IMG/VR virus record: IMGVR_UViG_3300011226_000001
Coordinates: 192,001-256,000 of that record
Strand: one strand, 5' to 3'
DNA from: a virus
Taxonomy: Duplodnaviria > Caudoviricetes
DNA length: 64,000 bases
Each line of letters begins with the position of its first letter. Within the stretch, counting starts at the first letter, position 1. A program made the translations under genes and the position numbers. The notes beneath the pieces are model-generated. The model was not told where the DNA came from. It was given only the letters and a program-made list of their open reading frames with translations, and made no database searches. Shown here piece after piece: positions 1-64,000 of the stretch.

Positions 1-1
1 G

Positions 2-700
2 CGCTGTCTGCCTACGCTCAATGATCGTGATACAATGTCTGTCGGTAATAAAAAGCCGGGGATGTTGTGTTACGTCACTGAGACCAAGAAGATGTATCAG
101 CTTGGTGCAGACAACGTGACGTGGGAAGAAGCGAAGTTCGGTGGTTCGAACTATAAGTTTGAGTCACCGTTCGTTACTGCTGTGGATGAAACAGGTCTAA
201 CGGTTGTTGGACTCGACCCAAGTAAGCAAGTGCCAGAACCTGAGTATGCGGGTATGACCCTCATGTCTGGTGCGAATGGCACAATGTTTTGGGCCGATAT
301 GAGTGGTAATGAACAGGCAGGTGTGCGTAAGACTGTAGAGTACGAAGCCGCTGACTACATTACGCCCGGCCAACAGCTTGATTTCGATCTGGCGATGAAC
401 AAAACGGTTATGCTGCTTTCTGTTAAACTGAACGCCTTTGACGTGGAATTGACTGCATATCAAAGTACACTTCGTGATGACAGAAACCCGTATATATTCC
501 GTTCCACTGCTAATTTTCTCGAAGATGATGGTGTGTTTACTGACGTGGATGAAGACAATAATCCTATCGTTCGTAAGCTGCGTCGATATTCCTTCTTGTC
601 TAACAAAGACAATACGCCTACAATCTCATGGCGTATGAAGAATATCGGTACATCACCATCGAAACCGAAACTCACTGTAACCTATCTGGTAATGGAGTGA
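2..700 (+). CDS. Virion structural/fibre-associated protein, 5'-truncated by the window edge
   Basis: Frame is open upstream of the ATG at 35 (RCLPTLNDRDTM...). The segment TLNDRD..GMLCYVTETKKMYQL resembles N-terminal motifs of phage fibre proteins. Confidence 0.6.
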   Translation, partial: RCLPTLNDRDTMSVGNKKPGMLCYVTETKKMYQLGADNVTWEEAKFGGSNYKFESPFVTAVDETGLTVVGLDPSKQVPEPEYAGMTLMSGANGTMFWADMSGNEQAGVRKTVEYEAADYITPGQQLDFDLAMNKTVMLLSVKLNAFDVELTAYQSTLRDDRNPYIFRSTANFLEDDGVFTDVDEDNNPIVRKLRRYSFLSNKDNTPTISWRMKNIGTSPSKPKLTVTYLVME

Positions 701-707
701 TAACCAT

Positions 708-1694
708 ATGGCTATTCAACGTGTAAATGCTACTAAGCTCGTAGGTCTGGAAAACCTGACCCGCGATCTCGTTGGCAAAATGATTACGGCTGGCTTCTCG
801 CTTGTAGCTGTTGACGGCAAGACAGGAACCACCGTAACACCTACTGCTAAGACTTTCTATCTGCTTGCTTCTGATGCTGTCGATCCTCTGTATCAGAATC
901 AGAAGTGGGGCATCATCCTGTCTGCAAGTGACGCGGACAAAACTCTGGCTGTAAACGTCCTGCCGGATAATCAGGTAAACAGCACTGACTACCGCGCAGC
1001 AAAACGCTCTGACACCGTTGAAATTGGCCGTATGTCTAAGTCTGGTCTGATGACTAACTTCTTCATCGATCTGACCAACGACTGGAAGATGGACCCAACT
1101 GCTGATACGTCTGCATACCCTCTGACGTATGACTTCATCACTACCGACCACGGCATCGCTCTGCACATCAACGCAGAAGGTTTCGATAACACCGGTACTG
1201 CATTTAGTTGGTTCGTTGTTCAGCGCGGCGTTCAGTCTACTGATACCAAACCTGGCGATCATAGTCCTCTGTTTGCAATCTTCTCCTGCGGAGGTGGTCT
1301 GGCAGGCGATCCGGACACATTCAAGCCAGACGCTATTCAGCGCTACACTGTAATCGAAGGGGGTATCTACTCTGCTACGGTTCCACTGTCTGCTGTGCAG
1401 CCGACGCCTGACTCTGCTCCTATCATCAACCCGCTCCAGCAGGTTATGATTGCAGAAGGTAACCGTGCTATCGTTCTGTTCCCGCAGATGATCAACACTC
1501 AGCGCTATGTGTACTTCGCTACACTAGATATGCTGGGTTATACGTCTGCTGACGTTCTCTCTGCTGGCTCCGAAGTTCAGTTGAACCCGCTGAAAGCAAC
1601 GAACAAAACCAAATACCTGGGCATGAACGCTAACGGTAAAGACAACCGTGGTATGCGTCTGATGCTTCCTATTGGCACTGGCGACGCTGCTTAA
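708..1694 (+). CDS. Virion structural protein, paralog A (candidate whisker/hair subunit)
   Basis: GGAG RBS. Collinear with the next ORF: TDHGIALHI/TDHGFALHI, SWFVVQR/SWLVVQR, IINPLQQV/VINPYQMV, NTQRY, GYTSADV/GYASADV, NRGMR/NTGMR. Confidence 0.65.
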   Translation: MAIQRVNATKLVGLENLTRDLVGKMITAGFSLVAVDGKTGTTVTPTAKTFYLLASDAVDPLYQNQKWGIILSASDADKTLAVNVLPDNQVNSTDYRAAKRSDTVEIGRMSKSGLMTNFFIDLTNDWKMDPTADTSAYPLTYDFITTDHGIALHINAEGFDNTGTAFSWFVVQRGVQSTDTKPGDHSPLFAIFSCGGGLAGDPDTFKPDAIQRYTVIEGGIYSATVPLSAVQPTPDSAPIINPLQQVMIAEGNRAIVLFPQMINTQRYVYFATLDMLGYTSADVLSAGSEVQLNPLKATNKTKYLGMNANGKDNRGMRLMLPIGTGDAA

Positions 1695-1713
1695 TTAAAG
1701 GGGACAACAACTC

Positions 1714-2895
1714 ATGAACAAACTGATTGTTAAATCTGGTTTCACCAGCAACTTGAAGATGTGGCGCTCAATCCTTGAGGATATGATTGCTAACGGATTC
1801 AAGCTGGTGAGCTACAACGGAACTATCGCGTCCTCTCTGCCGACAACCGACCTTGCGTCTTTCGTTCTCGAAGCGACAGACACTATCGACCCTCTGGCGG
1901 GTACTGGTACAGGTAAACAACGCTGGCGTATCGCCATGAAGGGCACAGAGAAGCGCACTCAATTGTACTGTGCTGCGCCTGAGCAGATTTCTGATACTGG
2001 TACTATTGCCAAGACCGGTACGGCTGCCACCAGCGCTGCCGGTGTACCTGAATATGCTGGTCAGATTGGTGCCCGCTACACTGGCATTACTGGCGGTACT
2101 ACTGGTGATAACGATGTGTGCTTCTATCATCGTGGTATCGCAGGACCAAGTAACTCCGTTTATTACGGTGGTACTATGTCTTACCCGACGAACGCCACCA
2201 ATGCCACTGCTGGTCAGCAGAACACTGACAGCCTGATTTGGGCAGACCCGGAAGCGACTCCGTTCACGTATCATCTGTCCTTCACTGATCACGGCTTCGC
2301 GCTGCATATCGGTGTTGAGGGTCGTGACTCTGATGGCTGCCGTGCTTCCTGGCTCGTTGTTCAACGTGCTATCAACTCTGATGGTACTGTTGTGGTTGAC
2401 GGCAAAGCTCCGTTGTTCTGTATGTTCAGCGTGAACGGTGGCGGCTCAATCAACAACGATATCGAAGTGCGTCCGGTATCGTACAGCCCAGGTTCATTCC
2501 AGATCATGCGCTACACCGTGCGTGAGTCAGACGTGAACGCACCGACTGTACCCGCACCAGCACACGTACACAGCGCTGATAGCTCTGCTGTTATCAACCC
2601 GTATCAGATGGTTCCGTTCTCCGAAGATAACCACTTCGATTTCCGTCTGCCTGCGGGCTTCAATACCCAGCGCTACAGCTACCCGTACGAAATGGATATC
2701 ATTGGTTATGCGTCTGCTGACGTTATCTCTAACGGTACTGAGATCGACGTGCAGGTGTACAACGAAATGGAAGACGACGGTAGCACACCGAAGAAGCGTA
2801 CCTACAAAGCTCTGACTGCTAACAGTCCGAACAACACCGGTATGCGTATCTTCTTCCTCAAAGGCTATAAAGCCAAAGAAGGCTCCGGAGCCTAA
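1714..2895 (+). CDS. Virion structural protein, paralog B
   Basis: Tandem paralog of 708..1694; followed by a terminator. Confidence 0.65.
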   Translation: MNKLIVKSGFTSNLKMWRSILEDMIANGFKLVSYNGTIASSLPTTDLASFVLEATDTIDPLAGTGTGKQRWRIAMKGTEKRTQLYCAAPEQISDTGTIAKTGTAATSAAGVPEYAGQIGARYTGITGGTTGDNDVCFYHRGIAGPSNSVYYGGTMSYPTNATNATAGQQNTDSLIWADPEATPFTYHLSFTDHGFALHIGVEGRDSDGCRASWLVVQRAINSDGTVVVDGKAPLFCMFSVNGGGSINNDIEVRPVSYSPGSFQIMRYTVRESDVNAPTVPAPAHVHSADSSAVINPYQMVPFSEDNHFDFRLPAGFNTQRYSYPYEMDIIGYASADVISNGTEIDVQVYNEMEDDGSTPKKRTYKALTANSPNNTGMRIFFLKGYKAKEGSGA

Positions 2896-2902
2896 TCCTC
2901 AC

Positions 2903-2926
2903 AGGGTGCCTTCGGGCACCCTTTTT
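2903..2926 (+). terminator. Rho-independent terminator
   Basis: AGGGTGCC-TTCG-GGCACCCT followed by TTTT. Confidence 0.9.
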
Positions 2927-2950
2927 AGTTTCCGCATCGTGAGGTGAACA

Positions 2951-5900
2951 ATGGCTGAAATGATTCCTGTAGTATCAGCTACTGGTGCGCAGTCGTGGTC
3001 TGGTAACGTAACTATCCAGAGCCATACTGACGCTCTGACGTTCCGTGTTGTTGGCGGTACGTTTGATGATGCTACCACAGAAAAGGATATCGCACCGAGT
3101 TCAGGTTCAGTATATCCGATTAGTCTTCTGGCTAACGTGACAGTTGCTGCCTCTGCTACGCAACCTGTGCTGCTCTATTACAAAGACGGTGACTTGTGGG
3201 TGCTTGTGCATTCTATGTCTCGCATCTTTGTCCGGCCGCAAACGAAAGAGCTGGATTATCGTCTGGTTACTCGTGGTATGGATGCAATGCCATTGGGCGC
3301 TGCAATCAATCCTACGTATGGCGGTCTTGTGCTTGGTGGTGGCGTTCGTATTCCCACTGTTCAAGACATGCAGCAAGGTAGTGTTGCAAAGTTCTCGGAC
3401 TTCGAATCTACCTTCTTCGACCTGACTAAACCCGTATCAATCGTCCATGACCGTGCAGCCCGTACGCTGTATTACATTCACACTGATGGTGATGTGTCGA
3501 ATACAAAAGTGTTCGGCGGTATGTATGACGTTGATATCGCAGGCTATAAAGTCAGTTACGACTCAACAGGCAAACGCAGTGCTGTAGTGTTCCACAAGTC
3601 AGGGCAAGTAGATGTTCTTGACGAAGCTATGACGCAGTTCGGTGAACCAAAGCAACTCGGATATCAGGTCAACCGTGTTGTGTGTCGTCGTGCTGGCGTT
3701 GGTGCTAACACTGTAGATAGCTACGTTGCGTTTGATGTAGATGGACGTGCGCATTACCTGAATGCCTCGTTCGTTGAAACGTCTGTTAAGTCAGACCAGT
3801 TCTATGTTAACGGCTCTGACAGTTATGATGTGCTGTCAACGCTTGATGGTAAGCTGGTGGGTGGTAATACGGCTGCTGCGCCTGCGTCCGTGTTCTGGTA
3901 TCAGTTCGTACCGAGTTCGTTACTCGTCTTCGGTCATGATGGTACTAACGTCTATCAGTTCAACATTCGTGATAACGTCCAGAACGTTGCTGCTCGTCCT
4001 CTTGTTGCTAACGACCTCGTTGTGTTCAACACGACTGCTGCTTGGACTGCTGCTGGCGGTAAGTTAGTTTCAGGTATGGACACGAACGGTAGCAATGCGC
4101 TGTTTGACTTTGCCTCTGCTGACAGTCCTACGCAGACACGCTCTGGTTGGCCTTACGTTGAACTCCTGACGCCGCCATATACGCAGGAAGATACGTATGA
4201 CCGTTTGTTCTATTACGCAGCGCGTCCTACCACAGGGTTGAAACACTTAGCTATCCGTGACTACACCGTGAACATGCCTGACCTGAGCAACATCAACTTA
4301 GGTCCGTCTGTGACGTTCAAGGTGACTGTCGATGCAGGTGACCCTGATATCGCTCTGCCTATTACCGCACCAGCAGGTGTGGCTGTTGCTGCTACGGTTG
4401 ACGTTACCACAACTGACATTGTTGACGGCAAAGAAGTCACGACAACCACGACCGTACCTGTAACGAAAGTGTACGACGGTCAGGAAGTCACTATCACGCT
4501 GAGTCATGCGTTTATCACAAGCACGTCGTTCCCTGTTTCTATCGGGCGTTCTGTTTATCAGTTCGAGATGAAAGCTGACGACACGCCTAACGCTTTCGCG
4601 TGGCAGAACATTCTGGGTGTTGACAACGACACTTGGAATCGTACCGAAGACGTTACGATCAGTGGCATTAACGTTGCTGCGCCCGTCAGTGTGCTGATTG
4701 ATGGTCAGGAAGACTACGACCGCGTTAAGATCTTTGTGGATGGTGTAGAGACAGCAATGCCTGTGCTCATTCGCAATAATCAAAAGCTCGGCTTCGAGAT
4801 TCTGCATGAGAATAACACGTCACGCATTGACGTTGATGTTGGACAAGGTACTTCACACTTCGGTATCTATACGATTGTCGAAGCGCAGATTGACGTAGGC
4901 CGTCACTGGGCGTACATGCCTATCGGTAAAGAAGTCAAATCTGATGTGTTCAAGAACACAGGTACTATTCCTCTCACGCTGACTATCGACTCTCCCGAAG
5001 GTGCTGTGTTTGCCGGCGGTAGTACGACGGTCACCGTGCCTGTGAATGGAACGACCAGCATTAAGTTCACGCCTACCGAAAACAAGCAGTACACGATCAA
5101 GTTCCACTCTGATCAGTTCAGCTATGAATGGTATGTGTGGGCAGATGCAGAATGGTTAGGAACACCAGCTCCGACTAAACGCGCAGAGCGTTATGTTATG
5201 GGCGATAGCGGTACGTTGTTCATCGACAACATTCCAGACAACTTCTGGACGTACTTCACTGTTCCTGCCGGTATGCTGCTTGACGTTGATGGTGTGCGTG
5301 TTGTTGTAGACCTAGACTCTCGTGGTGTGTACAAAGAGCAAGGCCTTGTTATGGGTCCGTTCGAGTGCGCAGACACGATGCTCAAAATCTACGGTCTGCC
5401 CTCGCACGATCAACCACACACGTTGATGTTTGGCAATGCACCGTTCGGTTGGTTGTATGATATGACGGTAGACCCGTCGTATAGCGCATACGCTACCGAC
5501 TCTGTGCAGATCTTCGACGTGACACCTCAAGACGCTGTTAATGAAGCTGTTGCTATCGTTGATAAGACGTTCGTAGGTACAGGTACGCACAGCGTTAACC
5601 TTGAGCCTGTGTATGACCCAGAGCTTGACGTGCAGCTCCAGTGGAATGACTTCGAACAAGGTCAGACCCATGCGAGTGAGCCTGTATCTCGTGTGGTGGA
5701 TTCTGGTGTGGCCACGAACGAACAGATCATAGCGGGTCATCAGTTTGTTCAAGGCAATGTCGAGAACCCTCAAGTTGTAGCTGGTCCTCAGTTCGATATG
5801 GGTCAGAAGGACTTCGTGGATAACTTCCGCATGTTCGATCTGATTGCGCGTTCTGATATTGTCATCGACAAGTTCGACCTGTTCGAACTCACACAGGGTC

Positions 5901-7276
5901 AGAAGGACGTCATCACGACAATGCCTCTGCCCTCGTTTGTCGATAACACCGACAGCGTTACGTCAGACACGTTCCCTCTGTTCGAGCTTACTGTTGGGCA
6001 GGAAGATACTGCCACGGACTTCCCGTTATTTGAAGCTACCGTAGGACAGGAAGATACTGTTACGGATTTCCCTCTGTTCGAAGCCACAGTAGGACAGGAA
6101 GATACTGTTACGGATTTCCCTCTGTTCGAAGCCACAGTAGGTGATGATGCTGTATCTGACTCGTTCAGTGCTGCGTTCGTCGAAGGTCCAGGTGTTGTTG
6201 TAGATACCTTCCTGCCTGACTTCACCGAAGAGCTGTATGCTGTTAGTGATACGTTCATCAACAACTTTGTTGAGAACATTGACTTAGCGCCGCAGTATTT
6301 CGATCTGCGTAGCCCGGAGCACCGCACTTTAACCAAGGCTAAGTCTGATCAGATTCTGCCGAAGTTTGCGAATGACAAAGCCCTCTATCCTGTCGATGCT
6401 CTTGAGGCCAGCAAGGTCGACAATCTCGGACTGTACGATGGCGGCTCCACTTCGCCTCGTCAAGCGTCTGCTAGTGGCTTGTACCAACAGGAAGTAACAG
6501 AAGCGCAGTACGTTCCGCCAAGTGCTGTGTACCAAATCGGTTGGGCTAGACCTCAATGGGTTCCCGTAACTATGACGTATCAAGTAGATGCGCATGTTGC
6601 GAAATACGTTGATCCTCTCTATCACCCTGCTGTTCTGTTCATGCCTGAAATTCCGTTTGTGCGTCGTATGGACGCTCCTGTGTACTATCACTGCGCACCA
6701 CTGGAACCTCAATGGGCGAAAGAACCTGTTCAGTACCCGGTATCACCGGCACCGAGCGACTTCTATCATCTGAAAGCAGTTGCAGGTCAGCACGAGTCAT
6801 TTGACCCTCACACTGTCGATACTCCTACAGTGTACACTCACTTGATTGAAGGTAAGTTCATTCAGTCGAGTCAGAGCGGTAAGACTGAGGAGTTAGGTAC
6901 ACGTCAGGTTAACACGGCGAAAGTCATCCCTGTTGCACGTAAAGCAGGTAATCCTGTCACTCCTAAACCGATTAGTGTAGAGATTCATAAGACACGTAGA
7001 TCCACCAGCAAGCCTTACGCTGTTCTTGCACCTGTTGTCGAAGCATGGACGGTTGAGCCTAACCACGGTTCGATTGACAAGCCTCTTGAAGAGGGCTATT
7101 TTGCTACGGAACTTGACGCGTTGCAGAACGCTACTCAAGTCTGGGGCTTCGATCCTTCTGTGGTGTATGCTATCCAGCAGCCTAACGGTTACTGGACTTG
7201 GGCTCAGGTTACTGTGTGTGAAGAATCTTGTGGTTCTATGTCCTGTGCCGCGAGAGGATATTTGAGCGGGGGCTAA
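2951..7276 (+). CDS. Large (1441 aa) virion fibre/appendage protein with 16-aa periodic C-terminal region
   Basis: GAGG RBS. Beta-rich N-terminal two thirds, FPLFEATVGQEDTVTD repeats, Cys-rich C-terminus (CEESCGSMSC). Confidence 0.6.
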   Translation: MAEMIPVVSATGAQSWSGNVTIQSHTDALTFRVVGGTFDDATTEKDIAPSSGSVYPISLLANVTVAASATQPVLLYYKDGDLWVLVHSMSRIFVRPQTKELDYRLVTRGMDAMPLGAAINPTYGGLVLGGGVRIPTVQDMQQGSVAKFSDFESTFFDLTKPVSIVHDRAARTLYYIHTDGDVSNTKVFGGMYDVDIAGYKVSYDSTGKRSAVVFHKSGQVDVLDEAMTQFGEPKQLGYQVNRVVCRRAGVGANTVDSYVAFDVDGRAHYLNASFVETSVKSDQFYVNGSDSYDVLSTLDGKLVGGNTAAAPASVFWYQFVPSSLLVFGHDGTNVYQFNIRDNVQNVAARPLVANDLVVFNTTAAWTAAGGKLVSGMDTNGSNALFDFASADSPTQTRSGWPYVELLTPPYTQEDTYDRLFYYAARPTTGLKHLAIRDYTVNMPDLSNINLGPSVTFKVTVDAGDPDIALPITAPAGVAVAATVDVTTTDIVDGKEVTTTTTVPVTKVYDGQEVTITLSHAFITSTSFPVSIGRSVYQFEMKADDTPNAFAWQNILGVDNDTWNRTEDVTISGINVAAPVSVLIDGQEDYDRVKIFVDGVETAMPVLIRNNQKLGFEILHENNTSRIDVDVGQGTSHFGIYTIVEAQIDVGRHWAYMPIGKEVKSDVFKNTGTIPLTLTIDSPEGAVFAGGSTTVTVPVNGTTSIKFTPTENKQYTIKFHSDQFSYEWYVWADAEWLGTPAPTKRAERYVMGDSGTLFIDNIPDNFWTYFTVPAGMLLDVDGVRVVVDLDSRGVYKEQGLVMGPFECADTMLKIYGLPSHDQPHTLMFGNAPFGWLYDMTVDPSYSAYATDSVQIFDVTPQDAVNEAVAIVDKTFVGTGTHSVNLEPVYDPELDVQLQWNDFEQGQTHASEPVSRVVDSGVATNEQIIAGHQFVQGNVENPQVVAGPQFDMGQKDFVDNFRMFDLIARSDIVIDKFDLFELTQGQKDVITTMPLPSFVDNTDSVTSDTFPLFELTVGQEDTATDFPLFEATVGQEDTVTDFPLFEATVGQEDTVTDFPLFEATVGDDAVSDSFSAAFVEGPGVVVDTFLPDFTEELYAVSDTFINNFVENIDLAPQYFDLRSPEHRTLTKAKSDQILPKFANDKALYPVDALEASKVDNLGLYDGGSTSPRQASASGLYQQEVTEAQYVPPSAVYQIGWARPQWVPVTMTYQVDAHVAKYVDPLYHPAVLFMPEIPFVRRMDAPVYYHCAPLEPQWAKEPVQYPVSPAPSDFYHLKAVAGQHESFDPHTVDTPTVYTHLIEGKFIQSSQSGKTEELGTRQVNTAKVIPVARKAGNPVTPKPISVEIHKTRRSTSKPYAVLAPVVEAWTVEPNHGSIDKPLEEGYFATELDALQNATQVWGFDPSVVYAIQQPNGYWTWAQVTVCEESCGSMSCAARGYLSGG
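5972..6141 (+). repeat. 48-bp (16-aa) coding tandem repeat, ~3.5 copies
   Basis: Units start at 5972, 6020, 6068 and 6116. 6041-6088 and 6089-6136 are identical at the DNA level. Confidence 0.95.
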
Positions 7277-7287
7277 TCCCCCGCTTT
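7265..7287 (+). terminator. Terminator-like hairpin overlapping the stop codon
   Basis: AGCGGGGG-CTAAT-CCCCCGCT then a short T run. Confidence 0.65.
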
Positions 7288-7298
7288 ACCTCGCGTAA

Positions 7299-7306
7299 GC
7301 TAATTT
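7299..7306 (+). promoter_or_regulatory. Candidate late promoter motif GCTAATTT
   Basis: The same 8-mer recurs in several intergenic gaps, just upstream of gene starts. Confidence 0.55.
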
Positions 7307-7339
7307 CAACGAGTGTTTGTACAACATAGAGACAATAAC

Positions 7340-9166
7340 ATGGTACTTTCCGTATCTGCATCATATCAAGATGCCGTATCGAAGTACGCGTGGATGAAGT
7401 ATACAGGTTCACGCGGAAAAGAAGTATCCCAACGAACTCATAAGCGCATGATTCGTGAAGGCGATATCTTCGGTATTCTCCCGCTGCGTAATGGCGGACG
7501 CTACACTCTCATTTTCCCTGATATGCCGCATGTTGACTTTCCACTCGACAAAGCTGCTGGCCTGTTCCTGATGGAACGCGCATCGAAGCTGCGCAAGGTA
7601 CCTGACGTTGTTAATCGTGAGAGTACTGGGCGTACTAAGACTGCCGGTGCTAAGACGATGGAGCGTCAACTCAATCGCAGTCAGTTCGATGCTGCTCGCT
7701 TCTCACCGCGTCGTGTCCCATCTGAATCGGTGTATGGCGTTAACTTCGACAACTATCAGTGGCGCATGGTTGCAAGCCCTGAATACCCTGTGAAAACTTC
7801 TAAGGGTATGACCAAGCTGTACAAGAACGACATGATTGGTGTGCGCTTCCTAAGACAGGGCAAAGGCGGTATCGTCATTAACTCTGAGGGCATGTTCCTT
7901 AAAGTTGATGATGCGCAGTATGACCTGATCGTGCATGACACCAACATCCTGCCGTTCAATGATTGGCCTAAAGGTGTTCTCACAGCAGAAGACGTTAAAG
8001 CCTATCGTCGTGTAGTTCGCCGAGCGCGTCGTCGTTCTGCACAGGAAGAGGAAGAAGCACAACGCCTTGCTAACAACGCTAAGATTCTGGAGCAGAAGCA
8101 ACAACGCAAAGAGCTACAGAAAGAAGCGAGCAAGAAAAAGCGCGAGCGTGAAGCTGAACTCAGCAGCTTACGTAAGAAAGTTCGTTCTGGTGAAGTTGAA
8201 GTTCCTAAACCAGAAGTGCGTACTGTCTACGAAGATGATGTTGATAGGCGAGGTAAGCGTGTGCGTGTAATCGAGGAAGAAATCTTGGATGATGAAATCG
8301 AAGAAATCGAAATCGACGCGGACCTCGACGAGCAGAAGCTCGAAGATATCCTGTCACGCAGTCCGTTCGCTGGCGATGCGTTCAATATCGAAGACTCTGT
8401 AGGCTCTTTGTTTGGTGGCGATGATTCACAAGACCACGAAGACCCTGAACTGGATCTGTCAGACATTGACGAACCAGAAGATGACGAAGAAGACGTACCG
8501 CCTAAGAAAGTCCGCACTAAAGCAGGTAAGAAAGCACAGCCTGCCGAAGAAGAGGAAAACCCTGATGCAGAAGAAGACGTTGACGATAGCGATCCAGATG
8601 CTGATGATGCAGATGATGGGGACGCCGATTCAGATACCGACGACGAATCTGTGGATGATGACTCCGCTGACGACGAAGGAACTGACGGAGAAGGTGAAGA
8701 TGGAGAAGACGAGGAAGAAGAGGAGGATGAATCCTCTGACACCTCTGACGCTGTAGACGAAACCGACGCAGACGAAGACCAAGACTCCGACGTTGCAGCC
8801 GCAGAGCAGGAAGCGAAAGAGACTGCCAAGAAGATTGCAGCCGCTAACAAATCTACTCCTCAACATCGCGCTGAGGAAGCAGAAGAGGGTGATGTGCTCA
8901 GGTTCAAGGCAGATGCGAAGCTCAATCGTGATTGGGTTATCGTGCGCGTCAGTACGCATTCTACCTCTGATAACATCGTCATCTATACGCTCTACGATAT
9001 CACCAATAGCCCAGACGAAGTACGTCAGGTGCGTGTGAACCGTGCGCGTAAACAGAACCTCTTTGACTATGCCGAACATGTGAAAGATATGGCGCCTAAG
9101 CTGTTCAATCGTGTGCTCGACATGACCGAAGATTTCCCTGTCAACAAAGACCCTATCGCCTCTTAA
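7340..9166 (+). CDS. Hypothetical protein: two copies of the shared ~65-aa domain, basic coiled coil and long acidic tract (candidate internal head protein)
   Basis: ATG 7340 gives MVLSVSA... and is preferred over GTG 7313. D/E-rich tract in the C-terminal half. Confidence 0.55.
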   Translation: MVLSVSASYQDAVSKYAWMKYTGSRGKEVSQRTHKRMIREGDIFGILPLRNGGRYTLIFPDMPHVDFPLDKAAGLFLMERASKLRKVPDVVNRESTGRTKTAGAKTMERQLNRSQFDAARFSPRRVPSESVYGVNFDNYQWRMVASPEYPVKTSKGMTKLYKNDMIGVRFLRQGKGGIVINSEGMFLKVDDAQYDLIVHDTNILPFNDWPKGVLTAEDVKAYRRVVRRARRRSAQEEEEAQRLANNAKILEQKQQRKELQKEASKKKREREAELSSLRKKVRSGEVEVPKPEVRTVYEDDVDRRGKRVRVIEEEILDDEIEEIEIDADLDEQKLEDILSRSPFAGDAFNIEDSVGSLFGGDDSQDHEDPELDLSDIDEPEDDEEDVPPKKVRTKAGKKAQPAEEEENPDAEEDVDDSDPDADDADDGDADSDTDDESVDDDSADDEGTDGEGEDGEDEEEEEDESSDTSDAVDETDADEDQDSDVAAAEQEAKETAKKIAAANKSTPQHRAEEAEEGDVLRFKADAKLNRDWVIVRVSTHSTSDNIVIYTLYDITNSPDEVRQVRVNRARKQNLFDYAEHVKDMAPKLFNRVLDMTEDFPVNKDPIAS

Positions 9167-9205
9167 CACTGTAAATACCAGTGTTAATGACGATTGGAGA
9201 AAATC

Positions 9206-11152
9206 ATGCAAATCTCTTTGAAGCGGCTCGAAAAGAATCCTGATAAGATTCTGGACACGCTCAATCTAACTCAAGCGACGAAGCTGGTGGCGCATCTCGA
9301 CGATGCGTTTCACACTGACTCTGAGGGTTTGATATCCGACGCCGTGTACGATCACATTCGCAACTACATCGACAAGCGCTGGCCTAAGTCTAAGCTGGCG
9401 CGTAAAGTCGGTGCGCGTGATGATTCTGATGTTAAGCTGCCTGTACCAATGGCAAGTCTTGACCAGTTCGTTCTCGGTGGTAAGCAGTTGACGAAAGCTC
9501 TGGCAGAAGACGTTGACTGGATTCTTACTGACAAGCTCGACGGCCTGAGCATTGAGATCGTTTACGAGAAAGGCGTACCTGTTCGTGCGCTTACTCGTGG
9601 CGATGCAACTCACGGTAAAGACGTGTCACAGCATTTACCTGCTATGCGTATACCTCAGAAAATCTCTGAGAAAGGTCAAGTCGTGTTGCGTTGTGAAGCG
9701 CTAATCCCGTACAAAACCTTTATGGCGAAGCTGCATGAATCTGCTGGTGGCCGCTTCAAAGCTGCACGTAACGCTGCATCTGGTCTGGTACGTAACTTCG
9801 AAACAGCGAAAGAGTTCAAGTACGTCCACATGGTGTGCTTCGGTATCATCGGTGGTAAGGGCGCTACACTCAAACAGTCTTCGCAGTTCAAGCTGTTAGA
9901 GAAATGGGGATTTGAGGTGGTTCGCCACTTCGGTCCTCTGCGCTTCGAGTCAGAAGAAGAACTCATTCCGTGGTTGGACAAACGCATTTCTAAGGCGAAG
10001 TATGAACTTGATGGGATTGTAATGACCCGTGATATTCCTACGCCTAAAGCAACTGCGAGCAATCCTAAACACGCTTTCAAGTTCAAGATGAACGTTGAGT
10101 CAGACACGGTTATTGTGACTGTCAAAGACGTAATCTATCAAGAGTCTAAGTACGGTGTACTCGCACCTGTCGCGCTGTTCCCACCTACTGTTATGCCTGG
10201 TGGTGTCACAGTCGAACGTGCTTCTGCGCACAACGGCTTCTACGTTGAGCACGGCTATCTCAAGCCGAAGAAGAAAGGTGCTGTCATGGGACCTAAGCGT
10301 CCTCTTGGCCCAGGCGCTAAGGTTAAGTTGATTCGAAGCGGCAAGGTTATTCCATACATCATGGAAATCCTCAAGCCTGCTAAGAAGCCTAAGCTGCCTG
10401 ACGTACAGTACAAGATCAATGGCGTTGAGTTCGTCGCTAAGACGAAGACCAGTGCTGCTGACTCTCGTATGCTCGGCTCGTTCTTGAAAGGGCTTGACGT
10501 TGCGAACACAGGACCGAGTACGTGTAAGCTGCTCGTTGCTTCTGGTATCAAAACTCCTCAGCAATTGTTCGATGCGTCTATGGCTGCGTTGCGTGAGATC
10601 GTTGGTGATTCACGCGGTCGTCAGTTAGCGAAAGACCTGAAAGCGTTGAAAGCTGGTGTACCGATGAATACGTGGCTGAAAGCTACAGCTTCATTCTTTA
10701 TGCGCGGTGCTAACACAACGTTTGATAAGGTTGTCGATGCCATTCCTAACCTTGAGTATTATCTCAAGCGCGGGTACACTGCTGATCTGACTCTCAAGGT
10801 CAACAGTATGCACGGTGTCGATAAGCTGGCTCCTCAGATTGCTGATGCTGCTATCAAGTCGTACATGATGGCCTCAGAGATGGGCGTGACTCTCGTTGCA
10901 CCGAAGAAAGTGAAAGTGGTTAGCACTAAGCTCAAAGGCGTTAACGTAGCATTCACTGGTGTGCGTGATCGTGACCTGATGAAACGCATTGTCGAACTTG
11001 GTGGCGTTGCGTCTGACGGCATGAAAGCTGACACGTCGATTCTGATTGCTAAAGACCCTGGCTCTGGTTCCGCGAAGCTACAGAAAGCGATTGACAAGGG
11101 CATTCCTGTTATGAGCATTGCGGAGTTCAAGAGCAAATACAAACTGGAGTGA
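9206..11152 (+). CDS. ligA: NAD-dependent DNA ligase
   Basis: SDAVYD (domain Ia), PMASLD, adenylation motif TDKLDG, ALTRGD, RNAASG, ELDGIV, AFKF, RSGKVIP and a C-terminal BRCT (VAFTG...GSGSAKLQKA...GIPVMS). GGAG RBS before ATG 9206. Confidence 0.95.
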   Translation: MQISLKRLEKNPDKILDTLNLTQATKLVAHLDDAFHTDSEGLISDAVYDHIRNYIDKRWPKSKLARKVGARDDSDVKLPVPMASLDQFVLGGKQLTKALAEDVDWILTDKLDGLSIEIVYEKGVPVRALTRGDATHGKDVSQHLPAMRIPQKISEKGQVVLRCEALIPYKTFMAKLHESAGGRFKAARNAASGLVRNFETAKEFKYVHMVCFGIIGGKGATLKQSSQFKLLEKWGFEVVRHFGPLRFESEEELIPWLDKRISKAKYELDGIVMTRDIPTPKATASNPKHAFKFKMNVESDTVIVTVKDVIYQESKYGVLAPVALFPPTVMPGGVTVERASAHNGFYVEHGYLKPKKKGAVMGPKRPLGPGAKVKLIRSGKVIPYIMEILKPAKKPKLPDVQYKINGVEFVAKTKTSAADSRMLGSFLKGLDVANTGPSTCKLLVASGIKTPQQLFDASMAALREIVGDSRGRQLAKDLKALKAGVPMNTWLKATASFFMRGANTTFDKVVDAIPNLEYYLKRGYTADLTLKVNSMHGVDKLAPQIADAAIKSYMMASEMGVTLVAPKKVKVVSTKLKGVNVAFTGVRDRDLMKRIVELGGVASDGMKADTSILIAKDPGSGSAKLQKAIDKGIPVMSIAEFKSKYKLE

Positions 11153-12072
11153 TTATGCTCTCTTTGCCTTGTACGTTCGACTACTGGCGTAACTATAAAC
11201 CGCTGGCTCCGAACCTGACTGTGCGAGTGCGTAACTCAGGTGAAACTGAGATAACGCTCGAAAAGATCTTACAAGGCGCTCGTGATGAAGTGACGTTGCA
11301 TAGCCCTACTGAGGGTGTGCTTGATAAAGTGCCAGCTCAAAGGGGTTGGCGCCTTTCTGCTATCAAGGTTAATGACCCGATGGTCGGCACAGTGCGATTG
11401 AACAACTTCAACGATGCGTTCATCTACAGTCCACGAAGCGGTTACGTTGGCGCTGACTGTTTCGCTTACATCCTGACTAACGGTACGCAGCAATCAGACT
11501 CAGGTACGATTACCCTTGATGTTTATCAGTGGTACACGTATCAGATGCTGGTGTACAGACTGAACACGCAGAAGACATATCATCGTTTCACTGCGAAGCC
11601 GTTCATGAAGTACGCTTCCGGTCAGGCATCATTGAAGCCTGTCAAGTTCGCGCAGATTAGCTGGTACTACAACCAGTATCGTGCAGAGACAGACGCTCAG
11701 GGTGTGAAGCGAATTTTCAAGCGTCGTACTATCATGCAATCAACTGTTGCTGATTATACCTCTTACTACAACCATCGAGTGTATGCGCCTACCGTGATCG
11801 ACAGCGCGGAAGAAATTCGTGCATACACTTATTTCGATGACTCTCTCGGTACGGGCTTTGATGGTAACTATTCCCACCCATTCGTACCGAAGAACTCACA
11901 GGGCGACATTGAACTTGAGATACGGCTCTACACTGAGGAAAGAACGGTGTGGAATCCGTACACGCAGCAATATATGCTGCAAGTCGATCTCGACCAACCT
12001 ATCATCCTTGACTATCGCCTGTCTGATATCTATGGCAAGCAGTGGTGGGATAGTGGTAACATTTTAGTATAA
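11149..12072 (+). CDS. Ig-like (Big_9/cadherin-like) domain virion protein
   Basis: GTVRL...FIYSPRSGYVGADCFAYILTNG matches the bacterial Ig-like tandem-repeat pattern. Confidence 0.6.
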   Translation: MIMLSLPCTFDYWRNYKPLAPNLTVRVRNSGETEITLEKILQGARDEVTLHSPTEGVLDKVPAQRGWRLSAIKVNDPMVGTVRLNNFNDAFIYSPRSGYVGADCFAYILTNGTQQSDSGTITLDVYQWYTYQMLVYRLNTQKTYHRFTAKPFMKYASGQASLKPVKFAQISWYYNQYRAETDAQGVKRIFKRRTIMQSTVADYTSYYNHRVYAPTVIDSAEEIRAYTYFDDSLGTGFDGNYSHPFVPKNSQGDIELEIRLYTEERTVWNPYTQQYMLQVDLDQPIILDYRLSDIYGKQWWDSGNILV

Positions 12073-12088
12073 CCCAAATGAGGCAAAC

Positions 12089-13336
12089 ATGAGAATCTGC
12101 GTAGCGGCTATCTGCCGTAATGAAGAAAAGAATATCGGTGAGTGGTTGAAGCACGTTGCTAAGGCTGATGCGATTAGTATCGTTGACACAGGCAGCGAAG
12201 ACCAGACTACTAACATCATCTCGGCGTTCACGCACCCGAACCTGTATCATATGTTCGACGTATCAGAAGAACGTAATCTAGGCGCGAGTCGTGAACTGGC
12301 CGCTACGCCGTTCTCCGAAGATGACCTCGTTGTGTGGCTAGACATTGACGAACGTTTCGATGATCCTGATTGGGTTGAAACGTTACGCAATACGAAACAC
12401 ATCAAACACGCAGAAGCTGTTTGGATTCTGATGCGCAACGGTGACAGTCACTACCAGCAAATGAAAGCGTATCGTCGTCGCTCTTACTTCTGGAAGTATC
12501 GTGCGCATGAAGTCCTGTCTTCCCGTAAGCCTGGACAGAACTTGCGTTGGGTGGAAGCAACGTTTGCAACAGACCATTACCCTGATCAGACAAAGCCTCG
12601 CAACTATTTGCTTGAGCTGGGTAAAGACGTTGGTGATTACCCGCATGATGATCGTTGCAGTTTCTACTATGCGCGTGAGCTGTGCTACGCAGTAAGCTAC
12701 AACGAACGCCCTGATTTGCTGGATGATGCGCGTCGTGAAGTAGACCGCCTTGCTGGTATTGCTAAGTGGGCAGACTACGTATCAATCGCTAACCTTGAAC
12801 TGGCAAAAGCAACGTTCAAACAGGGCTTCACTCAGGAAGCGATTGCTGCTTGTTATCGGGCAATAGCGTACCGTCCTGACCGCATTGAATGCTACGGTAT
12901 GATTGCTGATATCTTCTATCGTCACAACGATATGATGAACGCTGTGGGTATGGCCATTCAAGGCATTGATGCCTATAAGCAGAATCCAAAAAGTTTCTTG
13001 TTTGACCAGACCTCTATTAATTTAGATCTATGTTACGAAACAGCTTATTGGGGCTGTCGTAATCTCGGTATGGTTGAACCTGCTCTCAACTACCTCGCTC
13101 AACTCACCATGCTACGTGGTGAAGATCTGAATGAGGCAATTCAGAACTCTGGGCTGCTCTCATACATGCAGCCCGCTACTCAGGAAGAATCAAATGACAG
13201 TACAGCGAATGAAGTCAACGTCGGGGGTGCAGAGACTCAAGACGGCTCCAGCTCCGAACATAGTGAGCAGCTCCGAGCAGATGACTATCAAGTTAGGGGA
13301 GTCTCTGACGCCAGCGAACAAAGCAAGCCTGATTAA
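12089..13336 (+). CDS. GT2-family glycosyltransferase with TPR-like C-terminal region
   Basis: ICRNEEKNI, IVDTGSED, DxD motif WLDIDE, WKYRAHE, FYYARE and helical TPR-like repeats. Confidence 0.85.
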   Translation: MRICVAAICRNEEKNIGEWLKHVAKADAISIVDTGSEDQTTNIISAFTHPNLYHMFDVSEERNLGASRELAATPFSEDDLVVWLDIDERFDDPDWVETLRNTKHIKHAEAVWILMRNGDSHYQQMKAYRRRSYFWKYRAHEVLSSRKPGQNLRWVEATFATDHYPDQTKPRNYLLELGKDVGDYPHDDRCSFYYARELCYAVSYNERPDLLDDARREVDRLAGIAKWADYVSIANLELAKATFKQGFTQEAIAACYRAIAYRPDRIECYGMIADIFYRHNDMMNAVGMAIQGIDAYKQNPKSFLFDQTSINLDLCYETAYWGCRNLGMVEPALNYLAQLTMLRGEDLNEAIQNSGLLSYMQPATQEESNDSTANEVNVGGAETQDGSSSEHSEQLRADDYQVRGVSDASEQSKPD

Positions 13337-14072
13337 CGCCTTTGAACTGGCTGCGCGTAAGAAGCTCGGTCAGTCAATTACACCAGAAGATATTCTGAGT
13401 GTGGCAAAGCGTACTGTCGTTCCTGCTATCGCTGCGCGTATCTACACTGAGATTGCGAACTCGACCGAGAAGCAAACGTTCATGACTATGGCGCGTCTTG
13501 CTATCGGTCTGTCTGAAATCTATTGCAAGAAAGCTGGCCTGACGGCTGGCTCTCAGGGAACGCAGATGCCTGTTGTTATCGGCGGTTATTTCATTAACCG
13601 TGTGCTTAACGATAGCTCCAGCACCATCGCACAAATCAACGCGATCAATCTGCCTATCGAGCAGAAGTTTGCTGCGCTGTTTGAATCGTTCTGGTCGTCG
13701 TTGGATATCGAAGCGCTGAAAGAGAAGATGGTTCCACGCTCTGAGTCTGCTTCTCGCGTAACGTTCAAGACCATCAAGTCGCCTGATATCTACAAAGGCA
13801 CTGAGCAGATTAGTTATGCTGTCAATGCTGGTGGACGTGTATGCGGTAAGATTTCGTGGGATAAAGCGTGTGGTGAATGCTCTGAGAAATCTACCGGCTG
13901 GGTAGTAACCCTGTTCGATGGTTTCAACGAGGCTGCGTATCGCTCTGGGCGTAGTGCGAACGCGCATGAACCATTCACTGCTGTCCATAAAGGTGAAGTC
14001 AAGTTGCACAACCCTGCACGTATGACTTTGGCTCTCGCTAAGTCTTGGGCGCGTGGTGCATTGCGAGGTTAA
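13194..14072 (+). CDS. Hypothetical protein (overlaps the GT 3' end)
   Basis: AGGAAG before ATG 13194. Contains RSESAS. Confidence 0.6.
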   Translation: MTVQRMKSTSGVQRLKTAPAPNIVSSSEQMTIKLGESLTPANKASLINAFELAARKKLGQSITPEDILSVAKRTVVPAIAARIYTEIANSTEKQTFMTMARLAIGLSEIYCKKAGLTAGSQGTQMPVVIGGYFINRVLNDSSSTIAQINAINLPIEQKFAALFESFWSSLDIEALKEKMVPRSESASRVTFKTIKSPDIYKGTEQISYAVNAGGRVCGKISWDKACGECSEKSTGWVVTLFDGFNEAAYRSGRSANAHEPFTAVHKGEVKLHNPARMTLALAKSWARGALRG

Positions 14073-14073
14073 C

Positions 14074-14490
14074 ATGCCGCAATTCTCTTTTGACTATAAC
14101 ATTGGTGACATTGTTTCGTTTGAAGTTCCCTCGAAGCATTGCTCACCGTGTATTCTGCGTGGCACTATCAATTCGATTCTGATCAATAAAGATGAAGCTA
14201 TCTATATGATTGGAAGTCGCTACGCACAGCACCCGGTTCCGGAGAAGGATATCGTCAAGCCTATATTCAGTACGAAATCCTTCGACGTGTTTTATCCTGG
14301 CGTTGAGGTTATTGCGACACTGAAAGATTCAGGCCGAGAAGTTCTTGCGTATGTTGAAAACGCAGTAATTTCAGATGGACGGCTACGCTACTGGTTAAGC
14401 ACTATGGACGGACTCAATGCTTTTCAAGTTGAAGAGGGGTGTGTCCGCTTAGCCAACGCAAGCGCTGATAACATCAACAATTTCCAATAG
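14074..14490 (+). CDS. Hypothetical protein, two small beta-barrel-like repeats
   Basis: GAGGT RBS before ATG 14074. YNIGDIV and FYPGVEV repeats. Confidence 0.55.
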   Translation: MPQFSFDYNIGDIVSFEVPSKHCSPCILRGTINSILINKDEAIYMIGSRYAQHPVPEKDIVKPIFSTKSFDVFYPGVEVIATLKDSGREVLAYVENAVISDGRLRYWLSTMDGLNAFQVEEGCVRLANASADNINNFQ

Positions 14491-14500
14491 GGAGAACACG

Positions 14501-15280
14501 ATGACCCAGACAGTAAAGTCTGAATCGTTTGATACGTCAGACATGGGCCTCGTCGGATTGAACGCGATTGACATGCACAAAGAAGATGTTAGCCGTACAG
14601 CTAAATCTATTCGTGTGGATGCTTCTCGCTTCGGTATTCAGACAGGTTCCTTTAACCTTGACGTGAACGTGTGGTTGCCTAAAGCAGCCGAGCAATACAA
14701 CACGTCACGCGATATCCGCGACTATATCATCGTTCCTGTTCCGGTAAACATCACTGAACTGCCGAACACTAACGGTGATGCGTTTAGTCTGCAAGAGTGG
14801 TTGACGTTCAACCCAGACCAAGGCCGTCTTGCTTATCAGACGTTCATTGGTAAGCCGACGTTTATCGAGCACAACAACAAAGACTACCGCCAAGCCATGG
14901 GCATGATCTTTGACTCTAACCTGTCTAAGCTCAAAAACTTCCGTGGCGATCACGCACGTCTGACTCTGCTGCTGGCGTTTGACCGTACGCGTTGTAAAGA
15001 GCGCTGCGACCGAATCCTGAGCGGTGAACTGAACACGTACTCAAAAGGCACAACGTATCGTGCGTATAAATGCAGCATCTGTGGTCAGTTGGTAACGCCT
15101 AAGATGCGTAACTTCTGTTCGCATACAGCGTTTAACAAACCGACCTATCTCGATGCTCGTACAGGTCGTCTGGTCTATCGTGACTGTAAGATGCTTACCG
15201 GCTTCGAATGCAGTAGCGTAGATGACCCAGCATTCGCCTGTGCTGCAACGTACAAAGAACATCTGTTAAGGATGGCGTGA
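14501..15280 (+). CDS. Putative prohead protease
   Basis: NTNGDAF, FIGKPTFIEHNN (His), ILSGELNTYSKG (Ser), CSICG..CSH and FECSSVDDPAF fit HK97/T4-type maturation proteases. Lies upstream of scaffold and capsid genes. Confidence 0.7.
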   Translation: MTQTVKSESFDTSDMGLVGLNAIDMHKEDVSRTAKSIRVDASRFGIQTGSFNLDVNVWLPKAAEQYNTSRDIRDYIIVPVPVNITELPNTNGDAFSLQEWLTFNPDQGRLAYQTFIGKPTFIEHNNKDYRQAMGMIFDSNLSKLKNFRGDHARLTLLLAFDRTRCKERCDRILSGELNTYSKGTTYRAYKCSICGQLVTPKMRNFCSHTAFNKPTYLDARTGRLVYRDCKMLTGFECSSVDDPAFACAATYKEHLLRMA

Positions 15281-16407
15281 TGCCAGAAGGTCTAGCAATC
15301 GCAGACTATTCGTACTATCGCTATCTTGGGCAGGCAGCAATGATCTCAAACGGCGTCCATATGGAACCGCGAGAGGTCATTGGCCTTCTCAAAGTAAACA
15401 GCGACCTGTACTACATAGCCCACCCTAAATACGATCAGGCATATGCAATCAGTGGAGAAGACGGTGACAAGCTCGTTCAGAATAGTCGCCCATTCACTGC
15501 TAAACCTGACGCTCTCTTTAAGCCTGGCTTCGACTTCACTCCTTACGAGGAGAAGCAGAAGAAACCCGAGCCACCAGCACCAGAACCCAAAGCCAAGCCT
15601 GTTAAACTCAGCAAAGAACCAGAGCCGGAACCAACACCTGACGTAGCTCCTGAACAGAGCGAAGAAGATACGCCTGATTCAATGAAAGCAGCGCAACGTC
15701 GTGTGGCTGATATGCCTGATTTTGGTAATTTCAAACCACTGAAATATGCCTCGGCAATCTATCCGGGTGGTACGCCTAATAACTACGCAACCAAGCCTGT
15801 CAAGAAGTGCGGACGTGTGCATCTTGAAATACTGGGTATGGATGACTTGCGTGTGCCGGGCGTTACGCTTGAGAAAAACGGCATTAGCCCTCCTGACTAT
15901 GTTCTGAAAGACATTCAGGAAAACGTTATGCCTGGCGTTGGCCTGAACCTTGAACTGCCATTTAAACGTCTGTATGTTGGCTTGTTAAAAGCTAACTCGG
16001 ATAGTGGTGGTAGTCACATCGCAACGTATCGCGTACATGGCTTCCTGTATGGTGCAATATCAATCCATCCAGCGCAGCTAGTACAGCTACTAGGTGGTTA
16101 TAATAGCCTGTCTATGGCACACGTTATTACGCATGAATTAGCCCACTTTGTGGACCATACAATGCTGCGTAACGTAGACCGTATGAAGTTCGAACAGGCC
16201 ATTCGCGGCAAGAAAATCCACCCGGATTCTATGAACGCGTTAACCATTAAATCAGTACCTGCGGAGCACTTTGCAACGCTTGCTGAACTGATGGTTTGGG
16301 GATATAGCCTGCGTAACGTTTATACGTTAAATGGCGTCGAAGTAGTGTCGAAATACTTCGAAAACAGATATATTCCACAAACTGACATTGATAGCAGAAA
16401 AATTTAA
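15280..16407 (+). CDS. Zincin-like metallopeptidase with N-terminal shared domain and Pro/Glu linker
   Basis: HExxH motif VITHELAHFVDH plus downstream EHFA. Confidence 0.6.
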   Translation: MPEGLAIADYSYYRYLGQAAMISNGVHMEPREVIGLLKVNSDLYYIAHPKYDQAYAISGEDGDKLVQNSRPFTAKPDALFKPGFDFTPYEEKQKKPEPPAPEPKAKPVKLSKEPEPEPTPDVAPEQSEEDTPDSMKAAQRRVADMPDFGNFKPLKYASAIYPGGTPNNYATKPVKKCGRVHLEILGMDDLRVPGVTLEKNGISPPDYVLKDIQENVMPGVGLNLELPFKRLYVGLLKANSDSGGSHIATYRVHGFLYGAISIHPAQLVQLLGGYNSLSMAHVITHELAHFVDHTMLRNVDRMKFEQAIRGKKIHPDSMNALTIKSVPAEHFATLAELMVWGYSLRNVYTLNGVEVVSKYFENRYIPQTDIDSRKI

Positions 16408-16432
16408 AAATACTTGAATTTTTTCTGCAATC

Positions 16433-16440
16433 GTTAATTT
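16433..16440 (+). promoter_or_regulatory. Candidate late promoter (GTTAATTT variant) for the head operon
   Basis: Variant of the recurrent motif, preceded by an AT-rich hairpin (16394-16428). Confidence 0.45.
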
Positions 16441-16485
16441 CAACCTGTCGATTCAACGACTATAAATTTAATGAGGGTTTTAACC

Positions 16486-18504
16486 ATGCCAAAGATTACC
16501 CAACTCGCGGGTATCCTGTGTGTCGGTCAAAACCATAATCAGGCAGTAGAGAACTTTCGCCGTACTGCAACCGGTCAGAACCTGATGATTTTCGGGTCCT
16601 CTGATGGTGTAGGCTTTGCTTCGCAGAGTGGCGCTGATCTCTACAATCCGAACGGCGGTGAAGAACTGCTGGTGGAGCATCCTGATTTGGTTGAGAAAGC
16701 CGAAGTCCAGTCGCAGTCCTCTGCTGGTGATGTGAAAGCTCATTACACCATCTGTCTTGATGGTTGTGGTAGCCACGTTATCTCTGACTCTGCTGCTCTG
16801 GTTCAGGGCTGCTGCCCGTCGTGCTCTGCTGACCTGTCAGAAATCACTGACGAGCGTGTTACTCAGTTCCTGGCCGAATCCGCTTCTGCTGACGAACAGA
16901 TTGAACACACTGGTCTGGTTGCTACAGGCAAGACTGCCGAAGCTGCACAACGTAACTTCGCGCTGGCACTGAGCAACGCACACGCGTTCACCGCGCTGTC
17001 TGGTACTGGTAGCTTCAATGCTGCTACTGCCGTAAACTTCGACCCGTACACCGGCCAGTCCGTTGAGAAATGCGAACCGCAGGAAGCTCCAGAAGCTCTC
17101 GCTGCGCTGTCCTCTGCTGACGGTGAAGTCGAAGCGCACATGTATAGCTGCTCCGCTAAATGCGAACAGCCGTTCACTGTAAGCTCTGATGAAGAGCCTG
17201 TGTTCTGTGCGCACTGTTCTGCCGCTCTGGTCGACGAGCCGATTGAATCTCAGTCTGGCGACGACGATAGCGACATTGATATCATTGAAGAAGACGACCT
17301 CGACGACGAAGAATCTGGCGACGAGGATGACGACTTCGATTCTGAATCATCTAACGATGACGAAGACGATGATATCGACGACGAGGATGACCTCGACGAA
17401 GACGATCTGGACGAAGACGATCTGGACGACGAAGACATGGAAGATCTGGAAGATGATGAAGAAGACGACTTCGATTCTGAATCCAGTTCCGATGACGACG
17501 AAGACCTCGACGACGAAGATGATCTCGAACTCGACGACGAAGACCTGGAAGAAGATGATATCGACTCTGAATCCGGCTCTGACGACGACGAAGATCTCGA
17601 CGACGAAGACCTGGAAGAAGACGATCTCGACCTCGATGACGAAGACGATATCGACTCTGAAAGCGGCACTGTCTCTCGTACCTTCGATAGTCTGTCCACT
17701 GCACAAGCGCAACACGGTACGCTGGACCCTGCTCTGGTAAGCCTTAGCCGCGCTACTGGCACCCTGAACACTGTACACATGTACTACGATGGTCAGCCGA
17801 TTGCTCGCGCTACTCTCGCTTCTGTGTCCGGTGCTGTAGGCGAAGAAAATGCGGTGAAATCTTTCGCATCTGATAATTTCATTCGTGCAGTATCACACTC
17901 TCTGAATCAGGCGGGTGTTACTGGTACCTGTGAAGCGTTCGGCTTTATGCCGTATCAGATTGAAATGCCTGTCGAAAAACTTCTGGCTGCGCAGTCTGAC
18001 GCACGTATTAGCGAAGCTACTACGAACGTTACCGGCACTATCGAAGAAGCAAACGCAGCGTATGCTGACCGCTTCGTCGCTGCCCTGTCTGCATCCCAGC
18101 TGGGTGTTACCAAAAACTTCTGGGGTGATGTGCGCAACCCAATCGTTGATAGCCTGGTTAGCTCTCTGTCTGCTGCCGGTATCAAAGAGCCTCGCGCTCT
18201 GATTGAACGTGCGTTTATCGCTCATGGCAAAGACTTCCTGACTACTTCGCTGTCAAAAGCGATGGACCTCATGAGCAAGTCCGAAGTCGCCCAGAACGAA
18301 ATCTCTGAGTCTATCGACGCTGCTGCTGGCACTGTAAGTGCTGAACGCGCATCGGTTGTTCAACAGCAGGTTGTAACCGCTCAGCCTAAAGCTCCGGCGA
18401 CCGCTGCTGAATTGCTTGCTCAGGGTAACGACACCGTTGAATCCCAGAGTTCAGCTTCCACTGGCTCATTCGAAGATAAGCTGTCCCGTCTGCGCCTCGG
18501 TTAA
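16486..18504 (+). CDS. Putative prohead scaffold/core protein with Cys-pair motifs and an extreme acidic tract
   Basis: Between protease and capsid genes. CLDGC, CPSC, CSAKC and CAHC motifs; ~140-aa D/E tract punctuated by DSES. Confidence 0.65.
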   Translation: MPKITQLAGILCVGQNHNQAVENFRRTATGQNLMIFGSSDGVGFASQSGADLYNPNGGEELLVEHPDLVEKAEVQSQSSAGDVKAHYTICLDGCGSHVISDSAALVQGCCPSCSADLSEITDERVTQFLAESASADEQIEHTGLVATGKTAEAAQRNFALALSNAHAFTALSGTGSFNAATAVNFDPYTGQSVEKCEPQEAPEALAALSSADGEVEAHMYSCSAKCEQPFTVSSDEEPVFCAHCSAALVDEPIESQSGDDDSDIDIIEEDDLDDEESGDEDDDFDSESSNDDEDDDIDDEDDLDEDDLDEDDLDDEDMEDLEDDEEDDFDSESSSDDDEDLDDEDDLELDDEDLEEDDIDSESGSDDDEDLDDEDLEEDDLDLDDEDDIDSESGTVSRTFDSLSTAQAQHGTLDPALVSLSRATGTLNTVHMYYDGQPIARATLASVSGAVGEENAVKSFASDNFIRAVSHSLNQAGVTGTCEAFGFMPYQIEMPVEKLLAAQSDARISEATTNVTGTIEEANAAYADRFVAALSASQLGVTKNFWGDVRNPIVDSLVSSLSAAGIKEPRALIERAFIAHGKDFLTTSLSKAMDLMSKSEVAQNEISESIDAAAGTVSAERASVVQQQVVTAQPKAPATAAELLAQGNDTVESQSSASTGSFEDKLSRLRLG

Positions 18505-18556
18505 CTGAGGCCTACCCTGACAGTTACTTTCTAATCTCTCTTATTGGAGAAACATC

Positions 18557-19264
18557 ATGCTGTTTCAAAATGCTACCGATATCGTACAGACCCAGGAAGC
18601 TGACCTGCTGCCGGGCGAAGTAATTCACGAAGAAGGCGTTGCGCTGGTTTGGGCCCGTGAAGGCGGCCACTCTTTCCTGCGTCTGTCTACTGGTGCTGCT
18701 AACGAAGTATTCGCCGGTTTTGCTCTGGCTCGCTCTATGCCGCCTGCGCACATGAACCGTGTTGAAGAGTTCGTTATCGACGCTACCAAAAAGTTCACTG
18801 CATCACGCGTACCGAACGCTGGCGCACTGCTGGTTAAAATCGACGGCGTTAAAGCTGATCAGGAAGCGAACGCTGCTCCTTCCGAAGCTGGCGCTGTTGG
18901 TGTTCAGGGTGCTGACCTGTACTTCCACGCTGACGACCAGGGTAAGAAAGTTCGCATCCAGTATGCTTACGAACTGACCGTGACCGAAGCGCGTTCTTAC
19001 ACTGCTGATGCACCTATCGGTGGTCTGCCGTCTAACGTTGAAGGCCGCGTCGGCTACATCAAACTGGGTAACATCGCTACCTCTATGTTTGACCCGACTG
19101 CTGACTGGTCTGCTGACAACGTTATTCACCCAACTCTCGGCCCGAACGGTCTGCTGACCATCGGCGGTCAGGGTACTGTGCTGAAAGGCTGCATCATCAA
19201 ACAGGCACCGACCACTGATCGCGGTTACCTGATCGTTGAAATGTCTTCCTCTTACGGCGCCTAA
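18557..19264 (+). CDS. Capsid-associated structural (decoration-like) protein
   Basis: Immediately upstream of the major capsid gene, strong GGAG RBS, codon usage like the capsid gene. Confidence 0.55.
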   Translation: MLFQNATDIVQTQEADLLPGEVIHEEGVALVWAREGGHSFLRLSTGAANEVFAGFALARSMPPAHMNRVEEFVIDATKKFTASRVPNAGALLVKIDGVKADQEANAAPSEAGAVGVQGADLYFHADDQGKKVRIQYAYELTVTEARSYTADAPIGGLPSNVEGRVGYIKLGNIATSMFDPTADWSADNVIHPTLGPNGLLTIGGQGTVLKGCIIKQAPTTDRGYLIVEMSSSYGA

Positions 19265-19323
19265 TCGTCGCGCACCGTAACTGTTTGAACTGAAACTTAC
19301 GAGATTATTCTCAGGAGCAACTA

Positions 19324-20424
19324 ATGAACAATTCCTTAATGCGCGGCGCAAAAGTAACCCTGCGTAACGGTGCCCCAATTGAAGACCTGCGCTACGGCGG
19401 TAAGGGCGACCTGGCTCTGAGTGAGAGCACCGGCGAAATCAACGCCTACTCTAACAAAGACCTTCTGCGTAACATCAGCCGTCTGATGGAAGAAGCTGCC
19501 AACGGTAACATCGTTCACTCTCACTCCGGCGCTCAGAACGGTCTGACCGACGCTGAGAAAGTTGAGCTGTTCCAAGAAGCTGTTGCTGATAGCAGCGGCG
19601 AGAAGTGGGCTTCTCTGGGTGCATCTATCGTTGCATCTATCGAAGACCGTGCGGAACGTGCTGGCCTGCTGCGCAAAGTGTGTAAAGGCGCTACCGTTCG
19701 TCAGGGCGATATCGCTCGTATCGAACTGAAAATCCACCAGGCGGAAGCGATCATTGCAACTGGTCCTACCGACTACGGTTACCGTCAGTTCCGCGGCCGT
19801 GTTTACACGCCTGCTGAGTTTGAACTGAAATCCAACATCCGCGTTAGCAAAATGGATCTGGACCAGATCAACGGCGACCTGCTGGATCGCGCTCAACAAG
19901 ACGGCCTGTCTTCTATCATGGTTGCAGAAGACCGTCTGTGGAAACGCGCTTGTGACCAGGCTGTTGGCATCGCTAACCCTATCACCTGGGTTCACGGTGA
20001 CCTGACTCCGCGTCTGCTGTCTACTCTGAAAAATTCTGTGTCTTCATGGCCGCTGCCTGTTAGCACCGCTGTGATGGCGCAGGACTACTGGAACGATATC
20101 GTTGGTAACGATCAGTTCTCCTCTGCTCTTGACCCGGTAAGCAAATACGACCTGATCACCACTGGTCGTCTGGGTACTCTGCTGGGTATGGAACTGGTAA
20201 CTGACGGCTTCCGCGCTCCAGAGCACCGCGTTCTGAACGACGGCGAACTGTACGTTCTGGCTGACCAGGACTACCACGCAGTGTACACTACTCGCGGCGG
20301 CACCCAGTCTACCCCGACTTCTGGCGCTAACCAGGGTAACACCGACCGCGGCTGGCTGCTGTCCAGCACCTTCTCCTTCACTCTGGCGAACGTGCGTTCA
20401 GTAGCGAAAGCTGTCCGCGGCTGA
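19324..20424 (+). CDS. Major capsid protein (HK97 fold)
   Basis: AGGAG RBS, 366 aa. PAEFELKSNIRV, IMVAEDRLW and GRLGTLLGMELVTD are typical of HK97-fold capsids; position after protease/scaffold. Confidence 0.8.
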   Translation: MNNSLMRGAKVTLRNGAPIEDLRYGGKGDLALSESTGEINAYSNKDLLRNISRLMEEAANGNIVHSHSGAQNGLTDAEKVELFQEAVADSSGEKWASLGASIVASIEDRAERAGLLRKVCKGATVRQGDIARIELKIHQAEAIIATGPTDYGYRQFRGRVYTPAEFELKSNIRVSKMDLDQINGDLLDRAQQDGLSSIMVAEDRLWKRACDQAVGIANPITWVHGDLTPRLLSTLKNSVSSWPLPVSTAVMAQDYWNDIVGNDQFSSALDPVSKYDLITTGRLGTLLGMELVTDGFRAPEHRVLNDGELYVLADQDYHAVYTTRGGTQSTPTSGANQGNTDRGWLLSSTFSFTLANVRSVAKAVRG

Positions 20425-20438
20425 CGGTAAGTGCAATC

Positions 20439-20463
20439 AGAGGGCGGCATAACGCTGCCCTCT
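20439..20463 (+). terminator. Hairpin after the major capsid gene (weak terminator or mRNA stabiliser)
   Basis: AGAGGGCGGC-ATAAC-GCTGCCCTCT with only a short U tract. Confidence 0.55.
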
Positions 20464-20479
20464 TAACTGAGGACCAAGC

Positions 20480-20887
20480 ATGAAGACTTTATCTGGTTCC
20501 TTAGCTGCACTGGCAATCGTCGCAGCGCGTGACGGACAGTGGACTGATGCTGCTCGCTTGCTTGCGCAAGCTGCTGTTGCGCCAGACACTGAGGACTTTC
20601 TCGAATGCGAACTCGCTGATAACTTCCAGGCTTCTTGCTTGGTAAACTCTGTGAGTAGCGCATCCGGTATGAGCGAATCCGTTGCTGCGTTGTCTGCTGC
20701 TTTAGAGCTTAATGCCGAGGAAGAACAGTCGTTGTATGACGACGAAGTTATTAGTCTCAACTCCGACGAAGATGTTGAAGACGAATTGGAAGACGAGCTT
20801 AATGATGAAGAAGAGGATGATGCAGACGATGCAATCGAATCCGATTCATCTGCCCCTTCCCAGTTGATTCGTCTGCGACTTGATTAA
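20480..20887 (+). CDS. Small acidic head-associated protein
   Basis: GAGG RBS. Acidic tail with S-x-S motifs; C-terminal IRLRLD resembles the scaffold C-terminal SRLRLG. Confidence 0.55.
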   Translation: MKTLSGSLAALAIVAARDGQWTDAARLLAQAAVAPDTEDFLECELADNFQASCLVNSVSSASGMSESVAALSAALELNAEEEQSLYDDEVISLNSDEDVEDELEDELNDEEEDDADDAIESDSSAPSQLIRLRLD

Positions 20888-20906
20888 CACCCGATTACGG
20901 GTAACC

Positions 20907-20935
20907 AAAAGGGTGGCCAATAGGCTGCCCTTTTT
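20907..20935 (+). terminator. Rho-independent terminator
   Basis: AAAAGGGTGGCC-AATA-GGCTGCCCTTTTT. Confidence 0.85.
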
Positions 20936-20954
20936 CGTATCTGGAGCACCGCAA

Positions 20955-21638
20955 ATGAGTGCAAACATTGCAGGTATGCTCAAAGGCAGTACATCGCTAC
21001 GAGCAACCATCTTTGGCTTTCAGCGTCAATTCAGACAGGGCTTCGGGTTAAAGCGTTTTGTTTGGTCTGTGCATAACAACCCTAAGCAGGGTATTCGTGC
21101 AACGAACAATCAAAGCACTGACTATCCATACGGTTGGTTCAAACTACCGAACATCGCATTCAACCGTGAAGAGTCCGTGAACATTAAGAACATCGCACGT
21201 CATGGCAGTGGCTGGGCGTTAGGCAAAGACGATACGAACGCAATCGTCGTCACTAACTACTACTTCCCTATTACGCTTACCGGTTCATTGTTCGTTAAGT
21301 TTATGAACATCGACCAAGCGCTGTTGTTCGTGCAGCAAGCGATGATAGCTGGCCTGACAGATCTCATGAGTTTCTCTATTGAGATGCCTACTGCTAAGTG
21401 GACTGCGCGTGTCAAGCTGGATGACTCTCTGCCTATGCCTAACATTGATGACCTCGATGAAGGTAGTACGCCGGGTAGTTTCGAGCTGGAGATTCCAATC
21501 ACGATTCACTCGAAGATTGGCTTCAACATGGAGCAGGCTAAGATAAACAACTACGGTGAGATCACTGAGAACACCGAGATTGATATCGACTTCGGTCCGC
21601 GAGCTACTGCTGAACAAGACGAGGAGGAAGTAGACTAA
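20955..21638 (+). CDS. Putative neck/tail-completion protein
   Basis: GGAG RBS before ATG 20955. Lies between head and sheath genes; function inferred from position. Confidence 0.45.
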   Translation: MSANIAGMLKGSTSLRATIFGFQRQFRQGFGLKRFVWSVHNNPKQGIRATNNQSTDYPYGWFKLPNIAFNREESVNIKNIARHGSGWALGKDDTNAIVVTNYYFPITLTGSLFVKFMNIDQALLFVQQAMIAGLTDLMSFSIEMPTAKWTARVKLDDSLPMPNIDDLDEGSTPGSFELEIPITIHSKIGFNMEQAKINNYGEITENTEIDIDFGPRATAEQDEEEVD

Positions 21639-21982
21639 TGTACACACGCGAGAAGTACCGTAAGCTCGACCGTACTCTGGTTATTGATAGTCGTGTGCGC
21701 TCTGTTACTTCTAACCAGAACGCTATTCTCAAACGACAGTCACACGCTGTAGGGATTCCCCTTGACGGTGACTTCCAAATGCAGAGTGTTATCGTCGGAC
21801 CTAAAGGCTATCAGTTGCCTGAGATTAAAGGTCTGCTGTACATTGATACCGCAGAGCCAATCATCCTCCAGTTCGCTGGTGGCCGGATGATTATCGAAGG
21901 GCAGTTCACGCTTACAGGAAAGATGGCACAATCCGTTCTGGTAAGTGACGTGGATCAGCGAGTTAATGTGGTTTGCTATTGA
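21638..21982 (+). CDS. Hypothetical (structural) protein
   Basis: TAATG translational coupling, GAGGAG RBS. Confidence 0.55.
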   Translation: MYTREKYRKLDRTLVIDSRVRSVTSNQNAILKRQSHAVGIPLDGDFQMQSVIVGPKGYQLPEIKGLLYIDTAEPIILQFAGGRMIIEGQFTLTGKMAQSVLVSDVDQRVNVVCY

Positions 21983-21988
21983 GTTCTC

Positions 21989-21996
21989 GCTAATTT
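21989..21996 (+). promoter_or_regulatory. Candidate late promoter GCTAATTT upstream of the sheath gene
   Basis: Recurrent motif ~43 nt before the start. Confidence 0.55.
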
Positions 21997-22038
21997 CATA
22001 CAGTCGTTACACGATGCCCATTCTTATGGAGATTCACG

Positions 22039-23724
22039 ATGTTACAACCTAATCACCCCTCTCCGGGGGTCTATTCGCAGGAGAATGACCGCAGCAACCA
22101 AGCGTCACTTGTGCAGTATGGCATGTGTACTCTGGTGCTGCCGTTCCCTCGCGGACCTGTGGGTGTTAACACAACTGTTACCTCTAAGGATGAGATTGAC
22201 GCAATTTTTGGTCCAGCAACGGGGCAGTACGCTAACAACGTCCAGAACGCAAAACTTCTGATGACGAAAGCAACCAAGCTGAACATTACGCGTGTCGCTC
22301 TCTCTGTGAAATACGCAGGTGTGTACCTCACAACTTATAATAACTTTGCCACCTGCCGCCCTCTCGGTGACGCTGGACTTGTTGACCCTGAGCAGATTGC
22401 TTTCTCTGATCGCGATATCTGCCTGATTTACGCAATGTCTCAGTATGCAGCGGCGAACAACCTGTACATCACGTTCGAGCCTGACGTAACAGATCCTCTG
22501 GGCTATAAGTCCCTGATCAAAGTGTATCAAGTCGGTTATCTCACGCCGCTGGAAACGCACACTGTTACAACGCGCTACTGGAAAGACGAAGCTGGTAATC
22601 AGTTCTTCATTGAAGACGTTATCAACGTTAACTCCAAGTACATCCGCGTTAAGCTGAACGAAAATCACTACAAGCTGCTGGAAGACCCGAACTATGTGGT
22701 CATCAACTCCATCGGCGGTGGCCCTGCTGACCCAACGAACCCGACTGCTCCTAACGGTCAGTTCACTGGTGGTAGTGACGGTTCTGTTATTGACGTAGAC
22801 CATTCTGACGCGACTATTGCTAATCAGAGTCTGTCTGCTGTTCTTAGCGCGTGGGATAACTACCGTGACTGGGAAGATGTTCAGGCTGGCATTCTGTGCT
22901 CTGGTGGTCTTGAGCATCCTGTGATTGCGAACAAGATCGATGAATTGGCTGAGAGCCGCATGGACTGTATCGCCACTCACGGTGTTCCTGTTCCGTTGCA
23001 GGCGCGTGACAACGCTGTTGCGTATCGTCGCGGTAACAAGCCTTATCAGCAAGCAGAGTTCTCTATCATCGGTTCTTGGTCGGCTATCTCGAACGCTGAC
23101 GTTAAAACCCGTGACAATGACAACGCGCGTGACTACTACGTGCCTGCGTCTGTGTGTATGGCGTACTGCATGTTGACTGCTGACCAAGTAGCATCGTGGT
23201 TAGCACCTGGCGGTCTGAATCGTGGTAAGCTGGACTTCGCTACTGACGTGCGCTATCGCTTTAAACAAGGCGACCGTGACGTTCTGGTAGACAACCAGAT
23301 TAACCCGATTGCTGTATTCGAAGGTGAAGGTATCTTCATGTGGGGTGCTGATACAACGTATACCACTAAGAGCCCGCTGCAGGATATCGGCATTCGTCGT
23401 CTGCTGGCAATGCTTCATGCTTCTGCTCGCGCTAACAACCTGAGTGCTGTCTTCGAACCGAACGACGACATTCTGAAACAGCGCCAGAAGTCTGCGATGG
23501 AAGCAATCCTCGAACCGATTAAGACCGGTCGTGGTTTGCGTTGGTATGCAGTCCAGTGTGACTACAAGAACAACACCGCAGAAGACGAAGCGCGTGGCGA
23601 CCTGATCATCGACGTGTTCCTTGATCCTACTCGCTATACCAAACGCATTCACGTAACTGCTATCGTGCCACCTGTAGGCGATATTCAGTACGCGCTGCAA
23701 CTGATTAACTCTGGTGCACTCTAA
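22039..23724 (+). CDS. Tail sheath protein
   Basis: SPGVYSQENDRS N-terminus, WLAPGGLNRG, NQINPI, IFMWGADT, IGIRRLL and FEPND are T4 gp18-type sheath motifs. Confidence 0.92.
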   Translation: MLQPNHPSPGVYSQENDRSNQASLVQYGMCTLVLPFPRGPVGVNTTVTSKDEIDAIFGPATGQYANNVQNAKLLMTKATKLNITRVALSVKYAGVYLTTYNNFATCRPLGDAGLVDPEQIAFSDRDICLIYAMSQYAAANNLYITFEPDVTDPLGYKSLIKVYQVGYLTPLETHTVTTRYWKDEAGNQFFIEDVINVNSKYIRVKLNENHYKLLEDPNYVVINSIGGGPADPTNPTAPNGQFTGGSDGSVIDVDHSDATIANQSLSAVLSAWDNYRDWEDVQAGILCSGGLEHPVIANKIDELAESRMDCIATHGVPVPLQARDNAVAYRRGNKPYQQAEFSIIGSWSAISNADVKTRDNDNARDYYVPASVCMAYCMLTADQVASWLAPGGLNRGKLDFATDVRYRFKQGDRDVLVDNQINPIAVFEGEGIFMWGADTTYTTKSPLQDIGIRRLLAMLHASARANNLSAVFEPNDDILKQRQKSAMEAILEPIKTGRGLRWYAVQCDYKNNTAEDEARGDLIIDVFLDPTRYTKRIHVTAIVPPVGDIQYALQLINSGAL

Positions 23725-23735
23725 GGAGCTTTTAG

Positions 23736-24248
23736 ATGCCAAAGGTAACTCTTGACGAATTTGCGTCTACTAAAGATCCGTTACTCGATGACAACTTCGA
23801 GTTCCTGATCCCTAACCCGCCTGTTGGCGGTACAGACTATGCGCGTACTCTGCGCCTGTTCTGTAAGACTGGCGTTAAGCCAGGTTCTACTCTGGAAGAA
23901 GTGCTGAAAGAAGCGTTCGGCCACCAGCTCAACTACGCTGGTCGTAAGATCTTCTCTCACGCGCTGTCCACTGAGTACAACGAAAACTCCGAAATGGCAG
24001 TGTACAAACAACTGGAAGAATGGCATGAGTTCGTTCGTGCTACTCAAACCCAGCTGGGCGCACGTAAAGCTGACTACGCGACCAAAGCAATCTTCCGTAT
24101 CTTCGATATGGACGGCTCTGTAGTTGCTGAGTACAACATCTACGGTGTGTGGCCGAAACAGGTTCCTGACTTGCAGTTCTCTGGTGCTGCACAGGCTGTT
24201 CCGGTATCAATCGAATGGTCCTTCGACTACGCCGAACTCGCATCGTAA
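23736..24248 (+). CDS. Tail tube protein (T4 gp19-like)
   Basis: Directly after the sheath gene. NYAGRKIF, YNIYGVWP and WSFDY motifs. Confidence 0.85.
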   Translation: MPKVTLDEFASTKDPLLDDNFEFLIPNPPVGGTDYARTLRLFCKTGVKPGSTLEEVLKEAFGHQLNYAGRKIFSHALSTEYNENSEMAVYKQLEEWHEFVRATQTQLGARKADYATKAIFRIFDMDGSVVAEYNIYGVWPKQVPDLQFSGAAQAVPVSIEWSFDYAELAS

Positions 24249-24255
24249 GAAACAC

Positions 24256-24284
24256 AAGGGCCAAGATTCGTTCTGGCCCTTTTT
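24256..24284 (+). terminator. Rho-independent terminator
   Basis: AAGGGCCA...TGGCCCTT followed by a T run. Confidence 0.8.
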
Positions 24285-24299
24285 CGTTTTGGAGAGACT

Positions 24300-24974
24300 A
24301 TGCTTATTCTACTGAGCGAGAGCGCACGTAAACTGCCGGACGTGTCTATTCAAGATTGCGACTGGTATCGCTTCGAAGGTAAGCGCAAGGTAAGCATTGA
24401 GAACAAGGAGCATGAAGCTGATATCGAGGAGAAAGATGTTTTCGGTATCAAGGCTGCAAAGCGCAACAAGTTCTATGTGCTGCATAAGGATGATCCGTCA
24501 GTAGTGTTTGAAGTCGATGCTGCTACAGCACGTTCGTTGCTTGGCCGCAGTCGTCCGTTCACTGGTACTGTGTCCGGCATTCGCGTTAAGAAAGCGACTG
24601 ATAAAAATACCTCTGCGCGTGAGAAACTCCCTGCTGCGCCTAAAGAACCACAACCGAAGAAACCGTTCAAGGCTGTTCCCGGCTCTAAAGCAGAGAACAC
24701 TAAGCTGACTCAAGAACTGCGTAAGACCAAGTTTAAGAACGCTGGTCGTATTGAGTTCCTTGCTCGAATCCCAATGCCAACAGGCGGCACGTATAACTAC
24801 TACGATGCGTCTGAAACGTTTGACGGCTACAAGGCCAATCAGCGTGAGAAGTGGGAAACGGATTACGAGAAAGCTGTAGTCAAGCAAATTGAAAACGGTG
24901 GCTATCTGGTTGGCGCTACGTTCCTCAAGTTCGACGATGCTGTTAGACCTGTGCTTGTTATTGTAGAGGACTGA
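24300..24974 (+). CDS. Hypothetical basic protein with the shared ~65-aa domain
   Basis: Starts MLILLSESA; domain similar to those in 7340, 15280 and 37500. Confidence 0.6.
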   Translation: MLILLSESARKLPDVSIQDCDWYRFEGKRKVSIENKEHEADIEEKDVFGIKAAKRNKFYVLHKDDPSVVFEVDAATARSLLGRSRPFTGTVSGIRVKKATDKNTSAREKLPAAPKEPQPKKPFKAVPGSKAENTKLTQELRKTKFKNAGRIEFLARIPMPTGGTYNYYDASETFDGYKANQREKWETDYEKAVVKQIENGGYLVGATFLKFDDAVRPVLVIVED

Positions 24975-24976
24975 TC

Positions 24977-25489
24977 ATGCCGTTGCCAACGCTTGATGAC
25001 CTGAATGATTCTTCTGCTCCTGGCCTTGACGATCCATTCATGCAAGACAAGTGGCGTGTGCGAGAATTTCCTGTAATTGGTAATGTATCGTTAAGCCCGT
25101 TCGCGTGTGAAGAAGTTGACCTGCCATTCTCCGTCTATCAATCGAAATCAAAAGAAGTGGCTACGGTTACTATCAACTGGCCACATGGTTCGAGCGTTGA
25201 CGGATTCAGTCTGCTGTTTGGCCTTGACCAGAAGCTCGCAGTGATGAAGTATTTCACTGCATGGCAGAACTTGATTCAGAACCCGTACACTGGTGGTTTT
25301 AGATTGCCGTCCGTGTATAAGAAAAACCTTATCATTGAGCTATACGACAACCAAGGGCAAATGGTTGGCGAACAACAGCTACGCAACTGCTGGCCTATCG
25401 GTGGTCAAAGCATTACGCTTAACGGAACCGGTGGCCGTGCGATGTGGTCTGTTCAGATGGCTCTTGATGTTTCCCGTCCAATGATGTGA
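24977..25489 (+). CDS. Second tail-tube-like protein
   Basis: AWQNLIQNP, YKKNLIIELYD and LRNCWP parallel gp19/gp54-like tube folds. Confidence 0.7.
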   Translation: MPLPTLDDLNDSSAPGLDDPFMQDKWRVREFPVIGNVSLSPFACEEVDLPFSVYQSKSKEVATVTINWPHGSSVDGFSLLFGLDQKLAVMKYFTAWQNLIQNPYTGGFRLPSVYKKNLIIELYDNQGQMVGEQQLRNCWPIGGQSITLNGTGGRAMWSVQMALDVSRPMM

Positions 25490-25499
25490 GATAAGAACT

Positions 25500-26183
25500 A
25501 TGGAAATTCAAACAGCGAGTTTACCGTCGCGCGGTTATAAAGCGCAACTGCCTGACGTTTTTGAGATGCGTCGTTTTGCTGGTAAAGAGAACCGCGCTAT
25601 CGCTAAAGCCATTGACGCTAAGGATATGAAGTACATCCTGCTCGATGCTCTCGCTCCTTGCCTGAACATCCCGCTTGATGAACTGACTGTACCAGATGCG
25701 TTTGCACTCGTCTTTCAACAGCGTATGTGGATGAACACGGTACTGCCGCTGCGCACGTACTGGCGTTGCAATAAACCGCTGTTTGAATATTCCGATGGTA
25801 TCGTGAACGAACTGCGGCCTGACGGTGGCGTTATCAATACGTTCCCGTGTGCTGCAAACAACATTGGCGTGATTGATGAAACGTCCATGTCTATCGCAGT
25901 GCTTAACGCAGAGCATGAGCGTTTCGATCTGCCTCGTATGCGTCACTACGAACGTGCATCGGAAGATATGTTTAGCTGGCACGTAGCGCACATGGGAAGT
26001 GACTTCGACGGTAACGTTGCGCTGCTTGAAGAACAATCTGATCTGACACTCTGGCTTGAATTGTCCGAGTGGGTACGCGCTTCTCGCCACGGTCTGCTGA
26101 CCGATATCGAACTCCTGTGTCCTCATTGCCAGCGTCGTAGCACACGCGCATGGGATCTCAACCCATCGGTCTTTGTTAACTGA
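25500..26183 (+). CDS. Baseplate hub/tail assembly chaperone (T4 gp26-like)
   Basis: N-terminal LPSRG and C-terminal CPHC; upstream of the tape measure gene. Confidence 0.6.
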   Translation: MEIQTASLPSRGYKAQLPDVFEMRRFAGKENRAIAKAIDAKDMKYILLDALAPCLNIPLDELTVPDAFALVFQQRMWMNTVLPLRTYWRCNKPLFEYSDGIVNELRPDGGVINTFPCAANNIGVIDETSMSIAVLNAEHERFDLPRMRHYERASEDMFSWHVAHMGSDFDGNVALLEEQSDLTLWLELSEWVRASRHGLLTDIELLCPHCQRRSTRAWDLNPSVFVN

Positions 26184-27025
26184 TGTTAGAGATATATCTC
26201 CCCTCAGGCAGGTCAGACGTTCGCATCATGCAGGTAACTGCCGATGCAATGTCGAGTCTGTTTAACGCACAGAAACACAAACTGCCTGAACTCTTTGTTG
26301 ATACGTTGCAGCGATTCACCAACGTTCGTATTCGTGATATGTACCTCGAAGACTTCCGTTACATGCTGGCAATGATCGACAGAAATAGTTGGCCGCAGTC
26401 GCATCGTCTTTACGAGTGGCGTTGCACACAAACGTTCTTTGTTGATATGCGCGGAGAACGTTACTACGACAGGCCAAGAGGACGTAAGTTCGTCGAAGTA
26501 GAATGCAACCTGCTTAACACCGAAGAGGTTATGCGTCAGAAGATAGTGACGCACAAGTGGCGCGACCTTCCACAAGGCTTGCGCCATCCTACCGTTCAGC
26601 GTTGGATTGATGCTGAGTTGCTTGCAGAGACAGAAGACCGTACTCAGGTAATGAATGCGATGTATATCGACAGCGATATCCCTCTCGCGCAAACTCTTGA
26701 ATACGCTTCTCCTGTTGAGTTGCTTAACGCCAGCAATTACGTGTTCGTTAGCTGCGAACTGGAAACCACCCACAAGTGCAACCGTTGCTTCCGCACGTAC
26801 ACGTACAAAAGTCCAATTGATATTCTCGGTTACTTCCGCGTGTTCTCCGATACGTCTATGATGAACATGACGCTCGACCTTGCGTCGGCTAAGAACATCT
26901 ATGTGCCGGACGATATAACGATCAACAAACTGCTTTACTGGCATAGTGCTTACGTTCACGATAAGAACAAAGCCGAAGAGCAGCGAGCGCTTGCGAAAGC
27001 AGCGCAGAAAGGTCGAAGAGGTTAA
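26183..27025 (+). CDS. Second gp26-like assembly chaperone
   Basis: LPSG start, W-R-C motif and CNRC; paralog-like to 25500..26183. Confidence 0.55.
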   Translation: MLEIYLPSGRSDVRIMQVTADAMSSLFNAQKHKLPELFVDTLQRFTNVRIRDMYLEDFRYMLAMIDRNSWPQSHRLYEWRCTQTFFVDMRGERYYDRPRGRKFVEVECNLLNTEEVMRQKIVTHKWRDLPQGLRHPTVQRWIDAELLAETEDRTQVMNAMYIDSDIPLAQTLEYASPVELLNASNYVFVSCELETTHKCNRCFRTYTYKSPIDILGYFRVFSDTSMMNMTLDLASAKNIYVPDDITINKLLYWHSAYVHDKNKAEEQRALAKAAQKGRRG

Positions 27026-27027
27026 TA

Positions 27028-29724
27028 ATGGCTAAGCCACAAGAGAAAGAGTTGTCCGCACTCGAACTAATGATCGAACATGCAGACAGCATTAGTCCTT
27101 CTGTTGCCGGTATGCCTAAAGCGCGACGCAAACGTAAAGCCGCTAACGATTCACCTGCGGTAGATTACGAACGCGATTACGACCCAGAACTGTACGATGA
27201 TGAAGTTGTATTTGTCGGACCTGGGTCACGCGCTAAGAACCGTGCAGCAAAAGCGTTGCGCGAGAAGATGGCCAATCAGCGTGTGCGTTATGTCAGTGAT
27301 AACGATGCACCAACTTCTCCTCGTGCTGTATCGCAGCAACCAAACCCACGTGAAGTTGAATCAGCACTTGAAGACCTGTTCATCGCAGGTGAGAAGTCTG
27401 GTGATGATATCGTTAAAGCAATCAAAGAGGGTAATGCAGTCTCAACGAAGACGCAGAAAGCCCTCGAAGATTGGCTTGAGTGGGAAAAGCGCGAAGCATT
27501 CAAAGAGAAGAACCGCGCCAAGTCAGACCCCCATGGTAATCAGCCAGGTGCCGGTGGCCCCGGAACCGGTGGTGCAAAAGATGATGGAGGACCTGATGAA
27601 GATGATAACGGCGGTCCTGATTTCGGTGATAATGGCAACAATAATCGCCGTCGTCGTACCGGTGGTCGTAATCGCCGTGGCAGACGCTACGGACGCAGTT
27701 CAGGATCACGCAGAGGTCCGGGGCGCAACCTTCCTCGACGCAGATTCCCACGATTAAGAGGCAAGGCTGGTGCGCTGTTAACTCTCGGTACTCTCGCTGC
27801 TGCTACTGCTGGTGGTTTGTGGTTGAAGAACGAATCGCAAGAGAAGTTCGAGCAAGATAATGCTGGGAACGGCGGTGCGGGTATGCCTGACAATCAGGCC
27901 GTTCCTGCTGAGGCCCCTGCTCCAGTTGCTCAACAACCCGAGATTCAACGCGCAGAAGAAGCTGCTAAGGGTGATGCACCCAAGCCTCCGTCAGAAGCAC
28001 AAGACGCTGCTGTTGCTGGTGCTTCCTTGTTGCTTGCTGGTGCTGCGAAGAAGATTCCTGTTGTAGGTCCTGCTCTTGGTAACGGTTTGTCGCTTGCGAA
28101 CGATATGCAGCACATCGACGCAGACGAAACGATGACCGACCAAGAGAAAGCGCACGAGAAGAAAAAAGCAACTGGTGGTGCTATCGGAGGAACTGCTGGT
28201 GGCACTACAGGTGCTGTTGCTGGCGCGTGGATTGGCGGTACGTTAGGTTCAGTCGTTCCTGTTGTTGGCACTGCTGCTGGTGCTGCTCTTGGTGGCTTGC
28301 TGGGTGGCATTCTGGGTGATTACTTCGGTAACTCTATCGGTGAGTATGTTGCCGATAAGATAACTGATGAAACAGACACGATGCTCGCTGACGGTGAGAA
28401 AGACCGCAAAGAGAAGATGGACGAGTACAACGACACTACCGCAGAGAACGAGAACAAAGCGAAGTTCCCTGCACCATCTGTTTCACCTTTCAGCTTCATG
28501 GGTCTGATGGGTATGGGGGGCTCTGGTGGTGGCACGTATCAAGGTCCGATGCGAGCACAACCGTCTAAGCGTTATGACAGCAAGCAAGTAACCGATATCG
28601 CTAACAAAGCAATTGCTGAGGGTGGTCTTGGTTCTGTTAGTGAGCAGTTCGAATCAGGTGGCCGTGGTGTAGGCACTGTGTCTACTGGTCGTGGTGATTA
28701 TGGTGGTGTGTCTTACGGCAAACACCAGCTTGCTACGAACAACGGCAGCATGATGAACTTCTTGAACAGCCCTGAAGGTAAACCGTTCTTGCAACGCTTT
28801 GGTGGTCTTGCTCCGGGGACCGCTCAGTTCAACTCTGTCTACAAAGACGTTGCGAGTTCTCAAGGTGCAGAGTTCGATAAAGCGCAGTCTGACTATATCA
28901 CGCGTACTCACTATGCACCTCTTGCTGCGAAGATGCAGAACGAAGTGGGTGTTGATTTGACGAAGCGTGGTGCTGGTGTCAAGGAGCTGATGTATAGTAC
29001 CGCTGTGCAGTACGGTGCAGGTACAAGCGTCATCTCTAATGCACTGCAGGGTAAAGACGTTAACTCAATGTCCGACGAAGAATTGATTAAGACAATTCAG
29101 GACTACAAGGCAGCGACCACCGACAGATACTTCAAGTCATCTGATGCTCAGACGCGACAGTCCGTTGCGATGCGAGCGCAGAACGAGAAGGATGTGTTGC
29201 TCAAAGTTGCAGAAGCAGACAGGAAGAAGAAAGCTGTAAATAACCCAGATGCGGAGCTTGACGCCAAGATCGCTAAACGTTTCCCGGACTTACCTAAGGG
29301 TAGCGGTAGCGATTACAGCAATACTCAAGTTGACGCAAACAAAGAATCATTGCCTGACTTAACAGGTCGTGGTCCGGTTACGCCTAAGTCTACTCCTGAA
29401 GAGCATGAGCGTCGTTTGAACGAACTCGTTGCTGCTGCGGCTCCTGATGTGAAACGCATTGAGCCTGTAGTGCAGCCAGAAGCTCCTGTTGAGCGTGTGC
29501 CTCTCGTAACACCTGGAGACATTGCTCGTACAGAAGTACCTGAACCTGCTGTTGCAGCACCCCCACCAACTCAAACAGCCAATCAGCCTAAAGGCGGTGC
29601 AGTATCTCGCCCAAGCTCGAAAGGTTCAAGTGGCTCTAGCCCTAGTAACTCACACTCACTCGATTCAATTCCAATCTTCATGGATGACCCGATGCTGAAT
29701 ATGATTACTATGGGTTACATGTGA
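27028..29724 (+). CDS. Tape-measure-like protein with glycine-zipper segment and peptidoglycan hydrolase (VgrG3-C-like lysozyme) domain
   Basis: GGAIGGTAGG...GGLLGG zipper. LGSVSEQFESGGRG..VSTG.GDYGGVSYGKHQL and STAVQYG are characteristic of that muramidase family. Confidence 0.7.
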   Translation: MAKPQEKELSALELMIEHADSISPSVAGMPKARRKRKAANDSPAVDYERDYDPELYDDEVVFVGPGSRAKNRAAKALREKMANQRVRYVSDNDAPTSPRAVSQQPNPREVESALEDLFIAGEKSGDDIVKAIKEGNAVSTKTQKALEDWLEWEKREAFKEKNRAKSDPHGNQPGAGGPGTGGAKDDGGPDEDDNGGPDFGDNGNNNRRRRTGGRNRRGRRYGRSSGSRRGPGRNLPRRRFPRLRGKAGALLTLGTLAAATAGGLWLKNESQEKFEQDNAGNGGAGMPDNQAVPAEAPAPVAQQPEIQRAEEAAKGDAPKPPSEAQDAAVAGASLLLAGAAKKIPVVGPALGNGLSLANDMQHIDADETMTDQEKAHEKKKATGGAIGGTAGGTTGAVAGAWIGGTLGSVVPVVGTAAGAALGGLLGGILGDYFGNSIGEYVADKITDETDTMLADGEKDRKEKMDEYNDTTAENENKAKFPAPSVSPFSFMGLMGMGGSGGGTYQGPMRAQPSKRYDSKQVTDIANKAIAEGGLGSVSEQFESGGRGVGTVSTGRGDYGGVSYGKHQLATNNGSMMNFLNSPEGKPFLQRFGGLAPGTAQFNSVYKDVASSQGAEFDKAQSDYITRTHYAPLAAKMQNEVGVDLTKRGAGVKELMYSTAVQYGAGTSVISNALQGKDVNSMSDEELIKTIQDYKAATTDRYFKSSDAQTRQSVAMRAQNEKDVLLKVAEADRKKKAVNNPDAELDAKIAKRFPDLPKGSGSDYSNTQVDANKESLPDLTGRGPVTPKSTPEEHERRLNELVAAAAPDVKRIEPVVQPEAPVERVPLVTPGDIARTEVPEPAVAAPPPTQTANQPKGGAVSRPSSKGSSGSSPSNSHSLDSIPIFMDDPMLNMITMGYM

Positions 29725-29736
29725 TAAGGAGTTTGT

Positions 29737-30564
29737 GTGGCTAACTATCTGATGCCCGCCGATGGTGGGCAAGCCACTGCTGTTGGTGCAACACGATCCC
29801 GCGACGATGTTATCTCTGTAGACAACATGTATCGCGTCAAGATCTACAACAAAAGTGGCACAATCAAGTTCACTGGATTCATTCCACCTGACTTCTCATT
29901 TAGCCTGTCTTCTCAATGGGATGCACCGTTCGCTAACACGACACTTGCTGACCTTGCAGAGAAAGGCGGTAACGCTCTTGGCGGTATGGGCGGTAGTCCT
30001 GTGCGTGATGCTATCGGTGCTGCTGGTCGTTTCGTAGGAAACAACGCAGGTGCTGCTGATAAAGCTCTGCGCTTCGCTGGTGCAAGCTCAATGCACAAGC
30101 TGGCAAGTGCTCGCGTGTGGGGAGGACCGAGTTATCTCTCAATCGATCTGCCTATCTTCGTTGATGCTTATTCCGATACGAAGACCGAAGTTGTTGATAC
30201 GACTATCAACCTGCTGTCGCTATGTGCACCGTCAGAAAAAGGCGGTCTGCTGTTACCTCCGGGTCCTAGTCCATTGAAGTCTGTGAGCATGGAAACGCTC
30301 ACTATGGCTGCTAGTGGTCAAGGTGCTGATGCTGCTAACGCTGCAATCGGTAACATCCTGGAGGACAGTGAGGCGTTCTTCGTTGATATTGGTAATTTCT
30401 TCTCAATGAGTCCCTGCGTCATTGATAGCGTCAATGCTAACTTCGATAACGTGTGGGAAGATGGGACGGGTAACCCTATCAGCGTTGACTTCATCCTGCA
30501 GGTCAGTAGCTACTTCGCAGTAACGCGAGAGGACTTGAGAAAATGGCTGAAACAATCGCAGTGA
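29737..30564 (+). CDS. Baseplate/tube initiator protein (gp48/gp54-like)
   Basis: Position after the tape measure gene; CVIDSVNANFD...GNPIS tube-like C-terminus. Confidence 0.5.
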   Translation: MANYLMPADGGQATAVGATRSRDDVISVDNMYRVKIYNKSGTIKFTGFIPPDFSFSLSSQWDAPFANTTLADLAEKGGNALGGMGGSPVRDAIGAAGRFVGNNAGAADKALRFAGASSMHKLASARVWGGPSYLSIDLPIFVDAYSDTKTEVVDTTINLLSLCAPSEKGGLLLPPGPSPLKSVSMETLTMAASGQGADAANAAIGNILEDSEAFFVDIGNFFSMSPCVIDSVNANFDNVWEDGTGNPISVDFILQVSSYFAVTREDLRKWLKQSQ

Positions 30565-30836
30565 TTGACAAGTGGGGGATAGACCCTCTGACCATGAAAG
30601 TGTTCGACGATGTGGATAGCGCTGTCTACAGCAATCCGATTCGTATCGACGCCTCTATGGAGGGTAACCCTCAACTCTTGTCGCACAACACATACGGTAC
30701 GAACGCTAACTGGGCGTTGTTGCTTATTGCTAACGCGCTGCTGCATCCATCTGAGATGACTGCCGGTATGCTTATGGCAATCCCCATGAAGCGCCCTAGT
30801 GCCGCAATAAAACAAGTTAAGAGGACGCAAATATAA
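30543..30836 (+). CDS. LysM-like baseplate protein (gp53/gpX-like)
   Basis: PQLLSHNTYG...WALLLIANAL..P.EM.AG..MAIP pattern. Confidence 0.65.
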   Translation: MAETIAVIDKWGIDPLTMKVFDDVDSAVYSNPIRIDASMEGNPQLLSHNTYGTNANWALLLIANALLHPSEMTAGMLMAIPMKRPSAAIKQVKRTQI

Positions 30837-31255
30837 TGGCAATGGTTAACGGCAAAATCGTTGGTGCGAAAGCGAAGAAGATCAAGGACAGTTTGAAGAA
30901 GTCTAAGAAGTCCGAGAAGCTGTCTGAGAAAGACGCAGAACTCAAGCGTCCGAAAGAGAAGAAGGCCAAGAAGGAAGAGAAGCCTGTTAAGGCAAAGAAG
31001 AAGACTCGCGTAGAGACTTCTGAGCCTGAGCTGTTTCGCATTCAGATTGGACCTCATGGCTTCTTGTCTGTAGACCTCGCTGACGACGATGCCGGTAACC
31101 GTGTCGTTGAAGTGCGTAAGTGGTACAACACCAAAAACGATTCTGAAATCAAGCCCGGTCGTGGTGGATTCAACATGCAAGCGAAGTCTGCTGATCTCAA
31201 GCTGCTCGCTGCGCGTCTGAAAGCCATTGCGATTGAGCTTGACGCTGAGGGCTAA
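30836..31255 (+). CDS. PC4/p15-like ssDNA-binding protein with Lys-rich N-terminal tail
   Basis: VEVRKWY...EIKPGRGGFNM matches the PC4 signature (VxIRExY...xKPGxKGIxL). Confidence 0.7.
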   Translation: MAMVNGKIVGAKAKKIKDSLKKSKKSEKLSEKDAELKRPKEKKAKKEEKPVKAKKKTRVETSEPELFRIQIGPHGFLSVDLADDDAGNRVVEVRKWYNTKNDSEIKPGRGGFNMQAKSADLKLLAARLKAIAIELDAEG

Positions 31256-31257
31256 TC

Positions 31258-33153
31258 ATGTCTGACCACGCAACTTCTGGTGGCGTGAAGGATCAAGGTT
31301 ATTTTGGGCTACTGTTAGACGGCAAAGCACCGCCGTCTATGCCTAACTTGATTCGTTCTGTACACGTCTACGAAAACACCTTTGCTTTACCCTGCGCTCT
31401 GATCATATTCTCTGACCAGACGAACGTATTACGATCCACTCACGCGATTGTGGACGGCACTAAGATAACGATGGTGATGGGCCCTGATCAGGAATCAGCG
31501 TCAACGCTTACGTTCTCTGTATTCGCAGTCAGGGAGTACGGTGAAGGTGGCACACCGATGCTTAATGTGCTGTGTATTCTCGACGCACCTACCTTCATCT
31601 TCGATACCCGCAGCTTTAGCATACGCGGTACTTCTATCGACGCTCTCAAACAAGTTGCATCGTTCGGCGGACTAACGCCTGACTTCGGTGACGTGCAGAC
31701 CTCTGATATCATGAACTGGGTATCTGCTGCATCAAGCCCTAAGAAGTTCTGTCACGAAATCGAACAGCACATGTGGATATCGGAAGAAGCGCTGCCGAAG
31801 ATGTTCATCACTGCTGACAAGCGCATGGTCGTTCGTGATATAAACAAGCTATTCGAAGACGACCCGAAAGCGTATTGGCTATTCAACCACAAACCGACTG
31901 GCGATACTCCACTGTATAACTTGCATGAGTTTCGTCCCAAGTCCATGAGTGGTGTGTTCAACGGTATGTCTAACTACGGCGAGAAGCTGTTATGGACAGA
32001 CTCTGACGGTAAGACGAATGAGCTTTCGTCTGTGACTGTTAAGAGCACCGACCCGCTGAACATTAACAGCGACACTCGTGGTGATATTGCAGGTACACGC
32101 AAGCAATACGCTCGACCGACGAACGATATCAACCTGCACGATAAATACCAACAGGCATACTACTCGAACAAGCGTCAATCAATGACGTACACTGAAACTG
32201 CTCGTGCGCTCATACTAGGTGGATGCCCGGAAGTAGACCTGTTCGATATCGTTGACGTATCTGCTGGTGTGATTAACGGTCAGCGTCAAGTTGAAACCGA
32301 TATCAAGGTGTCAGGCAAATGGCTTGTCATCGGACGTACCCGCGTATTCGTTGGCGGCATGTACAGTGAAGCATTCCTGTTGAGTCGTAACTTCACACCT
32401 GTTGAGGGTACGTCGAACATTGGCGGTGGATCGAACATCATTCAAACGCCTCTGTCTACTGTTGCTAATGTCCTGCGTCCGTTCCAGATTAACGCGAACA
32501 TCAAACAGGCGCTCGACGGTTCGAACCCTATTGACTGGATAGCGCAGCAGCACAACTTACAGCTTGATATCATGCTTGACCAGTTCCAGACTGATAGCGA
32601 GATGTTCAAGTTCCCTGAGCTGGCCGCTAAGTACGGTGAAGGTGTTGACTACCTGAACAGCCTGATGCAAGAGTTCAACATGGCCAAGTACCTAACAGGT
32701 ATCTGTAACGTGCTGAACAGCCTTGAGAAGCTGAGTGTCAATCTGGCAATCAACTACAAAGGCAGCATACTCGGTGCACTTGCAGGACGCATCGACGCTA
32801 TGGAAAACATGCTCAGTGGATTCACAGGTGATGTGAACAGCTTGATCGCTAACGGTGATATCCCTGCTGAGTATCTTGATGGTCCTCAGATCAATCAGCG
32901 TTGTGTCAGTAACAAGATTGACGACATGAACCGTATGTTGACTGATGCTCTGCCTGATAAGTGTCTGGATGCGTTGTCTATCAGCAAGCTGCTCGGACCA
33001 AGCACTAACCTTGCGCAACTCATTCGTCAGCAGGAAGAGAACCTGCGTAACTTCTTATGCTCTCTCGGTGACGGTACTGTTGACGGTTCAGGCAAGCACG
33101 GTACGCCTGACGGTGAGAAGCTCGAAATGTATTTACCACGGGTGAACAAATGA
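31258..33153 (+). CDS. Baseplate hub protein (gp27/gpD-like) with helical C-terminal extension
   Basis: Position before the spike gene; VSGKWLVIG motif. Confidence 0.6.
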   Translation: MSDHATSGGVKDQGYFGLLLDGKAPPSMPNLIRSVHVYENTFALPCALIIFSDQTNVLRSTHAIVDGTKITMVMGPDQESASTLTFSVFAVREYGEGGTPMLNVLCILDAPTFIFDTRSFSIRGTSIDALKQVASFGGLTPDFGDVQTSDIMNWVSAASSPKKFCHEIEQHMWISEEALPKMFITADKRMVVRDINKLFEDDPKAYWLFNHKPTGDTPLYNLHEFRPKSMSGVFNGMSNYGEKLLWTDSDGKTNELSSVTVKSTDPLNINSDTRGDIAGTRKQYARPTNDINLHDKYQQAYYSNKRQSMTYTETARALILGGCPEVDLFDIVDVSAGVINGQRQVETDIKVSGKWLVIGRTRVFVGGMYSEAFLLSRNFTPVEGTSNIGGGSNIIQTPLSTVANVLRPFQINANIKQALDGSNPIDWIAQQHNLQLDIMLDQFQTDSEMFKFPELAAKYGEGVDYLNSLMQEFNMAKYLTGICNVLNSLEKLSVNLAINYKGSILGALAGRIDAMENMLSGFTGDVNSLIANGDIPAEYLDGPQINQRCVSNKIDDMNRMLTDALPDKCLDALSISKLLGPSTNLAQLIRQQEENLRNFLCSLGDGTVDGSGKHGTPDGEKLEMYLPRVNK

Positions 33154-33938
33154 TTCCACTCAATACAGTTAACGGGAAGAAGGGTATCGACCCGCAAATG
33201 GAATATGAGGCCATCGTTATAGACAATAACGACCCTCAACAAATCGGTCAGATTCGTGCTCGTATCATGGGTCTGAGTGATGACATTGCCGACGAGATGA
33301 TACCGTGGATTCGTCCCGCTGTTGGTCATCTCGAAGGACTGAAAGGTGGCTCTACAGGCGTTGTGTTCGGTGCGTCATTCATCCCGACTCGTGGTGCTAA
33401 GGTGAGCGTCAAGTTCCCTACAGGTCAGTTGCATGAGGGCATGTACACTACTAACGTGCGTATGACGAAAGCAGACATTCTGCCTGAGTTTCTCGTCAAC
33501 TACCCGCATCGTATTGGTGTACGTCTGTCTACGGGTACGCAGTTAATCATCGACCGCATGACTAACGAACACTTCCTCGTTACGTCTGGTGATTTCCACA
33601 TGACAATCATGGGTGATGTTAACCAAACGATTGTTGGCAACCAGCAGCTTATCGTCACTGGCACGAAGAATGATATTCCTGATTACATTCTGAATGACCC
33701 GACGATGACGCCTAAGAATCTAAAGCCTGACCCCAAGAAGCGTATCAAGTTTAAAGGTACTGCGAAGGGTGATGGTGGTAATCAGTATACCAAGATTACG
33801 GGCAACCAGACTGTTGAGATCGAAGGTAGTCGCAAGGTCACTGTTAAAGGCGATGACACGCTTGACGTTAAAGGTGCTGTGAGCATTGAAGCGGGTCAGG
33901 AAGTAACTGTAAATGGACAGACAATCAACCTGAACTAA
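33150..33938 (+). CDS. Baseplate central spike (gp5/VgrG-like: OB fold plus beta-helix)
   Basis: VIDNNDPQQIGQIRARI, IPWIRP and IPTRGAKV motifs; 8-residue repeats (ITGNQTVE, IEGSRKVT, VKGDDTLD); ends INLN. Confidence 0.85.
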   Translation: MIPLNTVNGKKGIDPQMEYEAIVIDNNDPQQIGQIRARIMGLSDDIADEMIPWIRPAVGHLEGLKGGSTGVVFGASFIPTRGAKVSVKFPTGQLHEGMYTTNVRMTKADILPEFLVNYPHRIGVRLSTGTQLIIDRMTNEHFLVTSGDFHMTIMGDVNQTIVGNQQLIVTGTKNDIPDYILNDPTMTPKNLKPDPKKRIKFKGTAKGDGGNQYTKITGNQTVEIEGSRKVTVKGDDTLDVKGAVSIEAGQEVTVNGQTINLN

Positions 33939-33948
33939 AGGACGCATC

Positions 33949-34674
33949 ATGCGCACTGTACTACAACGTGTTATGAACTTCGCATATCTGGACGGTGGGG
34001 TTCCTCGTGTCGTTACTGCCCGTGTTATGATTCAGCATCCGCTGGGTCTACAGGGCAGCGCACTACACGTTATGTCCAACATTGCTATGCAACGCACCAA
34101 GCTGTTCTTCATCAACGACGAAGATGTTGAGATGCAGAGCGGTACCCTCGTAACTGATCACATTAGCTGGAAATTCAATGACCGCAGCGTTACAGCCATA
34201 CCACGCGCCAAGAAAGACCCTTCGAACTATAGCTGCATCTGTTGTGCTATGGCTGACTACTTTGAGCGCTGTATGCAGAGCTGGCTGCGCAACCGTCGTG
34301 ATGCGATTGATTTCATTACGGTGGACGTTGTTGTTGCTGACCATGAAGATGCACAGTACATTGAAGATATCAAACCAGAGCTGGGATGCAACTTTTTCGA
34401 AGCGTCTGTCTTTGTGTTGGAAACCTCTTCCAGTACGTGGTCTAACATGGGTGTGCTCATTACTGATAAGCAGCGCTTTTCTGGCCATACCATCTTTCTT
34501 GCGGAAAAAGGACGCGATACCGTCAGTTCATCGCATCTGCAAATCGACGTCACAGGTTTTAATCCTTACGGTGGCCCTGGTGATAACGGCAGTCTCTATA
34601 ACGTCCTCGGCGATTTCACTGATAAGTTCGGTATTTTCAATGGCGTCCTTATGATTAAGGAGAACACCAAGTGA
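33949..34674 (+). CDS. Hypothetical protein
   Basis: AAGGA RBS, 241-aa ORF within the operon. Confidence 0.55.
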   Translation: MRTVLQRVMNFAYLDGGVPRVVTARVMIQHPLGLQGSALHVMSNIAMQRTKLFFINDEDVEMQSGTLVTDHISWKFNDRSVTAIPRAKKDPSNYSCICCAMADYFERCMQSWLRNRRDAIDFITVDVVVADHEDAQYIEDIKPELGCNFFEASVFVLETSSSTWSNMGVLITDKQRFSGHTIFLAEKGRDTVSSSHLQIDVTGFNPYGGPGDNGSLYNVLGDFTDKFGIFNGVLMIKENTK

Positions 34675-34961
34675 CGTTTGATATCTGGTGTGGCTCTGTA
34701 CCATCTGCGGCAGAAGCACAGCACATCTACGAGCTAATGGGAAGAACAATGAAGAAGGTGGGTAAACCCTTCTTCGCGCATACGCTTGTTATCTCAGGTC
34801 CTGCTGCTGACAGTGCATTCGATGCACTGTCTCATGCTGGCTGCAACGTGTCTAAGAAGCCTACCAAGCATCGTGTGAAACATGCTGTCGTTATCTCTGG
34901 ACCTGCACCGCGTGACTTTATGCAGAATCGCAAGCAAGTGCTTAACTGTCCGCGCGACTGA
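34671..34961 (+). CDS. Hypothetical protein
   Basis: AAGGAG RBS, GTGA overlap with the upstream stop. Confidence 0.55.
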   Translation: MTFDIWCGSVPSAAEAQHIYELMGRTMKKVGKPFFAHTLVISGPAADSAFDALSHAGCNVSKKPTKHRVKHAVVISGPAPRDFMQNRKQVLNCPRD

Positions 34962-34962
34962 C

Positions 34963-34970
34963 GCTAATTT
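34963..34970 (+). promoter_or_regulatory. Candidate late promoter GCTAATTT
   Basis: Recurrent motif in a 32-nt intergenic gap. Confidence 0.55.
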
Positions 34971-34993
34971 AGCTGAGACTATCGTATAAGGAG

Positions 34994-35500
34994 ATGTCCA
35001 TGCTTTCGCTATCACAAGCGTGGGGCACAAAGTTTTTCCCCACCGCCGTCGAGCCTAAATCGCTCGCAACTCTTATCTTTGCCTCGGCTATGAATCTGAC
35101 TGGCGCTCGCTCTCTTTCTGAGTCTGCGGTAGAACAGAATTGTCATCGCGCTGCGCAAGTGGCACGTCCGTTTGCAGAAGCCGCCGAGTTCATTCAGCGT
35201 GTCTACAACAAACACCCTAACTACGAGATTGTTGTACTCGGTCAAGGTGGTATGGCATCGCATTCCGTTGTAGCAGACGAAGAAGGTCGCATCGTGTTTG
35301 ACACGTATGAATCCTGTCGTCTGCAATACTTCCCTGGCTGCTCGTATTCGTACAACATGCCGGGATTCGTGAACGAGCTTTCGCCTCAGGCGCGCATGTC
35401 TCTTTATGAAGCGTATAAAGAGTTGCAGCAACAAGGTCTGTGGAAAGATAATGCTGGTTCGTGGGATGTTGACCTGCCACGGGGACTCGATTCATTATGA
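34994..35500 (+). CDS. Hypothetical protein, possible papain/transglutaminase-like Cys-His-Asp fold
   Basis: QNCH...SHSVV...VFD order; starts MSMLSLS. Confidence 0.4.
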   Translation: MSMLSLSQAWGTKFFPTAVEPKSLATLIFASAMNLTGARSLSESAVEQNCHRAAQVARPFAEAAEFIQRVYNKHPNYEIVVLGQGGMASHSVVADEEGRIVFDTYESCRLQYFPGCSYSYNMPGFVNELSPQARMSLYEAYKELQQQGLWKDNAGSWDVDLPRGLDSL

Positions 35501-35955
35501 TGATCAACGTATCATTGTCTGCCAAACTGCCACACGAGAAGAAACCTCGTAAGCAGTCTGGCGTTATTCCTTACAGAAAGAGAAGTGATGGTACGGTCGA
35601 GCTGCTGCTGATTCGCACCACACATGCTGGCAACTGGGGTCTGCCGAAAGGCGGAGTTGAAAAAGGAATGACGCCCCTCGACAGTGCGCTGAAAGAAGCT
35701 ATGGAAGAAGCTGGTGTTCTCGGTAAGCCGAAAGACTTCGTAGATATCATGCGATACGTCAAAGGCAAAACCGGCCGTGCGCAACACGTTGAATGGTACA
35801 TCATGAAGGTCAAGACTATGCTGACCGAGTATGATGAAGCTCTGACGCGTGAACGCAAATGGTTTAAAGCTGATAAAGCTCTGCGCAAACTGGATAAGAA
35901 ACTTCGTCCTATCGTAGAGCAAGCCCTGGACATTATCGACTCGTATGGCTTATAG
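35497..35955 (+). CDS. NUDIX hydrolase
   Basis: Nudix box GGVEKGMTPLDSALKEAMEEAG, preceded by WGLPK. Confidence 0.92.
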   Translation: MMINVSLSAKLPHEKKPRKQSGVIPYRKRSDGTVELLLIRTTHAGNWGLPKGGVEKGMTPLDSALKEAMEEAGVLGKPKDFVDIMRYVKGKTGRAQHVEWYIMKVKTMLTEYDEALTRERKWFKADKALRKLDKKLRPIVEQALDIIDSYGL

Positions 35956-36436
35956 TAGGCGCAAAGCTGAACCCATTCAGACTGCCGTGTTCAAGTCAAT
36001 GAGCCGTCCTGATAAGACGGCCTTTCTTACAGAAGCTGCACAGCGCTACTGGATTGACAAACGCTATTCATGCCACATTGAACTTGGTTTGATTAAGCAT
36101 GGTAACTTAAGGGCTGACGTGTTCTGCCTGAATACCAAATGCGATATGATTATCACTGAGGTAAAGAGTTGCTGGGCTGACTTCAACACCGACAAGAAGT
36201 GGCACAAGTATTTGCCTTTCTGTATGCGCATGTACTTCATCATTGACGAACAACTGTTTGAATCGCACGGCGAACGCATCATTGACCGAATCAAAGAACT
36301 CGGTTGTGGTTTGATTGTCGTGAATAAGTTCGGCTCTGCATCTGTCAGAAGCAACGCCAAGCGAAAGACAATGAAGAACGAAATCGTGGCGAAATTGCTC
36401 ATTAAAGCCGCATGGCGTGGTGGGCGTTTTGCCTAA
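35945..36436 (+). CDS. MmcB-like PD-(D/E)XK nuclease
   Basis: LRADV...ITEVKSCWADFNTDKKWHKYLPFCMRMYF closely follows the MmcB pattern. Confidence 0.8.
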   Translation: MAYSRRKAEPIQTAVFKSMSRPDKTAFLTEAAQRYWIDKRYSCHIELGLIKHGNLRADVFCLNTKCDMIITEVKSCWADFNTDKKWHKYLPFCMRMYFIIDEQLFESHGERIIDRIKELGCGLIVVNKFGSASVRSNAKRKTMKNEIVAKLLIKAAWRGGRFA

Positions 36437-36445
36437 GGACTCATT

Positions 36446-37060
36446 ATGAAACCAACCTATGTTTTAATTGAAGGCGGTGAAGGTGGCGGTAAGTCTACCG
36501 TATGTACTGCTCTGTCTGAGATACTGACGCAACGCGGTATTAATACTCTGCGCTTACGTGAGCCTGGCGGTACGCCTTTGGCCGAGCACATCCGTGACGT
36601 TCTGCTGTCCAACTCGAATCCTCTTAATGAGGATATGGACCCTCGAACCGAACTGCTGCTGTTCCTTGCTGCACGTTCCTCGACGATGACTGCGTATGAG
36701 CGCATTCTCGCTAACGAACCTAACACGATCATCATCGCCGACCGAGGCTACCCATCCACCTATGTCTATCAGGCAGGTGAGTCTGACGTTAACGCGCACA
36801 TCTATCAGCATACTTGGGAAGCACTCGCTCCTGAGAATCGTCTGACCGTGCTGCTGACGTGTAGCTATGAAACTTCCATTGAACGCAGGAAGATTCGTAT
36901 CGGCGGTGAAGACCGTATCGAGAAGCGTCAGACCAAAGAAGTGTACGAGCAATACAACCAACGCTACCTTGAAGTGCCTGGTGGTTTCGATCTGGTTATC
37001 GACACTGAGGTCAATTCAGTGTCTGATGTTGTTCGTCAAATTCTCGCCAGACTGTCATGA
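36446..37060 (+). CDS. tmk: Thymidylate kinase
   Basis: IEGGEGGGKST P-loop, REPGGTPLAEHIR, ELLLFLAAR, ADR and DRIE. Confidence 0.93.
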   Translation: MKPTYVLIEGGEGGGKSTVCTALSEILTQRGINTLRLREPGGTPLAEHIRDVLLSNSNPLNEDMDPRTELLLFLAARSSTMTAYERILANEPNTIIIADRGYPSTYVYQAGESDVNAHIYQHTWEALAPENRLTVLLTCSYETSIERRKIRIGGEDRIEKRQTKEVYEQYNQRYLEVPGGFDLVIDTEVNSVSDVVRQILARLS

Positions 37061-37491
37061 ATTTAAGCCTGTTCTCGTCGATGCCAAAAGCTCGACAAGA
37101 GGCGGTACTGAAAAAGATTTGCGAAGACAACGCGTTCATCCCACAGTTCGAACAGCGATTTTTAACCATGTCGTTGTTCTCTGTTCGCAAGTCGCGTAAT
37201 CAGAACACGGATGTTTTTTCGTATCGCCCAACCAAAGGCCAGCACATGGCTGTTGGCTATAGGATTCAGTACGTCAAAGGTAAATACGTTGCTGAACCGT
37301 GGTGCTTCGTTGTCCCTGACGCAATGAAGTCTACCGGCGAAGAGATTAACACTCGACCAGACAAAGCGCTTTACTTCGGGTCAATTGTACCTGACAGTCT
37401 GCTCGAACAGCACGGTACTCTTGCGTACAGCTTGATGCTGGGCAATCTTAACCTGCTCAAGCAGAACGCCTTCCGCATTGTTTCGTATTAG
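37057..37491 (+). CDS. Hypothetical protein
   Basis: ATGA overlap with the tmk stop. Confidence 0.55.
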   Translation: MNLSLFSSMPKARQEAVLKKICEDNAFIPQFEQRFLTMSLFSVRKSRNQNTDVFSYRPTKGQHMAVGYRIQYVKGKYVAEPWCFVVPDAMKSTGEEINTRPDKALYFGSIVPDSLLEQHGTLAYSLMLGNLNLLKQNAFRIVSY

Positions 37492-37499
37492 GGATTTAT

Positions 37500-39263
37500 A
37501 TGAACCTCATTAAAAAGCAGTCCTCGATCATTCGTGATCTGAGTATCATGCCGTTAACCGTCAGCCGAATTGGCGATGCGTTTGTTGGCCTTAGCTCCAG
37601 CAACGTTGCCTATGCTTGGCGTCACGGTGAAATCTTTGACTTCGCTGCTGGTAGCGATGTACGCTTCGAATCACTGAATGCGAATACCATCGAACGTATC
37701 AGCGGCCTGAACTTTGCGGGTAAGCACGAAGATGTAGGTACAACCGTTTTCATGTCCAGCACAAGCGCCGTGCATCTGCATCTTGGCGATAAGCGCGAAC
37801 CGTATTCTGTAGCGTCTTCATTCGACCTGATGCCGGCCGTGCGTGACTTCGCTGCATCGCTGTCTAATACCGGTAAGGCAATGGAGATTGCTTCTGAGTC
37901 TGCCGGTGCTCGCACTTACGCTACGTACACAGGTAAGAAAGTCGTTGTCGATGACGCTAACGACGAGTATGACCTTGAGCTGGAGAAGGGCGACAAGTAC
38001 AGCATGGTTTATCTGAACCGTGACCGCTATGAGTTGCGCCTGAAAGATGAACCGAAGATTGTGTTTATCGTTCGTGGTCATCTGCGTGTCGCTAACATCA
38101 TTGGTCAGACTGAGTTCACTAAACAGTTTGGCGCAATCGCTAACGACAAAGCAAACACGTTCCAGCCGGTCGGTGTTGTTGGTCGCAACATGGCTACGCC
38201 TTTGCAGATCAAGAAAGACACAGTTATCTACACGTACCGCAAGAAACACTATCTGCCGCAGAACCTTGTTGTTCCGCTTGAGAAGATTCTTGATGGTGCG
38301 TCACTGTCTAAGCTGATCGACAGCCTCAAGCCGGTTAAAGAAAACAAGCATATCGTCAAAGGTAAGCTGGTGGGTGTTAAGCTGCCGCCGCTAGCTGGCG
38401 GTAAGAAGATTGCTTCTGACCAACCTATTAAGAAAAACGTGCAGGCTGTTTACGGTGCGTTCTTCCCTGTGTCTGCCTCTCAGCCTAACCGTAGTCGTGT
38501 TGTCTTCGGTAAGACCGTGAAAGAAGCGCAGACGAAAGCGGTTGAAGCTGTTAATCGCATGGCGGTGCCGACAGACTACTACCTGTTCAGTACAACCACC
38601 AGCGATGAATTGTATGACCTCGCTAAGGGTGGCTCTGTGTTGATTCGCGCTACCGGTGTGTTGCAGCATACGTATGCCAATGCGAAGCACGTATCGCTCG
38701 GCTACATGGACAACCAGACCGAACTGCGTGATCCTGTGAAAGTAGGCGTGCCTGAGTTGCGTGTTGCTGCTATCAATCAGAACACGAAAGAGGTTGTCAA
38801 AGAAGTGCTGCGTCTTCTGACAGAAGGCTACTTCAACACAGGTCTGCATCTGTCTGTGCGTCAACCGGAAGAAGCAATCAGCTTCGAAGGTACATTTGAC
38901 CCACGTACTCGCGATCAGCTTACTGGTATCGGCCGCCGCATCGCTGCGTATCTCAAGCAGAACGGTGTGAAGCTGGAGAACGGTATGATTCGCGCTGCGT
39001 TCGGACAGAAACGTGCAGAACTGCGATTCAAGCTGCCTACGCTTTCAGGCGCTGCTTTGCAATCTGTAAATAAGATTCAGACAGACGAACCAACTCTGAA
39101 TGCTCCGATTTATGCGACCATCAAGCCTAAACAGCCGACTGTCGAAATCACTGCATTCAACCGCCACACTGGTTACGTGACTGTACGCGCTCAACGCGGT
39201 CCTGAACTGTACTCTGAGCCGTATGAAACTTTATATTCGAATATTGAACGTAAAGCGTTCTAA
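37500..39263 (+). CDS. Hypothetical protein with S-x-S-rich N-terminal region and the shared ~65-aa domain (candidate internal head protein)
   Basis: IASESAG directly precedes YATYTG...LEKGDKYSM. Confidence 0.6.
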   Translation: MNLIKKQSSIIRDLSIMPLTVSRIGDAFVGLSSSNVAYAWRHGEIFDFAAGSDVRFESLNANTIERISGLNFAGKHEDVGTTVFMSSTSAVHLHLGDKREPYSVASSFDLMPAVRDFAASLSNTGKAMEIASESAGARTYATYTGKKVVVDDANDEYDLELEKGDKYSMVYLNRDRYELRLKDEPKIVFIVRGHLRVANIIGQTEFTKQFGAIANDKANTFQPVGVVGRNMATPLQIKKDTVIYTYRKKHYLPQNLVVPLEKILDGASLSKLIDSLKPVKENKHIVKGKLVGVKLPPLAGGKKIASDQPIKKNVQAVYGAFFPVSASQPNRSRVVFGKTVKEAQTKAVEAVNRMAVPTDYYLFSTTTSDELYDLAKGGSVLIRATGVLQHTYANAKHVSLGYMDNQTELRDPVKVGVPELRVAAINQNTKEVVKEVLRLLTEGYFNTGLHLSVRQPEEAISFEGTFDPRTRDQLTGIGRRIAAYLKQNGVKLENGMIRAAFGQKRAELRFKLPTLSGAALQSVNKIQTDEPTLNAPIYATIKPKQPTVEITAFNRHTGYVTVRAQRGPELYSEPYETLYSNIERKAF

Positions 39264-39843
39264 AATCTGTAAATAAAAATTGCAGATAGTAATATCAAGT
39301 TGTAGCAAGAGACTTACTTCGCGGGCAGTCTCTTGCTGGTCCATAAACTCACGCGCTGTATTTCTTGGCGGCATGTGAGCCTCCAGCCGGTTTGAGCTTA
39401 TGCTCTGTAATCGTGAGGACAACCCCGGCACCCACGTGATGGACTGTTGCTCTGTCGCTGACGCCCATAAGGCCCAGCTCTTTTCATCTTTGTGACATGG
39501 CACGGCAGCAGCCTCTAGGCACGTAGACTGGTGGAACGTATTCTCAACGTTGTGACCACTCTTTTAGGGATAGCAGTTCGCAGTTACGCTGCCTGATGCA
39601 CATTGGCTGGCAATAACAGTGTGCATTGGGGAGATATCTACTCTCCATGACAATTCCACCAGCTCTTTCCTACCGATGTACAACACGGTGAGGGTATGTA
39701 GTGTGTCATCCAGCGGACGACTCAGCACACTGCGTACAGGATTGAACTGTAAGAGTCTTAATGTGATAAACATCCGCGACCCTCATGGGTGCTGTGCCTT
39801 TTCACGGTATCTAGGGAGTAAAAGAACGTAGACGAGATACTCA

Positions 39844-40250
39844 AGTGATGTTGGGCGACGAGCGACTCTGCGTTTGGTCAAAGCTGTACACAGCCTGTTG
39901 AGCATTGCCCTTAACAATGTTCAATGGAGTGTGTCCGCGCCATGCTGCCGTTGACGTGCTGCCATAGCTTGCCCACTTTTCCGGGTAGTGAAATATCGTA
40001 TAGGACTTGTTAGCGGTCAATCGCGTTCCTACCACGATCTAATGCACAACAAGAGCGATTGTTAAAGAGTGTATCAACCACCGCAGATCACCGATGGGTC
40101 ACCTCCTTCGCTTGAGCGATGCTGTTAGGGCATACGGAACTTTTCCACTTTTTCCGCCGTGTGTCCTTGATGTGTTGTTCTTGTGTGCGGTTTCCGCAGC
40201 CCAGGCGGTAAAGAGAGAAAGAGAGTTGAAACCCTAGTGATGTTGGGCGA
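39844..40250 (+). repeat. Exact 15-nt direct repeat AGTGATGTTGGGCGA (39844-39858 and 40236-40250)
   Basis: Read directly; both copies cap a stem. Confidence 0.9.
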
Positions 40251-40320
40251 AGGGCAACTCGAAGTAACTTGATCGACATTTGCAAATGTTTTACTTACAG
40301 TAGAGACACAAGGAGCAAAC

Positions 40321-40479
40321 ATGATTTTGTTCTACGTGTCGCTGATAGCAATCGTGATGCTTGGTCACTTGCTATCATGGTCCGAGAGTCACTTACAGTT
40401 GCCGTTTGATGCGGCTTCACTCTCGGTCAGTCACTCCGGCTTAGTAGCTTCGGCTACCGGGCACTCGCTTCGGGTGTGA
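40321..40479 (+). CDS. Possible 52-aa peptide with a hydrophobic N-terminus, inside the structured region
   Basis: AAGGAG at 40310-40315, ATG 40321, MILFYVSLIAIVMLGHLLSW..., TGA 40477-40479. Below the ORF-track cut-off. Confidence 0.35.
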   Translation: MILFYVSLIAIVMLGHLLSWSESHLQLPFDAASLSVSHSGLVASATGHSLRV

Positions 40480-40507
40480 GGGAGTACGCGACACAAATCC
40501 AAGCATA

Positions 40508-40543
40508 GAAAGCGGGTGGCCTTCGGGTCGCCCGTTTTCGTTT
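40508..40543 (+). terminator. Rho-independent terminator closing the structured region
   Basis: GAAAGCGGGTGGCC-TTCG-GGTCGCCCGTTTTC then GTTT. Confidence 0.85.
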
Positions 40544-40557
40544 CTACTGCACACAAA

Positions 40558-40565
40558 GCTAATTT
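40558..40565 (+). promoter_or_regulatory. Candidate late promoter GCTAATTT for the PAAR/baseplate operon
   Basis: Recurrent motif right after a terminator. Confidence 0.55.
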
Positions 40566-40587
40566 GTGCCTAACAGAGGAGAATATC

Positions 40588-40878
40588 ATGGGACAGAAAG
40601 CTATTCGACTAGGCACTGACCTGTCTACTGGTCATAACGGTTACTTCCCTGTTGTTCCGGCACAAGCATCGTCTAACGTGTTCGTAAATGGCAAAGGTAG
40701 TGTTCGTAATGGCGATAAGTACAAGCCACACTGGAAACCGAAGAAGCCACCTCATACAGGTACCGCTATCTCAAACTCCAGTGTGCGTGTCAATGGCAAG
40801 CCTGCCCAGCGAGCCGGTGACCCAAACAGTTGTGGTGACACTGCTTCTAACGGCAGCTCTAACGTGAGATTTGGCTAA
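40588..40878 (+). CDS. PAAR-domain spike tip protein
   Basis: GAGGAG RBS. AIRLGTD..TGH, SNVFVNGK, SSVRVNGKPAQRAGD..SCG...GSSNV. Confidence 0.9.
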   Translation: MGQKAIRLGTDLSTGHNGYFPVVPAQASSNVFVNGKGSVRNGDKYKPHWKPKKPPHTGTAISNSSVRVNGKPAQRAGDPNSCGDTASNGSSNVRFG

Positions 40879-41300
40879 TGGCAGGAATCGGAGTTCGACT
40901 GATAGACGTGCCCATTAGTGAGCGCATCTATTGTGATATCAACGCGTGGATTCAACTCGAACCTCGCGATAACGTGCAGAACATGGACAGCATCGTCCAG
41001 AAGATTCTGATGGTAATTGGTACGCGCAAGAAGTCCCGTAAGTGGCGTGAGAACTTCGGGGCAGACGTGTATCAATATCTCTTTGAACCGTTCGACCAGA
41101 CTACAGCAGACTGGATTGCAACGTACATGCGCCTCGCACTCGAAGACCCATACAATGGTCTGACGCAAGATGTAACTGGTGTGCAGACAGCGTGTACCAT
41201 GAGCGAACAATACGAGCAGACCTACGTGTGTATCGTCACATGGCGTTGTCCTAAGCTCGAAGACAAACAATCCATTACGTTTGCAATGAGGGCACAGTAA
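40878..41300 (+). CDS. Baseplate wedge protein, gp25-like
   Basis: IGTRKKSRKWRENFGADVYQYLFEP matches the gp25 pattern T..GER...P.FG..L...LFE. Confidence 0.8.
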   Translation: MAGIGVRLIDVPISERIYCDINAWIQLEPRDNVQNMDSIVQKILMVIGTRKKSRKWRENFGADVYQYLFEPFDQTTADWIATYMRLALEDPYNGLTQDVTGVQTACTMSEQYEQTYVCIVTWRCPKLEDKQSITFAMRAQ

Positions 41301-41301
41301 C

Positions 41302-42765
41302 ATGTCCATGCTTAATACATACACGACTCATGAGGAGTTTGCACAAGACTTCCTGAATCGTATTAACAAGTCCAGCTACTGGACAGACGCACAGGTAAGT
41401 TCATTGACTGCGTTGCTTGCTGATGCGCTTGGTGATCTCGGTGTGACGAACGCCTATGCGTCTTTGATTGCAGCGCGTGAGGCATTCAGTAGACTGGCTC
41501 GTCGTAACTCGTCCGTACTCGCTAACGCCCGCTACTTGGGTGTTGATATCGGACGCAAATCTGTGTCTACCGTGACTGCATCCGTTGTCAATCTGACTTC
41601 GGTGAAACAGTCATACGATAAGTACACACCATTCACTATCGGTAACTTTAATGCGTTGCTTGCAGAAGTTACGCAGTGGGAACCCGGCGAAGTGAAGAAC
41701 GTTGACTTCATTATCGGTGAAGTGTTTACGTTCAGCCAGATTGTACCTAACACTGTCGATTACATGTCGATTCGTTTGGGTACAAGCAACTTCCAACTGA
41801 CTGACGATCTGCGTGTCTGGTTCGAGCATCCTACCGGCACGAAGATTGAGTTTCAGCGTTTCACTAAGTGTCTGTTTGAAGCGTATGCTGATCAGCAAAT
41901 CTTCCTTGACGTAACAACCGATGACGGTGACGTTGAGATTCAGTTTGGTGGTGAGCAGTGGGGCGCACAGCCGCCAGCTGGCTATACGTTGAAAGTGCAG
42001 GGCATTAAGTCTCTTGGTGCTAGTGGAAACACAGACAGTATCGGCCTGAAAGTACAGTGCTTGTCTAACCCTCAGCTTCAAGGTAAAACAGTTAGCGCTA
42101 TCTTAGGCGGCTCTGACGAAACGCCTGTCGATTACTATCGCAACTACGCACCAATCGTTGGTCGCAGCCGCAAGAAGCTGATCCGCCGTGACGAGTGGAA
42201 AGCTGCTATTGCGCTTTACCCTGATGTTGCTGACGTTATCGTTCAAGGACAGGCAGAGATTGCACCTAACGATAAAGAGTGGCAGGGTGTTGTTCGTGTG
42301 TGCGTACTTCCTCGCAATACGAGCACGTGGGGCGGCATCAACCCTAACCCTACTTCTGCCCAGTGGAGTAAGTTCCTTAACTGGCTTGCGCAGTTCAACA
42401 GCCCTCTCGATGTGCAATCGTGGAACCCTGATAAGCTACAGATTGACTGCATCTTGAATGTGTCTCTGTATGCTGATGCTCCCGGTAACCGTGAGTCGAA
42501 TCAGGCCACACTCGAACAGTCCGTGCTTAAACTGTTTGAGCGTCGCCCGGGAATGCTGGGTAAACGTCTTGCGCTGTCTGATATCATGGACCGTGTGTTG
42601 TACGACTGGACAGACCCTGATAACCCTGTGCGTCGTCCGGAAGTAGACTACTGCAACATCGAAAGCCCTGTTCAGGATATCATTCCTAACACGATTCTCG
42701 AATACGTTGCGCTGCGTAACCTTCGCATCAACATCCTGTATAGCGAAAGGAAGATGAACCAGTGA
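41302..42765 (+). CDS. Baseplate wedge protein, gp6/gpJ-like
   Basis: ARRNSSVLANARYLG, VEIQFGG..WG..P, SLGASGN and GGSDET. Confidence 0.85.
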   Translation: MSMLNTYTTHEEFAQDFLNRINKSSYWTDAQVSSLTALLADALGDLGVTNAYASLIAAREAFSRLARRNSSVLANARYLGVDIGRKSVSTVTASVVNLTSVKQSYDKYTPFTIGNFNALLAEVTQWEPGEVKNVDFIIGEVFTFSQIVPNTVDYMSIRLGTSNFQLTDDLRVWFEHPTGTKIEFQRFTKCLFEAYADQQIFLDVTTDDGDVEIQFGGEQWGAQPPAGYTLKVQGIKSLGASGNTDSIGLKVQCLSNPQLQGKTVSAILGGSDETPVDYYRNYAPIVGRSRKKLIRRDEWKAAIALYPDVADVIVQGQAEIAPNDKEWQGVVRVCVLPRNTSTWGGINPNPTSAQWSKFLNWLAQFNSPLDVQSWNPDKLQIDCILNVSLYADAPGNRESNQATLEQSVLKLFERRPGMLGKRLALSDIMDRVLYDWTDPDNPVRRPEVDYCNIESPVQDIIPNTILEYVALRNLRINILYSERKMNQ

Positions 42766-45700
42766 AATCAAACACTCTAGCCTTTAACATTGACTTCATT
42801 GAAGCCAACGAAGCATGGGCAGAGTTGTTCGAGATACTCGATGCACACAACGACGAGCAGAACCTTGAGACAATCAAGCAACTGTTAAACATTCGTCGCA
42901 TCAATGCGGATTCAAACGACGAGCTGGCCGAAGCGAGTATTCGCCAGCTCGGTATCAACATCACGCGCGACCTGATGCAGTATCGTTTGCCGACATTGAA
43001 ACGTGTTATCGACTGCTTACCTGACTGGCAGCAAGTATCTGGTACAACTCAGTGGCCTCGATTTGTGAGCATGTTGTTAGGTGGTCAGTTCGATGCCTCT
43101 CGCTTATACACTGCTGACTATCAAACGTTTGTGCCTACTCCTCTTGGTGCTCTTATCCAAGATGGCGGTACGTGGTACAAGTCAAACAAGGTTAACCTCG
43201 AAGTTGACGCGCAACTGATTGATGGTGGTCTTGATCTGACGATCACAAAAGACGCCGAGAAGGATGTTGTTAATGCGCTGCAAGAAGTAGGCATGACGCA
43301 GCAAGAAGCAGAAGACTGGTTCAATAACCACATAGGGTTTGAGCCTGTCAACAACGATATCCAACAGTACACTGCGCGTTCTGCTATGTTCTATCGTCGC
43401 ATCGCAGACCTGTTCTATCAGTGGGCGCCTATCGAAGAAGTCCTCGAAGGTGTTTATGCCGCAATCAACCTGAGTGCTAAACTGTATCTAGGTGCGCACG
43501 TTGTTGTCGAGCCTGTTAGACGCTTCATCGTTGGTGCACCTTTGCAGAAGTCTATCGCGTTCATTCAACCTGAGTTCATTCGTGGCGGTGAGTGGACGAC
43601 GTTCGGTGCTGTTATCCGTTACAGCGATAATACCGAGCAGACGGTCGAAGTGTGGGTAGAAGACAGTTCGTGGATTGCAGAGCGTGACGGTAATGCAGTG
43701 CGCTTCAATGAGCCTCTTGCGATCTCTGTTATCAATCTCACGCTGTCCTACAATGGCACACAGCAAGCGCTTGAGTCTCGCATCTATCCTATGGGTGTTG
43801 AGCCTGACCCTGACGAGCTTGTTATTGAATGCCCTACGTTGTATGGCAATGCGAGTGCGAAAGTCCGTGTGTACGGTAAGTATCTTGCCACAGGTTCGAC
43901 GAAAGAGCTGACCGATAGCGGTATGATTGCGCTGTCTGCTACTCTCGGTACGTTCAACGGTACGACTCTCAATCTGCCTAGCGTCGATGCTGACTCGAAG
44001 ATCGATATCAGCGTTGCGTTTCAAGGTCAGTTTGATATGTCCAAGACGCAGGAGTTCGATGTTAATCGTAGCGTTAAGGACCTAGTGCCTACTGAACTGC
44101 GTATCATCATTGATGACGAAGTGCCACAAGGCGAAGAGATTGCGCTCAAGTATGCAGTGACATACAACGATGGAACGTCAAAGTTGGGCACCGCTCAGGC
44201 GCGTACCACCAGCGAGCACACGGAAATCGTTGAGAACGTTTTGAAGTCTAAGGTCATGCGTTCTGACTATTTGACTTCTATCTATGCCGTGTTCGGTGAA
44301 GTTACTCCTGTTGAAGCAGTGAAGCAGGTTGTGATGAAAGCGCCCGACATTAAGCTGGCAACGATTGACCTCGTTGTGCCTGAGACGGTTGTTGAGCGTG
44401 ATATCGTTCGACCAAAAGCAATGGCGCTGTATGTTCTCGCGTCTGCTACTCAGGCCCAGATTGATGCGCGTGACCCATCGATCGTGGTTGCTTACACCGA
44501 AGTGTTCGGCATCTGGTTCAGTAGCGAAGACAAAGCAACGTCTGTTAATGCTATCCCTCGTGTTGATACACAGACAGGTGAGTTCGAAGCGCCTCTGGTT
44601 AGCGGTGATGCTGTAAAATATGCTCTGAACTTCACGTTTATTGATGGTAGTTCTACGGTAACGTTCAACCGAATCATTCTCGTTAATGACACGATCATGA
44701 TTCCTAAGTCAGTTGACCTGCGTTCCAGCCCAACAATCAGTAGCGGTAGTACGCTGATGCTGCCTGTTGTGTGTTTGTGGAATAACGGCCTGTCTTATGC
44801 TGCTGCGGCTGCTGTTAAGGTTGAATACATTCCGTCTGCGTCTGCTATCGAAGAAGCGAGACAGCGTACAATCCGATTACAGCAACAGGCAGTTGAACAA
44901 GGACAGGACCCAAGTCAGTTCGACCCTGATCATCCTGACTACGCTCGCTGGGTAACGTTGACTGTTAGCCTCAGTAACAACACGGTGTACGATCCAATCA
45001 TGGGTCGCAGCGTAAAAGAGTATGTGCTTTACTATCAGGGTGACCTGCATGGCTCTGCGCGTATCAGCATGGAGTATGAGTTCGAGGGTACGCATCTCAC
45101 AAACTACCGTGATCTGCAACTGATACCTACGCGCTCGCTGGTGGATAGTATCACAATCGAATGTCCTGACCTGATGTATGAGAAGTCACGCACGTTCGTT
45201 CGTCTGCTTGCAACCTACGCTGATGGTAGTCAGGAGTATGTGACCGCCGCTGAGTGGGTAGGAAACTGGCCTGATAAAGAAACTGACGAGTACAAGTTCC
45301 TCCAGTTCTCGCCTGGTCGTTATAGTGGTATTGCTATCGTCGAAATCGTCGAGGGTCGCACACCGATTGACTATAAAGACTTCCGTGCAATGAATGTCAG
45401 CAAGCTGCCGATGTTCAACGCAATAGGCAGTATCGCAGACCTGAGCAAAGCATACTTCGATGGTGCTATTCTGCAAACAGGTAAGAGCAAGTACGATTAC
45501 GATACGGCTACTCAGGTTATCGCTTCATTCTTCCGAGTGAGCAATAAGATCGACCTAACCGTTTCGCCTCAGCCTAAGCAGAGCATTAACAACATCGTCA
45601 ACAGTCGTATTGAGGGTGCAACGCAAATCAGTGCTGATGTGCTGTCCGAGTCATACACTCTGGTCAACACATACAAGACTGGTGGCATCGTTCGTACTCT

Positions 45701-47297
45701 TGACGGTTCGTATGCAGAGGACACACCGAAGACGTTCGACCTCGAAGTTGATTCTGAGTGGGCGGTACTTAATAACTATTATGTCCAGCCCGGTCCGAAC
45801 AATACGCAGATGCTTGTGCCGACAACTGATATCGTCGCCGAGATTGATGCTGAGGGTTCGCTTACGCCACGCCAGAACGTTAACGGTGCTGTGTTGATTC
45901 GCGCTCGCTATTCGTGCGACCAGTATCAGATCGAGAAGACGTTGCTTGTATATCTCGTTCAGGCGAATACCTATCTGCGTTCAATCGGCATTACAGGCCC
46001 TGACGTTGTGTGGGATGTTTCAGATCGTAACCCGACTATTGGTTACGAGAACGGACGCTGGTACGTGCCATTTGACCTGCGTGTCATCATCGACCCGGAT
46101 TCAGAACTCATTACGACAGACGCTATCTGGTCTATCGGTGACGAGACAAACGTTGATGGTGTATCAATCGATCCTCTGAACGGTCATTTGTTTATCGGTC
46201 AGTCTCAACTGTCAGACGGTGTGATTAACCTCGTTGCTGTGTTCACAAAGCAGAATCCAGAATCGCTTGCTGATGAAACAATCACAGGTACTCGCACGAT
46301 TCAGCTCCAGACACAAAACACGATACTGAACGGGTACATCGAAAACCCTCCCGGCAATATCAGCCCTAACACTGATTACCGCTTCACTGCGTTCTATACT
46401 CGACGCTCTGGCGCTACTGGCTCAAGCCGTTTGCCTGATGCGAACTCGGTTAAGTTCCAGTGGAACGTGATTGAATCTGTCAGTGGGTTCACGTTAGCAC
46501 AAGACGGTACGTTCCGTTTCCCTGCTTCGAAAGACCCGCAGAAAGTTAAGGTTGAATGTATTATCACCGAACAGCGCACAACTATCTCGCTTGTCCAAGA
46601 GATCACATGCCCAGGCATTGGTTTCCCGCAAGACCTGACAGTTGGTGGCTACACGAATGTGCGTGATGATAGCTCAATGCAGATGAACGCATTGCTCGGT
46701 CGTACAGGTACGTTTGTGAAGGATGACGTGTCGGCTAAATGTTTGTGGCAGATTACGAACAGTAAGGGTGACGTGGTGGATGTGCAAGGCATCTCTATCA
46801 ACGCTCAGACTGGACGACTGACTATAGGCATGTTGCTGAATGACACCGACTTTGGTGTTAAGGCAATCTACACTGAAGGTCAGCAGACGCTTACGCAGAC
46901 GCACTTCATGAAAGCCATGTCCTCTTATCCGCGCTTCGGTATTGCACCTTTCGGCATCACTGGTGTGAGTATCGCACTCGCTCAGTTGCCTACGCGTTTA
47001 CGTTCTAAGACAGGTGGCCAGTTCGTGTTGTCTACAAAACAAGACGAGTATGGTTACTTCGTTGTCCGACAGTCTTACGGGCAAGCTGTATTCAGCGCTG
47101 CCGCAGACAGTACGGGAACAGTGAACAAAGGGTGGCAAGGGTTTGACGGTGCTCAGTGGCCTGTCACTGGCGATAACGGTAAGAAAGGTCCGATTGTTGG
47201 CAAAGTGGTTTACGATAACCTGACAGAGAACGTCTTGATCTATCGTACAAACGCTCGTGCTTTCGGTTCCTCTGTTATCACTGTGCGTTACCAGTAA
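42762..47297 (+). CDS. Large baseplate wedge protein (gp7/gpI-like N-terminus) with Ig-like repeats
   Basis: Follows the gp6-like gene; repeated (T/R)Y.DG... and W.......I...G.L beta-sandwich motifs. Confidence 0.6.
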   Translation: MKSNTLAFNIDFIEANEAWAELFEILDAHNDEQNLETIKQLLNIRRINADSNDELAEASIRQLGINITRDLMQYRLPTLKRVIDCLPDWQQVSGTTQWPRFVSMLLGGQFDASRLYTADYQTFVPTPLGALIQDGGTWYKSNKVNLEVDAQLIDGGLDLTITKDAEKDVVNALQEVGMTQQEAEDWFNNHIGFEPVNNDIQQYTARSAMFYRRIADLFYQWAPIEEVLEGVYAAINLSAKLYLGAHVVVEPVRRFIVGAPLQKSIAFIQPEFIRGGEWTTFGAVIRYSDNTEQTVEVWVEDSSWIAERDGNAVRFNEPLAISVINLTLSYNGTQQALESRIYPMGVEPDPDELVIECPTLYGNASAKVRVYGKYLATGSTKELTDSGMIALSATLGTFNGTTLNLPSVDADSKIDISVAFQGQFDMSKTQEFDVNRSVKDLVPTELRIIIDDEVPQGEEIALKYAVTYNDGTSKLGTAQARTTSEHTEIVENVLKSKVMRSDYLTSIYAVFGEVTPVEAVKQVVMKAPDIKLATIDLVVPETVVERDIVRPKAMALYVLASATQAQIDARDPSIVVAYTEVFGIWFSSEDKATSVNAIPRVDTQTGEFEAPLVSGDAVKYALNFTFIDGSSTVTFNRIILVNDTIMIPKSVDLRSSPTISSGSTLMLPVVCLWNNGLSYAAAAAVKVEYIPSASAIEEARQRTIRLQQQAVEQGQDPSQFDPDHPDYARWVTLTVSLSNNTVYDPIMGRSVKEYVLYYQGDLHGSARISMEYEFEGTHLTNYRDLQLIPTRSLVDSITIECPDLMYEKSRTFVRLLATYADGSQEYVTAAEWVGNWPDKETDEYKFLQFSPGRYSGIAIVEIVEGRTPIDYKDFRAMNVSKLPMFNAIGSIADLSKAYFDGAILQTGKSKYDYDTATQVIASFFRVSNKIDLTVSPQPKQSINNIVNSRIEGATQISADVLSESYTLVNTYKTGGIVRTLDGSYAEDTPKTFDLEVDSEWAVLNNYYVQPGPNNTQMLVPTTDIVAEIDAEGSLTPRQNVNGAVLIRARYSCDQYQIEKTLLVYLVQANTYLRSIGITGPDVVWDVSDRNPTIGYENGRWYVPFDLRVIIDPDSELITTDAIWSIGDETNVDGVSIDPLNGHLFIGQSQLSDGVINLVAVFTKQNPESLADETITGTRTIQLQTQNTILNGYIENPPGNISPNTDYRFTAFYTRRSGATGSSRLPDANSVKFQWNVIESVSGFTLAQDGTFRFPASKDPQKVKVECIITEQRTTISLVQEITCPGIGFPQDLTVGGYTNVRDDSSMQMNALLGRTGTFVKDDVSAKCLWQITNSKGDVVDVQGISINAQTGRLTIGMLLNDTDFGVKAIYTEGQQTLTQTHFMKAMSSYPRFGIAPFGITGVSIALAQLPTRLRSKTGGQFVLSTKQDEYGYFVVRQSYGQAVFSAAADSTGTVNKGWQGFDGAQWPVTGDNGKKGPIVGKVVYDNLTENVLIYRTNARAFGSSVITVRYQ

Positions 47298-47300
47298 AAT

Positions 47301-47339
47301 AAAGGGAGTCCGGAGCTATATGTTCCTGGCTCCCTTTTT
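47301..47339 (+). terminator. Rho-independent terminator
   Basis: AAAGGGAGTC...GGCTCCCTTTTT; CGTAATTT promoter variant follows at 47347-47354. Confidence 0.8.
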
Positions 47340-47383
47340 GTTTTATCGTAATTTATGACAGTTAAAACCCAAGGAGTTCTTTG

Positions 47384-49720
47384 ATGGCCACTGAATCTAT
47401 CTACGTTAACGCTCTGCGTCTAACGCCTCAGGGAGAACAGGCCGTTGCGAACGCGAATGCTGGTGGACTTGCTGTAACACCAGTGGCATTCAAAGCAGGT
47501 GACTTTGTAGGCTCTAACCCATCTGTGGTTCCAGAGCAGTTACTTGGCAACGAGCTTGCGTCGGGCGCATTGTCATATGTTCAGGTTCTTACCGAGAACA
47601 GTGCCCGCTTCGTCTTTGACATTAAAGTTAAATACGTTGAAGGTGAAACGCTTAAACGAGTAGGTGAGATACTGATCATGCTCTCAGATAACCGACCTTT
47701 CGGTCACGTTGTCTTGGAAGAGCCTATCATTGCTGTACCGAACTCTATTAGTCGCGTGAGTCTTCTCGTACACATCCAGCAGGACATTCAAAAGATTCTT
47801 GCTGTTAAAATGGCAGACTACACTTCTATTCCGAGTGTGGCAACGCTGCAAAACCTTCCGAGCTTGAACGACAACGTGTTCAACGCCGTGTCAGTTCTTG
47901 ATATGCACGTTAACTCTGACGGCACACGCTCTCCGGGTACTGCATATCGCTACGGCCAAGGTTCTTATTACTGGGCTTTCAGTGAGCATGACCGTATTTT
48001 CAGCGGACAGATTACTGCTGCCGGTTTCATCAACGCGAACACCTTTAAGATTGCGTCAATCACCAGTCTTAAAGAGAACGAAGTTGTGCTGCTGCAAACA
48101 ATATCAGGTACTGGTGCCGGTGCTTGTCGTCACTTCAAATACACGAAAGGCCAGCTCGTCAACATGGACAGCGCAATTCCTTTCGTTAGTGCTCAGACTT
48201 CGATTGCTGTGTGGCGCCGTATCACTAACCCAACAACTCCTACTGCTGGCATTCCGTGGCCGCTAAATAACGATGTACCAGAAGCATGGGCATTGTACAG
48301 AGGCAAAGACGCGCAGCCTTATTGGGGACCTGTTGCTGGTAGCACTCGTCAGACGACTGGTACGTTGTTCGTTCCTCCAGGCAAGATGCTGTTTAGTTCT
48401 GTTGTGACCACAGCTACTCCTGATAAGTTACGTTACACGCTGTCCGAGATTCTCGATAGCTCAACTGACCTGCTGCTAGGTACGTCTGGTGTGCTTCAAC
48501 CTCGCACTGCGTATAGCGTTGTAGACGACCAGCTTTTGCTTTCGTCTTACCCTGAACAGCGTATGCAGCTTGATATGCGTCAGTTCCGTATTGAACCGTC
48601 GCAAGGTCACGTTGTGTTGTTCGAAACATACGAAGGTGTTGGTGACGGCCAGACTGCTCTGTTTAAACTCGGTAGCAAACCGATTGATAGCGTGGACATG
48701 ATCTTCTGCGTTGTCGGATCGACGTGGCAGCCTACCACCGTGTATAAACTCACGAACGGTAACAGCGTCACGCTGACAGAAGCAATCCCGTCAGGTCAGA
48801 AATACACTTTCTATGTAGCTCGCTATGAAGAACGCGCCAACTGGTCTACTCGTATTCGTGTTGCTCAGTATCGCCTGCCTTATGATGCTGATACATTTGT
48901 ACTGCCAACTACACCTCTGAATAAGTCGCACTGCGTTGTGGCTATGAGCGGTCTGACAGTACACACGCAAGAGTTCACGGTCGCTGGTAATGTGCTGAAA
49001 ACGCTGTCGCCTATTCCTGCTGATACCCTCGTTGAGATCACAATCTTCGAGAACGTAATGGCGGTTGGTTCGAAAGACAGTTCAGTTGATGGTGTCATCA
49101 TTGATGCTATCCCTACACCGACCGGTTACATGTTCAAGCGTCAAGGTCTGCCTCCTATCGACGTGCCTATCGCTGCTCCTGAAATCATTCAGGGCGAAGG
49201 TATTCTGATTAAAGGTACGTGGCCTGAGATTACGATTAGCAACACTCAGGCTCTTGCCGAAGAAGCTGATCCAAAGAACATGTACAACATCCAGCAGGTA
49301 GTCGAAGATTCCGAAGAACTGACCATCGTTCAACGTATCGACTTCACGAAGGGTGTTATGCTTACGTGTATCGCTGACTTCCAGTGTCAACTGGGCCCGG
49401 GCTTTGCAGCCACCAGCGGTAAAGAGCATATCGAATACGTTCTGTCGTTCAAAGTCCCAGGCACAGCCGAAGCTGAATACGGTCGTGGTCTTAAGGGTAC
49501 TGGCAGCGCTGGCTTTAACGTTGTTACTTCTGATGCAAGTCTGACGGAAGTGATCGCGTATTCAAACGTTAGCCTGACGCAGATGTACACAGTGCTCATT
49601 GAGAACCAACCTCAAGGCTTCATTGATATCGTTGCTAAGGTGCGTATCACTGATTCGCAGATCACAAGCTACGGTTCGAAGCTGTCTGGTAACTTGTGCA
49701 TTAAGGTTGAACCGAAATGA
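47384..49720 (+). CDS. Tail-fibre attachment/collar protein with repeated beta domains
   Basis: [12 protein letters not shown]...FKAGD resembles tail-collar fibre N-termini; three GDGQT..F.L...Q...Y-type repeats. Confidence 0.6.
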
Positions 49721-51156
49721 CAACACAGTTAAAACTTTCGCAAATCGAAACAACCGCCAATGATGAAGGTAAGTCGCTGGTGGGTGTTGGTGGTAGCGCA
49801 CAGTTCGAGCAATCGGACACTGCTGCTCTTACACAACTCGCAAGCGTAAGATTTAACAGCAAGACAGGTGTGTTGGTGTTCATCAAGAAGAACGGGGATG
49901 TGATTAACGTTCCCGGACTTCCTACTGTAGCTATGTTCGGTGAAGGTAAACCGGGGCGTCGAGGCGCTCCCGGTGCCGCCGGACGAGATGGACGAGATGG
50001 TCGTGACGGTGAAACAGGACGTCCTGGCTGTCAAGGCAAAGTTGGCAACAGAGGCAAGACTGGACCTGTAGGTGACCCCGGACGTGACGGCGAAGACGGT
50101 CCTCAGGGTGATACTGGTCGCATGGGTCCTGATGGCCCTACAGGCCCAGACGGTCCTGAGGGTCCTCCAGGCATACGTGGTCCTCGTGGCAACACGGGTC
50201 CAAGCTGTATTGCTGGTGCAACAGGTCCTACAGGCCCAGCGCCTATCACTACTGCTGTGCTGTCAAGTACGCAGCCTACGGATGGTAAAGTGTTTGTGTG
50301 GTTATACCCGACGAACAACGTTACCCCTGCACCGCCTCTGCCTACGATAACACCTCTTGCTGCGTCAGTATCAAGTCTGTACATGGTTGGTCAACGTGCA
50401 GTACAGGGTTCTGATGTGTTTACTTCGCTTGCGTATCTGCCTGTTAACGCGCGTGGTGGTGTTGGTCCTTATAAGTATCAGTGGACTATCACAACTACAG
50501 AGGGTGTAACGCTCAGTGCGACAACATCCTCAACCTGTGTCGTTAACTTCTATCTGCGTCTCGGACTTGGTGCTGATCGAGTAATCAAAGGCACTATCCG
50601 TTGCGTAGTAACTGACATGGGGCAAACATCACGTCCAACCGTCACAGTGAGTTCTGCTCTGACTGTTGTGGCACGTAACCCTATCAACAAAGCGTCTGGC
50701 TGTATCGTGTTCGGCTCTGAGGTTGAAACAATCACAGGACCTAAAGCTGTCGAGGACTTGCGTGTAGGCGATAGCTTGCGCAGCTTCTCTAATCAGCCTA
50801 AGAACTTCCGTCAGTGGTCTTCACCGAGTCTGAAAGGTAATCTTGTAAACGCTACAGTCGTCGGATTAAAATACGGCGAAGAAGATCATTACTACGTTAT
50901 CAACGGACAGAAGTTCACGCACGAACACCCTGTCTTGATTTACGATGACAGCGTGTGGCGTTATGTTCCTGCGCGTGATGTGCAAGCTGGACAAACTGTT
51001 TTGGGTCGCAAAGGACCTGTTGCTGTATACGAGTTCCGACGCATAGATGCTCAAGTGAAGACAGTCGATATCGACGTTGACCCATTTGATTGCTACTTCG
51101 TTGGTGATGTGCTCGCACACAACACGGATATTGTTGCGAAAGCGGAGAAAACGTAA
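49717..51156 (+). CDS. Collagen-like fibre protein with C-terminal Hint domain
   Basis: About 33 Gly-X-Y triplets, an Ig-like domain, then intein blocks A, B, F and G. Confidence 0.85.
50701..51123 (+). other. Hint/mini-intein domain (141 aa, no endonuclease)
   Basis: C1 [16 protein letters not shown], TxxH (FTHEHP), VDIDV...[10 protein letters not shown] followed by Thr+1. Confidence 0.85.
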
Positions 51157-51788
51157 TGAGTCTGATTAAAGTTAAGACCGGTCTCATTCAGGCTGGTTCT
51201 TCGACTACTGCTACTGCAATTCGTGCTCAGTCTGGCGTTCTGACAATAGACCAGAACGATGCTGATGTACCGTCAGAGATAACTGCTGATTCGTCATTCG
51301 ATGCGACTTCGGGTATTCTTACTCTCAAGTTCGCTAACGGTCAGTCAGTCAAAGTAGGTGGATTCCCTACTGCATCTGATATCCCTGAAGGTCGTCAAGG
51401 CAGCAGGGGTGAGACAGGCGCTGATGGTAAAGACGGTCGTGATGGTCGTGATGGAAACCCAGGCGAACAGGGTTGTGACGGTGAGATAGGTCCTGACGGT
51501 GAGCAGGGTCTTCCTGGGCCGGATGGTCGTGATGGTCTGCCGGGTCCTGTCGGTCCTACTGGCCCAGATGGTCGCACAGGTCCTATGGGGCCTACTGGTC
51601 CTACCGGCCCTCGTGGCGGTACAGGCCCTACAGGAGCAACTGGCGCTACTGGCCCAACTGGTCCTACTGGTGCAGCAGGTCCTGCTGGTCGTCTGTCTAT
51701 CATCGTGAGTGCTACCCAGCCCGGAAATGTCGCACCCGGCACCGTGTGGGTAGACCCTACAAAAGATCAAGGCACTACCTGGCCGTAA
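51156..51788 (+). CDS. Collagen-like fibre protein
   Basis: Gly-X-Y run; FDATSGILT/GFPT head; VSATQP..GTVWVDP tail. Confidence 0.85.
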   Translation: MSLIKVKTGLIQAGSSTTATAIRAQSGVLTIDQNDADVPSEITADSSFDATSGILTLKFANGQSVKVGGFPTASDIPEGRQGSRGETGADGKDGRDGRDGNPGEQGCDGEIGPDGEQGLPGPDGRDGLPGPVGPTGPDGRTGPMGPTGPTGPRGGTGPTGATGATGPTGPTGAAGPAGRLSIIVSATQPGNVAPGTVWVDPTKDQGTTWP

Positions 51789-51797
51789 GGAGTAATC

Positions 51798-52289
51798 ATG
51801 GTAGAGAAGGTTGATATATCGCTTATCAAGGCCAACGCGTCTGGTCCTGTTGTAGCGACTCAGGGTGGGATTAACGTTGACACGTCAGAAGACGATAGCA
51901 CACTCAATGGTGCATTCGATGCGCTTACTGGTGTGCTCGCAATCAACATCCCCAATATCGGCAAGCTGCAAATTGCAGGACTGCCAACTATTCACAGCAT
52001 CGGCTATGGTCCTGCTGGTGACGTAGGCCCTTCTGGTCGTGATGGTATTGACGGTCTGATGGGTAAAGATGGTCGTCGAGGCACTGACGGTTGTCCGGGA
52101 CCACGAGGCAGTGATGGTCCGCAAGGTAAGCAAGGCTATCTGGGGCTTCGTGGTCCAGCAGGTCCTACTGGCGCTACGGGTCCTACTGGTGCTCCCGGAA
52201 ACCCAGGAGTCGTGGCTGTTTTCGTTCAAGATTCCGATCCGGCACTAGATCAGGAGATTCCGCCTGGAAGTATCTGGGTCCGTCCTTAA
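51798..52289 (+). CDS. Collagen-like fibre protein
   Basis: Gly-X-Y run; FDALTGVL/GLPT head; GSIWVRP tail. Confidence 0.85.
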   Translation: MVEKVDISLIKANASGPVVATQGGINVDTSEDDSTLNGAFDALTGVLAINIPNIGKLQIAGLPTIHSIGYGPAGDVGPSGRDGIDGLMGKDGRRGTDGCPGPRGSDGPQGKQGYLGLRGPAGPTGATGPTGAPGNPGVVAVFVQDSDPALDQEIPPGSIWVRP

Positions 52290-52298
52290 GGAGAAAGC

Positions 52299-54317
52299 AT
52301 GTCTCGTTTTCGCGTTCGTAATGCTGCGAATAACGGTTGGCATGACTGTGTGGACACGCCTATGTTCATACGCACACATGCTGGAGACTGGACACCTTTA
52401 ACTCCAGAGAAGTTCAGTGTGCGTAATCAGTGGGGTCAGCGTTGGCATCACATTGATGACTCGTTTGACCCTACATACGATGACCCGTGTTCGAATCTCG
52501 AAACGGGCGCGTGTGGTGGCGGTCCTACGTCAACAACCAAAGGCTCCGGCAACGGCATAGGGAGTGGCGGTCGTGAGAAGTACGATATCCTTACAGGCTA
52601 TCCTGCAGGGTTTGACTTGCCTGATGCTGGTCGCACTGGCTTCGGTCTTGTCAACTCTTTTGCTCCTCCTACTGGTCGATCTCTCAATCGTCCCGGCATC
52701 AAGGCCATCGAATCATACGATCCTACTGGTGTTGCTTCTCGTGCAGGGCTAGGCACCTACGCTAACCCCAACGTACCGTATGCGTCTGTTCACGGACGCG
52801 GTGCTGTTGTCACTGAAACGTACTATGCAATGCCAGCTATCGAAGGTTATGTCGAGCTGATGATTGCCTCGTATGCGCCTGCTGGTGCAAGCGTCGATGT
52901 GTATCACATGGGTGTGCGTGTTGCTTCAACGTGCGGTAGGCTGGCGGGTCGCTCTCGTATCAAATTCCAGTTTGACCCTGATGCTGCTGATATGCGTATC
53001 ATGGTGCGTGTGCGTACAACGCAGGGTTATAGCTGGAGCTTGGAAGTATATCCTCCTCGTCTTGCTGCTCCGTCTGACCGTGGTGGGTTGGCACTCGATA
53101 GTCAAGCTGCATACGACGTTATCAACTTCCCTGACGTCATTCATCCTGATTATATAGGTAGCCCAATCTTCCCAGCACCGTGTCACGCTACAGTCTGGCC
53201 TATCACTGAGCGTATTCAGAATGCTAACGCGTTTGAATACTATCACTTCATCGGCTGGATTGCAGGTTGGATGTATCTCGATTACACGTCATGGGATACG
53301 TTCGACTTCATTGAGGTCTATCAGGGTGGCCAGCGTATCGCTACCACACTTGATGCGAAGACCGGCGAGGGTTATCTGTATTTCTACTTTGACCCGAAAG
53401 GCGTTGCGTGTGATATCATGGTGCGCGTCGTCAGTAAAGACTTTGGTAATGCTGCATCGCTTGCGAGTTGCTTCTACAGTCTCTACTGCCCAGGCGAACG
53501 TGGTGCGCGTGAATACATGCACCCTTGCCAGAGTTATAGCGTGTACTCTGCTGGCCATCCAACCACAGAAGATAATTTTGCATTAGGAACTCAGACGGAC
53601 ATTCGCGCCGGGCTTGTTGTTTGTGTAGCGAACTCGTTTGATACCAAGTTCGAAGTGTTTGACCAGAACATGACTCTGCTTGATACGTCAATCGTTGCCG
53701 CGGGTCGTACAGGCACACTCGAATTTTGGAAATACCCTGAGCATGTGCTTCGCGCTAACATCACAGTTCGCGTGACAGCGCCTATCGGATGTGATTGGTC
53801 GTACTTTGTGTACTGTCCGATTCAGCCTCCTAAGATTAACGTGAGTGACTTCACTGTTCCTTATCGTTGTGTGACAATCGAAGGTGGCAACGCGCAGCCT
53901 CCAGAAGCTGATCCATTCCCGTGGTACTGCTACGAGATTGAGCATACTGGTGGCCGTGGCTTTGGTAACTTCTGGTCGCAAGTACGAGTGCAGGACGGTG
54001 ACTACGGTGTTCTCTGGGGTGGCTCGAAGGGTTGGTTCAAGTTCAACAACTTCTTCACACGTCGCATTACTCAGGTTACAGTCAACATCGCGTACACAGG
54101 CAAACAGGGTTCGTTCCATAGTGGTATCACATGGAGTGAGCGCTCTAACCCTGGCTTCACATTCGTTCCGAGAAATAACCGCAACATCCAGACATTCAAC
54201 GTCCCTGTAAACATTGCAGCTGGCGAAGAAATCTGGTTCTACGTTACCTCAAGTTGGGATAGGGGTGACGGTGTTAACATGGATTATATCTCGATCTCGA
54301 ACGTGGTCTTTGCATAA
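52299..54317 (+). CDS. Fibre-associated protein with three repeated beta-sandwich domains
   Basis: Three repeats ending IMVRV/IMVRV/ITVRV...(Y)PP/YCP/YCP. Confidence 0.6.
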   Translation: MSRFRVRNAANNGWHDCVDTPMFIRTHAGDWTPLTPEKFSVRNQWGQRWHHIDDSFDPTYDDPCSNLETGACGGGPTSTTKGSGNGIGSGGREKYDILTGYPAGFDLPDAGRTGFGLVNSFAPPTGRSLNRPGIKAIESYDPTGVASRAGLGTYANPNVPYASVHGRGAVVTETYYAMPAIEGYVELMIASYAPAGASVDVYHMGVRVASTCGRLAGRSRIKFQFDPDAADMRIMVRVRTTQGYSWSLEVYPPRLAAPSDRGGLALDSQAAYDVINFPDVIHPDYIGSPIFPAPCHATVWPITERIQNANAFEYYHFIGWIAGWMYLDYTSWDTFDFIEVYQGGQRIATTLDAKTGEGYLYFYFDPKGVACDIMVRVVSKDFGNAASLASCFYSLYCPGERGAREYMHPCQSYSVYSAGHPTTEDNFALGTQTDIRAGLVVCVANSFDTKFEVFDQNMTLLDTSIVAAGRTGTLEFWKYPEHVLRANITVRVTAPIGCDWSYFVYCPIQPPKINVSDFTVPYRCVTIEGGNAQPPEADPFPWYCYEIEHTGGRGFGNFWSQVRVQDGDYGVLWGGSKGWFKFNNFFTRRITQVTVNIAYTGKQGSFHSGITWSERSNPGFTFVPRNNRNIQTFNVPVNIAAGEEIWFYVTSSWDRGDGVNMDYISISNVVFA

Positions 54318-54318
54318 C

Positions 54319-54341
54319 AAGAAGGGGCTTCGGCCCCTCTT
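54319..54341 (+). terminator. Terminator-like hairpin
   Basis: AGGGGC-TTCG-GCCCCT with a short U tract. Confidence 0.65.
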
Positions 54342-54360
54342 ATCGATCTAAGGACATAAC

Positions 54361-57240
54361 ATGCTGCAACAAAGTTGCTTATATGCGCGAGGCATTACTC
54401 CCGTATTTAGCGGTAGCCCAGGTGATGGCACCCAAGCAAGCGTAGATGCTATGGCCGTTGATGGTACACGCTTCACTTCGTTTGTAGTTGATGGTCATGC
54501 TCAAGCGTTCGTGTGCGGTTTCGGTGCTGTCTATATGAACGGTCGCTTTGTTCGTGAAGGTAGCCCTATGGTTGACGGCAGCTACGGCTGGCTGGGGAAT
54601 TACCGCAACAAAAACATTAACAACATGGGTGTGCTGCGTCATCTGCTTACGCAGCGCGGCTATAACTCAAACGTTACTCTCGGTAGCACCATGCTTGTCA
54701 TCTCTGACCTTGCGCCAGTGAACGATGATACTGCAATGGAATCGTGGGGCCAGCTCGTTAGCTACATGCAACGTATGCCTCTCGACATGCTCGCCCACAG
54801 TTGGCAAGAGATTAACGCAGGAGCATATGGGTATGATGGAACGTACAAGTATTTCAAACAGTTCAGCTCGGTAATGCTGCTGTTGTCTGCTGGCAACCAA
54901 AGTATGCCTACAGCAATGCTTACTGCTTTACGTGAAGCGCATCGTAACGGCGTTAACCTGATTGTGTTGCAGAAAGGTGCGTATGAAGGTAACGTGAACT
55001 TCAACGCAATCTTCAACCCGTTAGGTATTCGCAGCAACGGTCAAGCGTATGTTGTCGCTACACCAAACGCGAAGACAAAGAGCGTGAACACGTTCGGTAA
55101 TCATATTGGCTGGACGAACGTACCTCAGTTGCATAACCAGCAGACGTATCACCTTTCCGCTGCGTATCAGTTCACAGGAACTACGCAAGCAGGCCCAGGC
55201 TCTATCGGAGGTCAGCCGGGAACGTGGAAACAGTTTTACTGTGGACAGGTTGATATCCCCGACGACATTATCATTGACCCGCCTGTCATATACAAAGACA
55301 AGTGCTGCGTTGAACCCGGCTCTGCCTATCAGGTAGACTTCGACGTTACCACCTACCCGCAGAAGCCTGATGATTGGCAAGCGCGTATGGCGGCAGGTGA
55401 TGTATCTGTCTATTGGTCGAACGAGAACGCACAGTCGCTTGCAGCACGTAGCAAAATCTTCTCGCACGTTGTAGGCTATCAGCGCTATCTCGACACAGGC
55501 GATACAGGATATACGATCTTTGACGGTGTTCGTTACACTGACCTGCGTGGCTGGAACGTTTATAAGATTCGTAAGTCTGATCTTTCGCTGGTGGAACGTA
55601 AACGCTTCGACATTCACGCATCTGCCGAGGGTACTAACCCAGGTGTTGCGAATGCTGCTGCGTGTGCTGCTTACCTGAACTCGATTGGCTCTGACCATTA
55701 CGTCTACGTTGTGTCGTATGATACCGCAGACGTTAACCGTTTGCAGGGTGGTCTGCCTCAAGCGATGTATCGCATCGGTGCTTCTCGTCGTGTGTATGCT
55801 GGTTCGCAGTACGTCTACCGTGCTGCTTACTCGCTGTTTGGCGAACCCGGTATCGGTGAAGGTAACGCGTGGAATGAAATGTATCGTGGCGCTAAGTCGT
55901 CTGATACTGACAGCTACTTCTCTGTTGGTTATGACTTCGATACGAACGGTTTCCCATACGTTACAGGCACAGACCGTGAAGGTAACATGAGCATGGCGCT
56001 CAATGGTCTGTTCGACAACACCAAGAGCAGTCACCTGCGTTATTACAAAGTGCTGGGTAGTCAAGACGGTGCTTCAACAATGGGTATGCAGCATAACGTT
56101 ACGATCAGAGACAATCGTTTCAAGAAGCTGCCTATGTATGAGTCAAAGACATTCGTTGTGTCCGTGACTAACCCATGCTTCCCTGTGCCTAAGGTTCAAT
56201 CGCATGACTGGGTACACGTTGTTAACCGTGCTGGTTCGAACTACGTGCGATATCCGTTCAAGGACTTGTGCGAATATCTGATTACAACGTCAGATGGTGC
56301 AGGCCAGAACGAAATGTGTACCTCTCACCTGATGATGAACTGGGATATGTTCGGCTCTATCGGGTCAGGCACTATCTACAACTCTGCGGGTGCATCGCAT
56401 AAGATTTTCTGCGGTACGTCTAACGGGAACATCAATGACCCTAACTCGTTGTACATCAATACGACAGAAGAGGGGAAAGTGTGGCACATCTATGAGCGTA
56501 AGTATCAGCTCATTACAGAAGAAGCGACGCGTGATTCAAACGATTGGCAGGTGGTTTGGAAGTGGAACGGTCCTGGTACTCAAGGACACAACATCCAGAT
56601 TGCTGCGGGTTATGAATACATCGTGTTTGCTTACGACCGTTACGGTGAGATTGAACTTGCTGAACGTCACTTCTTCGTGCCACCAGCAGAGTATCTGCCT
56701 AAGTGGGGATCGAACTACTACTGCCGTGATTTCTCGAACTCAACCACGTTCACTGTTGACCGCTCGCTGCGCTGCAATGCGTACTGTGAGAAGTCAAGCA
56801 ACCACGGCGGTGAGAACGGCATTATGATGATCATTCGTCGTCCTCTATTCTTGACTACAGGCGCTTCTGACCGTACTGGTTGGGAATGTATCTATAACGG
56901 TAACAGCACGACTGTTCCTCGCGGCAACAACTACAACATTCCGTGTGTGAAAGATTATCAGTACATGGTTCTGTGTACAGTTGGTGACGGTGCTTATTCA
57001 TCCCACCACTTCAACGCGTGGAAAGGCGCATTCGATATGGTATGGGAAGGATTGTTCGAAGCTGACTCCGGAGGCCGTGCCTCATGGACTGCTGGGCTTG
57101 CGACGTTGATGCAAAGTGGCAACTCAGGAGGACGCACGATGGACTGCTTTGTTGATGACTATCGCGCTGCACCTATCGGTGTATTCCAAGTGTGGCGCAG
57201 ACCTATCCTGTGTTGGGAACCTGACGAGATTGAGGAATAA
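54361..57240 (+). CDS. Putative receptor-binding/fibre protein containing an ILEI/PANDER (GG-type lectin) domain
   Basis: RGWNVYKI...RFDIH...YLNSI...VVSYD...IGAS...YRAAYSLFG matches ILEI. Confidence 0.7.
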   Translation: MLQQSCLYARGITPVFSGSPGDGTQASVDAMAVDGTRFTSFVVDGHAQAFVCGFGAVYMNGRFVREGSPMVDGSYGWLGNYRNKNINNMGVLRHLLTQRGYNSNVTLGSTMLVISDLAPVNDDTAMESWGQLVSYMQRMPLDMLAHSWQEINAGAYGYDGTYKYFKQFSSVMLLLSAGNQSMPTAMLTALREAHRNGVNLIVLQKGAYEGNVNFNAIFNPLGIRSNGQAYVVATPNAKTKSVNTFGNHIGWTNVPQLHNQQTYHLSAAYQFTGTTQAGPGSIGGQPGTWKQFYCGQVDIPDDIIIDPPVIYKDKCCVEPGSAYQVDFDVTTYPQKPDDWQARMAAGDVSVYWSNENAQSLAARSKIFSHVVGYQRYLDTGDTGYTIFDGVRYTDLRGWNVYKIRKSDLSLVERKRFDIHASAEGTNPGVANAAACAAYLNSIGSDHYVYVVSYDTADVNRLQGGLPQAMYRIGASRRVYAGSQYVYRAAYSLFGEPGIGEGNAWNEMYRGAKSSDTDSYFSVGYDFDTNGFPYVTGTDREGNMSMALNGLFDNTKSSHLRYYKVLGSQDGASTMGMQHNVTIRDNRFKKLPMYESKTFVVSVTNPCFPVPKVQSHDWVHVVNRAGSNYVRYPFKDLCEYLITTSDGAGQNEMCTSHLMMNWDMFGSIGSGTIYNSAGASHKIFCGTSNGNINDPNSLYINTTEEGKVWHIYERKYQLITEEATRDSNDWQVVWKWNGPGTQGHNIQIAAGYEYIVFAYDRYGEIELAERHFFVPPAEYLPKWGSNYYCRDFSNSTTFTVDRSLRCNAYCEKSSNHGGENGIMMIIRRPLFLTTGASDRTGWECIYNGNSTTVPRGNNYNIPCVKDYQYMVLCTVGDGAYSSHHFNAWKGAFDMVWEGLFEADSGGRASWTAGLATLMQSGNSGGRTMDCFVDDYRAAPIGVFQVWRRPILCWEPDEIEE

Positions 57241-57243
57241 GCG

Positions 57244-57447
57244 ATGCCAGCATATGCACGTTTAGCATTCAAAGACCCTTCAAGAGACAGATGGGTAGCT
57301 AATTTAGCATACGGTGGAACGAAGGTTCGGTTTCAAGATTCAGACGGAAGTGTGCGTTGGGTGCGTATGACAATCAACAACACGAAAGTTAAAAACCCTG
57401 AAGCCGGACAGTCGGGACAACCTGATTGGACAACACTGACTGGTTAG
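57244..57447 (+). CDS. Small fibre-associated protein
   Basis: GAGG RBS. Three short basic/Trp units like the N-terminus of 52299..54317. Confidence 0.55.
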   Translation: MPAYARLAFKDPSRDRWVANLAYGGTKVRFQDSDGSVRWVRMTINNTKVKNPEAGQSGQPDWTTLTG

Positions 57448-57458
57448 GAGTTTAGCCC

Positions 57459-58280
57459 ATGTCTCTTACGAAGATTAGTCCTGCTCTTATCGACGGTGGC
57501 TCTGACCCCATCGGTAAAGTGTTAGGTAAGAAGACGGCGTCCGCTGTTGCATTCATAGATCCAGCAGAGGCTGCAAAGATTCCCGGCTCTCAGGGTGCGG
57601 AGTTCGATACAACTACCGGCACGTTAACTATCATCTGGCCTGATGGAAGTCAGTCTAGCGTTCTGGGTCTGCCTACTGCCGACCAGCTCAAATCAGGACG
57701 TGAAGGTAAGCAGGGTAAAGACGGCTTGCGCGGTCTTCCTGGTGCTGACGGACGAGATGGTCGTGATGGTGAAGACGGTTGCCCGGGCCCTCGTGGCCCT
57801 CGTGGCCGTAACGGTCCTACTGGCAACACTGGACCTATCGGTGCTACAGGCAACACGGGTGCTGTTGGCCCTACCGGTGCTACAGGACCTACCGGTAGCC
57901 CTGGTCGTGATGCTGCTATCGACGAGTATCGTGTATCGCAAGCTCTGAACCCTGTGACCGGTGCTGTTATCCCGAATGCGTGGATTGGTAGTAACCGTGA
58001 CATGAACACTGGCTTTACCCATAACATGGGTAGAGTCGTGAACACGTCAACTACTGACACTATCCACGTCGTATTCAACACGGCATTCATCAACCGTTGT
58101 ATCAGCATTCAGATTACGTTTGTGAACGCTGCACTCAACCAAGCGAAGACCTACCAGCTCTACAATCTGGACGGTACAAGCGCGATGAATGAGAACGCCC
58201 TGTTAGGCGGTTTCACCATCAAGTCTACTGGCACCAACACTGCTGGTTGGGACTTCTGGTATACTGCGGTAGGTGATTAA
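57459..58280 (+). CDS. Collagen-like fibre protein with a tail-fibre-type C-terminal domain
   Basis: Gly-X-Y run, FDTTTGTLTI/GLPT head; VVFNTAFINRC...FWYTAVGD C-terminus. Confidence 0.8.
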   Translation: MSLTKISPALIDGGSDPIGKVLGKKTASAVAFIDPAEAAKIPGSQGAEFDTTTGTLTIIWPDGSQSSVLGLPTADQLKSGREGKQGKDGLRGLPGADGRDGRDGEDGCPGPRGPRGRNGPTGNTGPIGATGNTGAVGPTGATGPTGSPGRDAAIDEYRVSQALNPVTGAVIPNAWIGSNRDMNTGFTHNMGRVVNTSTTDTIHVVFNTAFINRCISIQITFVNAALNQAKTYQLYNLDGTSAMNENALLGGFTIKSTGTNTAGWDFWYTAVGD

Positions 58281-58281
58281 C

Positions 58282-58758
58282 ATGCCGATAATTAAAATCA
58301 ATAGCGCGAACAACAGCATCGTTGGTCGTGTACGTGAAAAGACGGGTGATGATTGCATCGAAGTTAGTGACGAGCTATTTGGCAGAATCATTAGCGACCC
58401 GTCTGCTTTTCAGTTCTATCCTGAGACCGGTCAGATTGACTTGGCTGAGGGTTATGATACAGCGCCTCCTGAGTTCGACCCTGTTGCGCTGGCGCAGTTC
58501 GTTGCTGAAATCAACCAGAACATCTACGTGCCTGAATTGGATGTAGACGTAAGTATCTCTGGTGATCTCGGCAACCATCTGCTGTTCGCTTTGGCACTCG
58601 CACAATACTCTCCTCAGACTATCGTGTGCAATACTAAAGGGAAAATCAGCACACTCGTTGTCGATAAGGCTGCTGCCAAACTTATTGCTAAGGCCTTCTC
58701 CGATAAAAGTTCCATTGTTCTTCAATCGTTAGGAGTCTCGGATGAGCCAGTTGACTAA
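58282..58758 (+). CDS. Putative tail-fibre assembly chaperone
   Basis: Directly after the fibre gene; DCIEVSDELF motif. Mostly positional. Confidence 0.45.
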   Translation: MPIIKINSANNSIVGRVREKTGDDCIEVSDELFGRIISDPSAFQFYPETGQIDLAEGYDTAPPEFDPVALAQFVAEINQNIYVPELDVDVSISGDLGNHLLFALALAQYSPQTIVCNTKGKISTLVVDKAAAKLIAKAFSDKSSIVLQSLGVSDEPVD

Positions 58759-59566
58759 CTACGTGGACACGTTGATTAGTCTTGCACAACAGCAAGGTCT
58801 GTCAGCGTCGAATGATATCGCGTACAAGGTAGGAGCGGATGTTACAATCATTCTTTCCTTCTCAGAACCTGTCACTCACGTATTCCCGCTGAACGGTCTC
58901 TGGATCATCGCAGACGGAGCGAACGCTGGCTACAAGAAAGTCATGCGTCGTAAGTCTAAGACTGCTACTGCACCGTACAAAAATACGTGGCAAGAGGAAA
59001 CTGATTACAATACGGTGATGACCACTGTTCAAGTCTGGGACGAAGCTGATTTGCCAGCACCTCAGATTATCAGCGCAAGTGGTGGACGTCTTACCGGTAA
59101 AGTTCTCACACGTACAGGCGTAACAACGTTTGACAACGATGAACTGATTCCTAAGTCCTATACGGACGGCGTTCGTACGGCGATGAACAACTCGTTCTTC
59201 ACCATGTTCAACAACATGAACCAGCGCGTTAACTCTAACCTTGCAGCTATTCGTACTCTCCAGTCGGATGCCCAGCTCTTAACATCCCGTGTTGCGGTGC
59301 TTGAGCAGGCGACTGATGAAGCGTCAGTGAAAGGGTTAGTGTTCGTGCAAGAGAATGCCGACACCGTATGGGCCTTGCGACATGGATTGGGCAAGGGCGC
59401 CGGCATTCCTTACGTCACTGACGAGAGAGGAGAAGTTCTATGGCCGGAAACTGTCAATCCAGCCGAAGCCGATCCAGACAACGTATTGCTGCTTACATTC
59501 TTGGAGCCTGTCTCTGGTGTAGCGCAATTAATGTACATGCCAATAGCGGAGACGAGCCAACCTTAA
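58742..59566 (+). CDS. Virion fibre-associated protein
   Basis: GGRLTG motif, coiled coil, and a C-terminal W.L.HGLG...V.D..G domain also present in the last ORF. Confidence 0.55.
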   Translation: MSQLTNYVDTLISLAQQQGLSASNDIAYKVGADVTIILSFSEPVTHVFPLNGLWIIADGANAGYKKVMRRKSKTATAPYKNTWQEETDYNTVMTTVQVWDEADLPAPQIISASGGRLTGKVLTRTGVTTFDNDELIPKSYTDGVRTAMNNSFFTMFNNMNQRVNSNLAAIRTLQSDAQLLTSRVAVLEQATDEASVKGLVFVQENADTVWALRHGLGKGAGIPYVTDERGEVLWPETVNPAEADPDNVLLLTFLEPVSGVAQLMYMPIAETSQP

Positions 59567-60465
59567 CGTGGGAACGCTCTGTCCAGCAAATGGGTAACGG
59601 CATCACAATGACCTCGACAGCACCTCTAGTTGAGAACAGCCTGATGATCGTTACTCAGTTCTCTGCTGGACCAACTCTCGGCAGCACGTTGATACGTTCG
59701 GTTGTCGATTCAATTGATGACCGTTTCGTTGTCGTGCAGTATCTGCCTATAAGCCGTGTGCTTTCAGATGCAGAGTACAAGGCATCGCTTCGCAGTATGC
59801 AACTCGTCATCCAGCTCACTAAGCCTCGTATGATACTTAGTCTGGACGATGACTATATGAAGTTCATGCCACCAAATGTCTACGAGCAGTACAAAGATAA
59901 ATTCAGTATAGCAAATAAGGGCTTAGCCACTGTCGGTAAGTCCTCTTGCGATCTTATCAACCTTATGGCGCAGCGGACGTATCAAGCGGATGCTCCTGTT
60001 TATATTCTGCGTGACGACAACGTAGCACACATTGAATCCTCTAGTGCGCTCGGTGCTTGTCTTAAAGATTACGGGCATGACGTGTCGTACTTCGCAGCGT
60101 CAACTGTTGGTGGGTTGAAGTCGGACCTGTTCGACATTGCAACCAAAGATAAAGGCATTCTTATCAGCCTTGTCAATACTGTTAGTGATACGGAATTTAA
60201 TCGACCTGTTGGTTTGGACGCAATCAACAAGTTGTTCAGGAGCATAAACAGGAAACATATTGACATTGGTTTCGTCAGAGCAAATAGAAACCTGAGTATA
60301 GTCATCGTGCCTATGCTTGGAGGACTTGATCGTAATGAGAAGACGTGGGCGAACATGCGCACATCCCCTCATCTGTACGTTCTGCCTGAGAGACTCGACA
60401 AGCTGGGTGGTTCTTTAGTGTACAAGAATATGTTTTCGGAGATTAGCGGTGTCTTGGAGGAATAA
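59440..60465 (+). CDS. Secreted protein, possibly periplasmic-binding-protein (ABC substrate-binding-like) fold
   Basis: GAGAGGAG RBS. Signal peptide ending VHA|NS; KPRMILSLDDD motif. Confidence 0.45.
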   Translation: MAGNCQSSRSRSRQRIAAYILGACLWCSAINVHANSGDEPTLTWERSVQQMGNGITMTSTAPLVENSLMIVTQFSAGPTLGSTLIRSVVDSIDDRFVVVQYLPISRVLSDAEYKASLRSMQLVIQLTKPRMILSLDDDYMKFMPPNVYEQYKDKFSIANKGLATVGKSSCDLINLMAQRTYQADAPVYILRDDNVAHIESSSALGACLKDYGHDVSYFAASTVGGLKSDLFDIATKDKGILISLVNTVSDTEFNRPVGLDAINKLFRSINRKHIDIGFVRANRNLSIVIVPMLGGLDRNEKTWANMRTSPHLYVLPERLDKLGGSLVYKNMFSEISGVLEE

Positions 60466-60486
60466 CCTCCTAGACGCAGGTGGTTT

Positions 60487-60494
60487 GCTAATTT
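60487..60494 (+). promoter_or_regulatory. Candidate late promoter GCTAATTT
   Basis: Recurrent motif in an intergenic gap. Confidence 0.55.
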
Positions 60495-60530
60495 CAGACA
60501 TATAAAAGGACCCATGAGGTAGAACCCGAA

Positions 60531-60815
60531 ATGCAAGCCAAGCGAATTAGGATTGCCATTGTGGTTGTCATTGCTCTCGCTGTGGTTGGTTTCGTGATCA
60601 CTGCTGTTAGGAGTGTTAACCAGTCTCCTGAAAATTTAATACTCAAGGAAGATGTTAGTTGCTTGTCCGCCATCTGTGTTGTCGATGGGCGATACGGGCA
60701 AAGCTGCTTAGAGTTCAAGCCTCGGATGGCGCACACGTACAAAACCACTGACGTAAACGAACCAGGTGCCGAACGGGTCATCGTCGACCTGAACGATAAC
60801 ACCTGTAAGGGTTGA
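60531..60815 (+). CDS. Small membrane-anchored protein with a 4-Cys exported domain
   Basis: GAGGT RBS. Basic N-terminus, one hydrophobic helix, four Cys. Confidence 0.6.
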   Translation: MQAKRIRIAIVVVIALAVVGFVITAVRSVNQSPENLILKEDVSCLSAICVVDGRYGQSCLEFKPRMAHTYKTTDVNEPGAERVIVDLNDNTCKG

Positions 60816-60820
60816 ATATA

Positions 60821-61330
60821 ATGTGGGCGGAAATCTTAGACAAGTTGCTCGCGTCCGATTATGCGACTGTCTTCTCTGTTGTTCTACTGATCGCGGGCGG
60901 TGCCTACGTTTGGTGGAAGCTACTGCCTCAGCTTGAAGAACTGGAGCAATTGAAAGAGCGGAACGCAGAGCTAGAAGCAGCAGCATCAACCATCAATCCA
61001 GATGGTGAATTGCTGAAAGCCGACTTGGCGCAGATGATGAGGATGATCCAGTCAATCTCGGATTCCGCGCCAGTCGATAATTTGGATATGAAAGAGGGCT
61101 TGAACTCTGTTCTTCGTGCTATGCAGCGCTTCGAACGAATCATCTCTCAGCAATCCCGTGACCACCAAGGGTCTGTCCAGTTAATGCAAGAGGTTCTTGA
61201 GAAGTTAGGCGGGAACCAGCAAGAACTTGAGAAGCTCGGTCTGCGTTTGCAGAGCATATCCAGTTCTCTTTATACAACCCCGAATGCTCAGGGCAACTCG
61301 GAGTTGAATGATTTGAGGGCATTGCGATGA
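60821..61330 (+). CDS. Single-TM coiled-coil protein (possible lysis-related)
   Basis: TM segment VFSVVLLIAGGAYVWW followed by heptad repeats. Confidence 0.5.
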   Translation: MWAEILDKLLASDYATVFSVVLLIAGGAYVWWKLLPQLEELEQLKERNAELEAAASTINPDGELLKADLAQMMRMIQSISDSAPVDNLDMKEGLNSVLRAMQRFERIISQQSRDHQGSVQLMQEVLEKLGGNQQELEKLGLRLQSISSSLYTTPNAQGNSELNDLRALR

Positions 61331-62070
61331 TGGGCTATTTGAGGAATAACATAGGGTTTCGACGCTTCACTGCCGAACGCTATTGTGATTTCTACAAAGC
61401 GAAAGCCTTCATGCTTGGAGAAGTCCTAGACTCCAACAGGCATGAGTTTACGGCTGCTGCTAGAGAAACACTGCTTCAATACCTGTCTGCATCAGAGTCT
61501 TGGTTGAGAGACATTGAACGTCGCTTCATTTCAACTGGCTGCGGTATCGAAACGGACATAGATGCTGCTGACATCCTAAGCTCTTTCGCAGATACAGAAA
61601 ATAACGTGCTGGGCCTCATGGCCCATCACCCCGAAGACTTTCCCGCGCTGTTTTGTGAGAGCTGGTACGAGATGCGTATGGCTATTAGACCCTACGTTGA
61701 TCAGATTCTCACACAACAGTTTCGGCAGGATATGAGTGAATCGTTCCGACTTATTGCGGAGTTCATTATTGGCTATATGAACTTCACACTCTTTAATTTA
61801 CACGAGATAGATTACATCTTGTGTAAGCGAGAACGACCATTCATTTATGCAGATAAAATTGACCTGAACATTATGGAACACGGACAGGTCAGTTCTCCCG
61901 TACTTCGCCTTGAAGTCTATCAACGTCACGGCTTGCTTGACGGGTACGATGTACCTGTTCGAGTGAAGTACAATATTGATGATAAATATATCAATCTAAC
62001 GGAAGAACGAGTTGCCGCATATCAAAAGCTGCGTTGTAGCTTAGATGATTGTGACAGCATGTACTTCTAA
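61327..62070 (+). CDS. Hypothetical protein
   Basis: ATGA overlap with the upstream stop; 247 aa. Confidence 0.55.
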   Translation: MMGYLRNNIGFRRFTAERYCDFYKAKAFMLGEVLDSNRHEFTAAARETLLQYLSASESWLRDIERRFISTGCGIETDIDAADILSSFADTENNVLGLMAHHPEDFPALFCESWYEMRMAIRPYVDQILTQQFRQDMSESFRLIAEFIIGYMNFTLFNLHEIDYILCKRERPFIYADKIDLNIMEHGQVSSPVLRLEVYQRHGLLDGYDVPVRVKYNIDDKYINLTEERVAAYQKLRCSLDDCDSMYF

Positions 62071-62094
62071 TCCCACGCACTCAGGAGAATGACA

Positions 62095-64000
62095 ATGCGT
62101 ACTGGTAATCTTGATTTAATGCTCGGCGCCCAGATTAAGAACTTCCGTCCTGAAGTTCTGTCCGCTGACCCGCAAGTTGGCGATCTGGTTGCTTCGCAGA
62201 CTGCGCGTATCTGGTACAACAGCACCGAAGACAAGTACAAATACTTCAACGGTACTGAAATCAAAGAACTCGGCGGCGGTAGCGGTCCTGTAGAGGGTGT
62301 TATCCTCGCAGACGGTACTGTACCGATGACTGCTGACCTGCTGCTGTCTGGTCCTGACCAGTCTGCTTCTGGCGACAACGCTGCTGTTTCTAAGAAACAC
62401 GTTGAGACTGTTGTTTCTGGCAAGCAAGACAAAATCACCGGCCTGACTGAAAACGGTGTTGTGGTTGCTGGCGCTGATAGCGAACTGCAAACCTCCAACG
62501 TCACTGCTGCTGAACTGGGCTATCTGTCTGGTGTAAGCTCAAACGTCCAGTCTCAGATCACTGCTGTTAGCAACAAAGCTAACGCGAACGAAACTGCTCT
62601 TGCTGGTAAGCTGAATGCTGCTAACGGCCAACTGACTGGCGACCTCGATGCTAACGGTAACACCGTAGCTAACCTGGCTGCTCCAGTGAACGCGAACGAT
62701 GCCGCTCGTAAGATCGATATCGAAAACGCTATCGCTGGTATCGACTGGCTGCACGACTCTGATGCTATCCAGCAGGACGGCACCCTCGACCCAGAGCTGG
62801 TAGCTGGCAAACAGTATATCATTCTGGCCGCGGACCAGATCAACCCGAACTTCGGTAGCATTACCGATCTGGTTGACAACATGATCGTGCGTTACGACGG
62901 AACCAAGTTCGTAATCGTATTCGATCCGACTGACAGCGAAGCTGGCGGTGCAGTAACGTGGGTTAAAGCGATTAAAGAATATCGTCGCTTTGACGGCACT
63001 CAGTGGACTACCTTTGGTGGTGCTTCTGAGTTCAACGCTGGCGCTGGTCTGGAAAAAGACGGCAACGTTGTTAACGTTAAAGTTGGTGCTGGTGTTCAGA
63101 TCATCGACAACGCTGTTACTGCTAAGCTGGATGCTTCCGGTGGCCTGGAAGATAACGCTGGTAGCACTCGCGTTAAACTGGACGGCTCTAGCCTGTCTCG
63201 TACTGTTGATGGTATCGCAATTGCAGAAGGCGGTGTCGGTTATGCAGAAGTTTCTCCTGCTGCCCTCGGCACTGGCCTGAAACAAGATACAGAAAACAGC
63301 AAAATCATCGTTGACGTTGCTGCGGTTAAAACTGCTGGTGGTTTCATCGACGCGACCGGTGGTTCTGTCGAAGCACTGACCCTGACTGGTACCGACCCGC
63401 TGACTGACGACAGCGTTCCTACCAAGAAGTACGTTGACGATGCTATCGCGGCCGGTTCTGGCGGCTCTGCTGCTAAACTGTATCTGTACGACAAAACTGC
63501 CGGCGGTGATGCTGCTGCATCTACGCATACCTTCGAGCACAATTCAGGTAACAAGTTTGGTACTGTTACCGTTGTGGACGACACTGGGTATCAGATCATC
63601 CCTGATGAGGTTGTATTCATCGATGACAACAGCCTGCGTGTTGAGCTTACTACAGCCAAGAAAGTTGCTATCGCATTTGTAACTGGCCCAAAGTCTGAAG
63701 GCTCTAGTGGAGGTGAAGCACCTCCGGCGGGGCCTACTTACAATCTGTTATTGGCTCAGAACAAAGGTAACGTTACACCGAGCAGCACCTCTGAAGGTCG
63801 CTTCATTGCGATTGATGACGGCGGCACGAACACTGTTAAGTCTGCTTCCTGGTCGTTCACAGGCACTCAGGGTATTCAATCCTTCGGTGTTCTGCTGGCT
63901 ACCATCGGTATGCCATCTAACAGCACTCTGCCTCTGCCTATCACAGGTACTGTTACCGCGACAATCACCCTGCGTGACGACAGCGTGATCACTCGTACTC
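62095..64000 (+). CDS. Long fibre/whisker protein, 3'-truncated (absent from the ORF track because it has no stop in the window)
   Basis: AGGAG RBS. MRTGNLDLMLGAQIKNFRPE..., ELGYLSGVSSNVQSQI, ANLAAPVNANDAARK, AGAGLEKDGN and VPTKKYVD are fibre-shaft motifs; frame open to the window end. Confidence 0.8.
   Translation, partial: MRTGNLDLMLGAQIKNFRPEVLSADPQVGDLVASQTARIWYNSTEDKYKYFNGTEIKELGGGSGPVEGVILADGTVPMTADLLLSGPDQSASGDNAAVSKKHVETVVSGKQDKITGLTENGVVVAGADSELQTSNVTAAELGYLSGVSSNVQSQITAVSNKANANETALAGKLNAANGQLTGDLDANGNTVANLAAPVNANDAARKIDIENAIAGIDWLHDSDAIQQDGTLDPELVAGKQYIILAADQINPNFGSITDLVDNMIVRYDGTKFVIVFDPTDSEAGGAVTWVKAIKEYRRFDGTQWTTFGGASEFNAGAGLEKDGNVVNVKVGAGVQIIDNAVTAKLDASGGLEDNAGSTRVKLDGSSLSRTVDGIAIAEGGVGYAEVSPAALGTGLKQDTENSKIIVDVAAVKTAGGFIDATGGSVEALTLTGTDPLTDDSVPTKKYVDDAIAAGSGGSAAKLYLYDKTAGGDAAASTHTFEHNSGNKFGTVTVVDDTGYQIIPDEVVFIDDNSLRVELTTAKKVAIAFVTGPKSEGSSGGEAPPAGPTYNLLLAQNKGNVTPSSTSEGRFIAIDDGGTNTVKSASWSFTGTQGIQSFGVLLATIGMPSNSTLPLPITGTVTATITLRDDSVITRT

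Follow-up and report, generated by a model that had tools for sequence, protein, structure and literature searches.

The gap at 39264-40587 of the window, the whole 64,000-nt stretch of phage DNA that was analysed, almost certainly harbors a real structured RNA gene. Sequence comparison shows it to be a structured RNA of the + strand that is under real evolutionary constraint and is maintained across a group of Erwinia/Dickeya phages; its family is absent from Rfam. The best explanation for the locus as a whole, to which we assign a probability of about one half, is a structured RNA that would be transcribed from its own promoter to its own terminator and would act in trans as a scaffold or decoy. 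The first-pass annotation had proposed that the gap encodes a giant structured phage RNA on the + strand, possibly of a new class, and this core reading was supported by covariation, strand asymmetry, purifying selection, the lack of codon periodicity in the RNA body and the lack of an Rfam match.

All genes of the window, and all parts of the gap described below, are located on the + strand. The gap is indeed the only long stretch of the window without a long + strand ORF, as had been claimed, and both flanking genes are complete. The previous placement of the RNA in the morphogenesis region needs correction: the RNA does not lie inside the baseplate module but borders it on the upstream side, 3' of nucleotide-metabolism genes. 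A syntenic gap of 1.27-1.36 kb was found in all Alexandravirus phages, the pEa_SNUABM_45 group, Sasquatchvirus Y3 and three metagenomic phages; a gap at the same place and of the same size was present in 44 phage records, plus further metagenomic contigs. When metagenomes were scanned for motifs, four of six matches were due to chance and lay within coding regions. The ORF annotations across the gap are inconsistent among the relatives. Jumbo-phage annotations, which put spurious small ORFs on the gap, would miss a major gene here.

The 5' end of the gap is formed by an invariant block (39264-39296) that was identical in 12 relatives and comprises the promoter box TCTGTAAATA at 39266-39275. 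The upstream box of the first-pass annotation, CTGTAAATA, was found within it at 39267-75. The 268-kb genome has 19 exact copies of TCTGTAAATA compared to about 0.5 expected, co-oriented with the genes and mostly 7-60 nt 5' of ORF starts. The box is also present 3' of the 587-aa gene in Yoloswag, SNUABM_5 and JA33. Since an apparent hairpin in this block (39265-72/39280-87) is broken in a metagenomic relative, we consider 39264-39296 a sequence motif and not a structure. By analogy to the T4 late promoter TATAAATA, transcription is predicted to start near 39282. At the other end an intrinsic terminator (40508-40543), already claimed at this position, has a 14-bp stem and then a T run; among relatives it is conserved, with changes between G-C and G-U, and it also occurs in JA33, Yoloswag and SNUABM_5. 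Promoter box and terminator delimit a predicted primary transcript of ~1.26 kb (39282-40543), which consists of a ~1.04 kb non-coding body (to 40320) and a structured 3' part with a small ORF and the terminator. The sequence signals suggest that the region is probably expressed as one promoter-to-terminator transcript.

Covariation among the relatives strongly supported a structured RNA. In the consensus structure, double changes were observed in 119 pairs, compared to 66.5±4.3 in shuffled alignments (reached in 0 of 500 shuffles) and only 16-40 pairs in slid controls. The consensus pairs (n=321) were paired in 96.3% versus 87.7% in shuffles. The 15-sequence set comprised 146 covarying pairs, and helices with covariation were spread along the entire length of the RNA. 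The consensus, based on MAFFT, is certainly wrong in places and missed helix P1 and all three pseudoknots described below. The RNA also showed sequence identities (0.91, 0.84, 0.70 and 0.55) well above those of the 4-fold sites of the neighbouring gene (0.71, 0.57, 0.54 and 0.41), which argues for purifying selection on the RNA. Folding energy was less informative: the fold was only modestly better than that of shuffled sequences (z of -2.1, -2.0 and -0.5 for three domains), and folding-energy tiles of the gap were not distinct from those of the coding flanks.

As the stretch lacks long genes and marks the border of a module, it might also represent a DNA-level element such as an origin or packaging site, or a decayed gene, with no RNA gene at all. 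We regard this as extremely improbable, since compensatory changes are abundant and the body shows neither a conserved ORF nor, between 39297 and 40320, codon periodicity. Furthermore, G-U is tolerated in the consensus pairs and A-C is not (567 versus 41 cells, although the 15 sequences represent only about six lineages and cells are not independent events), which agrees with the wobble asymmetry noticed earlier. The + strand consensus was far better than that of the - strand, with RNAalifold energies of -296 kcal/mol and -192 kcal/mol, respectively.

The local helices proposed from the single sequence were present in the comparative consensus or folded in every lineage. This applies to 39304-14/39327-37, 39596-605/39617-26, 39695-705/39726-36 and 39898-907/39915-24, as well as to 40127-37/40157-67, 40343-51/40369-77, 40382-89/40419-26 and the UUCG hairpin, and most of them covary. 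The six long-range helices that were thought to close domains mostly did not hold up, with 57-78% canonical pairs in the 15 relatives versus about 95% for the consensus helices. Only 40336-42/40488-94 and part of another (39502-07/39946-51) are still plausible, and both are invariant.

The body starts with two 5' hairpins (39304-39379), P1 (39304-14/39327-37) and P2 (39348-58/39369-79), which fold in 15 of 15 relatives despite almost wholly different sequences; compensatory changes affect nine of the ten P2 pairs. The following unit U0 (39380-39429) consists of a CCUC/GAGG helix (39380-83/39415-18), an inner hairpin and the pseudoknot PK0. A long hairpin (39434-55/39500-24) and a second hairpin (39525-38/39548-62), together spanning 39434-39562, have nine and five covarying pairs, respectively. 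The central multibranch domain of the consensus (39568-39889) is closed by an invariant helix (39568-74/39883-89) and contains the hairpins 39593-604/39618-29 and 39695-704/39727-36, the latter with covariation in 9 of 10 pairs. Two hairpins follow at 39890-39955: 39890-907/39915-32 has six covarying pairs, and 39933-40/39947-55 varies by G-U changes only. The hairpin 39995-40005/40027-38, with seven covarying pairs, forms together with PK2 the segment 39995-40084.

The modular, pseudoknotted build of the RNA had not been seen in the first-pass annotation. We found three pseudoknots of one type, in which an AGCNGN loop pairs with a downstream NCNGC strand. All three were 100% canonical in the 15 sequences. 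In PK0 (39386-90 with 39425-29), the central pair is CG in 11 sequences, UA in three and AU in one. PK1 (39713-39777) joins the loop GCGGA (39713-17) to UCCGC (39773-77), with the compensatory variants GCGGG/CCCGC and GCAGG/CCUGC. In PK2, the loop GCGGU (40013-17) of the hairpin 39995-40005/40027-38 pairs with ACCGC (40080-84); one position is GC in 10 sequences, AU in 4 and UA in 1, and another is UA in 7 and GC in 8. Pseudoknots and loop stems together were 100% paired and had seven covarying pairs compared to 3.3±0.9.

Two of the three pseudoknots belong to paralogous modules of ~130 nt, each with an identical 15-nt loop, AGUGAUGUUGGGCGA. Module M1 (39756-39884) comprises (A/U)GUGAUAAACAUCCGC, a closing helix (39778-81/39876-79), a hairpin, AGGGAGUAAAAGA and a hairpin with the 15-nt loop (39844-58), the stem of which (39840-42/39860-62) covaries as CUC/GAG and CCC/GGG. 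A covariance model built from M1 (R1) matched the paralogue M2 (40062-40279) with 30.6 bits (E 2e-6), and it also matched the equivalent place in every lineage. M2 differs by an inserted 99-nt three-way junction with covarying helices (40090-98/40200-09, 40109-22/40172-85 and 40127-36/40158-67). Its 15-nt loop is located at 40236-50 on a stem (40232-34/40252-54) with the variants CCC/GGG, CUC/GAG and CCA/UGG. A weak match to an extra module copy near genome position 16.6 kb was rejected, as it lies within a 473-aa ORF on the opposite strand.

Simple matching revealed no Alexandravirus sequence motifs in the gaps of Yoloswag, SNUABM_5 and JA33. Homology of Yoloswag and SNUABM_5 emerged only with a profile and the covariance model: R1 matched SNUABM_5 once (E 2.6e-4 genome-wide) and Yoloswag once (E 0.1), in each case precisely at the syntenic gap, and was negative for JA33. 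Rivsvirus and Yoloswagvirus have shorter relatives of the module.

By cryo-EM, ROOL and GOLLD RNAs are reported to self-assemble into RNA-only homo-oligomers forming a cage or ring (bioRxiv 10.1101/2024.12.08.627333). By analogy, the RNA described here, which is also a large ornate phage RNA and has repeated modules and invariant exposed loops able to kiss, might form such an assembly. We consider this unlikely, as the RNA is homologous to neither of them, no conserved self-complementary loop was noticed, and tRNA genes, which are located near many ROOL and GOLLD loci, are absent nearby.

A search of the whole window against Rfam 15 gave no match at gathering thresholds. Even at E up to 10, only three chance matches (two microRNA models and a flavivirus UTR) were obtained for 39000-40800. 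The families covered include GOLLD, ROOL, OLE, HEARO, raiA, RNase P, group I/II introns, ribozymes and 6S RNA. ARAGORN found no tRNA or tmRNA in the window; the first-pass annotation had seen no hallmarks of either in the RNA. A ribozyme, or an RNA with some other catalytic or ligand-sensing activity, would fit the conserved pseudoknots and invariant junction nucleotides, which are features of large ribozymes. However, this is very improbable, as models of known ribozymes, introns and RNase P failed to match even at the relaxed threshold, and neither a substrate nor a flanking exon arrangement is obvious, with complete genes on both sides. A sponge for CsrA/RsmA of the CsrB/RsmB type was rejected: GGA occurs 13 times compared to 20±4 expected from shuffles, mostly in paired positions. 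The phage encodes no CsrA-like and no L7Ae-like (PF01248) protein. Literature searches, outside the candidate list of a 2023 survey of viral structured RNAs (PMC10690425), yielded no description of the RNA.

The interval had been called non-coding throughout. This was confirmed for the body (39297-40320) and does not apply to 40321-40479, a conserved small ORF which had been folded into the RNA. The last ~220 nt of the RNA overlap this hydrophobic ORF of 47-53 aa, which is open in 15 of 15 relatives with alignment indels (15 nt and 3 nt) in frame. In the phage studied here, a ribosome-binding site AAGGAG (40310-15) precedes an ORF for 52 aa, the N-terminal helix of which is hydrophobic; together they span 40310-40479. 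Among codons 2-20, position 2 is the most conserved. Homologues are Yoloswag gp109 and SNUABM5_115, and no family was found in Pfam, PHROG or the protein atlas. Hairpins were also predicted in the 3' half of the ORF (40382-40480): 40382-88/40420-26, 40439-48/40453-62 and 40464-68/40476-80 have five, four and three covarying pairs, respectively. The last one includes the stop codon, and TGA/TAA covaries with its pairing partner.

The junction of M2 exposes a strand CCUCCUUCGC (40102-40111; UCACCUCCUU in this phage), which is unpaired in the consensus, invariant in five of six lineages and missing in Y3. We take it to resemble the anti-Shine-Dalgarno sequence at the 16S rRNA 3' end. Since Y3 lacks the strand and has altered loops, neither of these elements is strictly essential. 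Pairing of CCUCCUUCGC with the ribosome-binding site of the ORF or with loop 2 was considered and dismissed, as the alignments showed no co-occurrence or covariation.

The presence of the ORF raises the question of a cis-acting giant leader, or dual-function mRNA, that would control translation of the small membrane peptide, for instance via the sequestered ribosome-binding site or the CCUCCUU strand, and maybe terminator read-through into the baseplate genes. A single promoter box and a single terminator bracket RNA and ORF, all relatives conserve the ORF, its ribosome-binding site and start codon lie inside a predicted helix (40305-16/40329-40), and CCUCCUU is complementary to AAGGAG. Yet this helix has almost no covariation, and SNUABM_3 and SNUABM_45 have the anti-Shine-Dalgarno strand without an AGGAG site, while Y3 shows the reverse. 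Moreover, in Yoloswag and SNUABM_5 other small genes separate RNA and ORF, which are ~1 kb apart, and a TCTGTAAATA box of its own precedes the Yoloswag ORF. We know of no precedent for a 1-kb leader of a 52-aa peptide, and consider a leader function rather unlikely.

The exposed strand could also belong to a trans-acting translational regulator of the RNAIII type, in which CCUCCUU would mask the Shine-Dalgarno sites of target mRNAs. Its invariance and unpaired state in most lineages and the linkage of the RNA to a small hydrophobic peptide gene would be in line with this function. It is nevertheless quite improbable: in the phage genome no mRNA has the extended complement GCGAAGGAGG, the sole exact copy of which is the complementary strand of the RNA itself, Y3 is devoid of the strand, and one short seed leaves 1 kb of conserved tertiary structure unexplained.

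We return to a structured RNA that would act in trans, and the following mode of action is put forward tentatively. Transcribed from the recurrent phage TCTGTAAATA promoter and ending at 40543, the RNA would work as a compact scaffold or decoy built from repeats. Its repeated surfaces, the two identical loops and the repeated pseudoknot units, would, together with the exposed CCUCCUU strand, hold multiple copies of a partner during infection; this partner, from phage or host, would be either a protein or the translation machinery. It is possible, if somewhat doubtful, that the RNA is the founding member of an undescribed class of kilobase RNAs in 'hairy' jumbo phages, pseudoknotted and built from repeats, and that it has a molecular activity of its own. 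It might, for example, be a decoy or RNA machine acting on a defence system or on the translation apparatus of the host via the duplicated loops and the strand similar to the 16S 3' end. If so, it would be among the largest non-ribosomal structured RNAs known in bacteria and phages. Very few large RNAs with a complex fold are known beyond ribosomes, introns and RNase P; OLE, GOLLD and ROOL each initiated structural and functional work. Deletion, RNA-seq and cryo-EM are feasible now because the phages are culturable and virulent and the host is genetically tractable. These phages are also under development for fire-blight control. The modular build offers precise targets for mutation, namely the three pseudoknots, the pair of identical loops and the exposed strand, and the shorter relatives in other genera represent natural minimal constructs.

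Several known RNAs share single features with the RNA described here. The 15-nt loop has GUGAUG ... CGA on a short covarying stem, which recalls the C box (RUGAUGA) and D box (CUGA) of K-turns or K-loops, protein-binding motifs of the box C/D type. This is a resemblance only: read by eye, the loop has GA dinucleotides in an order that departs from the canonical stem, 3-nt bulge and tandem sheared G-A pairs. Like tmRNA, the RNA is rich in pseudoknots and combines a structured RNA with a short coding stretch; however, ARAGORN found no tRNA-like domain, and the ORF has its own ribosome-binding site and AUG. The prohead RNA (pRNA) of phi29, of about 170 nt, is another phage-encoded structural RNA near morphogenesis genes; it is a machine part and unrelated in sequence. 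Staphylococcus RNAIII and the dual-function SgrS/SgrT also combine a long structured RNA encoding a small hydrophobic peptide with an exposed C-rich strand that could pair with Shine-Dalgarno sites. They are not homologous to the present RNA, which is ~2x longer and has the peptide at its 3' end; in related genera RNA and peptide gene are separate. GOLLD and ROOL are similar as very large, phage-borne, folded non-coding RNAs with many covarying helices and pseudoknots, but match the present RNA in neither sequence nor structure. They are roughly 0.6-0.8 kb in size, compared to the ~1.04-kb body found here. In contrast to them, the present RNA belongs to virulent jumbo phages of Enterobacterales, has no tRNA genes nearby, and is composed of repeated modules with a small ORF fused to them.

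The long ORFs of the window were all located on the + strand and abutted each other, and 39264-40587 was the sole long interval without a long ORF, as the first-pass annotation had stated. Upstream of this gap we found genes for an MmcB-like protein, a dTMP kinase, a 144-aa unknown protein and a 587-aa protein with a KMPT-N domain (37500-39263, + strand). Downstream follow the baseplate genes PAAR spike (40588-40878, + strand), gp25-like and gp6-like. The identity of the flanking genes therefore places the gap where the baseplate module begins on its upstream side and not, as previously assumed, in the interior of a morphogenesis region. The source phage record comprises 268,224 bp with direct terminal repeats, and the window covers its positions 192001-256000. 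The 587-aa protein had no assignment other than KMPT-N (PF20294, E 2e-18); its conservation extended as far as Salmondvirus (42% identity), and it also matched one Yersinia-phage record.

A blastn search with the interval matched 44 phage records. Full-length matches with 70-89% identity (32 of the 44) belonged to Alexandravirus of Erwinia and Dickeya, and the pEa_SNUABM_45 group matched partially. Sasquatchvirus Y3 (full-length nhmmer match, E 8e-136) and three metagenomic phages were further members. Every relative had an annotated gap of 1.27-1.36 kb at the same place, within which small-ORF calls were inconsistent from genome to genome. Our comparative set comprised 15 sequences from about six independent lineages (52-93% identical). 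Identity of the RNA body to the window was 0.91 for SNUABM_1, 0.84 for SNUABM_30, 0.70 for Alexandra and 0.55 for Y3, compared to 0.71, 0.57, 0.54 and 0.41 for 4-fold degenerate positions in the neighboring gene. The conservation of the RNA body thus exceeds that of this neutral proxy.

RNAalifold predicted a consensus of 321 pairs from 12 sequences, based on sequence alignment by MAFFT. In this alignment 96.3% of the consensus-pair cells held standard pairs (87.7±0.3% in shuffles), and changes on both sides occurred in 119 pairs versus 66.5±4.3 in shuffles, a number reached in 0 of 500. When the 3' partners were slid by 1-3 columns, pairing dropped to 34-44% and covarying pairs to 16-40. Covariation was seen for 146 of 278 pairs in the 15-sequence set. 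Two 5' hairpins, misaligned by MAFFT, could be folded in every lineage despite unrelated sequences. Since the consensus pairs contained 567 G-U cells but only 41 A-C cells, and the consensus energy was much poorer for the reverse complement (-192 kcal/mol) than for the + strand (-296 kcal/mol), the structured RNA is assigned to the + strand, in agreement with the earlier argument from G-U wobbles. All local helices of the first-pass annotation were recovered, while its six long-range helices were only 57-78% canonical and mostly failed. Folding energies of single sequences were only modestly better than those of dinucleotide shuffles (z -2.1, -2.0 and -0.5 for three domains), and 300-nt tiles could not be distinguished from the coding flanks. 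A modest energy advantage is frequent among genuine RNAs, and it is outweighed here by the covariation.

A covariance model, R1, built from module M1 (39756-39884) detected a second copy, M2, in the same RNA (40062-40279; 30.6 bits, E 2e-6; E-values are rough due to short calibration) and an equivalent of M2 in every lineage. Both modules share a leading AGUG-AU-AAC-NCCGCAG, a closing helix, an insert (a hairpin of 30 nt in M1, a three-way junction of 99 nt in M2), the element AGG(G/C)(A/G)GUAAA(A)G, and a hairpin with a 3-bp covarying stem (CUC/GAG, CCC/GGG, CCA/UGG) and an identical 15-nt loop, AGUGAUGUUGGGCGA. In each module the NCCGC strand pairs with an AGCGGN hairpin loop located 60-70 nt further upstream, which creates a pseudoknot (PK1, 39713-17/39773-77; PK2, 40013-17/40080-84; + strand). 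A third pairing of this type, PK0 (39386-90/39425-29, + strand), lies near the 5' end. All three were 100% canonical in the 15 sequences, with compensatory variants including GCGGU/ACCGC, GCAGG/CCUGC, GCUGG/CCAGC and GCGGG/CCCGC. Pseudoknots and loop stems together had 7 covarying pairs in the 12-sequence alignment versus 3.3±0.9 (slid controls 0-1). By our own reading of the window, the strands following PK0, PK1 and PK2 are alike, which suggests three paralogous units. R1 detected no module at the 5' unit (39380-39429), so that the third unit is recognized by pseudoknot type alone. This modular, pseudoknotted build is new in the present analysis. Two contigs of metagenome 3300013825, L038 (3' end) and L013 (5' end), are broken inside the RNA and overlap by ~105 nt over M2; the assembly had halted inside this RNA with its internal repeats.

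A trans-acting scaffold or decoy that would present several equivalent binding surfaces is favored (probability about 0.35) by the repeated units of the RNA, its two identical exposed loops and a single exposed pyrimidine strand. The same repeated units could also belong to an RNA-only assembly, a rival explanation. The pyrimidine strand, CCUCCUUCGC (40102-11), is exposed by the M2 junction and was invariant in five lineages but absent in Y3; it may resemble the 3' end of 16S rRNA, and an anti-SD regulator is a further rival. Phage mRNA was tested as its target and rejected. The twice-displayed 15-nt loop may resemble a K-loop; L7Ae as partner and a role as CsrA sponge were both tested and rejected.

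The TCTGTAAATA box occurred in 19 exact copies in the 268-kb genome (about 0.5 expected). Each copy shared the orientation of the local genes, and most preceded an ORF start by 7-60 nt; the box is therefore a likely general promoter element of the phage. Copies in the window are at 9168-9177, 29233-29242, 39063-39072 and 39266-39275, the last being the RNA's own box; one copy is within the 587-aa gene, 200 nt further upstream. The strand of the copies matched the gene blocks (- up to about 129 kb, + from about 124 kb). The box resembles the T4 late promoter TATAAATA, and by this likeness transcription would start near 39282. A sigma-70-like factor is reportedly encoded by these phages (PMC7412058). 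The terminator noted previously at 40508-43 (+ strand) proved strong and conserved. Between it and the PAAR start codon, 40556-40587 (AAGCTAATTTGTGCCTAACAGAGGAGA) was almost invariant in all lineages and single in the genome, and could serve the baseplate genes as promoter or leader.

The region had initially been described as a candidate non-coding RNA of ~1.25 kb. It is structured, but 40321-40479 (+ strand) holds a conserved small ORF of 52 aa, starting MILFYVSLIAIVMLG, which was open in 15 of 15 relatives (47-53 aa), with in-frame alignment indels (15 nt, 3 nt). Variability at codon positions 1, 2 and 3 of the first 20 codons was 0.19, 0.09 and 0.20, as in the coding signature of a transmembrane helix. 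The second half showed no periodicity and three covarying hairpins, and a TGA/TAA switch of the stop codon was coupled to its pairing partner. The ORF matched no known family. Just 5' of it, 40277-40290 is a perfect 14-nt palindrome, ACATTTGCAAATGT. The clade of the window and, by alignment, apparently one metagenomic phage have kept it, whereas conservation does not extend to the Alexandra clade. A weak sigma-70-like match (40273-40301) overlaps this palindrome, which is also similar to a degenerate version of the TCTGTAAATA box. As a rival to the scaffold or decoy, the RNA could be a giant cis leader for the small peptide or the baseplate genes. Homologues of the ORF in Yoloswag and SNUABM_5 show it to be older than, and separable from, the big RNA.

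Yoloswagvirus, Rivsvirus (SNUABM_5) and Salmondvirus (JA33) have a gap of 620-740 nt directly 3' of the 587-aa gene, starting with the same promoter box and followed by small ORFs and then by the small-hydrophobic-ORF homologue and a terminator. The single best genome-wide R1 match was located exactly in this syntenic gap in SNUABM_5 (E 2.6e-4) and Yoloswag (E 0.1); the genome-wide search gave no match in JA33. Because the pseudoknot was also retained and covarying (AGCGGA..UCCGCAG and AGCGGG..CCCGCAG), SNUABM_5 and Yoloswag have a shorter version of the RNA that contains one module or more, and duplication appears to have expanded it to the kilobase form. Across genera, the interval from the 587-aa gene to PAAR constitutes a variable accessory island, with 4-7 extra small ORFs in Yoloswag (L046:5985-7018) and SNUABM_5 (L047:5901-7357). 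An extra ORF of 40-42 aa between terminator and PAAR was found in AD1, 2910A, SNUABM_3, a metagenomic contig, Yoloswag and SNUABM_5 (loci L006:4331-4456, L007:4326-4454, L008:4323-4445, L041, L046 and L047) and not in the phage of the window. It uses the same conserved ribosome-binding site, and the SNUABM_5 version starts MTRLTELAKQNYL.

As a genuine gene for a structured RNA that founds a new family, the locus is well supported by comparative sequence data. Rfam 15 gave no match, which strengthens the earlier suggestion of a new class; a ribozyme is another rival to the scaffold or decoy. The RNA was not mentioned in full-text literature searches or in the genome papers on AD1, the JA phages and PaBG. 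It may be hidden among the thousands of unnamed computational IMG/VR candidates (PMC10690425). The RNA can be counted among the loosely defined large ornate phage RNAs without falling into any of their families.
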